In this document: positions 1 through 64,000 of the stretch, in pieces
Layout: the number at the start of each line of letters is the position of its first letter
How positions within the stretch are numbered: position 1 is the first letter of the stretch
DNA from: a virus
Lineage: Duplodnaviria > Heunggongvirae > Uroviricota > Caudoviricetes
Strand: one strand, 5' to 3'
IMG/VR virus record: IMGVR_UViG_3300026549_002494
Coordinates: 72,468-136,467 of that record
DNA length: 64,000 nt
Notes under the pieces: generated by a model
What the model was told of the DNA's origin: nothing
The model's input: only the letters and a program-made list of their open reading frames with translations
Databases searched by the model: none
Program-made: the position numbers and the translations under genes

Positions 1-9
1 TGTGTTGAA

Positions 10-582
10 TTGCATAATGGGAAATTTGATGTAGAAGCAGAAAAAAGAACATATAAATATTCAATCGACCATTATTATGCAAAATATGATTTTGAAGCAG
101 ATAGGAAAAGTGGAAAACTCGGAGTGTTCATTATTCAGCAAAATGCAGAATATAAAAGGGAAATTAGAAGAACCTCTGAGTCTTACTATCGCAATAAAAT
201 CGAATTTGATAAAAGTGGATGTAATATTACAGAAACAAGAGAGCAGTTGCAATACCGTCTTCGCAAATATAAGGCAGATAAAAGAAAAAGAGAGGTTGAT
301 GCAATTAGCTATGAAGCAGATTTGAAAGAAATTAAAGGAATGTTTCAAGTATTAAAAGAGAAACTTATCATTAAACTGAGCGAAGCAAAAACTAGCAAGG
401 AATATGATGATGCTAGAGATATATTTGATTACTATTTTGTATGGATAGTAAGAGATATTGAACAACTTGAAAAGAAAGTGAATCAAAATAGTTTTTGTTC
501 TGTAAAAGAAGCAACTGATAGCATTGCAAGCTTGAAGGAAAAAATTGCAGAGAAAACAAGAAAAATAGAAGGGAGAGATTGA
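10..582 (+). CDS. hypothetical protein (possibly 5'-truncated by window edge)
   Basis: Long ORF with coding-like K/E-rich composition. No recognisable motifs. Confidence 0.35.
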   Translation: MHNGKFDVEAEKRTYKYSIDHYYAKYDFEADRKSGKLGVFIIQQNAEYKREIRRTSESYYRNKIEFDKSGCNITETREQLQYRLRKYKADKRKREVDAISYEADLKEIKGMFQVLKEKLIIKLSEAKTSKEYDDARDIFDYYFVWIVRDIEQLEKKVNQNSFCSVKEATDSIASLKEKIAEKTRKIEGRD

Positions 583-770
583 TATGCTAAAAATTGAAAT
601 TGAAACCGGAAATGCTGCTTATTCAGAGAATGATGAACTTACATGGGATGGCAGACTTAATCTTGCGGCAAATTTAAAAGCAATTGTAAATATGATTGTC
701 AACGGCGGAAACGGCGGTACAATAATGGACATCAACGGAAACAAGGTAGGAAAATGGGAGGTAAATTAAA

Positions 771-1439
771 ATGAAAAGATATTTTATAAAAACAAATGCA
801 GATAACAAAGTAGCTATAGTAGACAGACATAATAAGGCATTTTATTTTGGGGACACATCATTTGATAAACCGTTGACTTTGCGGAGAGCAATAAAGGCAG
901 ACTATAGCGGCATTGAGGGTTGTGAAACAGCTGAACAGGCGGTAGAAAATACATTGGGAAGATATTATCATATCACAAAAGATAAACAGGTAGACAGACT
1001 ATTTGACTTTGACTTAAAGGATTTTATCTATAATCCCAATATAGAAATAACGGAATTTTACAGTGATAAGAAAGGATTGTGTGTAAATATGAGCAATGCA
1101 TACCGAACACAGCAGTATGTCGAACGGGCATTACAGGAAGATTTTGAAGAATTTGAAGCGAAAATGCTTGCGGCTGACAAAGAAGATATATTTAAAAATG
1201 CTTATGAAATTGCAGTTAAAAGGGAAATAGTTAATTTCTTTATGGACGTTCAGACAATAACTGATTATTATAAAATTCTTGCAAGAGTAGATATGAATAT
1301 ACGGAGTAGTTTGTTAAGTTTGTTGTATGATTACTACATAGAAACAGAATATGCAAGCGTAAGCAGTTATGAAGAAATCGAGAGATGGATTGGTTGGTTT
1401 TGTGAAAGAGAAAGGGAGTGTATGAAAAATGAAGTATAA
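771..1439 (+). CDS. hypothetical phage protein
   Basis: 222-aa ORF, tightly packed with neighbours on the same strand. Stop overlaps the next start. Confidence 0.4.
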   Translation: MKRYFIKTNADNKVAIVDRHNKAFYFGDTSFDKPLTLRRAIKADYSGIEGCETAEQAVENTLGRYYHITKDKQVDRLFDFDLKDFIYNPNIEITEFYSDKKGLCVNMSNAYRTQQYVERALQEDFEEFEAKMLAADKEDIFKNAYEIAVKREIVNFFMDVQTITDYYKILARVDMNIRSSLLSLLYDYYIETEYASVSSYEEIERWIGWFCERERECMKNEV

Positions 1440-1995
1440 TAAATTTGCCACTAAAGTAGATACACGATCACGGAAGGCGATGGCGAAATTCCTTTCAGAA
1501 CATTTCCGCTACTACACAATGAATAGCTGGAATTGTAGCACATCTTGGGCAAATAATGTTAAGATTTATAATTTGGGGCTATCAAAAGAGATTACCGATA
1601 AATTATATGATATGCTCGATATAGAATATTATGGTTCTGATTTACAGTTTTGTATTGATGACCTGATACGGGATTTTGAAACGAAAACAGGATATTCTGC
1701 GGGATTCAATGGCAGAAGCGACGGTTATCTTGTAATGTATGATACTGAGTGTGTGAATGGGAAACGCCAAGTTTATCCCGGCAGAAGTGTTGACGATTAT
1801 ACATTAGATGAGTATATGGATAAAGATGAATTTGATATGCAAGATTTACGTGATAAGGTAAAACTTGTTCAAGCATTTGATGAACTTTGCAATCAGATAA
1901 TTGAGAAATGTATATACTTTGCAGAAAATTATGAGGTTGTCGAAGAGGAATATACGGTTACTATGACAAGAAAAGTGTTGCAAGAAATAGTATGA
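1429..1995 (+). CDS. hypothetical phage protein
   Basis: 188-aa ORF overlapping the previous stop (ATGA-type coupling). Confidence 0.4.
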   Translation: MKYNKFATKVDTRSRKAMAKFLSEHFRYYTMNSWNCSTSWANNVKIYNLGLSKEITDKLYDMLDIEYYGSDLQFCIDDLIRDFETKTGYSAGFNGRSDGYLVMYDTECVNGKRQVYPGRSVDDYTLDEYMDKDEFDMQDLRDKVKLVQAFDELCNQIIEKCIYFAENYEVVEEEYTVTMTRKVLQEIV

Positions 1996-2028
1996 AAAAC
2001 GTAATTTTATTTAGGAGGATTTTAACAC

Positions 2029-2676
2029 ATGAACACATTAAACATTATAACGGATATCAATACTTATTTAAAAACGGAAAATAAATCAATTTTGACGGAT
2101 TTGTTAAATGCTTTACAAATTGAATACAGACACGAAGAAGCGAAGAAAAAAGGCGGAAATATTGCATTGAAGCGACAAAAAATCGCTGAAAAGATTTTAA
2201 AACAGAATAAAAAAGACGGAATGAAAGAACAGTTTTTCAAATGTTGGATTGAAGAAATAGACGGAAAAAAGATGCAGTTTTTCGGTAATCCGTATTATAT
2301 TATAGCACTAAAAGAAGCATTCAAAACATCAGCAGAGACGGAAACAGAAGCAGAAAAAATCACTTTTAAAGCAAGTAAATTTTTCGATAAGTCACAATAT
2401 GAACTTAATCAGATTGATTTTGATTTGACGGAAATTAAGCAATATTTAGCACAATTTAAAGCAGAGCAGAAGCAGAAGCCGCCAAAACAGAGGGAAAACA
2501 GATGTGTTATGCCTTTTGGAAATATTGCTGATAGAGGTTATAATGCAGAATTTTTGATTGACATTATAGAAGCATTGGGAACTGATGTGAAATTTTATCA
2601 GAATGAAAACGCAAACGGAATCAGTATTTTTGAAGCCGAAGCTGGAGCAGCTTTAATTTGTCCTTGCAGACTTTAA
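2029..2676 (+). CDS. hypothetical phage protein
   Basis: 215-aa ORF preceded by AGGAGG-like RBS (ttaggaggatttt). Confidence 0.4.
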   Translation: MNTLNIITDINTYLKTENKSILTDLLNALQIEYRHEEAKKKGGNIALKRQKIAEKILKQNKKDGMKEQFFKCWIEEIDGKKMQFFGNPYYIIALKEAFKTSAETETEAEKITFKASKFFDKSQYELNQIDFDLTEIKQYLAQFKAEQKQKPPKQRENRCVMPFGNIADRGYNAEFLIDIIEALGTDVKFYQNENANGISIFEAEAGAALICPCRL

Positions 2677-2692
2677 GAAGGGAGTTTTTGAA

Positions 2693-2971
2693 GTGTTACA
2701 CAGTATTATTAGTTTTAATGATGATAGAGGCGTTACAATAGATTTTCACAGATTAAAACAGAAGCGCCCGGAAAGCGTTTTAAATGCAGTTTTTAAAGGC
2801 TTTTCAGAGTTTGAAAGTATCTATATTACAGAGGATATGAAAAGGCGTTGCAGAGCCGTTACAATTCATTATACAGAGTATGAAAGCACAGAAGCAAACA
2901 AGACTTTTGAATGCACTTTTACAGACTTCCTGCAACGGTATGAGGCATACAAGATGCAAAAATCAGCATAA
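2693..2971 (+). CDS. hypothetical protein
   Basis: 92-aa ORF with GTG start after GAAGGGAG RBS. Followed by a terminator. Confidence 0.35.
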   Translation: MLHSIISFNDDRGVTIDFHRLKQKRPESVLNAVFKGFSEFESIYITEDMKRRCRAVTIHYTEYESTEANKTFECTFTDFLQRYEAYKMQKSA

Positions 2972-3024
2972 ACAAATTAAAATTGCTTTACAGAAGCAAT
3001 AAAAACACAATTTCATTAGTTTAA

Positions 3025-3052
3025 ACAGGCATTAGTTAATGTCTGTTTTTTT
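3025..3052 (+). terminator. rho-independent terminator
   Basis: 9-bp stem acaggcatt/aatgtctgt with short loop, followed by a T7 run. A second small hairpin ttgcttTACAGaagcaa lies just upstream (2985-3001). Confidence 0.6.
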
Positions 3053-3100
3053 ATACTCAAAGTTAAAAACAAAACAGAGAATATAATCAAAGAAATATTT

Positions 3101-3328
3101 TTGATTAGAAAGGGAAACAAAATTATGAGCTATACAGAAGCAATTATGACTATAGTAAGATATGGAAAAGAATTTCAAGCAATCGAAGAATTACTTGGAT
3201 TTGTTAAAAGAAAAAATGAAAAAATTGAAAAAGATAATGCAACAAAATCTTCATGCTTAAGGGCAATTAAAAAGATTAATCAACAAAAAAATAGTGCAAT
3301 TGATGCACTGTGTGATTGGGAGGGATAG
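3101..3328 (+). CDS. hypothetical small protein (true start probably ATG at 3125)
   Basis: ORF downstream of the AGAGAATATAAT motif at 3076. Basic C-terminal half. Confidence 0.3.
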   Translation: MIRKGNKIMSYTEAIMTIVRYGKEFQAIEELLGFVKRKNEKIEKDNATKSSCLRAIKKINQQKNSAIDALCDWEG

Positions 3329-3588
3329 AAATGAAATTATCTTATGGTTATAATTATGATGAACTGTTACATTACATAAGAAAGTTTGCTATAGACAATG
3401 ATTGGGAAGATGAAAATGTACCAGAGCAAATAAGAGCATTCTTTACAACTTGGGCGTTTTTGTTTCACGTAGATGCTGACACTCGTAGTTGTACGCAGAC
3501 TTTATTTGCAATTTATACATTAGCAGGTCTTGATGAGATAATTAGTTATGATGACTTTGAACATTTCATGGTTAAATTAATAGTATAA
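3316..3588 (+). CDS. hypothetical protein
   Basis: 90-aa ORF overlapping the previous stop. Confidence 0.35.
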   Translation: MGGIEMKLSYGYNYDELLHYIRKFAIDNDWEDENVPEQIRAFFTTWAFLFHVDADTRSCTQTLFAIYTLAGLDEIISYDDFEHFMVKLIV

Positions 3589-3705
3589 GAAGATATGGTC
3601 GCATACGATACCGGCGACTTGGAATGGGACGCGATTAAAAAAGTAATGGTGAGAGTATAAAAGATTTGATATTTTAAAAGTATAGATAAGGAGGAAAAAT
3701 AACTT

Positions 3706-3987
3706 ATGTACACAGATAAAAAATACACAATGATAGTTACACAGGAAGATTGGCGCTACCCAAGGGAAGTGCAGATTAGCTTCTTTGCGGAACAGCCTTG
3801 GGAAGGTGAGTTAAGTGATATAGTCTTTGGGGATAACGTAGATGAATTATCAGAAAGCAGTGATGGACATCCTAATGAGGGTCTTTTCTATATACTTTAT
3901 GCAAACAATAGCGGTGAGCGGATTGGGTATGGTGTAATTCACTGGGACACCATTCAGAAGAATATTGATGACTATGAAAAATATTAA
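3706..3987 (+). CDS. hypothetical protein
   Basis: 93-aa ORF with AAGGAGG RBS 8 nt upstream of the ATG. Confidence 0.4.
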   Translation: MYTDKKYTMIVTQEDWRYPREVQISFFAEQPWEGELSDIVFGDNVDELSESSDGHPNEGLFYILYANNSGERIGYGVIHWDTIQKNIDDYEKY

Positions 3988-4049
3988 CACAGTGAATTTG
4001 CGTTTATATCCGCAATAATTTCTCGCAGGAAAGAGTGTTACGGATAAGA

Positions 4050-4481
4050 TTAAAGTTGTTGTAAACTTTTCAACACAATATCAATTCGAGCCATTATATT
4101 GTCAACAGTTTTCTTAGACAATCCGTTATATAATGGGCGCAACTTAAAGAGATCCGTCATAATTATAGTAGCAAACGCATTTGCGTCTATTTCGGCAATC
4201 TGATTATTATAAGCTTCAACTTCAATTTCGTCGGAAGTTTTATAATTTGCAAAATATTCATTATAGTTATTACGAATTTGCCATACATGACGTAACTCAT
4301 GAGCAATAGCGAACACATCATCTGGATTGGATAGAATAATGTGACGTAAATATATAGTCGTCCCATCAGAACTACATTGAGCAAGTGTCGTTTTAGTAGG
4401 GAAATGGGATATATCATAAGATATATCGGGTGGTGTGATTTTTAAAATTTCACAAACATTTTTTATATATTCATTAATCAT
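4050..4481 (-). CDS. ImmA/IrrE-family Zn metallopeptidase-like protein
   Basis: HExxH motif (AIAHELRHVWQ). Size and minus-strand orientation typical of ImmA-like anti-repressor peptidases. Confidence 0.5.
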   Translation of the reverse strand: MINEYIKNVCEILKITPPDISYDISHFPTKTTLAQCSSDGTTIYLRHIILSNPDDVFAIAHELRHVWQIRNNYNEYFANYKTSDEIEVEAYNNQIAEIDANAFATIIMTDLFKLRPLYNGLSKKTVDNIMARIDIVLKSLQQL

Positions 4482-4742
4482 GATAAAAATCCTTTCTTAG
4501 TCTATGCTTATTATAGCAGAGAAAGCTTATAAAATCAAGACGAGGGTGTGATGTGATATTATGCAGTGTGAAGGAATTGCTTGACGGTAAACATAAAATA
4601 TGTTATTCTAAAATAAAAAAAGGAGAATAACTATTATGGGAAGTAAAGAAGCAAATGACAACAAGAAAGACACAGGTAAGAATATTACATTTGAGTCAGA
4701 GTCTGAAAAAGCAAAGAAAAAACCTAAAAAGGAGTAAAGGAT

Positions 4743-5372
4743 GTGAGTAATATTTTAGAATTTTTTAAAGGAATAGGATTAAACGAAATCTTAGTCTATC
4801 TTATAAACGGATATGTATTCAATTCGGTATTTGAATTTATTACTCGGACAGACTTCAAAAAAGAATACCAACATATATTTGTAAAATCTATAGTGTATGG
4901 ATATGTAATTGTTCAAATATATAATTTGTTACCGATACCAATACAAAACCCGAGTATTAACATAGGATTGCAAATATGCCTTTGTTTAATAGTGGGATAT
5001 GTCTTAGGCAGAATATGTTTAAGTAGTATCTTTGGTAAAATATCAAGGATATTAGGCGTATACAGAAACTTTAATCATGGGATTTGGATGGACATTTTTA
5101 ACGGCGGTCGAAGCCCTATATGGATTAGAGCAACGATAAAATCTCAAAATGAAGATATTTGGGGAGAACTTAAGCATCTTGAAACAAAGCAAAGATATCC
5201 ACTGCTTGTATTGCATCGTTATAGTATTAACGATTTAGACGGACATCTTATAAAGGATTTGTCAGATGATGAAAGCAGAACTATATTAATTGATACGGCC
5301 AAATGTGACAGATTGGAAATTGTACATACCAGAGATGACAAGGGTCGACTCCAAACTGAAGTAGAGGAGTAA
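4743..5372 (+). CDS. hypothetical protein with hydrophobic N-terminal segments
   Basis: 209-aa ORF with GTG start after AAGGAG. Preceded by a 33-aa RBS-bearing mini-ORF at 4637-4738. Confidence 0.35.
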   Translation: MSNILEFFKGIGLNEILVYLINGYVFNSVFEFITRTDFKKEYQHIFVKSIVYGYVIVQIYNLLPIPIQNPSINIGLQICLCLIVGYVLGRICLSSIFGKISRILGVYRNFNHGIWMDIFNGGRSPIWIRATIKSQNEDIWGELKHLETKQRYPLLVLHRYSINDLDGHLIKDLSDDESRTILIDTAKCDRLEIVHTRDDKGRLQTEVEE

Positions 5373-5543
5373 AATAACTCAAAATATTTATAGACTCATA
5401 TAAAAAGGAATTGCTTGATAACAAGAAAAAAATTATGTGATAATAGAGAGAAATGCGTGAGAAATATGTAAAAATAAAGGAACAAAAGTTAAAAGGTCAA
5501 AAAACAAAAAAACACAAATCAATAAAAAAAGGAGATAACCAAA

Positions 5544-6041
5544 ATGAAAGTAAATGAATTCACGGTAATTCTTAATGAACAAAATAATCCAGAATTAAAA
5601 TGTATTCATCAATATAAATGGGAAATTCCCTTATGGGAAGATGTGTTTGATGATATTGTATGGTATGAAAGTTTAGTTAAAGAGTTAAATAATACATTTT
5701 TTCTGGATATTGTCGCCGAAGAATACGCATATATTGTTGCATTAAACAATGCAAGTGAAATAGTCGGGATATACCAATTATCTCACGGAACTTGTAGTGA
5801 AACATATAGCAGGAATAAAGAGTTAGTAACATTTTTATTATTATCTGGGGCAGAACAGTTTATTCATATACACAACCATCCCGGCGAAAGTGATATTATC
5901 GAGAGCGAAGGTGATAAGGGCGTAAGAGCAAACATTGAGGTGGCTGCTAAGATTTTTAATATACAATACAAAGAGAGTATTATTATTGGAAAACATACAT
6001 TCGGATTAAGCAAACGCTATTATCAAAGCGACAAAATGTAA
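5544..6041 (+). CDS. RadC-like JAB/MPN domain protein
   Basis: HNHPgeSdi-iESegD matches the RadC JAB signature HNHPSG...PS..D. AAAGGAG RBS. Confidence 0.45.
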   Translation: MKVNEFTVILNEQNNPELKCIHQYKWEIPLWEDVFDDIVWYESLVKELNNTFFLDIVAEEYAYIVALNNASEIVGIYQLSHGTCSETYSRNKELVTFLLLSGAEQFIHIHNHPGESDIIESEGDKGVRANIEVAAKIFNIQYKESIIIGKHTFGLSKRYYQSDKM

Positions 6042-6051
6042 TAAGGGGGTT

Positions 6052-7062
6052 ATGAAAATGTCTGGAAGAATTGAACATCGGTTAAAGACAGAACAAACAA
6101 TTAGTAGACTTTTAAATAATATGCCAGAATGTATGGTAGAATATTATTATAATTTATCATCAAAGAGAGAGATAAAAACTTGCGAAGAATATATTAGAAA
6201 GGTGAGAAAATTTTTATTGTACGTAAATTCAGATCCCATTCAAATTGATTGGCGACAAATAAATGAAACAGATATAGCAAAATATTTTAAACATATTGAA
6301 ACTAAAATAATGAAAGATGGGAAAATGGCTAATACGAGTTTTTCTTTTAGAAAAGAAAATTATACAGCCTTGAATAGTTTTTTTAAATATTTATATAAAA
6401 AAGGATATATACCCCATAACCCTGTGGAATTTATTGATCGTCCAACTAAAAAAGATTCTGTTAGTAGAAAATTTATGACAGAAGATGATTTATCAAAAAT
6501 AATCAAAACAGTTAAATGCGGAGCTGGCTCAAGTCGTGCGATTGCAAGGCAAGACAATTGGTGGACAAGGGATTTAGCAATTATTTTAATGTTTATAACA
6601 ACCGGAATGCGTAAAACTGCCTTATCAGAAATTGATATTAATGATATTAATTTTACCACAAATGAGATTCGTGTAGTAGACAAAGAACACGAAACTCATA
6701 CATTTAATATGCCTAATATTCTAACAGATGCTTTGATAGATTGGATGTACCAAAGAGAAAAAATATTGCAAGGAACAGATGTTGCTCCACTGTTTATATC
6801 CAATCGTTTAAAAAGAATGTCTCCTGACAGTATATCATTATTAGTAAAGAAATATACAATAGAAGCATTAGGTGAACCCTTTTCACCACATAAAATCAGA
6901 GCGGCTTTTGCAAATATTATGTTAGAACATACAGGGAATATAAAGATTGTAGCGGATGCATTAAGACATAAACAGATAGAAACAACTAAAATATATCTTA
7001 ACAATGATGAAAAGAAAGTCAATAAAAAGACAGTGGATATAATGAATAGTATTTTTAAGTGA
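6052..7062 (+). CDS. int: tyrosine recombinase / phage integrase
   Basis: Catalytic-domain motifs: GMRKTAL (Arg), HKIRAAF (H-x-x-R), ALRHKQIETTKIYL (terminal Tyr). N-terminal SAM-like domain. Confidence 0.8.
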   Translation: MKMSGRIEHRLKTEQTISRLLNNMPECMVEYYYNLSSKREIKTCEEYIRKVRKFLLYVNSDPIQIDWRQINETDIAKYFKHIETKIMKDGKMANTSFSFRKENYTALNSFFKYLYKKGYIPHNPVEFIDRPTKKDSVSRKFMTEDDLSKIIKTVKCGAGSSRAIARQDNWWTRDLAIILMFITTGMRKTALSEIDINDINFTTNEIRVVDKEHETHTFNMPNILTDALIDWMYQREKILQGTDVAPLFISNRLKRMSPDSISLLVKKYTIEALGEPFSPHKIRAAFANIMLEHTGNIKIVADALRHKQIETTKIYLNNDEKKVNKKTVDIMNSIFK

Positions 7063-7110
7063 TTAGGTTTGACTTTTAATTAATTTAATTTAGTTTTTTG
7101 ATTAAAATAA

Positions 7111-7139
7111 TTGACAAAATAATAAATATAGTATATAAT
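7111..7139 (+). promoter_or_regulatory. perfect sigma-70 consensus promoter TTGACA-N17-TATAAT
   Basis: TTGACA at 7111-7116, 17-nt spacer, TATAAT at 7134-7139. Confidence 0.6.
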
Positions 7140-7145
7140 AAAAGA

Positions 7146-7232
7146 CGAATAGGGGATCAATAGACGATTGATTTCCCTCTGTGATAATTAAAAGACTAAC
7201 CACACATTGGGAAGGGCGGTTAGTCTTTTTTT
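7146..7232 (+). ncRNA. candidate ~85-nt small RNA (consensus promoter, two hairpins, intrinsic terminator)
   Basis: Sits between the promoter above and a 10-bp stem terminator aagactaacc/ggttagtctt plus T7 at 7191-7232. Internal hairpin GGGATCAAT/ATTGATTTCCC. No ORF with RBS. Confidence 0.4.
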
Positions 7233-7507
7233 GTTATTAAAAATTTGATAACAAATGCCAATGATTGCAAATATCAAACTTGTATATAAGAACAAATTTT
7301 CATATGTAACCATAACATTCCCCCTCTCCGAGGGAAAAAATTCAACGTGATTCCTTATTCGTCCTTTATTATTATATATCTAAAAGCTGTTTTGTCAAGA
7401 AATATTAAATTTGACATTATATCTATTGAATATCAGTCAAATATATGATAAAATGTATACAAATAAGTGAACCCTTATAAATAATATAAAAAAAGGAGTA
7501 AATTAAA

Positions 7508-7921
7508 ATGAAGTACACAATCTATGAAAGCTCAGAGGAATTTGAGAAGAAAGATTTCGACAAAATCGAAGCAGGCTGCACATACAATTCCGAAACTGCT
7601 ACTGCTACGGTCGTCAAAATATTTGATGACAAGGAAGGCGCATTGGAAGCGTTGAGCAAAAAGGCAACGTCAGTGAGGAAGTTCGGCAAAATCATCTGCG
7701 TAATTGAATACTATGTTCTGCCCGAGGAAAAAGATGAGTACGGGGACGACATCGAATTTTACGACCCGATTGCGTTTTCAGAAATGCAGATACCCGTCAG
7801 AATTGCACCGGGATACGAAAACGCATACGAAGATGTTGCCACATTTGATAATTATGCAGATGCCGCCGCAAAGGTTGACAGTCTGTTAGACGAAGATATT
7901 GACGCATATATAGCTATATAA
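7508..7921 (+). CDS. highly acidic small protein (possible DNA-mimic / anti-restriction candidate)
   Basis: 137 aa, about 25% D/E. GGAG RBS. Own TTGAAT-17-TAAAAT promoter with TG extension at about 7428-7460. GC content about 42% against a 32% background. Confidence 0.4.
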   Translation: MKYTIYESSEEFEKKDFDKIEAGCTYNSETATATVVKIFDDKEGALEALSKKATSVRKFGKIICVIEYYVLPEEKDEYGDDIEFYDPIAFSEMQIPVRIAPGYENAYEDVATFDNYADAAAKVDSLLDEDIDAYIAI

Positions 7922-7963
7922 AAAAAAGAGGTAATTAAAAATGAAAAAAGTAATTAACGGAAA

Positions 7964-8125
7964 ATGTATAACACAGAAACGGCTAAGTTAATCGCCAGCC
8001 GTGATAACGGTCTCGGCAGCCATGAATTATACTATGTACGTGAAGAATTATACAGAAAAAAGACAGGTGAATATTTTCTGCACGCACTCGGCGGCGCAAT
8101 GTCGGGATATTCTCAAATTGTCTAG
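7964..8125 (+). CDS. possible 53-aa small protein in the GC-rich island
   Basis: ORF MYNTETAKLIASRDNGLGSHELYYVREELYRKKTGEYFLHALGGAMSGYSQIV. Weak RBS. An overlapping 16-aa ORF at 7941 has a better RBS. Confidence 0.2.
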   Translation: MYNTETAKLIASRDNGLGSHELYYVREELYRKKTGEYFLHALGGAMSGYSQIV

Positions 8126-8187
8126 GGCGACGGCACTTCAAATTATCCTTAAAAGGGTAAATTTTAGTTGCGTTTCATACGGTGCAG

Positions 8188-8222
8188 AAAAAAGAACGGT
8201 ATTAGCTGTTCTTTTTTTGTTT
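8188..8222. terminator. bidirectional intrinsic terminator
   Basis: A-run, stem aagaacgg/ctgttctt, then T7 run. Confidence 0.5.
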
Positions 8223-8323
8223 TTGTAAATTATTGTTGCAAATAATGGAAATATATGATAATATATAATGTAGGCGAAAGTTATAGTAGAAATGTAAGGG
8301 AAATAAAAAAGGAGGAATATTGA

Positions 8324-8845
8324 ATGCAGTTTGGAGAAAAAGGATTGCCGGGAACCTTAATGGGAATAAGTATCCCAGTATCAATACTTATGGGGCTTTT
8401 AGGCGGCGTAATAGGTATGGTATTAACATTTTTATTTTTTGTTGTGCTTGCAATTGCCTCTTGGGTAGCTAATATTCATTATCAGGGATTGACTGTTTTT
8501 GGATCGAGCGGAGATGATGAATATTCATTTGTAGATGAAAATCATATTCCATTTGATTACTATGGTTTTCAAAAGATACCCGGATTGACTGCGGAAGATA
8601 TAGCAAGGGAAAATCAAATTGAATGGGCGTACAGGCATATACCAATATCTAAACTATTAGATTATTCGGGTCAATATCAGCCCGTAATAAACGACCGTGC
8701 AAATGGTATAATATATAGGCAAATTTTTCATATTGAAAAAGATTCACTTGGGTTTCCGGAGCGTACGCTTGTGTTAAAACGTAAATTTGCACAGTGTGAT
8801 CGGAATAGTCCTAAGCCATACCTTACATGGAGACATTGCAGATAG
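8324..8845 (+). CDS. membrane protein (N-terminal TM helices)
   Basis: Hydrophobic stretch GISIPVSILMGLLGGVIGMVLTFLFFVVLAIASWVANI. AAGGAGG RBS. Confidence 0.4.
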   Translation: MQFGEKGLPGTLMGISIPVSILMGLLGGVIGMVLTFLFFVVLAIASWVANIHYQGLTVFGSSGDDEYSFVDENHIPFDYYGFQKIPGLTAEDIARENQIEWAYRHIPISKLLDYSGQYQPVINDRANGIIYRQIFHIEKDSLGFPERTLVLKRKFAQCDRNSPKPYLTWRHCR

Positions 8846-9489
8846 GAGAGAGTAAAATGGATAATAATGAGAATGTAAAAACTGAAAAACTTAAACCAGG
8901 AGATATTAAAACAACACAATGTCCGAGATGTGGTATTGATATAACTACTACGGTTGACAAGTATGGACTTTATTCTTTCCCTGAACTTTGTCCTCAGTGT
9001 GGCATTAATATGGAGTTTTATAAAAAAAATAATAATATTGAATGGTTGAAAAAACAAAGAGAAGAATGTGTAAAGAAATTAAAAGATATAAAGGAAGAAC
9101 AGGATCAATTTAGTTTCTGGGGGGCATTTATTGAACATGTAAAATGCGATCCGATTTGTTGGTTGTTTTACGGATTGGGGGCGTTAGTTTTTTTGGTTAG
9201 TATTTTAATGTGCTTTGCAATTGATGTAAAAGAAGGTATTGAAGGGATGCTATTTTCATTAATAGCATGCTCAATAGTAGGTTCAATTGCTCCCACAATT
9301 GATGCACTACAACAACAAGATAAAGTCAATAATGAAAAATTTTATCAAGACAATGAGAAAAAAATACTTACAGCTCAAATTCGTCAGCTTGATAAAGAAA
9401 TCGAACGTAGAAAACAGATGGAAGAAAAAACAAAAACCACCAACAAAACATCAAAAATAACAATAAAAAAGGAGGAAACAAACCAATGA
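8827..9489 (+). CDS. zinc-ribbon / TM / coiled-coil protein
   Basis: CPRCG...CPQCG N-terminal zinc ribbon, a TM segment, and a K/E-rich coiled-coil C-terminus. Confidence 0.4.
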   Translation: METLQIGESKMDNNENVKTEKLKPGDIKTTQCPRCGIDITTTVDKYGLYSFPELCPQCGINMEFYKKNNNIEWLKKQREECVKKLKDIKEEQDQFSFWGAFIEHVKCDPICWLFYGLGALVFLVSILMCFAIDVKEGIEGMLFSLIACSIVGSIAPTIDALQQQDKVNNEKFYQDNEKKILTAQIRQLDKEIERRKQMEEKTKTTNKTSKITIKKEETNQ

Positions 9490-9809
9490 GAATATTCACA
9501 TTTACCTACAAAGAAAATCCGGGCGCAGCACATATTCGAAATGTTAAATTCATAACCGATTTAACTAATCGGATAAATTCAGATGCTTCCTTGATTGAAA
9601 AGGCAAAGAAGAATAATAGAGGTTTTGCTGAAGAAGTGCGAAAGATAATATCTAATACAGAAAATGATGAATATGCATTTACAATGATAGAGGGAAGAAT
9701 GCTTGATGCGCCAAGATATTCATTTCTTAAAAATGTTGAATGTGACGGAATAAAATATGATGTGGAGATAGATAATTTATCAAGGACATTTTGTTTGTTT
9801 GAGTGTTGA
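9486..9809 (+). CDS. hypothetical protein
   Basis: 107-aa ORF overlapping the previous stop. Confidence 0.35.
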   Translation: MRIFTFTYKENPGAAHIRNVKFITDLTNRINSDASLIEKAKKNNRGFAEEVRKIISNTENDEYAFTMIEGRMLDAPRYSFLKNVECDGIKYDVEIDNLSRTFCLFEC

Positions 9810-9919
9810 AAATAACAAAACTGTGGGATTGTACTTGTATAGACACACCCTGCATATAGTGGGAGTTATGTATTTTTGCATAGCTCCTTCACTCTTATTA
9901 ATAAAGAAATAATTTCACA

Positions 9920-19027: not shown

Positions 19028-19873
19028 TTGAAAGAAAAATACATAAAGAGTCCTATAAATTATATAGGCAATAAATACAAACTTATTAGTCAGATTATTC
19101 CGTTATTTCCTGATGAAATCAGCATGTTCGTTGATGTATTTGGTGGTTCAGGAACGGTTTTGATTAATACAAAAGCAGAACATTATATGTATAACGACAT
19201 AAATCCATATGTGTCAAGTATTTTTGAAGGTCTTGTAACAGAAGATACAGATGCAGTAGTAAAGAAAATAGAAGATATTATTACAGAGTATTCACTTAGC
19301 AAAACTAATAAAGAAGGATTTGAGAGACTTCGTGATGACTACAATGCCGGAAAAAACGACTGGATTACACTCTATACATTGATGTGCCACTCATTTAATC
19401 ATCAATTCAGATTCAATAATAACCATCAATATAATAGCAGCTTTGGTAAAAATCGAAGTTATTTTTCAGACAGACAGAAAGAAGACTTATATGCAATGAA
19501 GAAAAATATCAGTACAGATGTTGTATTCTCATCAAAAAGTTTTGTTGACATTGATTACTCAGACTTTGACGAACACGACTTGTTGTATTTTGATCCGCCT
19601 TATTTTGCATCTGTTGGCAATTACAATGATGGCAAAAGAGGATTTGAAGGTTGGACAGAAGAACATGAAAAGAAACTATTAGAATTATTGGACAAGTTAG
19701 ATGAACAAGAAACAAGGTGGGCTTTATCAAATAATTTGAAGTATGACAATCCGTTTTTAGATGAATGGAAAGATAAATATAAGATTCATTATTTGAATGG
19801 CGATTACGTGAACTGTAATTATCACAAAATTGACAGAAGTAAAGATGTGGAAGTATTGATTACAAATTACTAA
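19028..19873 (+). CDS. N6-adenine DNA methyltransferase, Dam-like (alpha class)
   Basis: N-terminal FxGxG (VDVFGGSGTV). C-terminal DPPY (LLYFDPPYF). TTG start. Conserved structured leader with uORF. Confidence 0.75.
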   Translation: MKEKYIKSPINYIGNKYKLISQIIPLFPDEISMFVDVFGGSGTVLINTKAEHYMYNDINPYVSSIFEGLVTEDTDAVVKKIEDIITEYSLSKTNKEGFERLRDDYNAGKNDWITLYTLMCHSFNHQFRFNNNHQYNSSFGKNRSYFSDRQKEDLYAMKKNISTDVVFSSKSFVDIDYSDFDEHDLLYFDPPYFASVGNYNDGKRGFEGWTEEHEKKLLELLDKLDEQETRWALSNNLKYDNPFLDEWKDKYKIHYLNGDYVNCNYHKIDRSKDVEVLITNY

Positions 19874-19963
19874 ATTGACATACTATATATAGTATATAAT
19901 GCAAATTTAACATACAAGATATAGACTAAAATACAGATAAAAGCATTCTTTCATTTGGAAAAT

Positions 19964-19975
19964 AGAGAATAAATA
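19964..19975 (+). promoter_or_regulatory. AGAGAATA(W)ATA recurrent upstream motif (one of 10 copies)
   Basis: Core AGAGAATA or GGAGAATA at 3076, 10226, 14438, 19964, 25097, 31078, 31978, 33025, 36673, 43894. Variant TAGAATAAA at 18964. Always intergenic and 30-130 nt upstream of a + strand gene. Confidence 0.45.
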
Positions 19976-20048
19976 AATACAAGAATAAAACAGAAAGGAA
20001 TAAAGGCGTTGCAACCGTAAGAGATATCTACCTTTCTGGTGAAGAAAA

Positions 20049-20762
20049 ATTAAATACGTTGGTAGTAAAGCAAGAGTTTCAAAAGATATTAGTAAAATTA
20101 TCAATGAAATTATCAAAAAAGAGAATATTAAAATATACATAGAGCCATTTGTTGGTGGCTCAAATATGATTGAACACATTGAATGTGAAAATAAATATGG
20201 TTATGACAATAATGAGTATTTGATTGAATTTTGGAAACAAATACAAAGCGGCTGGAATCCGTTTGATGATGTTGACATGACTAAAGATTTTTATTCTGAA
20301 GTCAAGGATAATAAAGAGGGTTATCCAAAACATATCGTAGCTTTGTGTGGTTTATGTGCTACATACAATGCCAAGTGGTTTGGTGGTTATGCAGGAATTG
20401 TACATACGAAAATGGGAACTGATAGAAACTACTATGATGAAGCAGTCAGAAATGTTTTAAAACAGAGAAACAATATTATGGATGTTATTTACGATTGCAA
20501 GTCTTATGAGGATATTGAAATCGAAGGAGCGTTGATTTATTGTGACCCTCCATATGAGGGAACAACAAAGTATAAAGATGATTTTGCCCACAAGACATAT
20601 TGGGATTGGGTTAGAAAGATGAGTAAGAAAAATATTGTACTTTGTAGCGAATATAACGCACCTGAAGACTTTGAATGTATTTGGACAAAGGAATTAACAA
20701 CTACTTTGGATAAGGCAAGTCGTAGTAAAGCGGTAGAAAAATTATTTAAGTACAATGGATAA
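20049..20762 (+). CDS. Dam-like N6-adenine DNA methyltransferase paralog lacking a canonical start codon (possible ATT start or decaying copy)
   Basis: The frame is open from 20043 and encodes motif I IEPFVGGSN upstream of the first ATG (20166). DPPY at CDPPYEG. About 70% identical to the 31160 protein. The aligned start codon ATG of the paralog is ATT here. Confidence 0.5.
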   Translation: MKYVGSKARVSKDISKIINEIIKKENIKIYIEPFVGGSNMIEHIECENKYGYDNNEYLIEFWKQIQSGWNPFDDVDMTKDFYSEVKDNKEGYPKHIVALCGLCATYNAKWFGGYAGIVHTKMGTDRNYYDEAVRNVLKQRNNIMDVIYDCKSYEDIEIEGALIYCDPPYEGTTKYKDDFAHKTYWDWVRKMSKKNIVLCSEYNAPEDFECIWTKELTTTLDKASRSKAVEKLFKYNG

Positions 20763-20806
20763 TTTTTACATAATTATTGATAAAAAGCAGATAAAAGGTT
20801 TGTTTC

Positions 20807-21310
20807 ATGGCAGAAAGTGAGATGATAAAGATATTAGAGAATAAAGATTATGAGTTATGGAATGGTGATTGTTTAGAATTGATGAAGAACATACCTGATA
20901 AATCTATTGATATGATTCTATGTGATTTACCTTATGGTACGACTGCTTGTAAATGGGATTCAATTATTCCTTTTGACAAATTATGGAAACAATATAATCG
21001 GATTATTAAAGATGATGCTGCAATAGTATTATTTGGGTCAGAGCCTTTTTCAACAGAATTAAGACATAGTAATTTAGAAATGTATAAGTATGATTGGATT
21101 TGGGATAAAAAGAAAAGTTCAAGTGCATTGAATTGTAATTATCAACCATTAAAAACACATGAAATTATTTCTGTGTTTGGTAAAATGGCAACTACATATT
21201 CAAAAAATGGCAATATGAAATACAACCCACAAGGAATAATTCCTTGTGAAAAAGTAAATAAAAGAAATTCTAATAAAGCTGATATTTTTCATAGTACTGT
21301 TGCAAAGTAG
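20807..21310 (+). pseudogene. beta-class amino-MTase N-terminal module (DPPY-like DLPYG) lacking the C-terminal FxGxG: truncated/frameshifted
   Basis: CDLPYGT motif near the N-terminus, but the ORF stops at 167 aa without motif I. A -1 frame continues open from 21295 to 21783. Confidence 0.45.
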
Positions 21311-21783
21311 GAATTCCACTGCAAGGATTAGTACATGACTTATCAAAGTTTTCGCCAGTAGAATTTTGGGAAAGTGTTAAATATTATCAAGGAGATTCAA
21401 GTCCGATTGATGCTTGTAAAAAAGATAAGGGTTGGTCGGCTGCTTGGATGCATCATAAGGGTAGAAATAAACATCACTATGAATATTGGCAGGATAATTT
21501 TGATAATGGTGGAAGTCATATCGAAATGCCGATTAAATATAAGAAAGAAATGCTTTGTGATTATCTGGGCGCTGGCAGAGCATATCATGGTAAATCATTT
21601 GATTTTGAGAAAGAATTACAGTGGTGGAATTTAAAGAAAAGCAAACCGATTGCAATGCATCCAAATGATATAGCTTTTATTGATAAATATATAAATCTGT
21701 TTTGTAAGCATAAAAACGAAGCATATGATATTAGAAAAATATTTTATCAAATTAAGAAAGAAGGTAATGCCTTATGTCAGTAG
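21295..21783 (+). CDS. possible HD-domain-like ORF continuing in the -1 frame from the MTase fragment
   Basis: The junction reads FHSTVAK / VGIPLQGLVHDLSKF (H...HD..K pattern), then His-rich MHHKGRNKHHYEYW. Confidence 0.3.
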   Translation, partial: YCCKVGIPLQGLVHDLSKFSPVEFWESVKYYQGDSSPIDACKKDKGWSAAWMHHKGRNKHHYEYWQDNFDNGGSHIEMPIKYKKEMLCDYLGAGRAYHGKSFDFEKELQWWNLKKSKPIAMHPNDIAFIDKYINLFCKHKNEAYDIRKIFYQIKKEGNALCQ

Positions 21784-22115
21784 ATTATCATATATACTCA
21801 ACTAAAACTGGCGAGTGCATTAGTAATAACCGTTATGCAGGAATGCCATTTCTTTGGAATAAAACTATTAATATAGGACATCAATGTTTGGTTGAATGGA
21901 TTGATGATACCTTTTTAGGGAAAATCAAACAATGGACAATGATTGAAAAAGTAGAGTCTTGTGATTTACAACCGACTTTTTCGGAAGATTTGATATTCTA
22001 TTATTCAAAATCTGATATTTACGAACTGCGAGATATAATGGATACAAATAAAGATGTGCTTGTGGAGTTAATGGAGAATAATAATAGTGACGGACTAATT
22101 GTTGTGATGATATAA
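21774..22115 (+). CDS. hypothetical protein
   Basis: 113-aa ORF. Confidence 0.35.
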   Translation: MSVDYHIYSTKTGECISNNRYAGMPFLWNKTINIGHQCLVEWIDDTFLGKIKQWTMIEKVESCDLQPTFSEDLIFYYSKSDIYELRDIMDTNKDVLVELMENNNSDGLIVVMI

Positions 22116-22161
22116 GAGGTAATTATACTTTTTATATGGAGAAAGATAGGGGTGTTAATAT

Positions 22162-22524
22162 ATGAGAAAGAAACCTACATATGATTTAGATTGGGTCTAC
22201 TCGCATACTCCATTTAAGAAAATACTTGAAGAAACCTGTGATTTGAAAATTGAAAAATCAAAAATACAAAACCCCGAAGCCCCGGGACTGGATACGAGCT
22301 GGTATCATTATATGATACGATTTAATTTTCCGCGTTTTAAGGAAAGATTTGAGGAAATAAAGAAACAGTTACTCAATACCAATTTGTGTCGCAATAATAA
22401 AGAATACTTTGATTGGATTAATGAATTGGGCTGTTCAACATCCGAGGTATGTCATGTAATTATTGATGGCTGTATAGCAAATCCAGAAGGAAGTTTTGAA
22501 TGGGATTGGTGCGATGATGAATAA
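22162..22524 (+). CDS. hypothetical protein
   Basis: 120-aa ORF. Confidence 0.35.
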   Translation: MRKKPTYDLDWVYSHTPFKKILEETCDLKIEKSKIQNPEAPGLDTSWYHYMIRFNFPRFKERFEEIKKQLLNTNLCRNNKEYFDWINELGCSTSEVCHVIIDGCIANPEGSFEWDWCDDE

Positions 22525-22837
22525 AGAGTTTGATTTTAAAACAGAAGAACAGGTGCCGGATTCTTGGTTAGATAGATGTAGTGATAATGGTTATCAAAGA
22601 TATATAGATAATAATGGTGTTCGTAGATACAGAGATAATGATGAAAAAGTGCGAGATATGCCATATCGTCCATGTGCAAAATGCGGACATTATCCTAATG
22701 AAAATGGTGATGACTATTGTATTCAGAATTTGGGACGAGTTGTAAATGCGTGTTGTGGACATGGAACACATGAGGGATATATCATGTTTGATGACGGAAG
22801 AGTTATAAGAGGAAATTTTAGAGTCGAACATTTATAA
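22496..22837 (+). CDS. zinc-ribbon protein
   Basis: CAKCGH...CCGHGTH cysteine cluster. Confidence 0.35.
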   Translation: MNGIGAMMNKEFDFKTEEQVPDSWLDRCSDNGYQRYIDNNGVRRYRDNDEKVRDMPYRPCAKCGHYPNENGDDYCIQNLGRVVNACCGHGTHEGYIMFDDGRVIRGNFRVEHL

Positions 22838-22876
22838 TGAAACAAACATTTCATGGGGAAAAAATAGGAGGTTTTA

Positions 22877-25066
22877 ATGAGAGTTTTACTATTATTAAGA
22901 GGTTCTGCCGGTTGTGGCAAATCAACTTGGATAGAACAAAATGGCTTAAAGCCGTACACTTTATCAGCCGATGATATTAGATTATTGTGCCAAAGTCCAC
23001 TTATGCAGGTAGATGGTACTGTCGGTATCAGTCAAGCAAATAATAATGTTACTTGGAAGACACTGTTTACATTGCTTGAAGTCAGAATGCAGAAAGGTGA
23101 GTTTACAGTTATTGATGCTACCAATTCTAAGACTTCTGAAATGAACAGGCATAAAGAGATGTGTAATACATACAGATATAGAATTTACTGTGTGGATTTC
23201 ACAGACATTCCTATTGAAGAGGTTAAGCGTAGAAATGCAAACAGAGAACCTTTAAAGAGAGTGCCTGATGAAGTGATTGACAAAATGTATTCAAGATTTA
23301 AGACACAAAAAATTCCTTCAGGTATTAAAGTTATCAAACCTGATGAACTTGATACAATTTGGATGAAAATGTTTGACTTTTCAGAATATAAAAAGATTCA
23401 TCACATAGGCGATATTCATGGTTGTAACACAGCATTGCAGAAATACCTATCCGATAATGGCGGTATCAAAGATGACGAAATGTATATCTTTACTGGTGAC
23501 TATGTTGATAGAGGTCTTGAAAATGCAGAAGTTGTAAAATTCCTTATCTCTATTTCTGACAGGAAGAATGTTCTCATGCTTGAGGGCAATCACGAAAGAT
23601 GGCTTTGGTTATATGCTAATGATTGTGTTGGTAAATCAAAAGAATTTGAATTAGTTACAAAACCACAGTTAGATGATGCAAAGATTGATAAGAAAGATAT
23701 TAGACAGTTATATAGGAAGTTTGGTCAGTGTGCTTATTACAAGTATGGAGATAATGTTTATCTTGTTACACATGCTGGGTTAAGTACAATGCCTGACAAC
23801 CTATCTTATGTTGCGACAGAACAGATGATTAAAGGTGTAGGTAATTACAACGACTTTGAAAAGATTGCCGAAACCTTTATAAATACCACTTCTGACAACG
23901 TTTATCAAATTCACGGACACAGAAATACAAAAGCACTGCCCGTAAAAGTGAATGACAGGGTTTATAATCTTGAAGGTCGAGTTGAATTTGGCGGTTGTTT
24001 AAGATGTGTACAGGTTGACAAAGACGGCATTCGTACCATCGAGGTTGAAAATGAAGTGTTTAAGACCCCTGAGATGAGAAGCGAACAGACCGTAACAAGT
24101 AGTTCAGTAGCTGATACAATTATAGCACTGCGTTCTAATAAGTACATTCAAGAAAAGAAATTTGGCAATATTTCATCTTTCAATTTTACAAACAAAGCTT
24201 TCTACGATAAGGTTTGGGATGAGCAGACTACAAAAGCAAGAGGTTTGTATATTGATACGAAAAAGGGCAAAGTTGTTGCAAGAGCATATGAGAAGTTCTT
24301 TAATATTAATGAAAGACCTGAAACTAAGTTTGATATGTTGCAATATAAACTTCGGTTCCCAGTAACAGCTTATGTAAAAGAAAATGGTTTCTTAGGTATT
24401 GTAAGTTATAACGAATATGAAGATGATTTGTTTATAGCAAGTAAATCCACCATTGATAGTCAGTTTGCACAGTGGTTCAAAGAGATGTTATATAGTAAGA
24501 TTTCCTCTGATAACATTAGTAAGATGAAGCAGTTTATCAAAGAAAATGACGTATCGTTTGTGTTTGAATGTGTTGATATGAAGAACGATCCTCACATTAT
24601 TGAATATCCAAAGAGCGCATTATTCCTACTTGATATTGTTAAGAACGATATGAATTTCGAGAAGTTTGAATACGAAGCGATGGTTGATATTGCAAATCAG
24701 CTTGGCATTACTCCAAAAGAAAAGGCAATCGAAATTGCTACTTGGCAGGACTTCTTTGATTGGTATTATGACATATTAGAAGAAGACTATGAATACAATG
24801 GACGAAAAATTGAGGGTTTTGTTATTGAAGATAGCGTAGGATATATGACCAAACTCAAGCTTACATACTATAACTTCTGGAAGTTTATGAGAAGTATTTC
24901 TCATGAGGCAATTAAGAATGGCTATATCAAAAAGACATCTGCTTTGACAACTCCGACAGCAAAGGAGTATTATGCATGGGTTAGAAAGCTTCATGACGTA
25001 GAAGATAAAGACAGTTTGCCAAAAGATATTTGTACTTTGAGAAGACTATTCTATAAAGATAGGTGA
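22877..25066 (+). CDS. Pnkp-like trifunctional RNA repair enzyme: polynucleotide 5'-kinase / 2',3'-phosphoesterase / ligase-like adenylyltransferase
   Basis: P-loop LLRGSAGCGKST. Calcineurin-like phosphoesterase motifs GDIHG, GDYVDRG, GNHE. C-terminal nucleotidyltransferase motif I YVKENGFLG (KxNG), as in bacterial Pnkp ligase domains. Confidence 0.7.
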   Translation: MRVLLLLRGSAGCGKSTWIEQNGLKPYTLSADDIRLLCQSPLMQVDGTVGISQANNNVTWKTLFTLLEVRMQKGEFTVIDATNSKTSEMNRHKEMCNTYRYRIYCVDFTDIPIEEVKRRNANREPLKRVPDEVIDKMYSRFKTQKIPSGIKVIKPDELDTIWMKMFDFSEYKKIHHIGDIHGCNTALQKYLSDNGGIKDDEMYIFTGDYVDRGLENAEVVKFLISISDRKNVLMLEGNHERWLWLYANDCVGKSKEFELVTKPQLDDAKIDKKDIRQLYRKFGQCAYYKYGDNVYLVTHAGLSTMPDNLSYVATEQMIKGVGNYNDFEKIAETFINTTSDNVYQIHGHRNTKALPVKVNDRVYNLEGRVEFGGCLRCVQVDKDGIRTIEVENEVFKTPEMRSEQTVTSSSVADTIIALRSNKYIQEKKFGNISSFNFTNKAFYDKVWDEQTTKARGLYIDTKKGKVVARAYEKFFNINERPETKFDMLQYKLRFPVTAYVKENGFLGIVSYNEYEDDLFIASKSTIDSQFAQWFKEMLYSKISSDNISKMKQFIKENDVSFVFECVDMKNDPHIIEYPKSALFLLDIVKNDMNFEKFEYEAMVDIANQLGITPKEKAIEIATWQDFFDWYYDILEEDYEYNGRKIEGFVIEDSVGYMTKLKLTYYNFWKFMRSISHEAIKNGYIKKTSALTTPTAKEYYAWVRKLHDVEDKDSLPKDICTLRRLFYKDR

Positions 25067-25104
25067 TGGAATTTGAGTTTAATTGACAAATAAGAAAGAG
25101 AATA

Positions 25105-25440
25105 TCTAAATAGACGGTTCCGCTAAGCTCCAGTCATTTCGATGGCAAAGAAATGCAGTGATTGTGGCGCAGATTAAATCGTGAGCAGTTAAGGGTCCAC
25201 AGCCGTCACAAGGTGCTATCTTTACATAATAGTTAAATGTCCAGTAAGGCTAAGGTGCTATGGTGCTCACATAGACCGACAGAGGAAACAGCCTAATATT
25301 TTATATGGGATAGCAACTCAAATGGCAGAGGAATTGGTAAACCTCAGACGCAGAAAGCTTCCAATTTATATTAAAAATTATGAGCAGGAGAATGTAAATG
25401 ATTTTTGTCGATATTAAAAATATCAAGAATAACGATGAAA
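25105..25440 (+). ncRNA. candidate structured non-coding RNA (GC-rich island inside the RNA-repair cassette)
   Basis: About 340 nt with no RBS-bearing ORF. GC about 45% against a 32% background. Upstream TTGACA (25083) plus an AGAGAATA motif (25097). Internal repeats AAGGTGCTAT x2. Confidence 0.25.
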
Positions 25441-25524
25441 ATAAATTTTCAATGGAGAATAAATAAACATAACTAAATACGAAAGGAGTATGAGTGCCGG
25501 CTTAATCTCATGAGGCTCTGAGTA

Positions 25525-26262
25525 GTGAATTTGAAAGGAAACAAAATTGGTGAAGAGCATCTGATTTTTAATGAAAACGCAATGGATGTTCTTGATTTTA
25601 TGATTAACAAGGGCAAGAAAGTTGATATGATTTTCACAGACCCACCTTATAAAATAACTTCCCGTGGTAATGGCGGAAATTCCGGTGGAATGTTCCAAAA
25701 GAAAGAAGTTAATAACGGAAAGGTTTTTTCGGTCAATAATTTAGAAATAGAAGATTGGCTACCTAAATTTTTTGAAGTCTTAAAAGACGATTCTCATTGT
25801 TATATTATGACCAACAACAAAAATATCACGCATTATCTTGATGTTATAAACAAGTCCGATTTTCATTTTGTCAAATGTCTCATATGGGTTAAAGATAATA
25901 AGATTATGGGTCAGTCCTATATGAGTCAATTCGAGTACATAATTATGCTCCGCAAAGGTTCTCATAAGAGAATTAATAATTGCGGAACAAGTGATGTTTT
26001 ACAGATTCCAAACAAAAAATTAAAGGGTGAAGATGGGAAAACCATTCACGACACCGAAAAACCAGTAATGCTTACGGATATTCTCGTTGAAAATTCATCA
26101 AATGAGGGAGACACAATTTTGGATCCGTTTATGGGTATTGGTGGATGTGGTGTAAGTGCGGCAAAGTTAAAACGAAAATTCATTGGTTGTGAATTGGAGA
26201 ATAGATATTATGATGTCTCCCAGCAGAGAATTAACGATGCAGTAGGAGAGAACTGCTATTAA
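25525..26262 (+). CDS. beta-class N6A/N4C DNA methyltransferase
   Basis: N-terminal FTDPPY, C-terminal DPFMGIGGCG (FxGxG). GTG start. Leader homologous to that of the 19028 gene. Confidence 0.7.
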   Translation: MNLKGNKIGEEHLIFNENAMDVLDFMINKGKKVDMIFTDPPYKITSRGNGGNSGGMFQKKEVNNGKVFSVNNLEIEDWLPKFFEVLKDDSHCYIMTNNKNITHYLDVINKSDFHFVKCLIWVKDNKIMGQSYMSQFEYIIMLRKGSHKRINNCGTSDVLQIPNKKLKGEDGKTIHDTEKPVMLTDILVENSSNEGDTILDPFMGIGGCGVSAAKLKRKFIGCELENRYYDVSQQRINDAVGENCY

Positions 26263-26297
26263 TGAAAGCAGGGTTTCATTAATAAAATGGAGGTGAT

Positions 26298-27329
26298 TTG
26301 ATGAATATTTCTGAAATTAAAGCAGAGATTAAGAAGCCTGAATATGACTTTTTAGAGAAAAATGAGCATTTAGGTAAGAATATTATCCTGCTTGGCTTAG
26401 GTGGCTCTCATGCATACGGCACAAACACAGAAACATCTGATTTGGATATTAGAGGTTGTGCGTTAAATCGTAAGAATGAAATCCTTACAAATGAGAATTT
26501 TGAGCAGTTTGTAAACGAAGAAACCGACACAACAATCTATTCTTTCAACAAACTTATCTCTTTGTTAAGTAACTGTAATCCAAATACGATTGAGATTTTA
26601 GGTTTAAAACCTGAACACTACTTATATTTGTCGCCAATAGGTCAAGAATTACTTGATAAAAGAAAATTATTTTTGTCAAGAAGAGCGGCCCATTCTTTTG
26701 GTGGGTATGCAACCGCACAATTAAGACGGCTCGACAACAAAGCGGCTCGACTTGTAGACCAATCTCAGCAAGAAAAACATATTCTTGGTAGTATTCAAAA
26801 TGCTATGTATGATTATAAACGTAGATACTTTGAATTTGAAGATGATGCTATTAAGTTGTATGTTGATAAAGCAGTTCAAGAAGGATATGATACTGAAATC
26901 TTTATGGATATAAATTTACACCACTATCCGCTTCGTGACTACAAATCTATGTGGTCAGAAATGAATAATGTTATTAAAGATTATTCAAAGATAGGCAAGA
27001 GAAATCAGAATGCTATCGAGCATGGGAAACTTGCAAAACATATGATGCATCTTATTAGGCTTTACATTATGTGTCTTGACATCTTGGAACGAGAAGAAAT
27101 CGTTACTTATAGAGAAAAAGAACACGATTTTCTTATGAGCATCCGAAATGGAGAGTTTTTGGATGATAATAGGCAGCCTATCCCAGAGTTTTTTGAAATG
27201 GTAGATGAGTTTGAAAAGAAACTTGAATATGCAAAAGCAAATACGTCACTAAAAGATAATCCTGATTATAAGGCTATCAATGAATTTGTAATGAGTGTCA
27301 ATGAGAGGGTGGTAAAGGGTGAAGTTTAA
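26298..27329 (+). CDS. Pol-beta superfamily nucleotidyltransferase (predicted RNA-repair-associated NTase)
   Basis: GS...D.D signature LGLGGSHAYGTNTETSDLDIRG. Translationally coupled (overlap) with the CCA-adding enzyme gene. Confidence 0.5.
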   Translation: MMNISEIKAEIKKPEYDFLEKNEHLGKNIILLGLGGSHAYGTNTETSDLDIRGCALNRKNEILTNENFEQFVNEETDTTIYSFNKLISLLSNCNPNTIEILGLKPEHYLYLSPIGQELLDKRKLFLSRRAAHSFGGYATAQLRRLDNKAARLVDQSQQEKHILGSIQNAMYDYKRRYFEFEDDAIKLYVDKAVQEGYDTEIFMDINLHHYPLRDYKSMWSEMNNVIKDYSKIGKRNQNAIEHGKLAKHMMHLIRLYIMCLDILEREEIVTYREKEHDFLMSIRNGEFLDDNRQPIPEFFEMVDEFEKKLEYAKANTSLKDNPDYKAINEFVMSVNERVVKGEV

Positions 27330-28665
27330 TATTAATATTCCTGACGGAGCCAATCTTCTCATTCACGCCCTTCAGGACAACGGATATTCCGCTTATGTTG
27401 TAGGCGGTTGTGTCCGGGATAGTATATTGGGTAGAGAACCACATGACTGGGATATATGCACATCTGCCACTCCTGAGCAAATGCTTGAAGTTTTTAAGGA
27501 TAGACGAGTCATCGAAACCGGATTACAACACGGTACTATTACAGTAGTAGTTGATAAAATTCCATATGAAATTACGACTTATAGAATAGACGGAGATTAT
27601 TCAGACAATCGAAGACCCGATAGTGTAACCTTTACAGATAATCTCATCGAAGATTTGAAACGTAGAGATTTTACTATAAATGCAATAGCTTATAACGATG
27701 CACAAGGTTTGGTTGATCCGTTTCATGGAATTGAAGATATTGAATGTGGGAAGATACAGTGTGTCGGCTCTGCAAAAGAGCGATTTAACGAGGATGCTTT
27801 GAGAATTTTAAGAGCAATTCGATTTGCTTCTCAGCTTGAATTTAGTATTGAGCCGGAAACAGATTGGCAAATTCATCAACTCTATAAAAATTTAGAGAAT
27901 ATATCAGTAGAGAGAATTAACGGTGAATTCTGCAAAATTGCATCGTTTGATAACTTTTGTGTAGAACTCTTGCTTTATAAAGATGTGTTCTCTTTATTTA
28001 TCCCAGAATTAAAAGGCATGATTGATTTTCCTCAAAATAACCCTTGGCACATTTACAATGTGTTTGACCATACGATACACGCTGTTGCCGAATGTGGTTC
28101 AAAGGATTTAATTACAAGACTTGCAGTGTTATTTCACGATTTCGGAAAGCCTCATTCCTATCAGGATGGAGAAGATGGCATTAGACATTTCAAGGGTCAT
28201 GCAAAAGTCAGTGCAGATATGACAGATTCAATCATGAAACGATTGAGATTTGATAACGATACAAGAAACAAGGTTGTTGAGTTGGTACAATATCACGATG
28301 CTACATTTTCAGTCGGTAAGAAATATGTCAAAAAATGGCTTAATAAGATTGGTGAAAAACAGTTTAGGCGATTAATTAAATTAAAAGAGGCAGATAACAA
28401 AGCTCAGAACTTGGAACGTTCCAACGAAAGAATTGGAGAGTTACACGAAATTGAGTCTCTTATAGATGAAGTTTTGAAAGAGCAGGAGTGTTTTTCTCTA
28501 AAGGATTTGGCTGTTAAGGGAGAAGATTTAATCAATATCGGTTATAAACCTGGAAGAGCGTTAGGTGCCGCATTGAGAGGATTGCTTGATTGCGTTATAG
28601 CCGAAGAAGTGGAGAATAATAAAGTAGAGTTATTAAAGTTGGCAAGTAAATGGTTGCCACGATAA
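27319..28665 (+). CDS. cca: tRNA nucleotidyltransferase (CCA-adding enzyme) with HD domain
   Basis: Head-domain motif VVGGCVRDSILGREPHDWDICT. C-terminal HD region VLFHDFGKP. Confidence 0.8.
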   Translation: MKFNINIPDGANLLIHALQDNGYSAYVVGGCVRDSILGREPHDWDICTSATPEQMLEVFKDRRVIETGLQHGTITVVVDKIPYEITTYRIDGDYSDNRRPDSVTFTDNLIEDLKRRDFTINAIAYNDAQGLVDPFHGIEDIECGKIQCVGSAKERFNEDALRILRAIRFASQLEFSIEPETDWQIHQLYKNLENISVERINGEFCKIASFDNFCVELLLYKDVFSLFIPELKGMIDFPQNNPWHIYNVFDHTIHAVAECGSKDLITRLAVLFHDFGKPHSYQDGEDGIRHFKGHAKVSADMTDSIMKRLRFDNDTRNKVVELVQYHDATFSVGKKYVKKWLNKIGEKQFRRLIKLKEADNKAQNLERSNERIGELHEIESLIDEVLKEQECFSLKDLAVKGEDLINIGYKPGRALGAALRGLLDCVIAEEVENNKVELLKLASKWLPR

Positions 28666-28735
28666 ATCTATACTTTTGTTGGTATTTTAGAAATCGTTAA
28701 ATTATGTTAAAGGTAAATAAAAATTGTAGAGAGTA

Positions 28736-29095
28736 ATGAGCAAGACCGAAGATTTCCATAGAGGTGGGAGAATGAAAATGAGATTACTGTGCATTAAAGA
28801 TTTTATAGCGGTCACCGATATGCACGGAGATAATGACCCAAAAGAAATTTGCTATTCTGAGGGCACTGAGTATAACGCTATAATTGATATGCCATACAAC
28901 GGAAGCAGACTTGAAGTTCCGGGTAGGAAGAACAGCTACACCTTTCCTTACCATATAGACGACATCAAAAAGTATTTTATATTTGCTTTTGATAAAGAAA
29001 GACACGATAAAATCTATACGAAAGTTAAAAATTGCAAAATATATATTGATTCTAAATGTTTTGACGTGGGAGAAGCAATAATTAAACAGGAGTAA
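28736..29095 (+). CDS. hypothetical protein
   Basis: 119-aa ORF. An internal ATG (MKMRLL) after GGTGGGAG is the likely true start. Confidence 0.3.
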   Translation: MSKTEDFHRGGRMKMRLLCIKDFIAVTDMHGDNDPKEICYSEGTEYNAIIDMPYNGSRLEVPGRKNSYTFPYHIDDIKKYFIFAFDKERHDKIYTKVKNCKIYIDSKCFDVGEAIIKQE

Positions 29096-29099
29096 ATGA

Positions 29100-29396
29100 A
29101 TGAAAAATCAACTTTCTAAAAGAGAATATAAATATAGATGCAAAATTATAGCCGAGAATCATTTGAAGAAAGAGTGTCAAATATATCTTGATAGTTACGT
29201 AGACTCAAAGTGGCTTACATATAAAGATGTCTATCTTAACAAAGTGGTGCTGCTTCGCATCAAAGCTGCACACAATTTTCAATCAGCCAGCAAAGCAATG
29301 TGGAAAGCAGGAATGTCAGCTAAAGAAGTGTCTGATGCTTTCAATAATTTTGCACAGACACTAAAACCTTGGTTGGAGGATGACATAGATGGATAA
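29100..29396 (+). CDS. hypothetical protein
   Basis: 98-aa ORF. Confidence 0.35.
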   Translation: MKNQLSKREYKYRCKIIAENHLKKECQIYLDSYVDSKWLTYKDVYLNKVVLLRIKAAHNFQSASKAMWKAGMSAKEVSDAFNNFAQTLKPWLEDDIDG

Positions 29397-29622
29397 GACA
29401 ATTCATTTTGAAAATGGCTCAAAGATAGAAATATTGCAAGCCAAAGAATCAAAACGCAGTAAGCGTGGTGAAGAACAAATGAAACAAATAATAACCCGCT
29501 ATAGAAAATCACCATATGAACTTGCAAAATATACTATGGGAGATACTTGGAACAATCTACATTGGTATCAAAAACTTTATTATAGAATTTATTGTGAATG
29601 GACAAGGAGAATATGTAAATGA
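29389..29622 (+). CDS. hypothetical protein; paralog of the 39955 ORF
   Basis: Shared N-terminal pattern F-NGS-I...KRSKRG...Q...I...Y-K-P with the ORF at 39955. Confidence 0.35.
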   Translation: MDKTIHFENGSKIEILQAKESKRSKRGEEQMKQIITRYRKSPYELAKYTMGDTWNNLHWYQKLYYRIYCEWTRRICK

Positions 29623-30131
29623 AAGAAATCCCGTATTATAAAAAATACGCAAGAGAAGTTATTACCGAATTAATCAAATATGATGACGAGGATATAATTC
29701 GTAAGTTTGTTAGCGAGATATCCAAACTAAGCACACTCAAACCATACTGCAATAATCATAAGAAACCAACCGTGAGAACCATTACCAAACCAAAGACAAT
29801 ATTATCTAACCCTGAAGCCATTTCAGATATTCTTGAGTCATACAAAAAATCAACATACGTGTGTTCATCATGTGGTAAAATTGTTTTTCCCGAAGTAGAG
29901 ATTGCGGACGGCAATGTCAATTTTCATACTGAAAAAAATAATTATCTTGGCAAAGGCGGAAGAATTATTCGTGATAATATCTGCCCTGACTGTAAATTAT
30001 CAGTTGAAGGTTTTAAGGACAATACTATTAAAAGATTGTCAAATGGGTATATAGGTTGCTTAAAATGTGGAACTGTATTTGATGTAAGTAAAGATCGCTG
30101 TCCCGGATGCGGACTACCAAGATATTATTGA
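29619..30131 (+). CDS. double zinc-ribbon protein
   Basis: CSSCG...CPDC and CLKCG...CPGCG. Confidence 0.4.
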   Translation: MKEIPYYKKYAREVITELIKYDDEDIIRKFVSEISKLSTLKPYCNNHKKPTVRTITKPKTILSNPEAISDILESYKKSTYVCSSCGKIVFPEVEIADGNVNFHTEKNNYLGKGGRIIRDNICPDCKLSVEGFKDNTIKRLSNGYIGCLKCGTVFDVSKDRCPGCGLPRYY

Positions 30132-30218
30132 TACCCAATAGAACTGAGATTTCATGGTGAAAATAGGCTTGAAAAAGCGAGAAAAACGGAGAAAACGAGA
30201 GAAAAACGGAGGTTGTAA

Positions 30219-30476
30219 ATGTATCAAATTTATTATAGTAGAAAGAACTATAAAATTGAAGTAAAACCGTTGACTAAAACATTTAAGGACGGAAGATTAA
30301 TGAAAGGATATCTGGATGATGTAGAGAATAATCCCGGCAAGATTATAAACTATAACAACTGTTACTCTTTTTCAACTTCAAGAAAAGCATTAGTTGATTT
30401 TGGTCGTGCTCTTAAAGAAAAATGGATTGCCGAATTAAAAGATGAGATTAATCGTTTTGAATCTATTAAGATATGA
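30219..30476 (+). CDS. hypothetical protein
   Basis: 85-aa ORF, GGAGG RBS. Confidence 0.35.
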   Translation: MYQIYYSRKNYKIEVKPLTKTFKDGRLMKGYLDDVENNPGKIINYNNCYSFSTSRKALVDFGRALKEKWIAELKDEINRFESIKI

Positions 30477-30488
30477 GGAGAAATAACT

Positions 30489-30719
30489 ATGACACGAGAT
30501 TTTCTTGGTAACGAGATTAAAGTAGGCGACAAAGTTGTTGCTATGAGATATAGAGGAACATCCGCACTTTTGTATGAGGGAATTGTAGAAAAAGTCTCTC
30601 CTAAAACTGTTTGTGTTAGGAAGAAATACAAGGGGTATGACTGGGGAATGCATGATGTTATGAGAGTTGATTCTGGGAAAGTTGTTGTTATAAATGATAT
30701 AGCAATAAAGGAAGAATAA
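30489..30719 (+). CDS. hypothetical protein
   Basis: 76-aa ORF. Confidence 0.35.
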   Translation: MTRDFLGNEIKVGDKVVAMRYRGTSALLYEGIVEKVSPKTVCVRKKYKGYDWGMHDVMRVDSGKVVVINDIAIKEE

Positions 30720-30720
30720 A

Positions 30721-31086
30721 ATGAGTAAAGAAAAGACAATGAAACTTTACGCAGTTAGAGATAAAAGCACAGGTAAATTTGTAAGCGACATAACAAATCC
30801 AAGACATAAGTTTTGGGAGAAGAAAGGCTCTTGTGAATCTGCCATTAAGTCATACAGTCCTTCAAGAGTTACGCCGGGTAGTCATAGAACAAAAAGAAAC
30901 AAGGAATATTTAGAACTTGTTGAACTGACTTGTGTAGACAGCAATTACATAATTGATGATATTGGCTATGTTTCTGACTGGTATCAAAGTAGCATCGATG
31001 ATACAAAACCGCCTGTATGGACAGACGAGCATATTGAAGAATTGTTGAAAGATTTTATCTTAATTCCGAGAACGGATGGAGAATAA
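30721..31086 (+). CDS. hypothetical protein
   Basis: 121-aa ORF. Confidence 0.35.
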   Translation: MSKEKTMKLYAVRDKSTGKFVSDITNPRHKFWEKKGSCESAIKSYSPSRVTPGSHRTKRNKEYLELVELTCVDSNYIIDDIGYVSDWYQSSIDDTKPPVWTDEHIEELLKDFILIPRTDGE

Positions 31087-31159
31087 TTAAATATAAGAAT
31101 AAAACAGAAAGGAATAAAGTGTAGCTACTGTAAACCATATGGACTTTCTGGTGAAGTAA

Positions 31160-31909
31160 TTGAAATACATGGGAAGTAAAAGTCGGATTGCGAAACATAT
31201 CGTGCCGATTATACAAAAGTATATAGATGAAAATAGTATTACTACATACATTGAACCCTTTGTAGGCGGTGCTAATGTAATTGATAAGATTAAATGCGAA
31301 AACAAGCTCGGCTCAGACTTGAACAGATATTTGATTGCGTTGCTGAGACACGTAAGAGATGGTAATGATTTATATGAAGGTGTGCCAAAAGATCTTTACG
31401 ACAAGGCGAGAACGGCATTTAACAACGGAGACACTTTTGAATTTGAGGATTGGGAGATTGGAAATATTGGGTTTATCGCATCATATAACGGCAGGTGGTT
31501 TGACGGCGGTTATGCAAAGCCGGGATATGAAAAGACCAAGAACGGTGAAAGGTATAGAGACTATTATCGTGAAGCAAAGGATAACCTTATGGAACAAGCA
31601 CCTAATCTAAAAGGTATACGGTTTATACACGAAGATTACCGAAGTTATGAGCCTAACGGATGTTTAATATACTGCGACCCACCATATGCAAATTCAAAGC
31701 AGTATGCTAATGCGACCAAGTTTAACTATGATGAATTTTGGAACACGATGAGAGAGTGGTCAAAAGATAACATAGTTCTTATTAGTGAACAAATCGCACC
31801 TGATGATTTTGAATGCATATGGGAAAAAGAATTGACAACGACACTTGATAAGAATAGTAGAAGTTCGGCCGTTGAAAAACTATTCGTGTACAAATCACAC
31901 AATATATAG
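31160..31909 (+). CDS. Dam-like N6-adenine DNA methyltransferase
   Basis: N-terminal MKYMGSKSR and IEPFVGGAN (motif I). DPPY at CDPPYAN. Preceded by a 6-codon uORF MDFLVK. Confidence 0.75.
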   Translation: MKYMGSKSRIAKHIVPIIQKYIDENSITTYIEPFVGGANVIDKIKCENKLGSDLNRYLIALLRHVRDGNDLYEGVPKDLYDKARTAFNNGDTFEFEDWEIGNIGFIASYNGRWFDGGYAKPGYEKTKNGERYRDYYREAKDNLMEQAPNLKGIRFIHEDYRSYEPNGCLIYCDPPYANSKQYANATKFNYDEFWNTMREWSKDNIVLISEQIAPDDFECIWEKELTTTLDKNSRSSAVEKLFVYKSHNI

Positions 31910-32005
31910 TATTAATACATTAAAACAAACACAATATACAGTATTGAGTTTTCAATGAAACTTTTGTTTCATTGAACAGAGAATAATATAATAAACGCAG
32001 TAGTT

Positions 32006-32995
32006 GTGAAAATAAAGGAGGATGAAAAATTATTGAATAACGGATTAAATGTTTTAAGCCTATGTGACGGCATGAGCTGTGGACACATCGCATTAGACAA
32101 AGCTGGATATACAATAAACAAATATTTTGCGGCGGAAATTAAGGACATTGCTATCAAAGTAACAAAAGATAATTATCCAAACACAATTTATATTGGAGAT
32201 GTGAATAAAGTTACATATAAAGATGGGGTACTACATACAGAGACTGGAGATTTTAAGATAAAAATTGATATTGTAATGTTCGGAAGTCCATGTCAGAGTT
32301 TTTCCAGAGCAATGATTAAAGAAAAAAAGATTGGACTTGAAGATCCTAAGCGTTCTGGGTTATTTTATGAGTGCAATAGAGTTTTAAGAGAAGTCAACCC
32401 AAAATATTTCCTTATGGAAAATGTAGTAATGAAGTCAGACGATGAAAAAATTATCAGTGACATGATGGGGGTGCATCCAATTAGGATCAATTCTTCTCTA
32501 ATAACGGCACAGCTAAGAGATAGATATTATTGGACTAATATTCCAAATGTTTCAATTCCGGAAAATAAAAATATTACATTACAAGATGTTTTACTTGATG
32601 GTTATGTTCCGAATGAAAAAGCTAAGTGTTTGTGCAAAAACGACTCTCATGGATATTATAACGGTTGTAATTGGACACCAATTAAAAGATTTCATAGATT
32701 TTGGTATAAATCATTTGGCACTATGGTATTTCCTTCAAAAGAATATTTTGATAACTGCATAGAAATAACAAAGAGGATATTGGACGGTAGAAAATCTTCT
32801 GCAAAATTGTATGATGATTATATTGGACATGATTTTGATAACGCAAGATATTTGTGGAAAGAAGAAAGGGCAAGACTGCAATCTGTACCAGAAGGATATG
32901 TAAAAAACTTATCCGAAAAAGAAGCGGCTGATGTACTGGGAGATGGATGGACTGTTGATGTAATTGCTCATATACTTAGTTTTATGGAGTTTTGA
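32006..32995 (+). CDS. C5-cytosine DNA methyltransferase (Dcm-like)
   Basis: Motif I-like LSLCDGMSCG. PCQ motif FGSPCQSFSRA. ENV. Probable true start TTG at 32033, 11 nt after AAAGGAGGA. Confidence 0.7.
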   Translation: MKIKEDEKLLNNGLNVLSLCDGMSCGHIALDKAGYTINKYFAAEIKDIAIKVTKDNYPNTIYIGDVNKVTYKDGVLHTETGDFKIKIDIVMFGSPCQSFSRAMIKEKKIGLEDPKRSGLFYECNRVLREVNPKYFLMENVVMKSDDEKIISDMMGVHPIRINSSLITAQLRDRYYWTNIPNVSIPENKNITLQDVLLDGYVPNEKAKCLCKNDSHGYYNGCNWTPIKRFHRFWYKSFGTMVFPSKEYFDNCIEITKRILDGRKSSAKLYDDYIGHDFDNARYLWKEERARLQSVPEGYVKNLSEKEAADVLGDGWTVDVIAHILSFMEF

Positions 32996-33133
32996 AAATT
33001 TAATAAGACACTTATTTTATCGAACAGAGAATAAATACATTAAACACAGCAGTTGCAAATGCTGTGAAATAACAGAAAGGAATAAACAGTAACACCGGTT
33101 AAAAAGATTACGTAATCCCTGTAAGGGTATATT

Positions 33134-34627
33134 TTGAAAAAAGAAAAATTAACAGCAAATATTTTATTTTCCGGAATCGGCTGTCAAGAGCGTGGATTCC
33201 AAAATTCTAATCTATTTGATTTAGAGGTCTTAAATACATCTGACATCTGTAAAGAGTCCGTCTTATCCTATGCTGCCATTCATTGTGGACTGACAAATGA
33301 AATGGTAGAAAATTATCCCGATTATCCTTCGAGAGAAGAAATGGCAAAAGAATTAACAGAGATTAATTTAGGTTATGAGCCTGAAAAAGATAAGTGTTTT
33401 GACTGGGCTAAGTTGGTAAAAAGAAAAAATAAAGATCTTGAAAAATATTGGTTGGCAAATAAATTGTCACATAATTTGGGTGATATAAGTAAAATTGAAG
33501 AATTACCGTATGCTGATTTGTGGACTTGCAGTTTTTGTTGTCAGGACATCAGCGTCGCTGGCAAAATGAAAGGCTTAAATCCCGATAGTGGTACTCGCAG
33601 CAGTTTGCTTTGGGAAAATATTCGTCTGCTTAAAAAAGCAAGAGATAATAATATTTCTCCAAAATATATTATGTTTGAAAATGTTAAAAATCTTGTAAGT
33701 AAAAGATTTATAGACGATTTTAATAATTTACTTGAAGTCCTTGATGAACTTGGTTTTAATTCATACTGGAAGGTACTTAATGCAAAAGAATGTGGAGTCC
33801 CACAAAATAGAGAAAGAGTATTTGTTATAAGTATCCGTAAAGATATTGATAAAAATACATTTTACTTTCCGTCACCGTTTGATAACGGATTAAGATTAAA
33901 AGATGTTCTCGAAGAAGTTGTTGATGAGAAATACTATTTATCAGATGATAAAGTTGAGAAGTTTAAGAAGAATTTCAATATTGAAAGCGATAGTGTTACT
34001 ACTCGCAATGCTGACATAGCTTCTTGTATTAGAGCAACTTATTATAAGAATGGTTCAAGAAATATATGTGAAAACATTGAAAATGGGAAAGGTTACGAGG
34101 GTGTAGTTGAAGTTTCTCCTAACAGAGAATATAAAATAGGTAACGTATATAATCCAAAGCATACCGGCGGCAGTTTCGCAGGAAATGTATATGATAAAAG
34201 GGGCTTATGCCCAGCTTTATCTACTATGCAAGGTGGCGGCAGACAGCCTCACGTGGTAACGGGATTAGTTTCTAATAAGGGTGAAAAGTTTGAGAAGCAA
34301 ACAGATTTTGCAAATACTCTTCTTGCAAGAGATTACAAAGGCTTTGGTAATCAGCAAATGAATTGTATAGTTTACACAGATGATATACGAATCCGTAAGC
34401 TTACACCCAGAGAGTGCTATGTTTTGATGGGTCTTACTTTTGAAGATTGTGACAAGGCGGCAGAAATAGGAGTTACGAATACTCATCTTTATAAACAGGC
34501 TGGTAATGGCATTGTTACGAACTGTGTTGAACTTATAGCAGAGCATTTGTATAAAGCACAGTATGATAATACATATGTATGCACCGATGAGAAGATGGCA
34601 AATTTTATGAACTCACAGTCGGAATAA
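33134..34627 (+). CDS. C5-cytosine DNA methyltransferase
   Basis: LFSGIGCQE (motif I), FCCQDISVAG (catalytic Cys region), ENVKNL (motif VI), QAGNG (motif X). TTG start. Confidence 0.7.
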   Translation: MKKEKLTANILFSGIGCQERGFQNSNLFDLEVLNTSDICKESVLSYAAIHCGLTNEMVENYPDYPSREEMAKELTEINLGYEPEKDKCFDWAKLVKRKNKDLEKYWLANKLSHNLGDISKIEELPYADLWTCSFCCQDISVAGKMKGLNPDSGTRSSLLWENIRLLKKARDNNISPKYIMFENVKNLVSKRFIDDFNNLLEVLDELGFNSYWKVLNAKECGVPQNRERVFVISIRKDIDKNTFYFPSPFDNGLRLKDVLEEVVDEKYYLSDDKVEKFKKNFNIESDSVTTRNADIASCIRATYYKNGSRNICENIENGKGYEGVVEVSPNREYKIGNVYNPKHTGGSFAGNVYDKRGLCPALSTMQGGGRQPHVVTGLVSNKGEKFEKQTDFANTLLARDYKGFGNQQMNCIVYTDDIRIRKLTPRECYVLMGLTFEDCDKAAEIGVTNTHLYKQAGNGIVTNCVELIAEHLYKAQYDNTYVCTDEKMANFMNSQSE

Positions 34628-34813
34628 ATTCTGACTGTGGAAAGGTTTACGGAGCTACCATGAGAGGTAGATACAATCCCGATGGCTCTACATCACAAAA
34701 TTTGGAGTTAAATGGAGAAGAAATAAGCAATGCAATAACAACTGTCGGAAAAGATAGTTTGGTGGTTATTGGAATGAAATAACTTTTTCATCTGCTATCA
34801 AATAACAGGAGGA

Positions 34814-35095
34814 ATGTTTATGAACTTGGACTTAAGTGAAAGAATTAGCAACAAAGCTTGCGGAAAAAGATATAAGGTCGAATGTCGAATAGAAAATCAG
34901 CCTTTTTGGATAACGGGGATATTAATTAACTATAACAGCGGTAATCTCGATCTTCTGACAGATGACGATTGTGTAATACACATACCATATAGTGGTTTGA
35001 GATGGCTGCTTCCAGCGAATAAGACGGCTACTAAGCACGAAACTGTAATGTCAAAAGAGGAAATGTTAGAACTTATGAGAGATGAAATAAGGTAG
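34814..35095 (+). CDS. hypothetical protein
   Basis: 93-aa ORF, AGGAGG RBS. Confidence 0.35.
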   Translation: MFMNLDLSERISNKACGKRYKVECRIENQPFWITGILINYNSGNLDLLTDDDCVIHIPYSGLRWLLPANKTATKHETVMSKEEMLELMRDEIR

Positions 35096-35105
35096 GAGGT
35101 AATTA

Positions 35106-35441
35106 ATGTTATATCCTAAAATTAATTGGAAGAAATTTGATAAAAACAATCCGCCACCGGATTTAGATACAGAGACGCAATGCCTCATATTTCTCCGTGA
35201 AAGATGTGGCAAGAAAGAACGATGGAACTATTGGGTTGATACAGCAACTCCACATGGTCATTATCTTAATGATTTTTGGGACACAGAAAATTATTGGATT
35301 GAAGGTCAGAACGATATTGAAGTTCTTGCATATGCAGAGCTTGGGCACATTGCGAAATCAAATATTATAAAACAAAACGAATATGAACAAGTGCTCTCAT
35401 CAAAAGATGGACGAACGAAAATATATATTACAAAGGAGTGA
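35106..35441 (+). CDS. hypothetical protein
   Basis: 111-aa ORF. Confidence 0.35.
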   Translation: MLYPKINWKKFDKNNPPPDLDTETQCLIFLRERCGKKERWNYWVDTATPHGHYLNDFWDTENYWIEGQNDIEVLAYAELGHIAKSNIIKQNEYEQVLSSKDGRTKIYITKE

Positions 35442-35653
35442 TGAAATGGACGATGGGACTATGAGAGGTCGCAGGGTATTCAATCATCCTTGGGATGATG
35501 ATTGGCAAATATCTCTTTCAAAAAAAGAATTGGATGAAATCATTTATCCTTTCAGTAAAAACGAAAAAACAAGACAATAATGGAGAATTAATATATGTGA
35601 GTAGTTCAAAACTACCTCACGTAAAATAAAAAAAAGAAAGGAAGATAAAAATA

Positions 35654-36424
35654 ATGAAAAAAATAATTATAGCAATAGTAACAGGTTTAGTAATAATCGG
35701 AGTAATATTTTCTTTGAAAATAGTGCCCACGGGACATACCGGTGTAGTGATACATACAGGTGCTGTTAGCAATAAAGTACTTTCGGAAGGATTACATTTT
35801 AAAACGCCTATTATAACACGTATATATAACATGGACAACCGCATTGTGAGAACCGATGTAGACATTTCAAGTTCTTCAAAGGATTTACAGGTAATCACGG
35901 GGACGATTTCAGTTAATTATAGGGTGGCTCCTGAAAAATCAGCGGAACTCTACAAGAATGTTGGTAAGAAATATGAAGAAATAATTATTCGCCCGGCGGT
36001 TCAGGAAACTACTAAGGGTGTTATGGCACAGTATACGGCTGAGGATTTAACAATAGAGCGTCAGACCGTAGGCAATGCAATGAAAAAAGCATTGGAAGAA
36101 AAGATTAAGGGTTATGGTTTAGATGTTGAAGCTTTGAATATTATTGATTTTGATTTCTCGGAAGAGTTTAATAAAGCTATCGAAGCAAAGCAGACGGCAC
36201 AGCAAAACGCATTAAAGGCTGAACAGGATTTGGCTCGTATAAAAATTGAGGCAGAACAGAAAGTCGAGCAGGCGAAAGCTGAAGCGGAAACATATCGTTT
36301 GCAGAATCAAGAGATTACAGATAAGACACTTGCGTTAAAATATTTGGAAAAGTGGGACGGCAAGCTTCCGACGGTAACATCTAATGGACAGAATATTTTA
36401 GATATTAATAGTATTTTAAAGTAA
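35654..36424 (+). CDS. SPFH/band-7/prohibitin-domain membrane protein (HflC/K-like)
   Basis: N-terminal TM helix, PHB-domain-like core, C-terminal A/E/K/Q coiled coil (AEQDLARIKIEAEQKVEQAKAEAE). Confidence 0.7.
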   Translation: MKKIIIAIVTGLVIIGVIFSLKIVPTGHTGVVIHTGAVSNKVLSEGLHFKTPIITRIYNMDNRIVRTDVDISSSSKDLQVITGTISVNYRVAPEKSAELYKNVGKKYEEIIIRPAVQETTKGVMAQYTAEDLTIERQTVGNAMKKALEEKIKGYGLDVEALNIIDFDFSEEFNKAIEAKQTAQQNALKAEQDLARIKIEAEQKVEQAKAEAETYRLQNQEITDKTLALKYLEKWDGKLPTVTSNGQNILDINSILK

Positions 36425-36437
36425 GGAGGATTATAAT

Positions 36438-36656
36438 ATGAAGAAGTTTAGAGTAACACAGGATTTGGATTATGTTAAAGGGTATTTGAGATATGGGCAT
36501 AAAGAAGGTATTGTCGAAGTTGAATCTGAGGATGAGCTAAAAGAAATGGTTGAAACTGGAGAAATATTTGATTATATGCATGTCAAAGTAGATGATTATT
36601 CAATCGAAGATTATGATGATGGCGGCAATAAGGTTAAGTGGGAGCAAATTGATTGA
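36438..36656 (+). CDS. hypothetical acidic small protein
   Basis: 72-aa ORF, GGAGG RBS. Confidence 0.3.
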   Translation: MKKFRVTQDLDYVKGYLRYGHKEGIVEVESEDELKEMVETGEIFDYMHVKVDDYSIEDYDDGGNKVKWEQID

Positions 36657-36753
36657 AATCTGTCTTTCATTTGGAGAATAAATAATTGTAAATATTAAAA
36701 GAAAGGATAAAAGTTCACGTGAGTAAAGCTGCGCAGCTACTATTGGTGAACAA

Positions 36754-37425
36754 ATGAGTAGTACAAATAGAAGTAATGCGAGAAATGAACATATATCAGA
36801 CTATTATATTACTCCCATTGCAGATATTGAATTATTTCTTGAAAAATTTAACGAGTTTTATCCTCTGGATTGGAAACATTCTAAAATTTTAGATCCTTGT
36901 GCCGGCGGTAATCTTGAAACACGAGATGAACACGGCATTAAAGAGGCGTATCATCCGATGAGTTATTCCACAGCAATACATAATGTGTTCAGAGAGTGTA
37001 ATGTGAACAATATTGATATCCGCTCTGATTCGCTCGCCGAAACAAAAGGTGATTATTTGACTATGGATGTTAAGAAATTTCAGCCTGATATTATAATCAC
37101 GAATCCGCCGTTTAATTTGGCAGTTCCAATAATCGAAAAGGCTATTGAAGATGTGTCGGATAATGGATATGTGATTATGCTACTTAGGCTGAATTTCTTT
37201 GGCAGTCAAAGCAGAGAAGAATTTTTCAAAAAATATATGCCGGAATCCGTATTTGTACACCATATAAGAATTGGTTTTACAGATAAAAAAGACAGTAATG
37301 GGTATACGGTTTTCGATAAAGACGGAAATCCCAGACGCGGAAGTACAGATTCGATTGAGTATATGCATGCGGTTTGGAATAAGAATAATTTGCAGCCGAG
37401 TTATACGAAATTAATATTGATATGA
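36754..37425 (+). CDS. N6-adenine DNA methyltransferase (gamma-class, NPPF)
   Basis: ILDPCAGGN (motif I-like) followed by IIITNPPF (motif IV). Confidence 0.6.
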   Translation: MSSTNRSNARNEHISDYYITPIADIELFLEKFNEFYPLDWKHSKILDPCAGGNLETRDEHGIKEAYHPMSYSTAIHNVFRECNVNNIDIRSDSLAETKGDYLTMDVKKFQPDIIITNPPFNLAVPIIEKAIEDVSDNGYVIMLLRLNFFGSQSREEFFKKYMPESVFVHHIRIGFTDKKDSNGYTVFDKDGNPRRGSTDSIEYMHAVWNKNNLQPSYTKLILI

Positions 37426-37446
37426 AAGTTTTATTTCATTAAAGAA

Positions 37447-38025
37447 TTGGAGGAGATTAAAATTTCAACCAGAGATAATACATACAATAGTTCTAATACC
37501 AGAACATTTTTGTTATCAGACGAAATAGATAACGAATCTGTTGGGAAAATCTTATGGGGTATTATAGATTTAATACAAGAAGATGATGAGAAAGACAAGA
37601 AAGAAAAAAATTATGAGCGTGAACCAATAAAATTATATATTAATTCGTTTGGTGGCTCTATTTATGATATGTGGGGATTAATTGATGTTATGCTTTCAAG
37701 TAAAACTCCAATTCATACATACTGTGTTGGAAGCACCATGAGTGCGGCGTTAAATATTTTTTTAGCCGGGACAAAAAGATTTTGTTACAAACATTCTACT
37801 TTTATGTATCATCAAATGACAAGTTATAGAGGATGGCAGAAATATCAGGATATTGTAGAGGGTAAGGATGAATTAGATGCTCTCAATAGACAACTTGAAG
37901 AATTTGTAGTTGAAAGAACCAATCTTACAAGAGCAGAAATTGATGAAATTCGAGAAAAGAAAAAAGATGTCTATATTCATTCTAATGAAGCAGTGAAGTA
38001 CGGTATAGTTAATGAAATTTTGTAA
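37447..38025 (+). CDS. ClpP-like (S14 family) serine protease
   Basis: YINSFGGSIYD, CVGSTMSAALNIF (Ser), FMYHQ (His) resemble ClpP catalytic motifs. TTG start with no clear RBS. Confidence 0.5.
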   Translation: MEEIKISTRDNTYNSSNTRTFLLSDEIDNESVGKILWGIIDLIQEDDEKDKKEKNYEREPIKLYINSFGGSIYDMWGLIDVMLSSKTPIHTYCVGSTMSAALNIFLAGTKRFCYKHSTFMYHQMTSYRGWQKYQDIVEGKDELDALNRQLEEFVVERTNLTRAEIDEIREKKKDVYIHSNEAVKYGIVNEIL

Positions 38026-38172
38026 TAAAAAGACTAACTATTAAAAGTCAAGAGGAAAATTAGAATTTCTTGAGAAAATTTTTAGAAAGTCTGAATAATC
38101 AGTTGAACATTGAAAATTGCATGACAAATAGAGCAACGAAAGTTGCTCGTCAAAAAATATTGGAATGAGAGA

Positions 38173-39390
38173 TTAAACAGCTTTGTAAAGTTGCCCTGTT
38201 TTCTCTAAATGATAAACTAATCGCACAAGTTTCTTGGCAGCATGAGATATAGCGACGTTGTAGTGCTTACCTTCGCCTTGCTTTTTAGCAAGGTATTCAG
38301 CAAAAGATGAATCCCAATGGCAAACATACTTTGTTGCATTAAACAGAGCGTATCTCAAGTATCGGGAACCACGCTTCTCCATATGTGAATAGGTAGAAGT
38401 TAGTTGCCCTGACTGATATGTTGATGGCGATAAACCTGCATAAGCAAGAATTTTATCAGGTGAAGAAAACCTATCAAAATCACCGATTTCAGCGATTATC
38501 ATAGCTCCCATACGATAACTGATGCCGGGAATGCTGAGAATAGGAGAATTAATTTTATCCATTATGGATTTAATAGCTTCTTCAATTTCTTTGATTTCAG
38601 TGTCAAGTTCTTTTATGAGCTTAATGGTATGCTTTAATTCAAGAGATTTGGCAGGCATAACAGAGCCGATAGAGTTTCTTGCAATATCCCGAAAGCGAAT
38701 AGCAGTATCGCGGTTGTATCTGCCTTTTGAGGCTTCATATAGCAGATTCGTTAGTCGCGTAAGGTGAGCTTCAGCAATGTGATGAGCTGACGGAAATTCC
38801 GAGAGCAACGCATAGATAGACTTCATATGTAGAGTTGGAACCGCCTTTTCGAGTTCAGGAAAAAGAATGTTAACAAGTCTTGCGATGGATTGTTTAAGCT
38901 TGGCTCTTTCAGAAACTTTATCAAATCTGTATCTTGTTAGTGACTTTAACTCTTCGTTATGGTACAATGTATTCGAGTAGGACTTTAAGTTCACATCAGA
39001 CATTAACATCATAGCGATAGTATGAGCATCAACCTTATCTGTTTTAGTCTTTCTGAGGGTGAGACTTTTTCGATACAGATTGGTATGTAGTGGATTGATA
39101 ACAAAGGTCGGCAAGCCTTTATCAAGAAGATACCCAAGCAGATTGTATGAGTAATGTCCTGTGGCTTCAAGCCCTACTTTTACTTTGTTCAAATCATCTG
39201 TAACCGATAAAATTTTTTGATAAAGATTATCAAAACCTTCCATTGTGTTTGGAATGGTGAAGGCATTAAAGAGAACTTCACCATCGGAGTTACAAATAAA
39301 GCAGTCATGCTTATCCTTTGCAACATCAATTCCGGCATAAATCATAAAACAACCTCGTTTCAATAGAATTTTGATACTGTTTAGACCCAC
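38173..39390 (-). CDS. IS110-family DEDD transposase
   Basis: N-terminal MIYAGIDVAKDKHD signature. Full-length 405 aa. Probable true start at M of MIYAGID. Confidence 0.8.
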   Translation of the reverse strand: MGLNSIKILLKRGCFMIYAGIDVAKDKHDCFICNSDGEVLFNAFTIPNTMEGFDNLYQKILSVTDDLNKVKVGLEATGHYSYNLLGYLLDKGLPTFVINPLHTNLYRKSLTLRKTKTDKVDAHTIAMMLMSDVNLKSYSNTLYHNEELKSLTRYRFDKVSERAKLKQSIARLVNILFPELEKAVPTLHMKSIYALLSEFPSAHHIAEAHLTRLTNLLYEASKGRYNRDTAIRFRDIARNSIGSVMPAKSLELKHTIKLIKELDTEIKEIEEAIKSIMDKINSPILSIPGISYRMGAMIIAEIGDFDRFSSPDKILAYAGLSPSTYQSGQLTSTYSHMEKRGSRYLRYALFNATKYVCHWDSSFAEYLAKKQGEGKHYNVAISHAAKKLVRLVYHLEKTGQLYKAV

Positions 39391-39570
39391 AGGGCACTTT
39401 GCGATTGTAACCTTGTTCTAAATAAACCGTTATGCGGTATCTAACTGATTAACAACTGTACAAAGAGACTGTGGTTAGAGCCTTTTTGAAACCATCGAGT
39501 GGTAGGAGGATTAAACTAATCCACAGTATCTAAACACAGTATAGCAAATATCCGTAAAAATGGATATATA
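39391..39570 (-). ncRNA. candidate IS110 bridge-RNA-like non-coding region
   Basis: Non-coding leader upstream of the IS110 transposase with multiple stem-forming repeats (ccacaggg/ctgtgg, atactgtttaga/tctaaacacagtat). By analogy to described IS110 bridge RNAs. Confidence 0.3.
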
Positions 39571-39604
39571 AACTATAAATATATAATACAAGGAGAATAA
39601 ATAT

Positions 39605-39955
39605 ATGGAACCTATTTACCCCACAAGAACAGAGCTAATATCAGCAGATTTAGAAAAACATGACAAAAACGAATACATTCTACATCTTCGTTATAGGGTT
39701 AAAAGTCAATATGGTACAGTCATATACGATATACCAAAGGTATTCTTACCTATAGGCAGTTTCGCTAAGATACTGCATGAAAATGACAAGGTATATTTAA
39801 CCTTTTTTGACGGAACTAAATTACCTCTGGGTTTGAATAAAGAAGGTGTAGCGATTCATATGGTTTCTGAGAAACCAAGTAAAAAAATGACAATTGCCGA
39901 AATTGAGAAAGAACTTGGCTATTCCATAGAAGTTGTTTCAGAGAAGGAGAATTAA
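39605..39955 (+). CDS. hypothetical protein
   Basis: 116-aa ORF, AAGGAG RBS. Confidence 0.4.
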   Translation: MEPIYPTRTELISADLEKHDKNEYILHLRYRVKSQYGTVIYDIPKVFLPIGSFAKILHENDKVYLTFFDGTKLPLGLNKEGVAIHMVSEKPSKKMTIAEIEKELGYSIEVVSEKEN

Positions 39956-40167
39956 TGATTATACAATTCAAAAATGGTAGTAGCATAAAATGCTTGTCCG
40001 GCGGGAAATGCAAGCGAAGTAAGCGAGGACGGAAACAAAGAGAAAAAATCAGAGATTATTATTTGAAATATCCGGATAAGTTTTTTGAAGATTTTACTGG
40101 ATACAAACTGCTTCCATATCAAAGAGTTATATTAAGAATAATAGGGGGAGAAATTCGTAATGACTAA
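39955..40167 (+). CDS. hypothetical protein; paralog of the 29389 ORF
   Basis: N-terminal FKNGSSIKCLSGGKCKRSKRGRKQ, similar to the 29389 ORF. Confidence 0.35.
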   Translation: MIIQFKNGSSIKCLSGGKCKRSKRGRKQREKIRDYYLKYPDKFFEDFTGYKLLPYQRVILRIIGGEIRND

Positions 40168-40350
40168 ATTTATCGAATTAACAACAAAATTAGGAAAAAC
40201 ACTTGTGAATTTAGAACTCGTTGATACAATATATGATAACAAAGAGATAGATAAAAGAGTTCTTTCATTTGCTGGCACCGAAGAATACATATGTGTTAAT
40301 GAGAGCTACGATGAGATTGTGAGTAAAATTAAAACAGAGGAGAAAAAACA

Positions 40351-40695
40351 ATGAATTCTAAAAAAGCAACGATATATGATTATGCGAGGATGTGTAGGGC
40401 GAATCTTCACAAATGTGAAAACTGTCCGATGTGGGATTATAAATGTTCTATATCTGCAATGGACGTAAAAGATGCTGACAAAGCAAACGAAATAATACTT
40501 AAATGGTGCAAGGAACACCCTGTAGAAACACGGCAGGATAGATTTTTAAAGATGTTTCCGAATGCTGAAATGCTTGACGGGCGCCTTAAACTTTGCCCCG
40601 AAGAGTTGGGGTGCGTAGAGGAAAACGAGATGTGTTCAATGTATTCTTGCGATGAATGTCGTCAAAAATATTGGCTTGCGGAGGTAGACGAATGA
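40351..40695 (+). CDS. Cys-rich small protein
   Basis: CENCPMWDYKCS...CPEELGC...CDEC. Confidence 0.35.
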   Translation: MNSKKATIYDYARMCRANLHKCENCPMWDYKCSISAMDVKDADKANEIILKWCKEHPVETRQDRFLKMFPNAEMLDGRLKLCPEELGCVEENEMCSMYSCDECRQKYWLAEVDE

Positions 40696-40994
40696 AAGAT
40701 CAAATTATGTGTCCAATATGTCACCATCAAGCAAACCACGAGATTTACAGTTGTGAATGGGGCATAGAGGAGGAATATACCGATTGTTACGTATGCGGAT
40801 TTAGAGAAGAATTTGCATATGGATATCATTCCGTTATGGTCGGTAATAAATGGTTTGCTTGGAATTATACACTTGTTGGAAATAGGTATACAAATTTAAT
40901 GAAAAAAATTTCAAGGGCTGAATTTATGGCAAGACGCAATTGGAAGAAATTTAGAAAGAGGACATGCGTAAAGGATTGTCCTGTAATGAGGTGA
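40656..40994 (+). CDS. zinc-finger small protein
   Basis: CPICHH...CEWG...CYVCGF. Confidence 0.35.
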   Translation: MSSKILACGGRRMKDQIMCPICHHQANHEIYSCEWGIEEEYTDCYVCGFREEFAYGYHSVMVGNKWFAWNYTLVGNRYTNLMKKISRAEFMARRNWKKFRKRTCVKDCPVMR

Positions 40995-40998
40995 GCGA

Positions 40999-41247
40999 AT
41001 GAATTATTTAATTTTGTATGACAATGAGAATTATGTATATATAGACGCTGAAAATCTGGAAGATTGTATCATTCAATTTGCTGATTATACAGGTTATAAT
41101 ACGGAGTTGTTTTTGAAAGCATTAAAAGGGTGTCATTCACCTAAAGATTATGTTAGTATATATGAACATTTTAGCAATTATAATATAAATTCTATTCTTG
41201 TAATACAGCAAGCAATTTATGACGAGGAGGCAGAAGAAAATGAGTGA
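40999..41247 (+). CDS. hypothetical protein
   Basis: 82-aa ORF. Confidence 0.3.
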   Translation: MNYLILYDNENYVYIDAENLEDCIIQFADYTGYNTELFLKALKGCHSPKDYVSIYEHFSNYNINSILVIQQAIYDEEAEENE

Positions 41248-41590
41248 AAAAGAACGTCTGGTTGAGTTGTTGCAAAATTGTCAGATCCAAACCCGAACAC
41301 TTGAAGATTTATTCTATAAATCTGTAATTGAAAAGATTGCAGACCACTTACTTGAAAATGGTATAATTGTACCGCCTGTTAATGTTGGCGGCATAGTATG
41401 GGTAATATATAACAAATGTGTTACGCCAGCAAATGTTATGGCAGTATATGTTGATAAAAGCGGTGGAATGTTTGATTTGAAAATATTAACCGAGGGGATT
41501 AAATCTACAATAAATAAAGATTATACATTCGATATGGTTTACACAACCAAAGAAGAAGCAGAAAAAGCATTGAAAGGCGGTGCGGAATGA
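41219..41590 (+). CDS. hypothetical protein
   Basis: 123-aa ORF. Confidence 0.35.
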   Translation: MTRRQKKMSEKERLVELLQNCQIQTRTLEDLFYKSVIEKIADHLLENGIIVPPVNVGGIVWVIYNKCVTPANVMAVYVDKSGGMFDLKILTEGIKSTINKDYTFDMVYTTKEEAEKALKGGAE

Positions 41591-41705
41591 TGTGTATATC
41601 AACAAAAATTAAACAGTTATTTTGTAAACATTCTTTTGAAAAGCATTATATCCCACACGGTTTTAGGATTGTAGATGGTTATATGGTACACGCATTTGAA
41701 TACAA

Positions 41706-42620
41706 ATGTTCAAAATGCGGGAAAACACAGGTGAAAATCACGAAGCAGAAAGACGGTGTGGAGTGATGAATAAAATAAATGTAAATTTGTATGGCGGTAA
41801 AAGTCTATTTGGCGGTAAAGAGTCACCTTTGGAAGCAGATGAAATATACTGTGACAGAGCAGAACAATGTACTTATTACAAAAACAATACCTGCTTGAAT
41901 TGTAGAGATTTCTTAGTCCCCCGTTGCAAATTTGGTAATGTGGTGACTACCAAAGGATATACAAGTCGAGCAAAAAAGTATTTTAGCTTTAAGGGCAAAT
42001 ATCAAAACGATAAAGTATATAACAAACTAAAATATCCTAATGACCGTGTAGCAATTATGGGGGATGAATTGTATATTCGGTATGATTATGGCACGGTGAG
42101 AAAACGCTCCGAACAGGACGAGAAGTGGAGGAAAGATGTTGAGGGGTATATTATATCCACAGATGGTTATAGAAAAAGTGTGTTTATCCCTTTGAATGAA
42201 GTGACGAATAACTTGCTTTTCGCAATTTTTTCTAATGAGCCTCGTACGATGTTTGGTGGAGTAATAGACGATTATCAAAATAAAGTAGTGCCCGATATTA
42301 TACAGACACTTAAAAGAGTTGCACCCGAAATACATAAGAAATTTATTAAGAAATATCCGCAATTTGATAAAGAACCAAATTATATTGGCAGAAAAGTTTA
42401 TGTTAATTCTCTCAAATCAAATACCAAATTTACGGCAAAAAATAAAGAATGGCTTTTTGATGGCGAATATGTTTCTGCTTCTAATATAGATATAGGCAGT
42501 AGTTCTCCGTGGTGGCTGCAAAATGGTGTTTATAGTGATGTAAAAATAAAAGTTAACGATAAAATGACAATAGAGATTAACGATAATTCAATAGTCGATG
42601 AAAATACACGATTTGTATAA
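41706..42620 (+). CDS. hypothetical protein (Cys-rich N-terminus)
   Basis: 304-aa ORF. The likely start is the internal ATG (MNKINVNLYGG). Confidence 0.4.
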   Translation: MFKMRENTGENHEAERRCGVMNKINVNLYGGKSLFGGKESPLEADEIYCDRAEQCTYYKNNTCLNCRDFLVPRCKFGNVVTTKGYTSRAKKYFSFKGKYQNDKVYNKLKYPNDRVAIMGDELYIRYDYGTVRKRSEQDEKWRKDVEGYIISTDGYRKSVFIPLNEVTNNLLFAIFSNEPRTMFGGVIDDYQNKVVPDIIQTLKRVAPEIHKKFIKKYPQFDKEPNYIGRKVYVNSLKSNTKFTAKNKEWLFDGEYVSASNIDIGSSSPWWLQNGVYSDVKIKVNDKMTIEINDNSIVDENTRFV

Positions 42621-42663
42621 ATGTTCGGCAATATTTATGATAACCCCGAATTATTGGAGGTGA

Positions 42664-43032
42664 ATGACAGTGACAGATAATGAAATTGTAAAAGCTTTAA
42701 AATATTGCAAAGAACACAAGGGTATGTGTACAGATGATTGTATATACAGAGCGGTGTATAGGGGAGGTTGTCTCCCAATGTTACAAAAGGATGTTATCAA
42801 TCTCATCAACCGCCAAAAGGCTGAGATTGAGAAATATAAATCGGGAATGATTGCAAATGCCGAGGTAGTAAAAACGTTGACAAATGAACTTAAAACCGCA
42901 AAATCCGAAGCAATAAAAGAGTTTGCGGAACGATTGAAGGAGAGATACGAAAAACATATATTATGCAGTACAAATATACTGAACAATGAAATTGACAACC
43001 TTGTAAAAGAAATGACGGAGGTAGAAAGATGA
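42664..43032 (+). CDS. hypothetical coiled-coil protein
   Basis: 122 aa. The antisense ORF 42651-43175 is rejected as a shadow. Confidence 0.4.
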   Translation: MTVTDNEIVKALKYCKEHKGMCTDDCIYRAVYRGGCLPMLQKDVINLINRQKAEIEKYKSGMIANAEVVKTLTNELKTAKSEAIKEFAERLKERYEKHILCSTNILNNEIDNLVKEMTEVER

Positions 43033-43269
43033 AAATAAAGCAGTGCGACCGGTGTGGTAAAATAATACCCAATAAATGTGCGGATGAAACAAGTGTTGTC
43101 ACATACATAGCATCGAAAGAGGGGTATACATATCTCCCTCGTAACTTTGACTATGCCATGAGTGTTCAAAATCATTTGTAAAATGGCTTAAAGCACTGGG
43201 TAATCTCAATTAAAGAAAACATAATGAGTGATTTTGTAAATTAAGATAAACATTAAGGAGAATTATTAT

Positions 43270-43638
43270 ATGAACTGTACAAATTGTTTGCATTATAATG
43301 CTTGTCTTGGATGGGTAGGAAACGAAGATGAGGAAAGATTTCTCGAAAGCAACTCACCGGAGAAATGTGATTGTTTCGACAATAATGAGCTGTATGTGAA
43401 ATTGCCCTGCAAAAGAGGAGACAGGCTCTATATTGTTCTTAGAGGCACAAATGAAGTGTTAGTTGGAACAGTGAGGAAGTTGACTTTTAGCGATACAAGA
43501 GATATTGTTGTAGACATTGCATATATAAAAAACGGTTACGGAACTACCGGCAATTTCATGAGCAATTCGTTTGGAAAAACCGTATTTTACACAGAACAAG
43601 AAGCGATTGTAGCAGCAAGTAAAGTAGCAAGGAAGTGA
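43270..43638 (+). CDS. hypothetical protein
   Basis: 122-aa ORF. Confidence 0.35.
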   Translation: MNCTNCLHYNACLGWVGNEDEERFLESNSPEKCDCFDNNELYVKLPCKRGDRLYIVLRGTNEVLVGTVRKLTFSDTRDIVVDIAYIKNGYGTTGNFMSNSFGKTVFYTEQEAIVAASKVARK

Positions 43639-43642
43639 TTAT

Positions 43643-43867
43643 ATGAAGTTTTGTTTTGGAGATATTGTAATTGTAGACGATTTTCAAATAGGCGTTATAG
43701 TTAAAAGTTGGTGCGGAACAGAAGAAAACAATTATAACATCTATGTTCGTTCTTATAATGCAATTAAAAATTATAGAGAACCCAGAATTCAACGGTATAT
43801 GGTAAGACACAAATATCTCAGTGAGGAAGAAAAGCAATATCAATATAATGCGATTAACGGATTTTAA
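43643..43867 (+). CDS. hypothetical protein
   Basis: 74-aa ORF. Confidence 0.3.
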   Translation: MKFCFGDIVIVDDFQIGVIVKSWCGTEENNYNIYVRSYNAIKNYREPRIQRYMVRHKYLSEEEKQYQYNAINGF

Positions 43868-44002
43868 AAAGGGATAAAAATTAAATTTCATTTGGAGAAT
43901 ATATATTATGAGAGGTTACGGTGCTTGTATTAAAATACCGTTGGAGTGTCAGAAAAGTGTATGATTTTTGGTGGAATGTTGAGTAAAGGAAGGAGGAGTT
44001 TT

Positions 44003-44320
44003 ATGTATGACGTAGGTAAAATATCAATGTCGCCTATATTAGCCAAAGCAATTTCAGCTTCAGAGGATATAGCCAAAGCAGTTGCGGATAGTATTGTGCG
44101 ATATAAAAATTTAGATTTTGGTGATATTGAAGAAGCGGCAAAACAGATTAATTCTAAAAATGTCGTGAACAATAAACCGACTTTAGGAGCTTATCCTATG
44201 GGAAATAATGACGAAATAGTTATTTTTACTTTTTTAAACGAAAATAACGAACGAAACACCATGTGTATGTTCTTACAGGAATGGGAAGAAATTTCTAAAA
44301 GAAACAAGAGTCAAGAGTGA
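44003..44320 (+). CDS. hypothetical protein
   Basis: ATG after GGAAGGAGG RBS. Track ORF 43946-44320. Confidence 0.35.
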   Translation: MYDVGKISMSPILAKAISASEDIAKAVADSIVRYKNLDFGDIEEAAKQINSKNVVNNKPTLGAYPMGNNDEIVIFTFLNENNERNTMCMFLQEWEEISKRNKSQE

Positions 44321-44635
44321 TTTTCATATCACACTCTTTCTATCATAGGTTTACACCGTTCTTAGCGGCAATCTACAAGGATGTTAAGTAGCACTACGAT
44401 AGCACATTATATCACAAAGTGAAATATTTTCAAATCAATAGAGCAATTTTCCGCTCTGCATTTTTCAAAAAATAACAACCAAATAACAAGGTGGGGTAGT
44501 ATACCTTGGGTTTGTGCACCCAAAATCACTGTTAACATAAATTTTCATATAGAACTAATTTTATGTTCCATCCGCAAGGGTGTTTAGATATATTTTTATA
44601 TTTTATATTTTTTTAATTTAAGGAGGATAAAAATT

Positions 44636-45826
44636 TTGGCAAAGACAAAAGAAAGAAAGGCTTTAAAAAAGGGTAAAGCTCAGTTTAATCTCATTGGTCG
44701 TGTTAAGCTTACCGATAACACGTTCAGTCTCGATCATACTTATGATTCCGGATGGACAGATAGCGGTATGTATGTTGGTATTGATTGCGGTAACGGTAAT
44801 GTTGTATATGCCGAGATGAAGAGTGGCTTCTTCCCGGACAGAGATAATGTAATTCGTGCTTTTAGTGAGGATGAAAAAGACGAGAACGGTAAGAGTAAGT
44901 CGGTTGAAATTGATTGGGAAGACCGTTTGGATGAGTCATTGTATGATAGTATCTCAGACAATTCATTCATTACCGTAGGCGTTGAAAAAGACGTTAAGGG
45001 TAAGACGGTTTATAAAAAATTTCTTACAGCCTATGATGCAGTTAATTATCTTAGCGAATATCTTGAGGATGATGTAGTTGTTAACGTGAAAGGAAAGCTT
45101 GGTTATAGCGAGTATGATGGTAAAGTTTCAGTTAAGAAAGAAATAACTTCTATCGTTCTTTCAAAAATTGAAGACGAAGCGGATTTTAAAGCAACATTCT
45201 CACAAGCGATTCTTGTTGACTCAAAGAGTATTGGAAAAGAAATTAAGGATAAGGGAACAATAGAACTTATGGGCTATGTTGTTGATTATGTGGGCAAGCC
45301 CAAAATCAATGACGAAAAAGTTGAAGTAAGAAAAAATGTTGTATTTCCCAAGATGTTTGAGGTTGAAATTAATGAAAATCCTGAGATTACAGCAAAAATG
45401 CTTCAGAAATTTTTTAAGCCTAAGAAAGGTAGTATCAGCGAAGTTACCGTTGTCGGAAATCTAATCGAAGGTGGAACCATTGTTAATATCACAGAAGATG
45501 ATATTCCCGATGACATAAAGGAACTTATTGAGTTGGGTTTATATTCAGAAGAAGAAGCTGAAAGAAGATGTGCTGTGGGTAATAACAACCGTGAAAAACG
45601 AATGATTATTGTTAAACCGGATATTACATATGTTGGTGACAGTGAAAACAGGAAACCTGCTGTTGCCTTTGAAGACGGTAAGTATGACGAGGATGACTTG
45701 TATTTTTATGAACAGGCATTGCTCGATGCGGGAGTAGATACGGATACTGAAAAGTCAAGTGATACAGATAGCGAAGAAAGCACCGATGAAGAAACCGATC
45801 TTCTCGCAATGCTTGAAAATATGTAA
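44636..45826 (+). CDS. putative ssDNA-binding / recombination-mediator protein with acidic C-terminal tail
   Basis: 396 aa. C-terminus DTDTEKSSDTDSEESTDEETDLLAMLENM. TTG start after AAGGAGG. First gene of the replication module. Confidence 0.35.
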   Translation: MAKTKERKALKKGKAQFNLIGRVKLTDNTFSLDHTYDSGWTDSGMYVGIDCGNGNVVYAEMKSGFFPDRDNVIRAFSEDEKDENGKSKSVEIDWEDRLDESLYDSISDNSFITVGVEKDVKGKTVYKKFLTAYDAVNYLSEYLEDDVVVNVKGKLGYSEYDGKVSVKKEITSIVLSKIEDEADFKATFSQAILVDSKSIGKEIKDKGTIELMGYVVDYVGKPKINDEKVEVRKNVVFPKMFEVEINENPEITAKMLQKFFKPKKGSISEVTVVGNLIEGGTIVNITEDDIPDDIKELIELGLYSEEEAERRCAVGNNNREKRMIIVKPDITYVGDSENRKPAVAFEDGKYDEDDLYFYEQALLDAGVDTDTEKSSDTDSEESTDEETDLLAMLENM

Positions 45827-45847
45827 TAAAAAACAGGAGGATGTTAG

Positions 45848-46831
45848 ATGAGTTTTAGAAAAAGTGCAGCAAATAAAATAGGTGGTAAGTTTTTAGTATA
45901 TGGTGCGACTGGTACAGGAAAGTCATTATTTGGTTTGACTTTTCCCAATAGCATTGCCATAGACAGTGAAGCAGGTCTTGCCCACTATGAGGGTGTTCCA
46001 GTGTCTCTTAATAATGGTAATACATATAACAATCTAAAGTTTGTAGATACAACCTCTGATCTTGATACTCTTGAAGAAGATTTAGAAGATTTTGTTGATA
46101 TTGCAGAAGAAAATAAGTGTCAAACGCTTATTGTTGACAGTGAGAGTAAAATCTATGCAGGTCTTCAGGTCGCTGCGAACGAAGTAGAAGAAAAACGCGC
46201 AAGAAGAAAAGGTAAAGATGCGAATGATGTAAACATTTCGGTACTTAGCTGGGGACGTATCAAATTAATTAATATGAGATTGCAACAGACTAAAATTGAC
46301 CTTTCTTCTAAAGGATATCATATTGTATCCGTTGCACAGGAACAGGAAATTAAAGATGAAGATGGTAAAAGGGTATTAGGCTACAAGCCTGATTGTTATA
46401 AAACACTTCCTTATGATTATGATATTGTATGCAGATTTTTTAATAAAAAAGAAAACGATGGAATTCATTACTATGCAGAAATCATTAAGGATCGTACAAA
46501 TGTTACAAAGGTTGGAGATGTTGTAGAGAACCCCTGTTATGATATTTGGAAAGAATATTTCGATTCAAGATCAGGATTAACTGCGTCTGAAACGTCTTAT
46601 AAAAAAGATATGGCTACTTCAACCGAGTCTATGATTGACAAATCAGAAAGGTCAGAGGAACTCGCTACAGAGTTTAAAGAGGTTTTGAAATCTTTTAAAG
46701 ATAACAAAGATGCACTTCTTGCTGTTAACAAACTGATGAAAGAAAAAAATATTTCACTTAAAAATCTTGAACTTCAGTCACCTGAAACGCTTACAGAGCT
46801 TATTGACTTTGCAAAATTACAGTTAGGTTAA
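45848..46831 (+). CDS. AAA_24 / Sak4-like RecA-fold ATPase
   Basis: Walker A LVYGATGTGKS. Walker B-like LIVDSES. Confidence 0.55.
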   Translation: MSFRKSAANKIGGKFLVYGATGTGKSLFGLTFPNSIAIDSEAGLAHYEGVPVSLNNGNTYNNLKFVDTTSDLDTLEEDLEDFVDIAEENKCQTLIVDSESKIYAGLQVAANEVEEKRARRKGKDANDVNISVLSWGRIKLINMRLQQTKIDLSSKGYHIVSVAQEQEIKDEDGKRVLGYKPDCYKTLPYDYDIVCRFFNKKENDGIHYYAEIIKDRTNVTKVGDVVENPCYDIWKEYFDSRSGLTASETSYKKDMATSTESMIDKSERSEELATEFKEVLKSFKDNKDALLAVNKLMKEKNISLKNLELQSPETLTELIDFAKLQLG

Positions 46832-46894
46832 TATACATATTGCTCCGGTGAAGATAAATTTACCGGAGCCTCTTAACAGAAAGGATATTCTAAC

Positions 46895-47353
46895 ATGGCA
46901 AATAAGAAAAAAACAGATAACACACAGTGGATTAAACTGTGCGAATATATAAAAAAAGAAATCCTTGAATATGACGATAATATGAAGTTCCCTCAGTATC
47001 TTGCTTTGAGATTACAAGGCATAAAACGAGGAGAATATATTGCGAATAATACACATGCAGTTAATGCACATTATGACGACTATACAATTCTCTGCACATT
47101 TAAACTTTGCAAACAAAGGATTGTGACTTATTTACATAATAATGAGCAAAAAATAAAAGATGAGCGTCATAAAATTAATCTCATTATGAAAATAGTCGAA
47201 CCAGAGATCAATGATGTGTATTTGAGATTGCAAAGAGTTAAGAAATCTCAAACAAAATCAGAAAAAATAATGTGCGATAATCAACGTAATAAAGGTGCGA
47301 AGTATACAAAAAAGACTAAAGAAATAAACGACAGAATGAAAAAACTTTTCTGA
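46895..47353 (+). CDS. hypothetical basic protein
   Basis: 152-aa ORF. Confidence 0.35.
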   Translation: MANKKKTDNTQWIKLCEYIKKEILEYDDNMKFPQYLALRLQGIKRGEYIANNTHAVNAHYDDYTILCTFKLCKQRIVTYLHNNEQKIKDERHKINLIMKIVEPEINDVYLRLQRVKKSQTKSEKIMCDNQRNKGAKYTKKTKEINDRMKKLF

Positions 47354-47366
47354 GAAGGAGGTATAA

Positions 47367-48872
47367 TTGGCTATAACAAAAAAAGAAAATAAAAAATTAA
47401 CACCTTATCAAGAAGAAGTTTTAAAAACGGCGAAGCAAATTAAAGAATATAAAGTCATGGCGGAAGCTAATATTGTTTCGATTTTATATAAAAAACCTGA
47501 ATTGTTTTTCGATTACACATTACAGCTTGAAGATTTTAGCGAGAATACTTGGAGAGTTTATTGGCAAATTGCCTACGATATCATTATGGTCGAGAAAAAA
47601 TCGGTCTTAGATGATATGACTGTTGGCTTATACCTTGAAAAACATCCAAAGCTAAAGAAAGAATATGATGGTTATGGCGGATACGAAACCATTGACAAAG
47701 CAAAAGAATATGTTAATACAAGTAATATTGATGGTTACATCAAAGAATTATATAAATGGAAAACCGTCTTAATAATGTTAAAAAACGGTTTTCCAATACA
47801 TGAGCGCATTAGTGATTTTTGTGATATGTCTTTAGATGAAATTTATGAGGAATATGAGGCGATGATAAATCATATTTTTGTAAACGCTGCTAAAGATGTT
47901 GTGTCATATAATGCCTGTGAAGGTATTAATGAGTTCATAGACGAATGCAACGAGGGAAAAAATATAGGCTTACCGCTAAATAACTGTGAAATCCTTAATA
48001 AAGAGATTGCCGGATTTAACTGTAATGGTAACATCTATGGTTTAGGAGCAAACTCAGGAGTAGGTAAGAGTACCACAGTTATGAATTATATCATTCCTAC
48101 AATACTTCATTATGATGAAAAAGTCGTATTTTTTATAAATGAAGAAGATCAGACCAAGGTACAAAGAGAACTTGTTGTGTGGGTAGCAAATAATATTTTC
48201 AAATTTGACTTACCTAAATATAAATTGCGTGATGGTGGTTTTGATGAGGAAACGATGACTCAACTACGAAAAACAGCTGAATGGATTGAAGAAAAGAAAG
48301 AAAAGCAGAATATAATCATAGTTCCGCTTGAAAGATATTCGGTTAATACGGTTATAAAACTTATCAAAAAATATGCAAGCCTTGGTGTAAGATATTTTGT
48401 TTTAGATACTTTAAAAGAAAGTTGTGATTCTACAACCGATGAAGTATATAAATCTATGACAAGAGATATGGTTAAACTGTATGATATTGTTAAGCCAACT
48501 GCCAAAAACGTAGGATTGTTTGTTACATATCAGCTTGGGAAAGCAAGTATCAAAATGAGATACCTTACTAATAACGAAATAGGTATGGGTAAGAGCATTG
48601 TAGACGTTATGAGTGTAAATCTTATGATACGCAGACCTTTTGAGGATGAATTTGAGGGCGGTAGACACGAGATTGTAGGTTATAGATTCGACGGTATGAA
48701 CGGCAAGAGCAAAATACCTTTTAAATTAAAACCGGACAAACATTATATGATTACTTTTATTCCCAAAAATCGTTTTGGTCAAACTGATGCATTTCAAATT
48801 ATTAGCGAATTTGATTTTTCTACTAATACAAATAAGGACATTGGCATCTGTAATATAGTTCAAGATTGGTAA
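47367..48872 (+). CDS. DnaB-like replicative DNA helicase
   Basis: Walker A GLGANSGVGKSTTVMNYI. Walker B VVFFINEEDQ. Size and position next to the primase. Confidence 0.7.
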   Translation: MAITKKENKKLTPYQEEVLKTAKQIKEYKVMAEANIVSILYKKPELFFDYTLQLEDFSENTWRVYWQIAYDIIMVEKKSVLDDMTVGLYLEKHPKLKKEYDGYGGYETIDKAKEYVNTSNIDGYIKELYKWKTVLIMLKNGFPIHERISDFCDMSLDEIYEEYEAMINHIFVNAAKDVVSYNACEGINEFIDECNEGKNIGLPLNNCEILNKEIAGFNCNGNIYGLGANSGVGKSTTVMNYIIPTILHYDEKVVFFINEEDQTKVQRELVVWVANNIFKFDLPKYKLRDGGFDEETMTQLRKTAEWIEEKKEKQNIIIVPLERYSVNTVIKLIKKYASLGVRYFVLDTLKESCDSTTDEVYKSMTRDMVKLYDIVKPTAKNVGLFVTYQLGKASIKMRYLTNNEIGMGKSIVDVMSVNLMIRRPFEDEFEGGRHEIVGYRFDGMNGKSKIPFKLKPDKHYMITFIPKNRFGQTDAFQIISEFDFSTNTNKDIGICNIVQDW

Positions 48873-48879
48873 AAGAAGG

Positions 48880-49968
48880 GTGGCGAGCGGTATAAACGCA
48901 AATGAGTTAAAGGAATATATCATAGAAAATAACTGTGTGGAACAGATACTTATTTCATTAGAATGTCATGATATAAAAAGTTATTCTGCTGAATGGCGAG
49001 CCGCTTTGCCGCAAGGCACTAATAAAACGGCAATTTGTATAAAAAAAGATACATTGTCTGTAGCAATTAGAAGCTCCGAGATAAATGAACACGGAGATAT
49101 TTACACGCTGGTTATGTCCATCAAAAATATATCGTTTGGAAAAGCGGTTAAATATCTCCACGAAATTCTTGGCTTGAAATATTCTTATCAAAAAAATAAT
49201 GACAAAGATAATAAAAAAGACCCTTTGGCAATTTTCAAAAAAGTAAAAAGACAGAGATATATTATAGATAAAGACATTCCGATTTATGATAACAGTTGCA
49301 TAAAAGAATATGTTCCGCTCCCTTATATAGATTGGGTTCGAGAGGGTATAATGCCGGGCGTATGTAAAAAATTCAATATTGGATATTCGTTTGATCATAA
49401 GAGGATTGTAATCCCGGAAAGAAAGTGGGATGGAGATGGTGATGAGTACATTGGTGTGTCGGGTAGAACTACAGTTCCTAATTATGAGATGTTTGACATT
49501 CCGAAGTATGTAAAGATGTCAAAAACGTATCCAAAGGGTTTAAACGTCTATGGATTGAATGAAAACTATAAATCCATTCAAAAAGCTGGATTTGTGGTTG
49601 TAGCAGAGAGCCAAAAGTCAGTGCTGAAGCGGGTTTCAAGAGCCGACGAAACTATGGTTTCATTGGGTTCTTGTGAATTGACGGAAGAACAGGTAAAAAT
49701 ATTAATTGGCCTAAATGTTGAGATAGTTATCGCATTAGACGAAGGAATAAGCTTAAATCATATCCGAAAGGAATGCGATAAGTTCTATCCTATACGAAAG
49801 ATAAGTTATATATATGACAAGTGGGATTTAATACCAAAAGGAAGTAAAAATAGTCCTGCTGATATGCCTAACAAGGTTTATAATTTTTTACTTAAACATC
49901 GTATTCCGTATGATGAAGCTGAACACAGGAGGTATAAAGAATGGCAAGAAAAACAAAAGAGGAGCTAA
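48880..49968 (+). CDS. DnaG-like DNA primase (TOPRIM)
   Basis: TOPRIM-like VVVAESQKSVLK (Glu) and IALDEG (DxD). GTG start after AAGAAGGG. Confidence 0.55.
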   Translation: MASGINANELKEYIIENNCVEQILISLECHDIKSYSAEWRAALPQGTNKTAICIKKDTLSVAIRSSEINEHGDIYTLVMSIKNISFGKAVKYLHEILGLKYSYQKNNDKDNKKDPLAIFKKVKRQRYIIDKDIPIYDNSCIKEYVPLPYIDWVREGIMPGVCKKFNIGYSFDHKRIVIPERKWDGDGDEYIGVSGRTTVPNYEMFDIPKYVKMSKTYPKGLNVYGLNENYKSIQKAGFVVVAESQKSVLKRVSRADETMVSLGSCELTEEQVKILIGLNVEIVIALDEGISLNHIRKECDKFYPIRKISYIYDKWDLIPKGSKNSPADMPNKVYNFLLKHRIPYDEAEHRRYKEWQEKQKRS

Positions 49969-51122
49969 CAAAACTCTGCAAAAAACTTAATACTAACACA
50001 TTATGGTCTTGGAGCAGATATCATTGTTATAAACAAGACCGTTGGGAATATTTTTTAAAATATATTCTTCATCAAAAAGAAGACAGAGCAAACAGTATTT
50101 ATTGTGTTTCTGGTGGCAATGTTCATAATATTATTGAAAAACTATATACCAATCAGATTAAATATGAAGATATGTCGGAGTTATATGAAGATAGTTTATT
50201 TACAATGAACTGTGCAGAACTAAAATATAACAGAAGCGACTCTGAAAAGAATGATGCTATTGCAAATAAATATGAAAATTGTATTCGACACTTCTTTAAA
50301 AATCATAATCTTATTACTTTCCCACATAAAGTTGAACACTTTATAACAATTCAAATTTCCGATAATATTCATATGCAAGGATATATAGATATGCTTTACG
50401 TTGAGCCGTATACTGATGAAAACGGAAATGAAAGAAAACGCATACATATAGTGGACTGGAAAACATCTACAAGATATCAAGGAGAAAAGATAATCAAAGA
50501 AGGCGGACAGCTTATGATATATGCTGAGGGTATAAGGCAAGCTTTAAATATTCCGTTAGAAGATATTATTTGTGAATGGAATTTCTTAAAATATGTTACC
50601 GTTTTGGTTGAACAGAAGAATGGTAAGATAAAAGAAAGATACATTGAACGTAATGCTGTTGGTGAAAGTTTGGTAAACACAGCTAAGATGTGGTTAAAAT
50701 CATTTGGTTATGACGAGGATAATATTAATAAATTTGTTGAAAAGATGATTTTTGAAAATAGTATTGAATGTTTACCGGATAAAGTAAGAGCTAAGTTTGT
50801 TATTAAAGATTGTTATATTCAAGTTCCCTTAACGGAGGAGGAAATACAAAATTTAAAAGACGACATCGTTAATGTTGTTAATGAAATTACTGACAAAGAA
50901 AGAGAATATAAAGATAGCGGTGATGAAGAAGTTTTCTGGCAAGAGGTAACTCAGGCGGATGAATTTAGATTATTTAATTTGTCGGGATATTCAAGGAAGT
51001 TGCATAAACCGCTGGATGAGTATCTTAAAAATAAAGAATTGTTTTTAAATCAAGAAAATGATGACAGCAGTGTAATATCATCAGAGGAAGATGATTTATT
51101 GGCATTTGTAAACAGTTTATAG
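49941..51122 (+). CDS. PD-(D/E)XK family nuclease (RecB/Cas4-like exonuclease fold)
   Basis: YIDMLY ... HIVDWKTS (D...D-x-K pattern). Confidence 0.5.
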   Translation: MARKTKEELTKLCKKLNTNTLWSWSRYHCYKQDRWEYFLKYILHQKEDRANSIYCVSGGNVHNIIEKLYTNQIKYEDMSELYEDSLFTMNCAELKYNRSDSEKNDAIANKYENCIRHFFKNHNLITFPHKVEHFITIQISDNIHMQGYIDMLYVEPYTDENGNERKRIHIVDWKTSTRYQGEKIIKEGGQLMIYAEGIRQALNIPLEDIICEWNFLKYVTVLVEQKNGKIKERYIERNAVGESLVNTAKMWLKSFGYDEDNINKFVEKMIFENSIECLPDKVRAKFVIKDCYIQVPLTEEEIQNLKDDIVNVVNEITDKEREYKDSGDEEVFWQEVTQADEFRLFNLSGYSRKLHKPLDEYLKNKELFLNQENDDSSVISSEEDDLLAFVNSL

Positions 51123-51124
51123 GA

Positions 51125-54100
51125 GTGAGAGAGATAAAAAGATACGAGAATTATCATAAACACTGTCATGAGTCTAATATTATGACCTTAGATTGTGTAG
51201 TGAAAAATACTGATTATATAAAAAGAAGCCTTGAATTAGGCTGTAAAAATTATTTTACTACACAGCATGGATGGGCAGGAAAATTTCTTGAAGCATATGG
51301 TTTATGTGAAGAAAATGGTTTAAAAATGATATATGGGGCAGAATTGTATATGGTTAAAGATAGATTTATTAAAGATAATTCTAATTACCATATTGTGATT
51401 GTTGCAAAAAATCAAGACGGTTTTTATGAATTGAATGAAATTATGGCTGAGAGCAATCGAACCGGTTATTATTATAAACCAAGAATTGATATAGAATTAA
51501 TCAAACGGCTTAATCCAAATAATTTCTATGTTACAAGCGCTTGTATTGGCGGAATTTTACGAGAGGGCAGTGACAAAAAAATTCTATTTGAGACTATATA
51601 TAACCATTTCAAAAATAATTTCTATCTTGAAGTTCAAAATCATCCTTTTGATATTCAGAAAAGACATAATCAGAATATGATTGATTTATCTCAAAAGTAT
51701 AGTATCCCTTTAATACACGCCAACGATAGTCACTATATTTATCCGGAACAAGCAAAAGACAGAACAAAATTTCTTAAAGGAAAGGGTATGAATTACGGTG
51801 ATGAAGATAGTTTTGTATTAGATTTTCCTGATTATGACACTGTTGTGGATAGATATAAAGTTCAGTCAATTCTTAACGAACAGCAAATCAAAGAGGCCTT
51901 AGATAGTACATTGATTTTTGATAATTGTGAAGAGTTATATTTTGATAAAGAAATAAAAATGCCTACAATTTATCCCGGCTACAGTCAAGAAGAAAAAAAT
52001 AAAATATTATCTAAACATTTGGTGAAAAAATGGAATGTTGAAAAACATAATATTGATAAATCAAGATGGAAAGAATACGAACAAGGTATTGCATATGAGT
52101 ATAAAATTGTTAAAGATACAAATATGGCTGATTACTTCTTATTTAATGAGAAAATGGTTGATTTAGCAAAAAATAAATACGGCGGTGTTTTATCAAGAAC
52201 CGGAAGAGGCTCTGCGGTTTCTTTCTATATAAATAAGTTACTTGGTTTTACTGAAATTGATAGATTTGAAGCTCCTGTGCCTTTATATCCTACAAGATTT
52301 ATGAGTGTAGCCAGAATTTTAGAGACGAGATCGCTACCTGATATAGATCAGAATTGGTCTGATGTGTCAGCGCCTATTGCTGCATCTAAGGAATTGCTGG
52401 GTGAAGATGGAATTTATTATATGTATGCACTTGGTACGATGAAAGAATCATCTGCATTTAGAAATCTTTGTCGTGCGTATGAAATTCCTATGGATGAATA
52501 TAATGAAGTCGGAAAAAATATCGAAGCATTTAGAACTGATAAAAAGTGGAAACCTATTATTGATGAAGCTCAAAAATATATTGGAACTATTGAGAGTATT
52601 TCACCCTCTCCCTGTAGTTTTGTATTATCAAATAAGTCTTTATCAAAAGAATTAAGTTTAATAAAAATAGGTGATCAGTTGTGTGCTTGCATAGATGGAT
52701 ATACGTCTGATGTTTGGAAATATCTTAAAAATGATTACTTAACAGTGGTAGTTTGGAAAATATTATCTGATTTTTATAAAGAAATCGGCGAACCAATACC
52801 CAATATAAGAGAACTTTTAGTTCGTTTGGATGATAAAGTTTGGCAAATATATGAAGACGGTATGACGGCGACACTGAATCAAGCGGATACTGATATATCC
52901 ACATCAATGCTAAAACGTTATAAACCAAAAACAGATGCTGAAATGAGCGCATTTGTAGCGGCGATTCGCCCGGGTTTTGCAAGTTTAGTAAATACTTTTC
53001 TCGATAGAGAATCATATAGTACCGGTGTTGATGAAATAGATAATCTGCTTTCAGCAAGTTATCATTTTATGCTTTATCAAGAATCAATAATGGCATTTCT
53101 GGTTTGGTGTGGAATGAAAGAAGACCATACATATGATATTATTAAAAAAATCAGTAAGAAAAAATTTACCCCTGAAGCAAAAGAAAATTTGAGAATAGAA
53201 CTTTTAGAGGGATATAAAAAGAATTTAGGAACCGAGAAAGGATTTAATGAAATATGGCAAGTTGTAGACGATGCAGCTCGGTATTCATTTAATGCTTCGC
53301 ATGCGTGTAGTGTAGCTTATGATAGTATTTATGGAGCAGAAGCAAAAGCGCATCATCCATTAGAATATTTTACAACAGTACTAAACATATATCAGTCAGA
53401 TAATGAAAAAACAAGTCGTATAATTTCTGAATTAAATTATTTTGGAATTCATATAGAAGACATTAAATTTGGAAAGTCAAAGAGTAAATATACATATGAT
53501 AAAGACACCAATACAATTTATAAAGCGGTTTCTTCTATTAAATATTGCAATAAACAAATTGCGGACGAGCTTTATCAATTGGGACAAAATAAGTATGATA
53601 ACTTTATTCAGTTGCTTTCTGATATTAAAGAAAAAACTTCTGTTAATTCTAAACAATTAAAAATCTTAATCATTTTAGGATTTTTCTCGGATTTCGGTAA
53701 TAACAAATATCTACTGGACATTTATGATCTTTATGATAAATATGGAAAATGTAAAATTATAAAAAAGACAAAAATATTAGAATATGGGCTTTCAGAAAAT
53801 ATTATTAAAGAATATTCAGGTAAAGAAACTAAAATGCAATATGGAGATATTAACAATATAGGTCTTATCTCTGCTTTATCACAAAACGTGGATAATAAAT
53901 CATTATCAATAAAGGAACAAATAAAATCGGAAATGGAATATTTGGAATATATCACATACCAAAATCCTAAGGCTCCCGATGATATGTATTATGTTGTTGA
54001 ATGCAAATTTTACAAAGACAAATCCAAACCGTATTTATATCTCTATAATTTAAAAACAGGCGAGTATTTAAAAACAAAAATCACTGCGGGGAAAGCATTT

Positions 54101-54238
54101 ATAGAATCCCCATTTAAAGAGGGTAATGTTATCCATGTTAAAGAATTTAGTGAACGCAATAAAATGAAAAAGGTGGGTGGAGATTGGGTTCGCACAGACG
54201 AAAAAGAGAGAATAGTTAAGAAGTGGGACGTATATTAA
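51125..54238 (+). CDS. dnaE: DNA polymerase III alpha subunit (DnaE-like, PHP domain)
   Basis: N-terminal PHP YENYHKHCHESN. 1037 aa. GTG start. Confidence 0.8.
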   Translation: MREIKRYENYHKHCHESNIMTLDCVVKNTDYIKRSLELGCKNYFTTQHGWAGKFLEAYGLCEENGLKMIYGAELYMVKDRFIKDNSNYHIVIVAKNQDGFYELNEIMAESNRTGYYYKPRIDIELIKRLNPNNFYVTSACIGGILREGSDKKILFETIYNHFKNNFYLEVQNHPFDIQKRHNQNMIDLSQKYSIPLIHANDSHYIYPEQAKDRTKFLKGKGMNYGDEDSFVLDFPDYDTVVDRYKVQSILNEQQIKEALDSTLIFDNCEELYFDKEIKMPTIYPGYSQEEKNKILSKHLVKKWNVEKHNIDKSRWKEYEQGIAYEYKIVKDTNMADYFLFNEKMVDLAKNKYGGVLSRTGRGSAVSFYINKLLGFTEIDRFEAPVPLYPTRFMSVARILETRSLPDIDQNWSDVSAPIAASKELLGEDGIYYMYALGTMKESSAFRNLCRAYEIPMDEYNEVGKNIEAFRTDKKWKPIIDEAQKYIGTIESISPSPCSFVLSNKSLSKELSLIKIGDQLCACIDGYTSDVWKYLKNDYLTVVVWKILSDFYKEIGEPIPNIRELLVRLDDKVWQIYEDGMTATLNQADTDISTSMLKRYKPKTDAEMSAFVAAIRPGFASLVNTFLDRESYSTGVDEIDNLLSASYHFMLYQESIMAFLVWCGMKEDHTYDIIKKISKKKFTPEAKENLRIELLEGYKKNLGTEKGFNEIWQVVDDAARYSFNASHACSVAYDSIYGAEAKAHHPLEYFTTVLNIYQSDNEKTSRIISELNYFGIHIEDIKFGKSKSKYTYDKDTNTIYKAVSSIKYCNKQIADELYQLGQNKYDNFIQLLSDIKEKTSVNSKQLKILIILGFFSDFGNNKYLLDIYDLYDKYGKCKIIKKTKILEYGLSENIIKEYSGKETKMQYGDINNIGLISALSQNVDNKSLSIKEQIKSEMEYLEYITYQNPKAPDDMYYVVECKFYKDKSKPYLYLYNLKTGEYLKTKITAGKAFIESPFKEGNVIHVKEFSERNKMKKVGGDWVRTDEKERIVKKWDVY

Positions 54239-54258
54239 AATGAAAGGAGAAATAGTGT

Positions 54259-56517
54259 TTGGAGAAAATTGTTGAATTTCGGTGCGTACCGGAAAGACAA
54301 GTTTACAATTCACAAGATTTCAAGATATATGGGTGCTCAATTAATAGTTTTGAGTACCCCGACATTCAGATTAATAAATATAATACTGTAACCATTAAAG
54401 GCAATATTTCTGAACTTAATCTTGGTGTTGAGTATATAGTCAAGGCGAAAGAAGTATCGGATAACTATGGTATAGGTTATGAGGTTATATATATTAAAAG
54501 AGAAAAACCTACGAGTTTGGCATCAGCAAGAACATTTTTATATGAAATTCTGACTGAAAAACAGACTGATGCACTATTGTCTGTCTACCCGGATATTGTA
54601 GATAGAATAATTAATAATCGACTGGACGACGTTGATTTATCAAAGGTTAAAGGTGTTAAAGAGTATACGTTTGGTATTATTAAAAATAAGGTCATAGAAA
54701 ATTTTAAGTTAGCTGAAATAGTTGAAGAATTTAGAGGATTATTCAATCTTTCAACCGTTAAAAAACTATATGATAAATATACATCAGTAGATAAAATCAA
54801 AGAAGTCATTAGAGAAGAACCGTATCAATGTTTATGTAGATTAGGTGGCATTGGGTTTAAAACCGCCGATTCATTACTTCTTACACTTGATGAAGACGCA
54901 AAGGCATGTCAAAAAACAGGTGAAAAACCAGTATTATTTTTTGGATTTGATCTTGTTACGTCATATCAGCGTGCTAAGGCTTGTGTGGATTATTTGTTGA
55001 CAGAGAATGAAAACAACGGCAATACATATATGAATGTTGGTGATTTGAAAAAACAGTTTGATGTATTAGTCCCGGAAGCAAAGGATAATTTGCCGCTTAT
55101 TCTAAAAGGTGAAAATGATGTAATTTTTAATCGTGATCTATTAAGCGTATGTAAAAAGAATACATATGAAACAGAAAAATATGTAGCAGAAAAAATCAAA
55201 GAAGGCTTAAATATACATACAAAATGGAACTGTGATTGTTCAAAGTTTCAAGAACTTCAAGGTTTTAAATTGACAGATGAACAATGTAAAACATCACAAT
55301 ATATGTGTGAAAATAATATTGTATTGCTTGTAGGTTATGCAGGTTCCGGCAAATCATCATCAACACAGGCTTTTACAGATATGCTCGAGTATTATAATAA
55401 GAAATTTTTACTTCTTTCTCCAACAGGTAAGGCAGCAAAAGTCTTATCGGGTTTTACGGGAAAAGATGCTATGACGATACATAGAGGTTTAGCACACATA
55501 CCGCCTAATTATTGGGGTTATAATGAAACTTGCAAACTTCCTTATGATGTTGTAATTGTAGATGAGTTTTCAATGGTAGACATTTTTTTGTTTCGGCATT
55601 TACTCGAGGCTATAGATTTTTCAAAAACCAAATTGCTATTAATCGGTGATGATGCTCAGATACCATCTGTAGGCGCAGGTAATATACTGTATGACTTGTT
55701 AAAAAGTAAAAGCATCCCTACTATAACACTTAACAAAGTATTTCGTTATGGAACAGGCGGATTATCAACTGTTGCAACCGATACTCGCACAGGCACAGAA
55801 TATTTGGATAAATCTAATTCGGGTATGCAAGCTTTCGGTGATGACCAGTCGTATATTTTTATGCCTATGACACAGGATAAAATAGTTGATTATACAGTAA
55901 AATTATATCAGACTTTATTGAATAAAGGATATTCATTTGAAGATATCGCCGTTCTTTCATGCTATAACGTTGGAGATTACGGGACGACAACGCTTAACAA
56001 AAAAATACAAGCGGCGGTTAATAACAAGCCTGAAGCGAAAATTGCATTTGGGGATAGTGAATTTAGATTGGATGATATTGTTATAAATTGTGTCAATGAT
56101 TACAAAGCCGAGGTTTACAATGCCAGCCTTACCGAGGGAGATATAACTACTTTTATTGCAAATGGCGAGACTGGTCGAGTAGTAAAAATTATGAGAGACG
56201 CTATGGTGGTAGATTATGACGGTACGTTGATTTATACGCCCAAAGGGTCAATGCAAAATATTAAACTGGCTTATGCCATAAGTATACATAAATCGCAAGG
56301 GTCGCAGCAGAAGATTGTTATATTAGTTACGCCTAAAGCTCATTGTTATATGCTTAATTCCAATTTATTATATGTTGGAGAAAGCCGAGCAAAAGAAAAA
56401 TGTTATCATTTGGGTGAGGTTAGAACTGTTAATATAGCTTTAAAGAAGAAAGAAAATTTCAATAGAAAAACATTGTTGCAAATATTTTTGGATAACAAAG
56501 GAGAACTAAATGGATAA
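54259..56517 (+). CDS. RecD-like (RecD2/SF1) ATP-dependent DNA helicase
   Basis: Walker A VGYAGSGKSSST. Walker B VVIVDEFSMVD. HhH GGIGFKTADSLL. C-terminal AISIHKSQGSQ. Confidence 0.7.
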   Translation: MEKIVEFRCVPERQVYNSQDFKIYGCSINSFEYPDIQINKYNTVTIKGNISELNLGVEYIVKAKEVSDNYGIGYEVIYIKREKPTSLASARTFLYEILTEKQTDALLSVYPDIVDRIINNRLDDVDLSKVKGVKEYTFGIIKNKVIENFKLAEIVEEFRGLFNLSTVKKLYDKYTSVDKIKEVIREEPYQCLCRLGGIGFKTADSLLLTLDEDAKACQKTGEKPVLFFGFDLVTSYQRAKACVDYLLTENENNGNTYMNVGDLKKQFDVLVPEAKDNLPLILKGENDVIFNRDLLSVCKKNTYETEKYVAEKIKEGLNIHTKWNCDCSKFQELQGFKLTDEQCKTSQYMCENNIVLLVGYAGSGKSSSTQAFTDMLEYYNKKFLLLSPTGKAAKVLSGFTGKDAMTIHRGLAHIPPNYWGYNETCKLPYDVVIVDEFSMVDIFLFRHLLEAIDFSKTKLLLIGDDAQIPSVGAGNILYDLLKSKSIPTITLNKVFRYGTGGLSTVATDTRTGTEYLDKSNSGMQAFGDDQSYIFMPMTQDKIVDYTVKLYQTLLNKGYSFEDIAVLSCYNVGDYGTTTLNKKIQAAVNNKPEAKIAFGDSEFRLDDIVINCVNDYKAEVYNASLTEGDITTFIANGETGRVVKIMRDAMVVDYDGTLIYTPKGSMQNIKLAYAISIHKSQGSQQKIVILVTPKAHCYMLNSNLLYVGESRAKEKCYHLGEVRTVNIALKKKENFNRKTLLQIFLDNKGELNG

Positions 56518-57268
56518 AATTAAAGTTTTTAAAACACTGTTGGATAAATTTGAAACGGACGAAATGAGAAAATATTGTGAAGATATGATAGAACAGATAC
56601 CTAATTACATATTTACAATACCTTCATCAACATCACTCAAATATCATAATAAAACACAGTGTCAGCCGCATGGTCAGATTTTTCATATACTGATGTTTGG
56701 AGAGATAATGAACTATATTCTTGGATTGGAATATATACAGGACAAATATTATAAGCCTCGCCACAGAGATTGTTTGCGTTGTACTGCAATTTTTCACGAC
56801 GCTCTTAAATGTGGATTAGATGGCTCAAAACACACGGTTCACGAACACCCTTTACTTGCAGGAGAATGGGTAAGAAATACTACTGTCGAGCATGATATTC
56901 CGCAAGAAACTAAAGAGTATATTGCACATCTCTGTGAAAGACACAGTGGACAATGGGTAGAAGCCAAAAGAAGTACAACCGTACTTCCTAAACCAGAAAC
57001 AGATGAAGCTTTTTTAGTTCATCTCTGTGATTATCTATCGAGCCGGTCAAATTTGGATATGATTTATTCAGATGAGGTGTATGAAGCTCTGGATGAAATT
57101 AAAACGCCGGAAGTAGAACTTCCTAAGCTGGAAGAATATGTATTGGATTTCGATAAACATAAGGGTAAAAAATTAATTGATGTTGCCAAGTCTAATCCCG
57201 ATTATATTAGCTGGGCGAAAGAGAATATATATAGGGAACCGATTAAGAGCTTGTTAGCTCAGTTGTAA
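56510..57268 (+). CDS. HD-domain phosphohydrolase
   Basis: H...HD pattern (FHILMFGE ... AIFHDALKCG). Confidence 0.55.
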   Translation: MDKIKVFKTLLDKFETDEMRKYCEDMIEQIPNYIFTIPSSTSLKYHNKTQCQPHGQIFHILMFGEIMNYILGLEYIQDKYYKPRHRDCLRCTAIFHDALKCGLDGSKHTVHEHPLLAGEWVRNTTVEHDIPQETKEYIAHLCERHSGQWVEAKRSTTVLPKPETDEAFLVHLCDYLSSRSNLDMIYSDEVYEALDEIKTPEVELPKLEEYVLDFDKHKGKKLIDVAKSNPDYISWAKENIYREPIKSLLAQL

Positions 57269-57281
57269 AGGAGATAAACAT

Positions 57282-59222
57282 ATGAACGATGTGATAAAAA
57301 TCATGAAAGACATTATTGGAAAATTAAACAAAGCATCTGAAGCATATTACAAATATGACAAACCTATAATGTCTGATAAAGAATATGACGATCTGTATGA
57401 TACTCTTACATCAATAGAAAAGACATCTGGTATTATTATGTCAAATTCACCGACAAGAAAAGTACAGGGATATATTCTTGAGGGACTGAAAAAAGTTGGA
57501 CACAGCAAACCAATGCTTAGCGCCAATAAAACAAAAGATATTGAAGATATTCGTAAGTTTATTGGTAATAATAATTTTTACGCCTCTATGAAGCTTGATG
57601 GATTGACCACAATACTTCGCTACGAGAATGGAGAATTTAAACAGGGTATAACACGCGGTAACGGCATAATAGGAGAAGATGTAACAGAAGCTTGTAAATT
57701 TATTTCAAATATTCCGATGAAAATCCCTTATAAGGAGAGTCTTGAAATCCGAGGAGAGACGGTTATATCTTGGGATGAATTTAAAAGAGTTAACGAGATT
57801 GTCCCTGAACCATATTCACATCCAAGAAACCTTGCCGCCGGAACTTTGAGAAATTTAGACTTGAACACAATTAAAGACCGTAATCTTTCATTTATTGTAT
57901 TTGAATGTGTATCTGGCGTCGATTGGGACGATAAATATATCGTTCTTGACGTTTTAAATAATATGGGCTTTAAAACCGTAAAACGATGTAATGGTAACAT
58001 AGAAGAATGTGTTGAACAATTAAAACCGGAAGAATATGCGTATCCAGTAGATGGTATTATATTTGAACTTAAAAGCCGAAAGCTTTCTAAATCACTTGGG
58101 GCGACGGGACATCACGAAAATTGTCGTATGGCTCTCAAGTGGGCTGATGAATTATATGAAACTACTCTTCGAAATGTTGTTTGGCAAACATCAAAATCAG
58201 GGTTAATTAATCCTGTTGCAATTTTTGACCCTGTTGATTTAGATGGAGCTATTACGACCAAAGCGACATTACATAATGTTTCATATATTGAGGATTTAGA
58301 ACTCGGTATTGGGGATAGAATTCAAGTTTATCGTGCAAATATGGTTATACCAAAAGTACATAATAACTTGACCAGAAGTAATACTCTGATGTTACCCACA
58401 AAGTGTCCTTGCTGTGGCGGTGAAGTAAAAATTCAAGATAGTGGTAACAGCAAATCTCTTATTTGTACTAATCCGACTTGCTCTGCAAAAATTCTTAATC
58501 GCTTAAAACATTTTGCCTCTCGTGACGCTATTAATATAGAAGGAATGTCCGAGGCAACTCTTCAAAAATTTATCGAACTTGGTTTGATTTCTTCGTTTAA
58601 AGATATTTATTATCTCAAAAATTATTACAATAAGCTTGTTACCATAGAGGGTTTTGGTAAGAAATCAATCGACAAACTTTTAAATTCTATTGAAAAATCC
58701 AGAGAAATATCTTTAAGTCGTTTTATCTATAGCTTATCCATACCACTTATCGGCAAAGTGGCAAGTAAGCAGGTCGAAGATTATTTTAATGGTAATACCG
58801 ACATGCCGGATATAATATCAGAGCTAAGCGCCCCAAATACACTCAATGGTATTCAGGGCTTTGGTACTGAAATGCGAAAATCAATCAGCGACTTTTTCAA
58901 TATAAATAGTCTGGAAATTTTTAAACTCAGCGAAGAATTTGTATTCAAAGCAGCTAATAAATCTATCAATTTAATTTCCTCAATCATAGGTAAAATATTT
59001 GTTATCACAGGTAGCGTAGAACATTTTAAAAATAGAAACGAATTAAAAGAAAAAATAGAGTCAATGGGTGGTAAAGTATCAAGTTCGGTAAGCAAAAATA
59101 CTGATTATCTTATCAATAACGACACTACATCGAATAGTTCTAAAAATAAGAAAGCCAAAGAGTTTGGTATAAAAATCATATCCGAAGAAGAATTTTTAGA
59201 ATTAATTAAAGAGGCAAAATAA
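57282..59222 (+). CDS. ligA: NAD-dependent DNA ligase LigA
   Basis: Adenylation motif ASMKLDGLT (KxDG). OB, Zn finger CPCCGGEV...CTNPTC, HhH and BRCT-like C-terminus. Confidence 0.85.
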   Translation: MNDVIKIMKDIIGKLNKASEAYYKYDKPIMSDKEYDDLYDTLTSIEKTSGIIMSNSPTRKVQGYILEGLKKVGHSKPMLSANKTKDIEDIRKFIGNNNFYASMKLDGLTTILRYENGEFKQGITRGNGIIGEDVTEACKFISNIPMKIPYKESLEIRGETVISWDEFKRVNEIVPEPYSHPRNLAAGTLRNLDLNTIKDRNLSFIVFECVSGVDWDDKYIVLDVLNNMGFKTVKRCNGNIEECVEQLKPEEYAYPVDGIIFELKSRKLSKSLGATGHHENCRMALKWADELYETTLRNVVWQTSKSGLINPVAIFDPVDLDGAITTKATLHNVSYIEDLELGIGDRIQVYRANMVIPKVHNNLTRSNTLMLPTKCPCCGGEVKIQDSGNSKSLICTNPTCSAKILNRLKHFASRDAINIEGMSEATLQKFIELGLISSFKDIYYLKNYYNKLVTIEGFGKKSIDKLLNSIEKSREISLSRFIYSLSIPLIGKVASKQVEDYFNGNTDMPDIISELSAPNTLNGIQGFGTEMRKSISDFFNINSLEIFKLSEEFVFKAANKSINLISSIIGKIFVITGSVEHFKNRNELKEKIESMGGKVSSSVSKNTDYLINNDTTSNSSKNKKAKEFGIKIISEEEFLELIKEAK

Positions 59223-59224
59223 AC

Positions 59225-59449
59225 ATGACAGACGTATCCAGATATTTACAAAGTAACGAAACTTTGTGGGAAATATATACCTATAATCAAATCCCTGATT
59301 TTATTGTGATAACCATAGGATATTATCGTGAAGAATACATTCTTTATCAGCTTACGAATGGCAAGCGAAAAGAAGTAAAACGCAGTGATAATCCTATGGA
59401 CTTTCATAAAATCATCGAAAAGAGAAGGAGCAAAATGTATGATTTATAA
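59225..59449 (+). CDS. hypothetical protein
   Basis: 74-aa ORF. Confidence 0.3.
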   Translation: MTDVSRYLQSNETLWEIYTYNQIPDFIVITIGYYREEYILYQLTNGKRKEVKRSDNPMDFHKIIEKRRSKMYDL

Positions 59450-59639
59450 AAATTCTAATGAAAAAGCTATAACAGCAATGGAATATGTAAGGACGGGACA
59501 TTATGGTGAAGATGATGGTTCTTCGCTATGTTGTTGCCCGGTTTGCGGAGAGATAAATTTCTCTTGCTTGTATAAAAATAACCTAACCGAAAAGATTGTC
59601 GGTTGTAACTACTGTGTAAGCAGAGAATACATTAATTAA
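59442..59639 (+). CDS. small zinc-ribbon protein
   Basis: ATG after AAGGAG. CCCPVCG...CNYC. Confidence 0.3.
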   Translation: MYKNSNEKAITAMEYVRTGHYGEDDGSSLCCCPVCGEINFSCLYKNNLTEKIVGCNYCVSREYIN

Positions 59640-59667
59640 ATTAACAAGAAAGGATGACAATAAAAAC

Positions 59668-59871
59668 TTGACAGAAAAAGAACGTAGATATCAAATGGGG
59701 TGGTTGGATGTGAAGCGTCAGGCACAGATGTATGAGTTGTATTGTGGCGATGTAACAACAAGAATAGGCACTCCCGAAGAAATTGAAAGATATAAGCTCT
59801 TAGGGAAGAGAGAAGCTAAAAACCAGAAAATAAGAAAAAAATCAAACAAGAAAGGAGAAGAAATGATATGA
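59668..59871 (+). CDS. hypothetical protein
   Basis: 67-aa ORF. Confidence 0.3.
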   Translation: MTEKERRYQMGWLDVKRQAQMYELYCGDVTTRIGTPEEIERYKLLGKREAKNQKIRKKSNKKGEEMI

Positions 59872-60101
59872 AAGAAACTATTATTCAGTTTAATACGGTC
59901 GAAGATATTAAAAACTTTGTTAATATGACAAACAAGTACAATCACGATATTTTACTTTTTAGCGGGAGATACATTGTAGACGGTAAATCCATTATGGGGA
60001 TATACAGTTTAGATTGGTCTAAGCCTATTAAAGTGGAAATCAGCGAACCTTTTGACAAGGCTTTTATAGATGATTTGGCGCCGTATATCTATATTAAATA
60101 A
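59868..60101 (+). CDS. hypothetical protein
   Basis: 77-aa ORF overlapping the previous stop. Confidence 0.3.
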   Translation: MKETIIQFNTVEDIKNFVNMTNKYNHDILLFSGRYIVDGKSIMGIYSLDWSKPIKVEISEPFDKAFIDDLAPYIYIK

Positions 60102-60119
60102 GAAAGAAGATGAAAATTT

Positions 60120-60848
60120 TTGAAAGTAAAGTTGTTTACATATACAAATAATCCTGAATTAACCGTAGCAATAGCGCATAAGGCTTGCTATACACCTTTG
60201 AGTTTGTCAGAGATTTTAAAGCAGGGTATGTCTAAAGATGAAATCATAAGACATATTACAGATGCTGTAAAATCGGGTCATACATCGGTGTTAGAACATG
60301 CAAATTTTACTTTTGCTATTGAAGATGTATCACGAAGTCTGACTCATCAATTGGTACGTCATAGAATAGGTAGCTACTCGCAAAGTTCACAAAGATACAT
60401 AGATATGACGGATTTTAACGCTATTAAACCGTCTGAAATTCAGAATAACAAGTATTGTGAAATGATATTTGACGACACGATGGAGCTAATTGCGACCCAG
60501 TATAAAAAACTGTGTGATATTCTGTACAACCAATACATTTCAGAAGGTATGTCCAAGAGAGAAGCAAAGACTAAATCACAGGAAAATGCCCGAAGTGTAT
60601 TACCCAATGCGTGTCCTACACAAATAGTAACGACAATGAATGCAAGAAGTCTTTTAAATTTCTTTGCTCATCGTTGTTGTAATAGAGCGCAGGACGAGAT
60701 AAGAGCTTTGGCTGATGAAATGCTAAGACAGTGCAAAGTGGTAGCGCCTAATATATTTGCTTATGCGGGAGCGCCTTGTGAATATGGTAAATGTCCCGAA
60801 GGAAAGATGGGTTGCGGTAGCCCCAGAGGAAAGGAGTCAAGTAAATGA
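60120..60848 (+). CDS. thyX: flavin-dependent thymidylate synthase ThyX
   Basis: ThyX motif RHRIGSYSQSSQRY (RHRx7-8SxR). TTG start. Confidence 0.8.
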   Translation: MKVKLFTYTNNPELTVAIAHKACYTPLSLSEILKQGMSKDEIIRHITDAVKSGHTSVLEHANFTFAIEDVSRSLTHQLVRHRIGSYSQSSQRYIDMTDFNAIKPSEIQNNKYCEMIFDDTMELIATQYKKLCDILYNQYISEGMSKREAKTKSQENARSVLPNACPTQIVTTMNARSLLNFFAHRCCNRAQDEIRALADEMLRQCKVVAPNIFAYAGAPCEYGKCPEGKMGCGSPRGKESSK

Positions 60849-61399
60849 AAGACAAGCTTTTTTGTTTTGTTGGAAAGTCAGGAGCAGGGAAGGATACGAT
60901 TGTAAATAAGTTATGTGATGACTATGGCTATAAAAAAATCATTTCATATACAACACGCATTCCTCGTAACAGTGCAGAAGATTTAAAAAGCCATATATTT
61001 GCTGATGTTATAGATTATACATTTGCAAAGCGCTGTGGTGATATTGTAGCCGAGACGGTCTTTGACGGCAATCGTTATTGGACAACTAAGAGTCAGCTTG
61101 ACGTTTCTGATATTTATATATTGGATTTACCCGGGCTAGAAACTTTGCACGAAAGATATTCGGATAAAGATATTGTAGCAATCTATATTACTGCTTCTGA
61201 TACAGTGTTAAAGGAGCGTATGAAAAAACGTGGTGATACCGATGAAGCCATAGAGAAACGTATTAAAAATGATGAGATAATGTTTAAGGGAGCAAAAGAA
61301 TATCCTTGGAATTTAGTCGTTCATAATAACGGCGATGATAGTTTAGATTATATCTGTCAGAAAATACACAAATTTATGAAGACATTACAGGAGGAATGA
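60845..61399 (+). CDS. guanylate-kinase-like (d)NMP kinase
   Basis: P-loop GKSGAGKDT. SYTTRIPR matches the Gmk TTR motif. Confidence 0.6.
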   Translation: MKDKLFCFVGKSGAGKDTIVNKLCDDYGYKKIISYTTRIPRNSAEDLKSHIFADVIDYTFAKRCGDIVAETVFDGNRYWTTKSQLDVSDIYILDLPGLETLHERYSDKDIVAIYITASDTVLKERMKKRGDTDEAIEKRIKNDEIMFKGAKEYPWNLVVHNNGDDSLDYICQKIHKFMKTLQEE

Positions 61400-61845
61400 G
61401 ATTGGAAAAATTAAAAATATATCTTGCCGGCAAGATGAGCGGATTGAGCTTTGAAGAATCCGATGAGTGGCGCAGGGATTTTAAAAGGGTTTTTAAGAAA
61501 AAGATGAATTATGACACAAAGCATTATACAATAATAAATCCTAACGATTATTACAATTTTAAAAACCCCTCACACCAGAATGAACGTGAGGTTATACAGT
61601 ACGATTTAAACCATGTTCGTAGTAGTGATATTATTGTGGTTAATCTCAAAGATATAAATACCAGTATTGGAACGGCTATAGAATTGTATGTTGCGGCACA
61701 GAATAACATACCTGTTTTGGCTTGGGGAAGCGATGAAGAATGGGGAATTACGCATCCTTGGCTGAAAGAGTGCATCTCAAGAGTTGAGTCGGACGTATGT
61801 AGTTTATGCAATTATATTTTTGAATATTATTCTGTTGATTGTTAG
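61396..61845 (+). CDS. nucleoside 2-deoxyribosyltransferase-like (PF05014-type) protein
   Basis: N-terminal KIYLAGKMSG resembles the YLAGP motif of Ndt/Rcl-family enzymes. Gene context within the nucleotide-metabolism module. Confidence 0.4.
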   Translation: MRLEKLKIYLAGKMSGLSFEESDEWRRDFKRVFKKKMNYDTKHYTIINPNDYYNFKNPSHQNEREVIQYDLNHVRSSDIIVVNLKDINTSIGTAIELYVAAQNNIPVLAWGSDEEWGITHPWLKECISRVESDVCSLCNYIFEYYSVDC

Positions 61846-61858
61846 GGGGGGATTTTTA

Positions 61859-62062
61859 TTGACAAAGATTATTTTATATACAACACACTGCCCTAAATGC
61901 AATGTGTTAACTAAAAAAATGAGGTCTAAAAATATTAAGTTTTCTGAAATTTCGGATGTTAGCAAAATGACAAAGTTGGGAATAACAACTGTGCCAGTTT
62001 TAAATGTTGACGGCAAACTTTTGGACTTCAAAGAAGCAAATGATTACATAAACAGTTTATAA
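61859..62062 (+). CDS. nrdH: NrdH-like glutaredoxin/thioredoxin-fold redoxin
   Basis: CPKC CxxC motif, TVPVL. TTG start 7 nt after AGGGGGGG. Immediately upstream of nrdD. Confidence 0.5.
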   Translation: MTKIILYTTHCPKCNVLTKKMRSKNIKFSEISDVSKMTKLGITTVPVLNVDGKLLDFKEANDYINSL

Positions 62063-62074
62063 GGAGAACACTGA

Positions 62075-64000
62075 ATGAACATTAATATAAAACTTGACAA
62101 AAACTTCACAGCCCAGATAAATAAACTATTGGCTGAATACGGAACAGATATGGCGCGTCTCAATGGTTTTTCGGACGAACAACTTAGTTACACTGATTTT
62201 ATAGACAATTTTGTAGATAAGCAGACTGTTGCAGATGCTTCTATCGACGGAAATGCGAATGTGGGGACAAAGGACATATGTTCTTTAACTGCCGAAATGA
62301 GTAAACCCCATTCGAAGTTGTTGGCTTTTAATAAGATATATTACGAAATGAACAAAAGATATGGTTTCAAAACAGCTAACGAATGGCTGAGGAACGAATA
62401 CGACGGACATTTTTACATGCACGATGCTGCAAGTACAACATATGTCCCGTATTGTTTTGCTTATGATATTGAAAGACTTGTAAATGAAGGACTATATTTT
62501 ATTGAAAACTTTAACGCTCAGCCGCCCAAACATCTTGAAACCTACACTGATTTTGTAGGCGAATTTGTTAGTTGGACATCAAACAGATCAAGTGGGGCGT
62601 GTGGACTGCCTTCGTTTCTCGTATATTCTTATTACTTCTGGAAAAAAGATTGTGATGAGGGATATTATATAAAAAACCCAGAATACTACAGAGACCAAGA
62701 ATTTCAAAGAATTATATATAAATTGAATCAGCCGTATTTAAGAGTAAATCAGTCAGCATTTACGAATTTTTCTATTTTCGACAAAGAATATTTGGTTGCG
62801 CTATTTGGCGGAAAAGAATATCCGGATGGAACATATGTAATTGACTACATAGATGAAATCATAGAATACCAGAAGGCATTCATGGAAATCGTAAGCAAAG
62901 TTCGCTCGGATAACATGATGACATTTCCTGTTTTAACTTACGCCCTTTTGAGACAAAACGGAAAGTTTGCAGATGAAGATTTTGCAAAATGGTGCTGTAA
63001 TCATAATATGAAATGGGCGGATAGTAACTTCTTTATAAGCGAAGATGTAACAAGTTTGAGCAATTGCTGTCGTCTCGTATCTGATGTTGACAAGTTGGGT
63101 TATTTTAATTCGATTGGTGGATCAGCACTTGAAGTAGGAAGCGTAAAGGTAAATACAATTAACCTTGCAAGAATCGCTTACGAAACCAAGACAAAAGAAG
63201 AATATATTAATACGCTTAAAGAAAAAGTTTTTCTTGACCTTAAAGCACTTGATGTAGTAAGAAGTATAATTCAGAGAAACATTGAAAAAGGATTATTACC
63301 TAACTATACTCAAAAAATCATGAACATGTCATCGCAGTATAATTCAATAGGAATAATTGGCATATATGAAACCTTACAAAAGTTTAATCTGACTTATAAA
63401 GATAAATTCGGATATACCTTTTACAATGACGAGGGAATCGAATTCGCAAAGGAGATCCTGAAAACAATAAATGAAGTTAAAAATGAGTTTACTTCTGATA
63501 AGAACTATCAAGCCAATATTGAACAGATTCCCGGTGAACGTGCTGCATCAATTCTTATGCAGAAAGATAAATTTTTCTTCCCCAATCAGGCATATGAACT
63601 TCCCTTGTACGGTAATCAATGGATTCCTCTCGGAGTAAAAACAACAATCAATGAAAAGGTCAAACTAAGCGCAATTCTTGACAAGGCGTGTAACGGTGGC
63701 TCAATAGCACATATAAATATTGATGCTCCATTTAACAATTTTGATACGGCGTGGGACTTATTGAATAAAATTGCGGATGCAGGTGTTGTATACTTTGCTT
63801 TTTGTACGAGAATAAGTGCTTGCGCAAATAATCATGGGTTCTACGGGGAGACTTGCCCCAAATGCGGCGGTAAAAAGGTGACAACATATCAGAGGATTGT
63901 CGGATTTTTAACCCCTGAAAAGACCTATTCAAAAGAACGAAAAGCTGAATTTGCTATGAGAGACTGGATGGACTTGATGGGTAAGTGTGATTTAGAATGA
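62075..64000 (+). CDS. nrdD: anaerobic ribonucleoside-triphosphate reductase NrdD (class III)
   Basis: C-terminal Cys cluster C..C...CPKCGG followed by glycyl-radical-like RIVGFL. 641 aa. Stop codon at 63998-64000. Confidence 0.7.
   Translation: MNINIKLDKNFTAQINKLLAEYGTDMARLNGFSDEQLSYTDFIDNFVDKQTVADASIDGNANVGTKDICSLTAEMSKPHSKLLAFNKIYYEMNKRYGFKTANEWLRNEYDGHFYMHDAASTTYVPYCFAYDIERLVNEGLYFIENFNAQPPKHLETYTDFVGEFVSWTSNRSSGACGLPSFLVYSYYFWKKDCDEGYYIKNPEYYRDQEFQRIIYKLNQPYLRVNQSAFTNFSIFDKEYLVALFGGKEYPDGTYVIDYIDEIIEYQKAFMEIVSKVRSDNMMTFPVLTYALLRQNGKFADEDFAKWCCNHNMKWADSNFFISEDVTSLSNCCRLVSDVDKLGYFNSIGGSALEVGSVKVNTINLARIAYETKTKEEYINTLKEKVFLDLKALDVVRSIIQRNIEKGLLPNYTQKIMNMSSQYNSIGIIGIYETLQKFNLTYKDKFGYTFYNDEGIEFAKEILKTINEVKNEFTSDKNYQANIEQIPGERAASILMQKDKFFFPNQAYELPLYGNQWIPLGVKTTINEKVKLSAILDKACNGGSIAHINIDAPFNNFDTAWDLLNKIADAGVVYFAFCTRISACANNHGFYGETCPKCGGKKVTTYQRIVGFLTPEKTYSKERKAEFAMRDWMDLMGKCDLE

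Follow-up and report, generated by a model that had tools for sequence, protein, structure and literature searches.

The species 1 and 2 RNAs of phage T4 (rnaC and rnaD) are structured RNAs of ∼100–140 nt that are encoded among the phage tRNA genes, co-transcribed and released by tRNA-processing enzymes. GOLLD and ROOL are large structured RNAs, often found in phages and prophages beside tRNA genes. The STAXI motif (Ssbp, Topoisomerase, Antirestriction, XerDC Integrase) is a gut-metagenome motif tied to the ssDNA-binding-protein genes and antirestriction/methylase-type genes of mobile elements. Large screens for structured RNAs of phages and microbiomes have used IMG/VR and human gut data with covariation evidence (PMC10690425; PMC8040213), and four of the candidates lie upstream of DNA N-6-adenine methyltransferase genes (PMC10690425).

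A three-stem RNA motif with a copy in the window (the whole 64-kb stretch of jumbo-phage DNA that was analysed) can be set beside these systems; the commonest gene downstream of the motif is a DNA N-6-adenine methyltransferase. The likeness to the T4 RNAs is drawn from context: the motif lies among tRNA genes in four loci (L226, L246, L175 and L337; relatives are given by L numbers). Unlike the T4 RNAs it also occurs between protein genes, after ssDNA-binding-protein genes, and its hosts are gut Clostridia, whereas those of the T4 RNAs are enterobacteria. With GOLLD and ROOL it shares the character of an orphan structured phage/prophage RNA that clusters with tRNAs; these, however, are 500–800 nt long with complex multi-domain folds, while the motif is ∼100 nt long with three stems and has no Rfam match. 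Like STAXI, it comes from the gut and is associated with ssDNA-binding-protein genes, but STAXI consists of tandem pseudoknotted hairpins, mainly from Bacteroidales, whereas the motif is a single three-way junction of Clostridia phages and gives no cmscan match.

The initial annotation had also invited comparison with Y RNA and YrlA. The motif does have a terminal helix formed by its 5′ and 3′ ends and is linked to tRNA-like modules; in contrast to Y RNA/YrlA, it has no Rfam match, no T-arm inside it and no family-wide association with Ro/Rsr or RtcB. For the window itself the comparison fails, with no Rfam match in the window and no Ro/TROVE domain (Pfam) in the eight neighbouring genes.

A composite gap between the ligase/kinase and methylase genes

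Positions 25067–25524 make an ORF-free gap of 458 nt between an RNA-ligase/kinase gene and a DNA methylase gene, the latter starting at GTG 25525. The gap is a patchwork in which one essentially intact copy of the RNA motif stands together with scars and leaders. Its features are as follows.

25083–25104, + strand: promoter-like stretch, TTGACA and a AGAGAATA box (box enrichment, strand bias, recurrence before the motif in relatives)
25108–25112, + strand: putative 5′ strand AAAUA of distal P1, read from the sequence as pairing with UAUUU at 25297–25301
25113–25207, + strand: 95-nt GC-rich insertion (block B, ∼50% GC), lineage-specific, closed by GACGG/CCGUC and interrupting the 5′ strand of P1
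25205–25300, + strand: copy of the conserved three-stem RNA motif (covariance models R1 and R2, family covariation)
25211–25213 with 25292–25294, + strand: proximal P1, only 3 bp
25212–25216, + strand: 5′ junction GGUGC, as in the motif
25216–25220 with 25228–25232, + strand: stem P2, four of five pairs standard
25233–25249, + strand: junction UUAAAUGUCCAGUAAGG between P2 and P3, exact match
25254–25262 with 25270–25277, + strand: stem P3, loop 25263–25269, read from the sequence
25281–25293, + strand: 3′ junction (A)AGAGGAAACAGCC, with AGAGGAAACAGCC as in the motif
25307–25333, + strand: relic of an armless tRNA-like gene, reduced to its 5′ half (the 5′ strand of the acceptor and the D arm), from alignment to intact relatives
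25334–25397, + strand: leader of a 91-aa gene with RBS AGGAG at 25386–25390, 85–94% identical to the stretch before the 91-aa gene in L157–L173
25398–25466, + strand: truncated gene, a 22-codon ORF (ATG 25398) in which the first codons of the 91-aa gene run on into the 3′ end of a different small gene
25454–25524, + strand: pre-methylase leader, common to L149 (before a different, D12-type methylase) and partly to methylase homologues
25454–25461, + strand: GGAGAATA box in the pre-methylase leader
25482–25488, + strand: RBS AAAGGAG in the pre-methylase leader, followed by a 7-codon mini-ORF (25490–25513)

The initial annotation had read 25081–25480 as a candidate structured RNA of about 400 nt with ∼45% GC. 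The measured GC content is 35.2%, and 27% of 400-nt windows are equally high; the true GC bump is 25105–25360 (43.4%, in the top 0.4% of 256-nt windows), with a maximum of 50.5% within 25113–25205. A structured RNA is indeed there, but it takes up only ∼96 nt (25205–25300) of the flagged 400 nt. The statement that no RBS-bearing ORF is present agrees with the ORF-free gap, though not with AGGAG and its 22-codon ORF or with AAAGGAG and its 7-codon mini-ORF. Repeated boxes had been noted as well. AAGGTGCTAT occurs twice, at 25210 and 25252, but as a repeat the second box is not conserved. At this position CACGATGCTAT or GCGATGCTGT stands in most relatives, the version in the window is kept in a few sister lineages (L320, L337), and the box is simply the 5′ strand of P3. 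A database scan for the pair AAGGTGCTAT...AAGGTGCTAT gave only unrelated coding repeats, 61 in number.

Both upstream elements of the initial annotation were found where it had placed them: TTGACA at 25083–25088 and the recurrent motif, AGAGAATA, at 25097–25104, with 18 copies versus 5.2 ± 2.5 expected. Seventeen of the 18 copies in the window are on the + strand, and 10 of these 17 fall outside + strand ORFs, in space that makes up only 21% of the window. In L157, L168 and L320 AGAGAATA stands 8–12 nt upstream of the motif, and in L289 and L334 GGAGAATA stands there instead. We infer from this distribution that the stretch may serve as a promoter; a sigma-70 scan did not flag 25083–25104. Just upstream of it, at ∼25075–25081, lies the left boundary of the mosaic module, and homology to contigs with 95–97% identical ligase proteins stops at 25074–25080.

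Standard searches came out negative. There were no Rfam hits in the whole window at the gathering score, and at E ≤ 10 only chance-level matches in 24900–25700; the covariance models for Y RNA, YrlA and tRNA found no match (Rfam 15; window, and E ≤ 10 in 24900–25700). ARAGORN found no tRNA or tmRNA gene in the window, and with Rfam it supports the view of the initial annotation that a canonical tRNA is absent. On neither strand did the folding energies of the whole gap, of the GC core or of sliding windows of 80 and 120 nt show excess stability (z mostly 0 to +1.9). Canonical copies of the motif show none either (z −0.2 to +1.0), so folding z-scores are uninformative for this motif. The lesson for method is that a real structured RNA escaped Rfam, tRNA finders and folding z-scores alike.

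Relatives of the region were reached by exact-protein look-ups of contigs. Exact 20- and 26-mers of the GC core had no match in viral or metagenome contigs, and blastn against phage GenBank gave chance matches only, in the AT-rich 3′ part. The gap sequence was present at none of 33 ligase-homologue loci, where another gene follows within ∼4 nt of the ligase, and the 50 methylase-homologue loci shared with it only 26 nt, from the leader. A decayed ORF as the origin of the GC core was rejected because six-frame peptides of the gap, compared with all loci, gave nothing significant. A group I intron, suggested by words such as UAGACGG and GCUAUGG, was rejected because there is no Rfam match and both flanking genes are intact; the ligase aligns with homologues over residues 1–729 and the methylase from residue 1, neither gene being interrupted as by a group I/II intron.

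Spread, fold and covariation of the motif family

The two longest junction strands served as search patterns (exact 17- and 12-mers). With these patterns the motif turned up in 78 viral, 81 metagenome and 8 bacterial-genome contigs, and a relaxed pattern added 15 further variants. The carriers (>150) are gut phage, metagenome and Clostridia contigs, with the GC content of the loci ranging from roughly 30% to over 50%. Among them is a cultivable strain, Clostridium leptum DSM 753, whose prophage has a copy on scaffold DS480346.1, near positions 3613–3711 of locus L339, and makes the motif experimentally reachable.

The fold is a three-way junction of ∼100 nt. Its two ends are closed by P1, which has 12–15 bp in the main clade; P2 is a hairpin of 5 bp with the loop CUU..CAUG, and P3 a hairpin that varies; ∼35 near-invariant nucleotides (GGUGC / UUAAAUGUCCAGUAAGG / AGAGGAAACAGCC) join the stems. 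Invariance of the two longest junction strands is partly by construction, since they were used as search patterns. GGUGC, which was not among the patterns, is present or near-present in 40 of 40 representatives, and with the relaxed pattern UUAAAUGUCCAGUAAGG varies only in its last 2–4 bases.

RNAalifold recovers P1 and P2. Over 58 distinct sequences, 91.4% of stem cells are paired as compared with 74.1 ± 0.9% in shuffles (0 of 500), the same shuffle test gives 134 double-change cells against 38, and slid controls are 21–43% paired. Compensatory changes occur in 12 of 15 pairs (P1, 2 of 4; P2, 4 of 5; P3, all 6 modelled). Comparative alignment across many phages, as the initial annotation had proposed, thus finds the secondary structure kept by compensatory changes. 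U-G and G-U pairs are common in the stems; at one P3 position U-G outnumbers every other pair, which fixes the strand of the motif. A T-arm-like CUGG/CCAG hairpin in place of P2 was rejected: CCAG does not vary, whereas the P2 strand covaries with the strand that it faces in P2.

Membership of the window copy in this family is not circular, because model R2 was built only from other phages, without any sequences from the jumbo-phage lineage of the window. R2 gives the copy 61.7 bits (E = 1.4e-12; 64 kb, filters off), the only significant match in the window, the next being at 19.5 bits; model R1 gives it 75.8 bits. Scores of R2 across the family range from ∼55 to 106 bits, so that the window copy stands near the bottom, with only L348 (55.5) lower in the scored set. 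All invariant junction nucleotides are intact in the copy, and P3 is perfect: as read from the sequence, 25254–25256 and 25258–25262 pair with 25270–25277 (8 bp, 7-nt loop). The closing pair of P2 is a C25220-A25228 mismatch and the loop reads CAUA, a combination also seen in other family members, e.g. L226, L191 and L322. The five distal P1 pairs (25108–25112 with 25297–25301) are possible only across the 95-nt insertion; in L157, which is without the insertion, the AAAUA...UAUUU pairing flanks the motif likewise. The window motif very probably belongs to a real structured-RNA family.

No family in Rfam 15 (Y RNA, YrlA, tRNA, tmRNA or any other) matches the motif. Its core sequences were not found in the full texts searched, nor in the searchable supplement of PMC8040213 (200 of 408 files). 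The motif is a widespread phage RNA and apparently a previously uncatalogued one.

Genomic settings and possible function

Two settings of the motif recur. In the commonest clade it lies between ORFs, with an RBS 3–10 nt 3′ of it. It is found 3′ of a PF24083 ssDNA-binding-protein gene in seven divergent clades, with a gap of 0–13 nt in five; the gene stops 0–13 nt before P1 in most clades checked and 80 nt before it in L204. The usual surroundings are replication/nucleotide-metabolism modules with helicase, MazG and NrdD/G. A place between ORFs after an ssDNA-binding-protein gene, with an RBS on the 3′ side, fits a cis-acting leader equally well. The other setting is the tRNA array, where the motif is 1–8 nt from its neighbours: L246 has a tRNA (569–642), the motif (650–771) and a tRNA (774–852) in this order; in L226 the last position of the motif is 4327 and the first of tRNA-Ile 4328; L175 has tRNA-Met, motif and tRNA-Leu; and in L337 tRNA-Leu (140–206) precedes the motif (211–306). 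Jumbo-phage copies have tRNA-like genes directly 3′. Downstream cargo differs in function between phages (a 289-aa methylase-like protein, DUF7659, small ORFs or tRNAs), and the motif is co-oriented with flanking genes in nearly all of ∼160 loci checked.

A PF24083-type ssDNA-binding-protein gene was not found in the window. The neighbours in its lineage are Pnkp/Rnl, RlaP and a CCA-adding enzyme, and the RNA-repair setting emphasized in the initial annotation is real for the jumbo-phage lineage, whose RNA cluster adjoins RNA-repair genes in three arrangements; the family-wide partners, by contrast, are ssDNA-binding-protein genes and tRNA arrays. Motifs of such a profile have repeatedly proved to be riboswitches, ribozymes or protein-binding ncRNAs, and the two contexts (after an ssDNA-binding-protein gene, and as a unit in tRNA arrays) lead to concrete testable hypotheses.

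Our preferred reading, held tentatively and at somewhat under even chances, is that the motif acts in trans as a stable RNA. It would be the gene for a small stable RNA of ∼100 nt, transcribed jointly with tRNAs or neighbouring genes and released by tRNA-trimming enzymes: RNase P, in processing the downstream tRNA, would set the 3′ end, while the 5′ end would come from trimming of the upstream tRNA on its 3′ side. P1 would shield both ends, and a conserved macromolecule of host or phage might bind to the surface of the invariant junction.

Alternatively, the motif could be a cis-acting leader (a riboswitch-like sensor, or an operator bound by a protein) that controls downstream translation or transcription, perhaps with feedback from the upstream ssDNA-binding protein. 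Phage ssDNA-binding proteins are established as translational repressors, as with T4 gp32 and the f1 gene V protein. T4 gp32 is cited in this role in PMC10690425. The recurrence of the motif 3′ of the PF24083 gene in the seven divergent clades speaks for such a leader, as do the near-invariant junctions, typical of ligand or protein pockets, and the aptamer-like core. Further, the main-clade RBS GAAAGGAGG comes 3–10 nt after the long P1, and the P1 3′ strand CCCUUU could, as read by eye, pair with the RBS instead. However, copies lying 1–8 nt from tRNAs on both sides have no ORF to regulate, jumbo-phage copies directly precede tRNA-like genes, the downstream cargo is functionally unrelated between phages, and there is no intrinsic terminator near the window copy (no terminator-like site in 24500–26000). 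We consider the leader unlikely, at about one chance in a few.

The position at cassette boundaries, adjoining tRNAs, would also suit a self-cleaving ribozyme or a nuclease-recognition signal that cuts polycistronic transcripts between tRNA or gene cassettes. A three-way junction with invariant joining strands is a small-ribozyme layout, and AGAGGAAACA together with GUC in the opposite strand is reminiscent of the hairpin ribozyme, namely of its loop B and its cleavage site. That likeness amounts to a few words in a different topology, a cleavage site is not inferable from the sequence, and no Rfam ribozyme family (hammerhead, hairpin, twister, pistol, hatchet and HDV-like models included) matches the window copy or the canonical copy L194 at E ≤ 10; this reading is very unlikely. 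It is hardly to be expected that the motif works not as RNA but as single-stranded DNA, for example as a site of priming or initiation in the replication module. Covariation by itself cannot separate ssDNA from RNA, and the usual place of the motif does adjoin an ssDNA-binding-protein gene in replication/nucleotide-metabolism modules. Against it are the shared orientation with flanking genes at nearly all of the ∼160 loci, the copies within tRNA arrays, the promoter-like box ∼10 nt before the motif in jumbo phages and the common U-G/G-U pairs, which are the majority at one position.

More speculatively, the motif could stand for a new class of functional RNAs in phages of gut Clostridia, being either a self-processing ribozyme that separates cassettes, or a decoy or sponge acting with tRNA-like RNAs and RNA-repair enzymes against host defences that target tRNA or sense nucleic acids; we regard this as distinctly improbable.

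Insertion, relics and leaders around the window copy

Block B is confined to the window, L149, L162, L163, L165 and L318 and is absent from L157, L168, L320, L289 and all other family members. Within 93 nt it holds 4 of the 10 differences between the window and L149, whereas the coding sequence has 9 in 2929 nt (Fisher p = 5e-4), which marks it as a fast-evolving, apparently unconstrained insertion. Its folding shows no excess stability (z = +0.55), and neither the covariance models nor Rfam match it. That it once was a tandem copy of the motif, now decayed, is a weak lead: GGUUCCGCUAAG and GUUAAGGGUCCACAGCC resemble the motif ends, but neither R1 nor R2 detects anything in block B. In the motif itself the window and L149 differ at 1 of 97 positions, in the P3 loop.

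Downstream of the motif, 25303–25333 matches L162 2456–2486, and the next base of the window matches L162 2936. In L162 the tRNA-like gene is intact (2460–2519; 40.7 bits with the Rfam tRNA model), while alignment of the window to intact relatives ends at 25333, leaving the acceptor 5′ strand and D arm only, and RF00005 and ARAGORN do not recognize 25307–25333 as a tRNA. The T arm and 3′ acceptor strand of the window gene were lost by deletion. The tRNA-like idea of the initial annotation therefore applies to the relic at 25307–25333, but not to the motif, which matches no tRNA model.

The truncation junction lies at 25403, two codons into the 91-aa gene, which is intact in the sister contig. 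Window positions 24649–25403 correspond to L149 1–755, and 25403–25536 is 99% identical to L149 1891–2025, upstream of the D12 methylase; where the window has its junction, L149 has four small genes (91, 65, 81 and 130 aa). Relatives of the 91-aa protein were found only in a large protein collection and none in IMG/VR. Sister lineages keep the full order of motif, two or three non-canonical tRNA-like genes and 91-aa gene. The flank 3′ of the ligase gene is a hot spot whose methylases and small genes differ from one close relative to the next.

The decayed remnant that the initial annotation had named as an alternative accounts for the 95-nt insertion, for what is left of the tRNA-like gene and for the truncated ORF, but not for the motif. 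One could go further and take the whole stretch in the window phage as a non-functional relic, recombination debris in which the motif copy, too, is decaying. This would agree with the variety of methylases and small genes at the ligase flank, the deletion of tRNA-like genes and the 91-aa gene, the fast evolution of block B and the state of the copy (short proximal P1, P2 mismatch, model score near the bottom of the family). Yet the invariant junction nucleotides are all intact and P3 is perfect, there is one loop substitution relative to L149 as against four in the adjoining insertion, and the P2 mismatch with CAUA recurs in L226, L191 and L322; we hold such general decay to be rather unlikely. 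The best explanation of the locus as a whole, to which we give even chances, is a small stable RNA gene amid deletion scars. In the gap, deletions at a recombination hot spot have worn down an RNA gene cluster that is tied to RNA-repair enzymes, and one RNA has been kept. The deletions would leave the motif as the 5′ part of a transcript running into the methylase, RlaP and CCA-enzyme genes.

The pre-methylase leader that closes the gap contains the palindromes GCCGGC and CTCATGAG, and the methylase homologues L034 and L035 have the same layout of box, RBS and mini-ORF.

A conserved three-stem RNA between the ligase and methylase genes

A gap of 458 nt separates the kinase/phosphatase/RNA-ligase gene from the DNA methylase gene, and genes for RlaP and a CCA-adding enzyme lie downstream of the methylase gene. 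The features of this region are as follows (window positions).

22877-25066: kinase/phosphatase/RNA-ligase gene, 729 aa (AAA_33, Metallophos and RNA_lig_T4_1 domains)
25083: TTGACA
25097: AGAGAATA
25113-25207: GC-rich insertion of 95 nt
25205-25300: copy of the three-stem RNA motif
25454-25461: GGAGAATA
25525-26262: DNA methylase gene, N6_N4 type

The initial annotation had proposed a GC-rich candidate structured RNA of about 400 nt. The GC rise is real but narrower than claimed: it occupies 25105-25360 (43.4% GC versus 33.1% window-wide, a value within the highest 0.4% for 256-nt windows), while the whole of 25081-25480 has 35.2% GC. TTGACA and AGAGAATA were both confirmed at the positions reported. 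The boxes described as repeated, AAGGTGCTAT, do occur twice (25210 and 25252), but the second copy is the 5′ strand of stem P3 in the sub-lineage of the window.

Standard tests were negative. Rfam gave no matches at the gathering score across the 64 kb and chance-level matches only at E ≤ 10 over 24900-25700. ARAGORN found no tRNA or tmRNA, in agreement with the earlier failure to fit a canonical tRNA. Folding gave no advantage in minimum free energy over dinucleotide shuffles (both strands, the whole gap and sliding windows of 80 and 120 nt). Six-frame translations of the gap contained no protein-like remnant, which speaks against a decayed ORF as the source of the GC rise. On their own, these negatives would have counted against a structured RNA.

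The part of the gap conserved in all relatives is 25212-25300. Two strings invariant among the relatives were used as search keys: TTAAATGTCCAGTAAGG matched 78 IMG/VR contigs, and TTAAATGTCCAGTAAGG followed by GAGGAAACAGCC was found in 81 metagenome contigs and eight contigs of bacterial genomes, including Clostridium leptum DSM 753 and MAGs of Lachnospiraceae, Oscillospiraceae, Ruminococcus and Ruminiclostridium. These loci vary in GC content, from roughly 30% to more than 50%. The consensus runs from the closing stem P1 through GGUGC, P2 (5 bp, with a CUU..CAUG loop) and UUAAAUGUCCAGUAAGG to P3, (A)AGAGGAAACAGCC and the 3′ strand of P1; P3 is a variable hairpin, and the UUAAAU-to-AGCC span is 59-104 nt. 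The invariance of the two longest invariant strings is in part built in, since both served as search keys. The search made no demand on GGUGC, the P2 loop or the three stems, and with a relaxed pattern variation in the junction is confined to its last few bases.

RNAalifold recovered P1 and P2 with compensatory changes. With 85 copies (58 distinct) aligned under the guidance of a model, 91.4% of pairing cells were paired versus 74.1 ± 0.9% in shuffles, both sides had changed in 134 cells versus 38 expected, and pairing fell to 21-43% when the partners were slid. Compensatory changes occur at 12 of the 15 pairs, the outcome sought from a comparative alignment across phages. The motif is thus a three-stem fold, conserved and strand-specific, around an invariant junction, and the GC-rich stretch does contain a structured RNA.

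Genomic settings and possible role of the motif

In phages of ∼30-60 kb the motif usually lies 3′ of a PF24083 ‘phage ssDNA-binding’ gene, in seven divergent clades, at a distance of 0-13 nt in most of them and 80 nt in one (locus L204); at L246 a tRNA stands between the two. The genes that follow are unrelated, mostly encoding a 289-aa N6_Mtase-like protein, otherwise DUF7659 or small ORFs. The succession of stop codon, P1 and RBS after the ssDNA-binding-protein genes would suit a cis-acting leader or operator, which we regard as rather unlikely. That the motif is an ssDNA element of the replication module seems highly improbable. Window positions 358-564 (minus strand) have weak tblastn similarity to the PF24083 protein of L204 (24.6% over 69 aa, E = 0.001); the similarity found no confirmation in a small profile search and may reflect chance or a very distant homologue.

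In other phages the motif is one unit within a tRNA array.

L246: tRNA 569-642, motif 650-771, tRNA 774-852
L226: motif end 4327, tRNA start 4328

Loci L175 and L337 resemble these. Where tRNAs flank a copy at 1-8 nt there is nothing for it to regulate, which argues against the cis-acting leader and for a discrete RNA product. Our tentative preference is for a discrete RNA released by tRNA-processing enzymes: the motif would give rise to such an RNA, these enzymes would free it, and P1 would shield its ends. A ribozyme or processing signal is improbable. Phages with the motif in tRNA arrays also carry a tRNA of suppressor type (anticodon UUA) as well as two tRNA-Ile(UAU) genes (L246 569-642; L226 2619-5301), a possible sign of codon reassignment or of anti-defence tRNA sets.

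In the jumbo-phage lineage the motif starts 8-12 nt after a AGAGAATA or GGAGAATA box, with tRNA-like genes next. Nearly all of the loci checked have the motif and its neighbours in one orientation. A top-scoring copy (106 bits; L339 3613-3711) is from C. leptum DSM 753 (DS480346.1) and presumably sits in a prophage; this cultivable type strain offers a practical experimental system.

Small stable RNAs are encoded in the T4 tRNA cluster, GOLLD and ROOL adjoin tRNAs, and STAXI adjoins ssDNA-binding-protein and antirestriction genes. The motif is similar to all of these by context and belongs to none of them. Its canonical copies have no Rfam match, and no family of Rfam 15 matches it even weakly. 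Y RNA, tRNA and intron were each rejected as identities. The initial annotation was largely right in its observation and right in the structured-RNA core of its interpretation; its specific analogies found no support. The family itself is the valuable result; it may be among the unnamed candidates of large phage and microbiome RNA screens (PMC10690425, PMC8040213).

The window copy and its mosaic surroundings

A covariance model built from 42 copies, with the whole lineage of the window left out, recognizes the window copy (61.7 bits, E = 1.4e-12) and gives no other significant match in the 64 kb. The window copy retains every junction nucleotide and a clean P3 hairpin of 8 bp. In P2 the closing pair is mismatched (C-A, 25220 with 25228), and proximal P1 has 3 bp only. 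Absent from L157 and L168, the insertion (closed by GACGG/CCGUC) interrupts the 5′ strand of P1 in the window, L149 and L162. It differs between the window and L149 at four positions in 93 nt, compared with nine in 2929 nt of flanking coding sequence (Fisher p = 5e-4); it thus evolves significantly faster than the coding flanks and looks free of constraint. The motif has one difference in 97 nt, in the P3 loop, and its direct contrast with the insertion is not significant (p = 0.20). As a result of deletions, ∼220 nt now separate the motif from the methylase, RlaP and CCA-enzyme genes downstream, and it may have become their 5′ leader. That the window copy alone is a relic, a reading compatible with the others, we consider unlikely.

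The gap sequence was found in none of 33 loci of ligase homologues in IMG/VR (57-89% protein identity), in most of which the next gene lies within a few nt of the ligase; the window's ligase ORF stops 4-13 codons sooner than those of most relatives. In contigs encoding 95-97% identical ligases similarity is lost at 25074-25080, beyond which lie different methylases and small genes, as in the close relatives L149, L152, L154 and L155 (N6_N4, D12 and C5 methylases). The ligase 3′ flank (25066-25540) is therefore a recombination hot spot, and the module with the window motif begins just 5′ of TTGACA.

The sister contig L149, found by exact-protein look-up, is 98.7% identical over 24649-25403; four extra small genes then follow before the match resumes at 25403. 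This comparison identifies ATG 25398, preceded by AGGAG (25386-25390), as the start of a 91-aa gene, reduced to 22 codons in the window by a deletion of ∼1.1 kb. Homologues of the 91-aa protein (63-99% identity) nearly always have a long gene-free stretch upstream: 331 nt in L149, ∼580-606 nt in L157-159 and L168-171, and 1214 nt in L162, L163 and L165. An exception is L160, where a 92-aa gene directly abuts and the motif is absent; a TnpB-like gene (1259-2455; OrfB_IS605 and Cas12f1-like TNB domain) lies ∼550 nt upstream of the 91-aa gene there. The gap aligns with the L162 stretch as three pieces.

25070-25293: L162 1780-2002
25303-25333: L162 2456-2486
25334-25403: L162 2936-3006

Most of the 400 nt first singled out is insertion and deletion debris and gene leaders.

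tRNA-like genes, promoter-like boxes and the methylase leader

In L162 the stretch lost from the window includes tRNA-like genes of non-canonical type. One, armless, has 60 nt (40.7 bits) and consists only of acceptor, D and T arms; compensatory changes between phages occur in its T stem. Another is a tRNA whose anticodon region contains a 38-nt insert, and a third tRNA-like element is weak. What is left of the armless gene in the window (25307-25333) is its D arm with the 5′ acceptor strand; the 3′ half is deleted. The tRNA-like genes in relatives are as follows.

L162: 2211-2281, 2460-2519 (armless), 2711-2803
L168: 2888-2960
L157: 2731-2804, about 2181-2245
L159: 1726-1802

Others among these genes have odd anticodon loops (ARAGORN output ‘tRNA-??? 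(ta)’). In every case checked RNA-repair genes are near, and the phage lineage of the window has three layouts of this RNA cluster: Pnkp/Rnl upstream with RlaP and CCA enzyme downstream (window), Rnl1 and kinase (L162), and CCA enzyme (L157 and L159).

AGAGAATA is 3.4-fold over-represented in the window (18 copies versus 5.2 expected); 17 of the 18 are on the plus strand, and 10 of these 17 are outside ORFs. Its sites include 3076, 10226, 14438, 19964, 20120, 25097, 30323, 31978, 33026 and 59622. Most copies are intergenic and stand immediately 5′ of a gene or of the RNA motif, and the box also precedes the motif in L157, L168 and L320 and a methylase cassette in L034; it resembles a −10-only phage promoter. 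Upstream of the methylase gene (25482-25524) there is a strong RBS, a mini-ORF of 6-7 codons and short palindromes (GCCGGC and CTCATGAG; GGTATACC and AAAGAATTCTTT in relatives), the methylase's own start, GTG 25525, having a poor RBS. A comparable layout is found in L034 (about 2930-3000) and L036, and the arrangement could reflect translational coupling or autoregulation at recognition sites.
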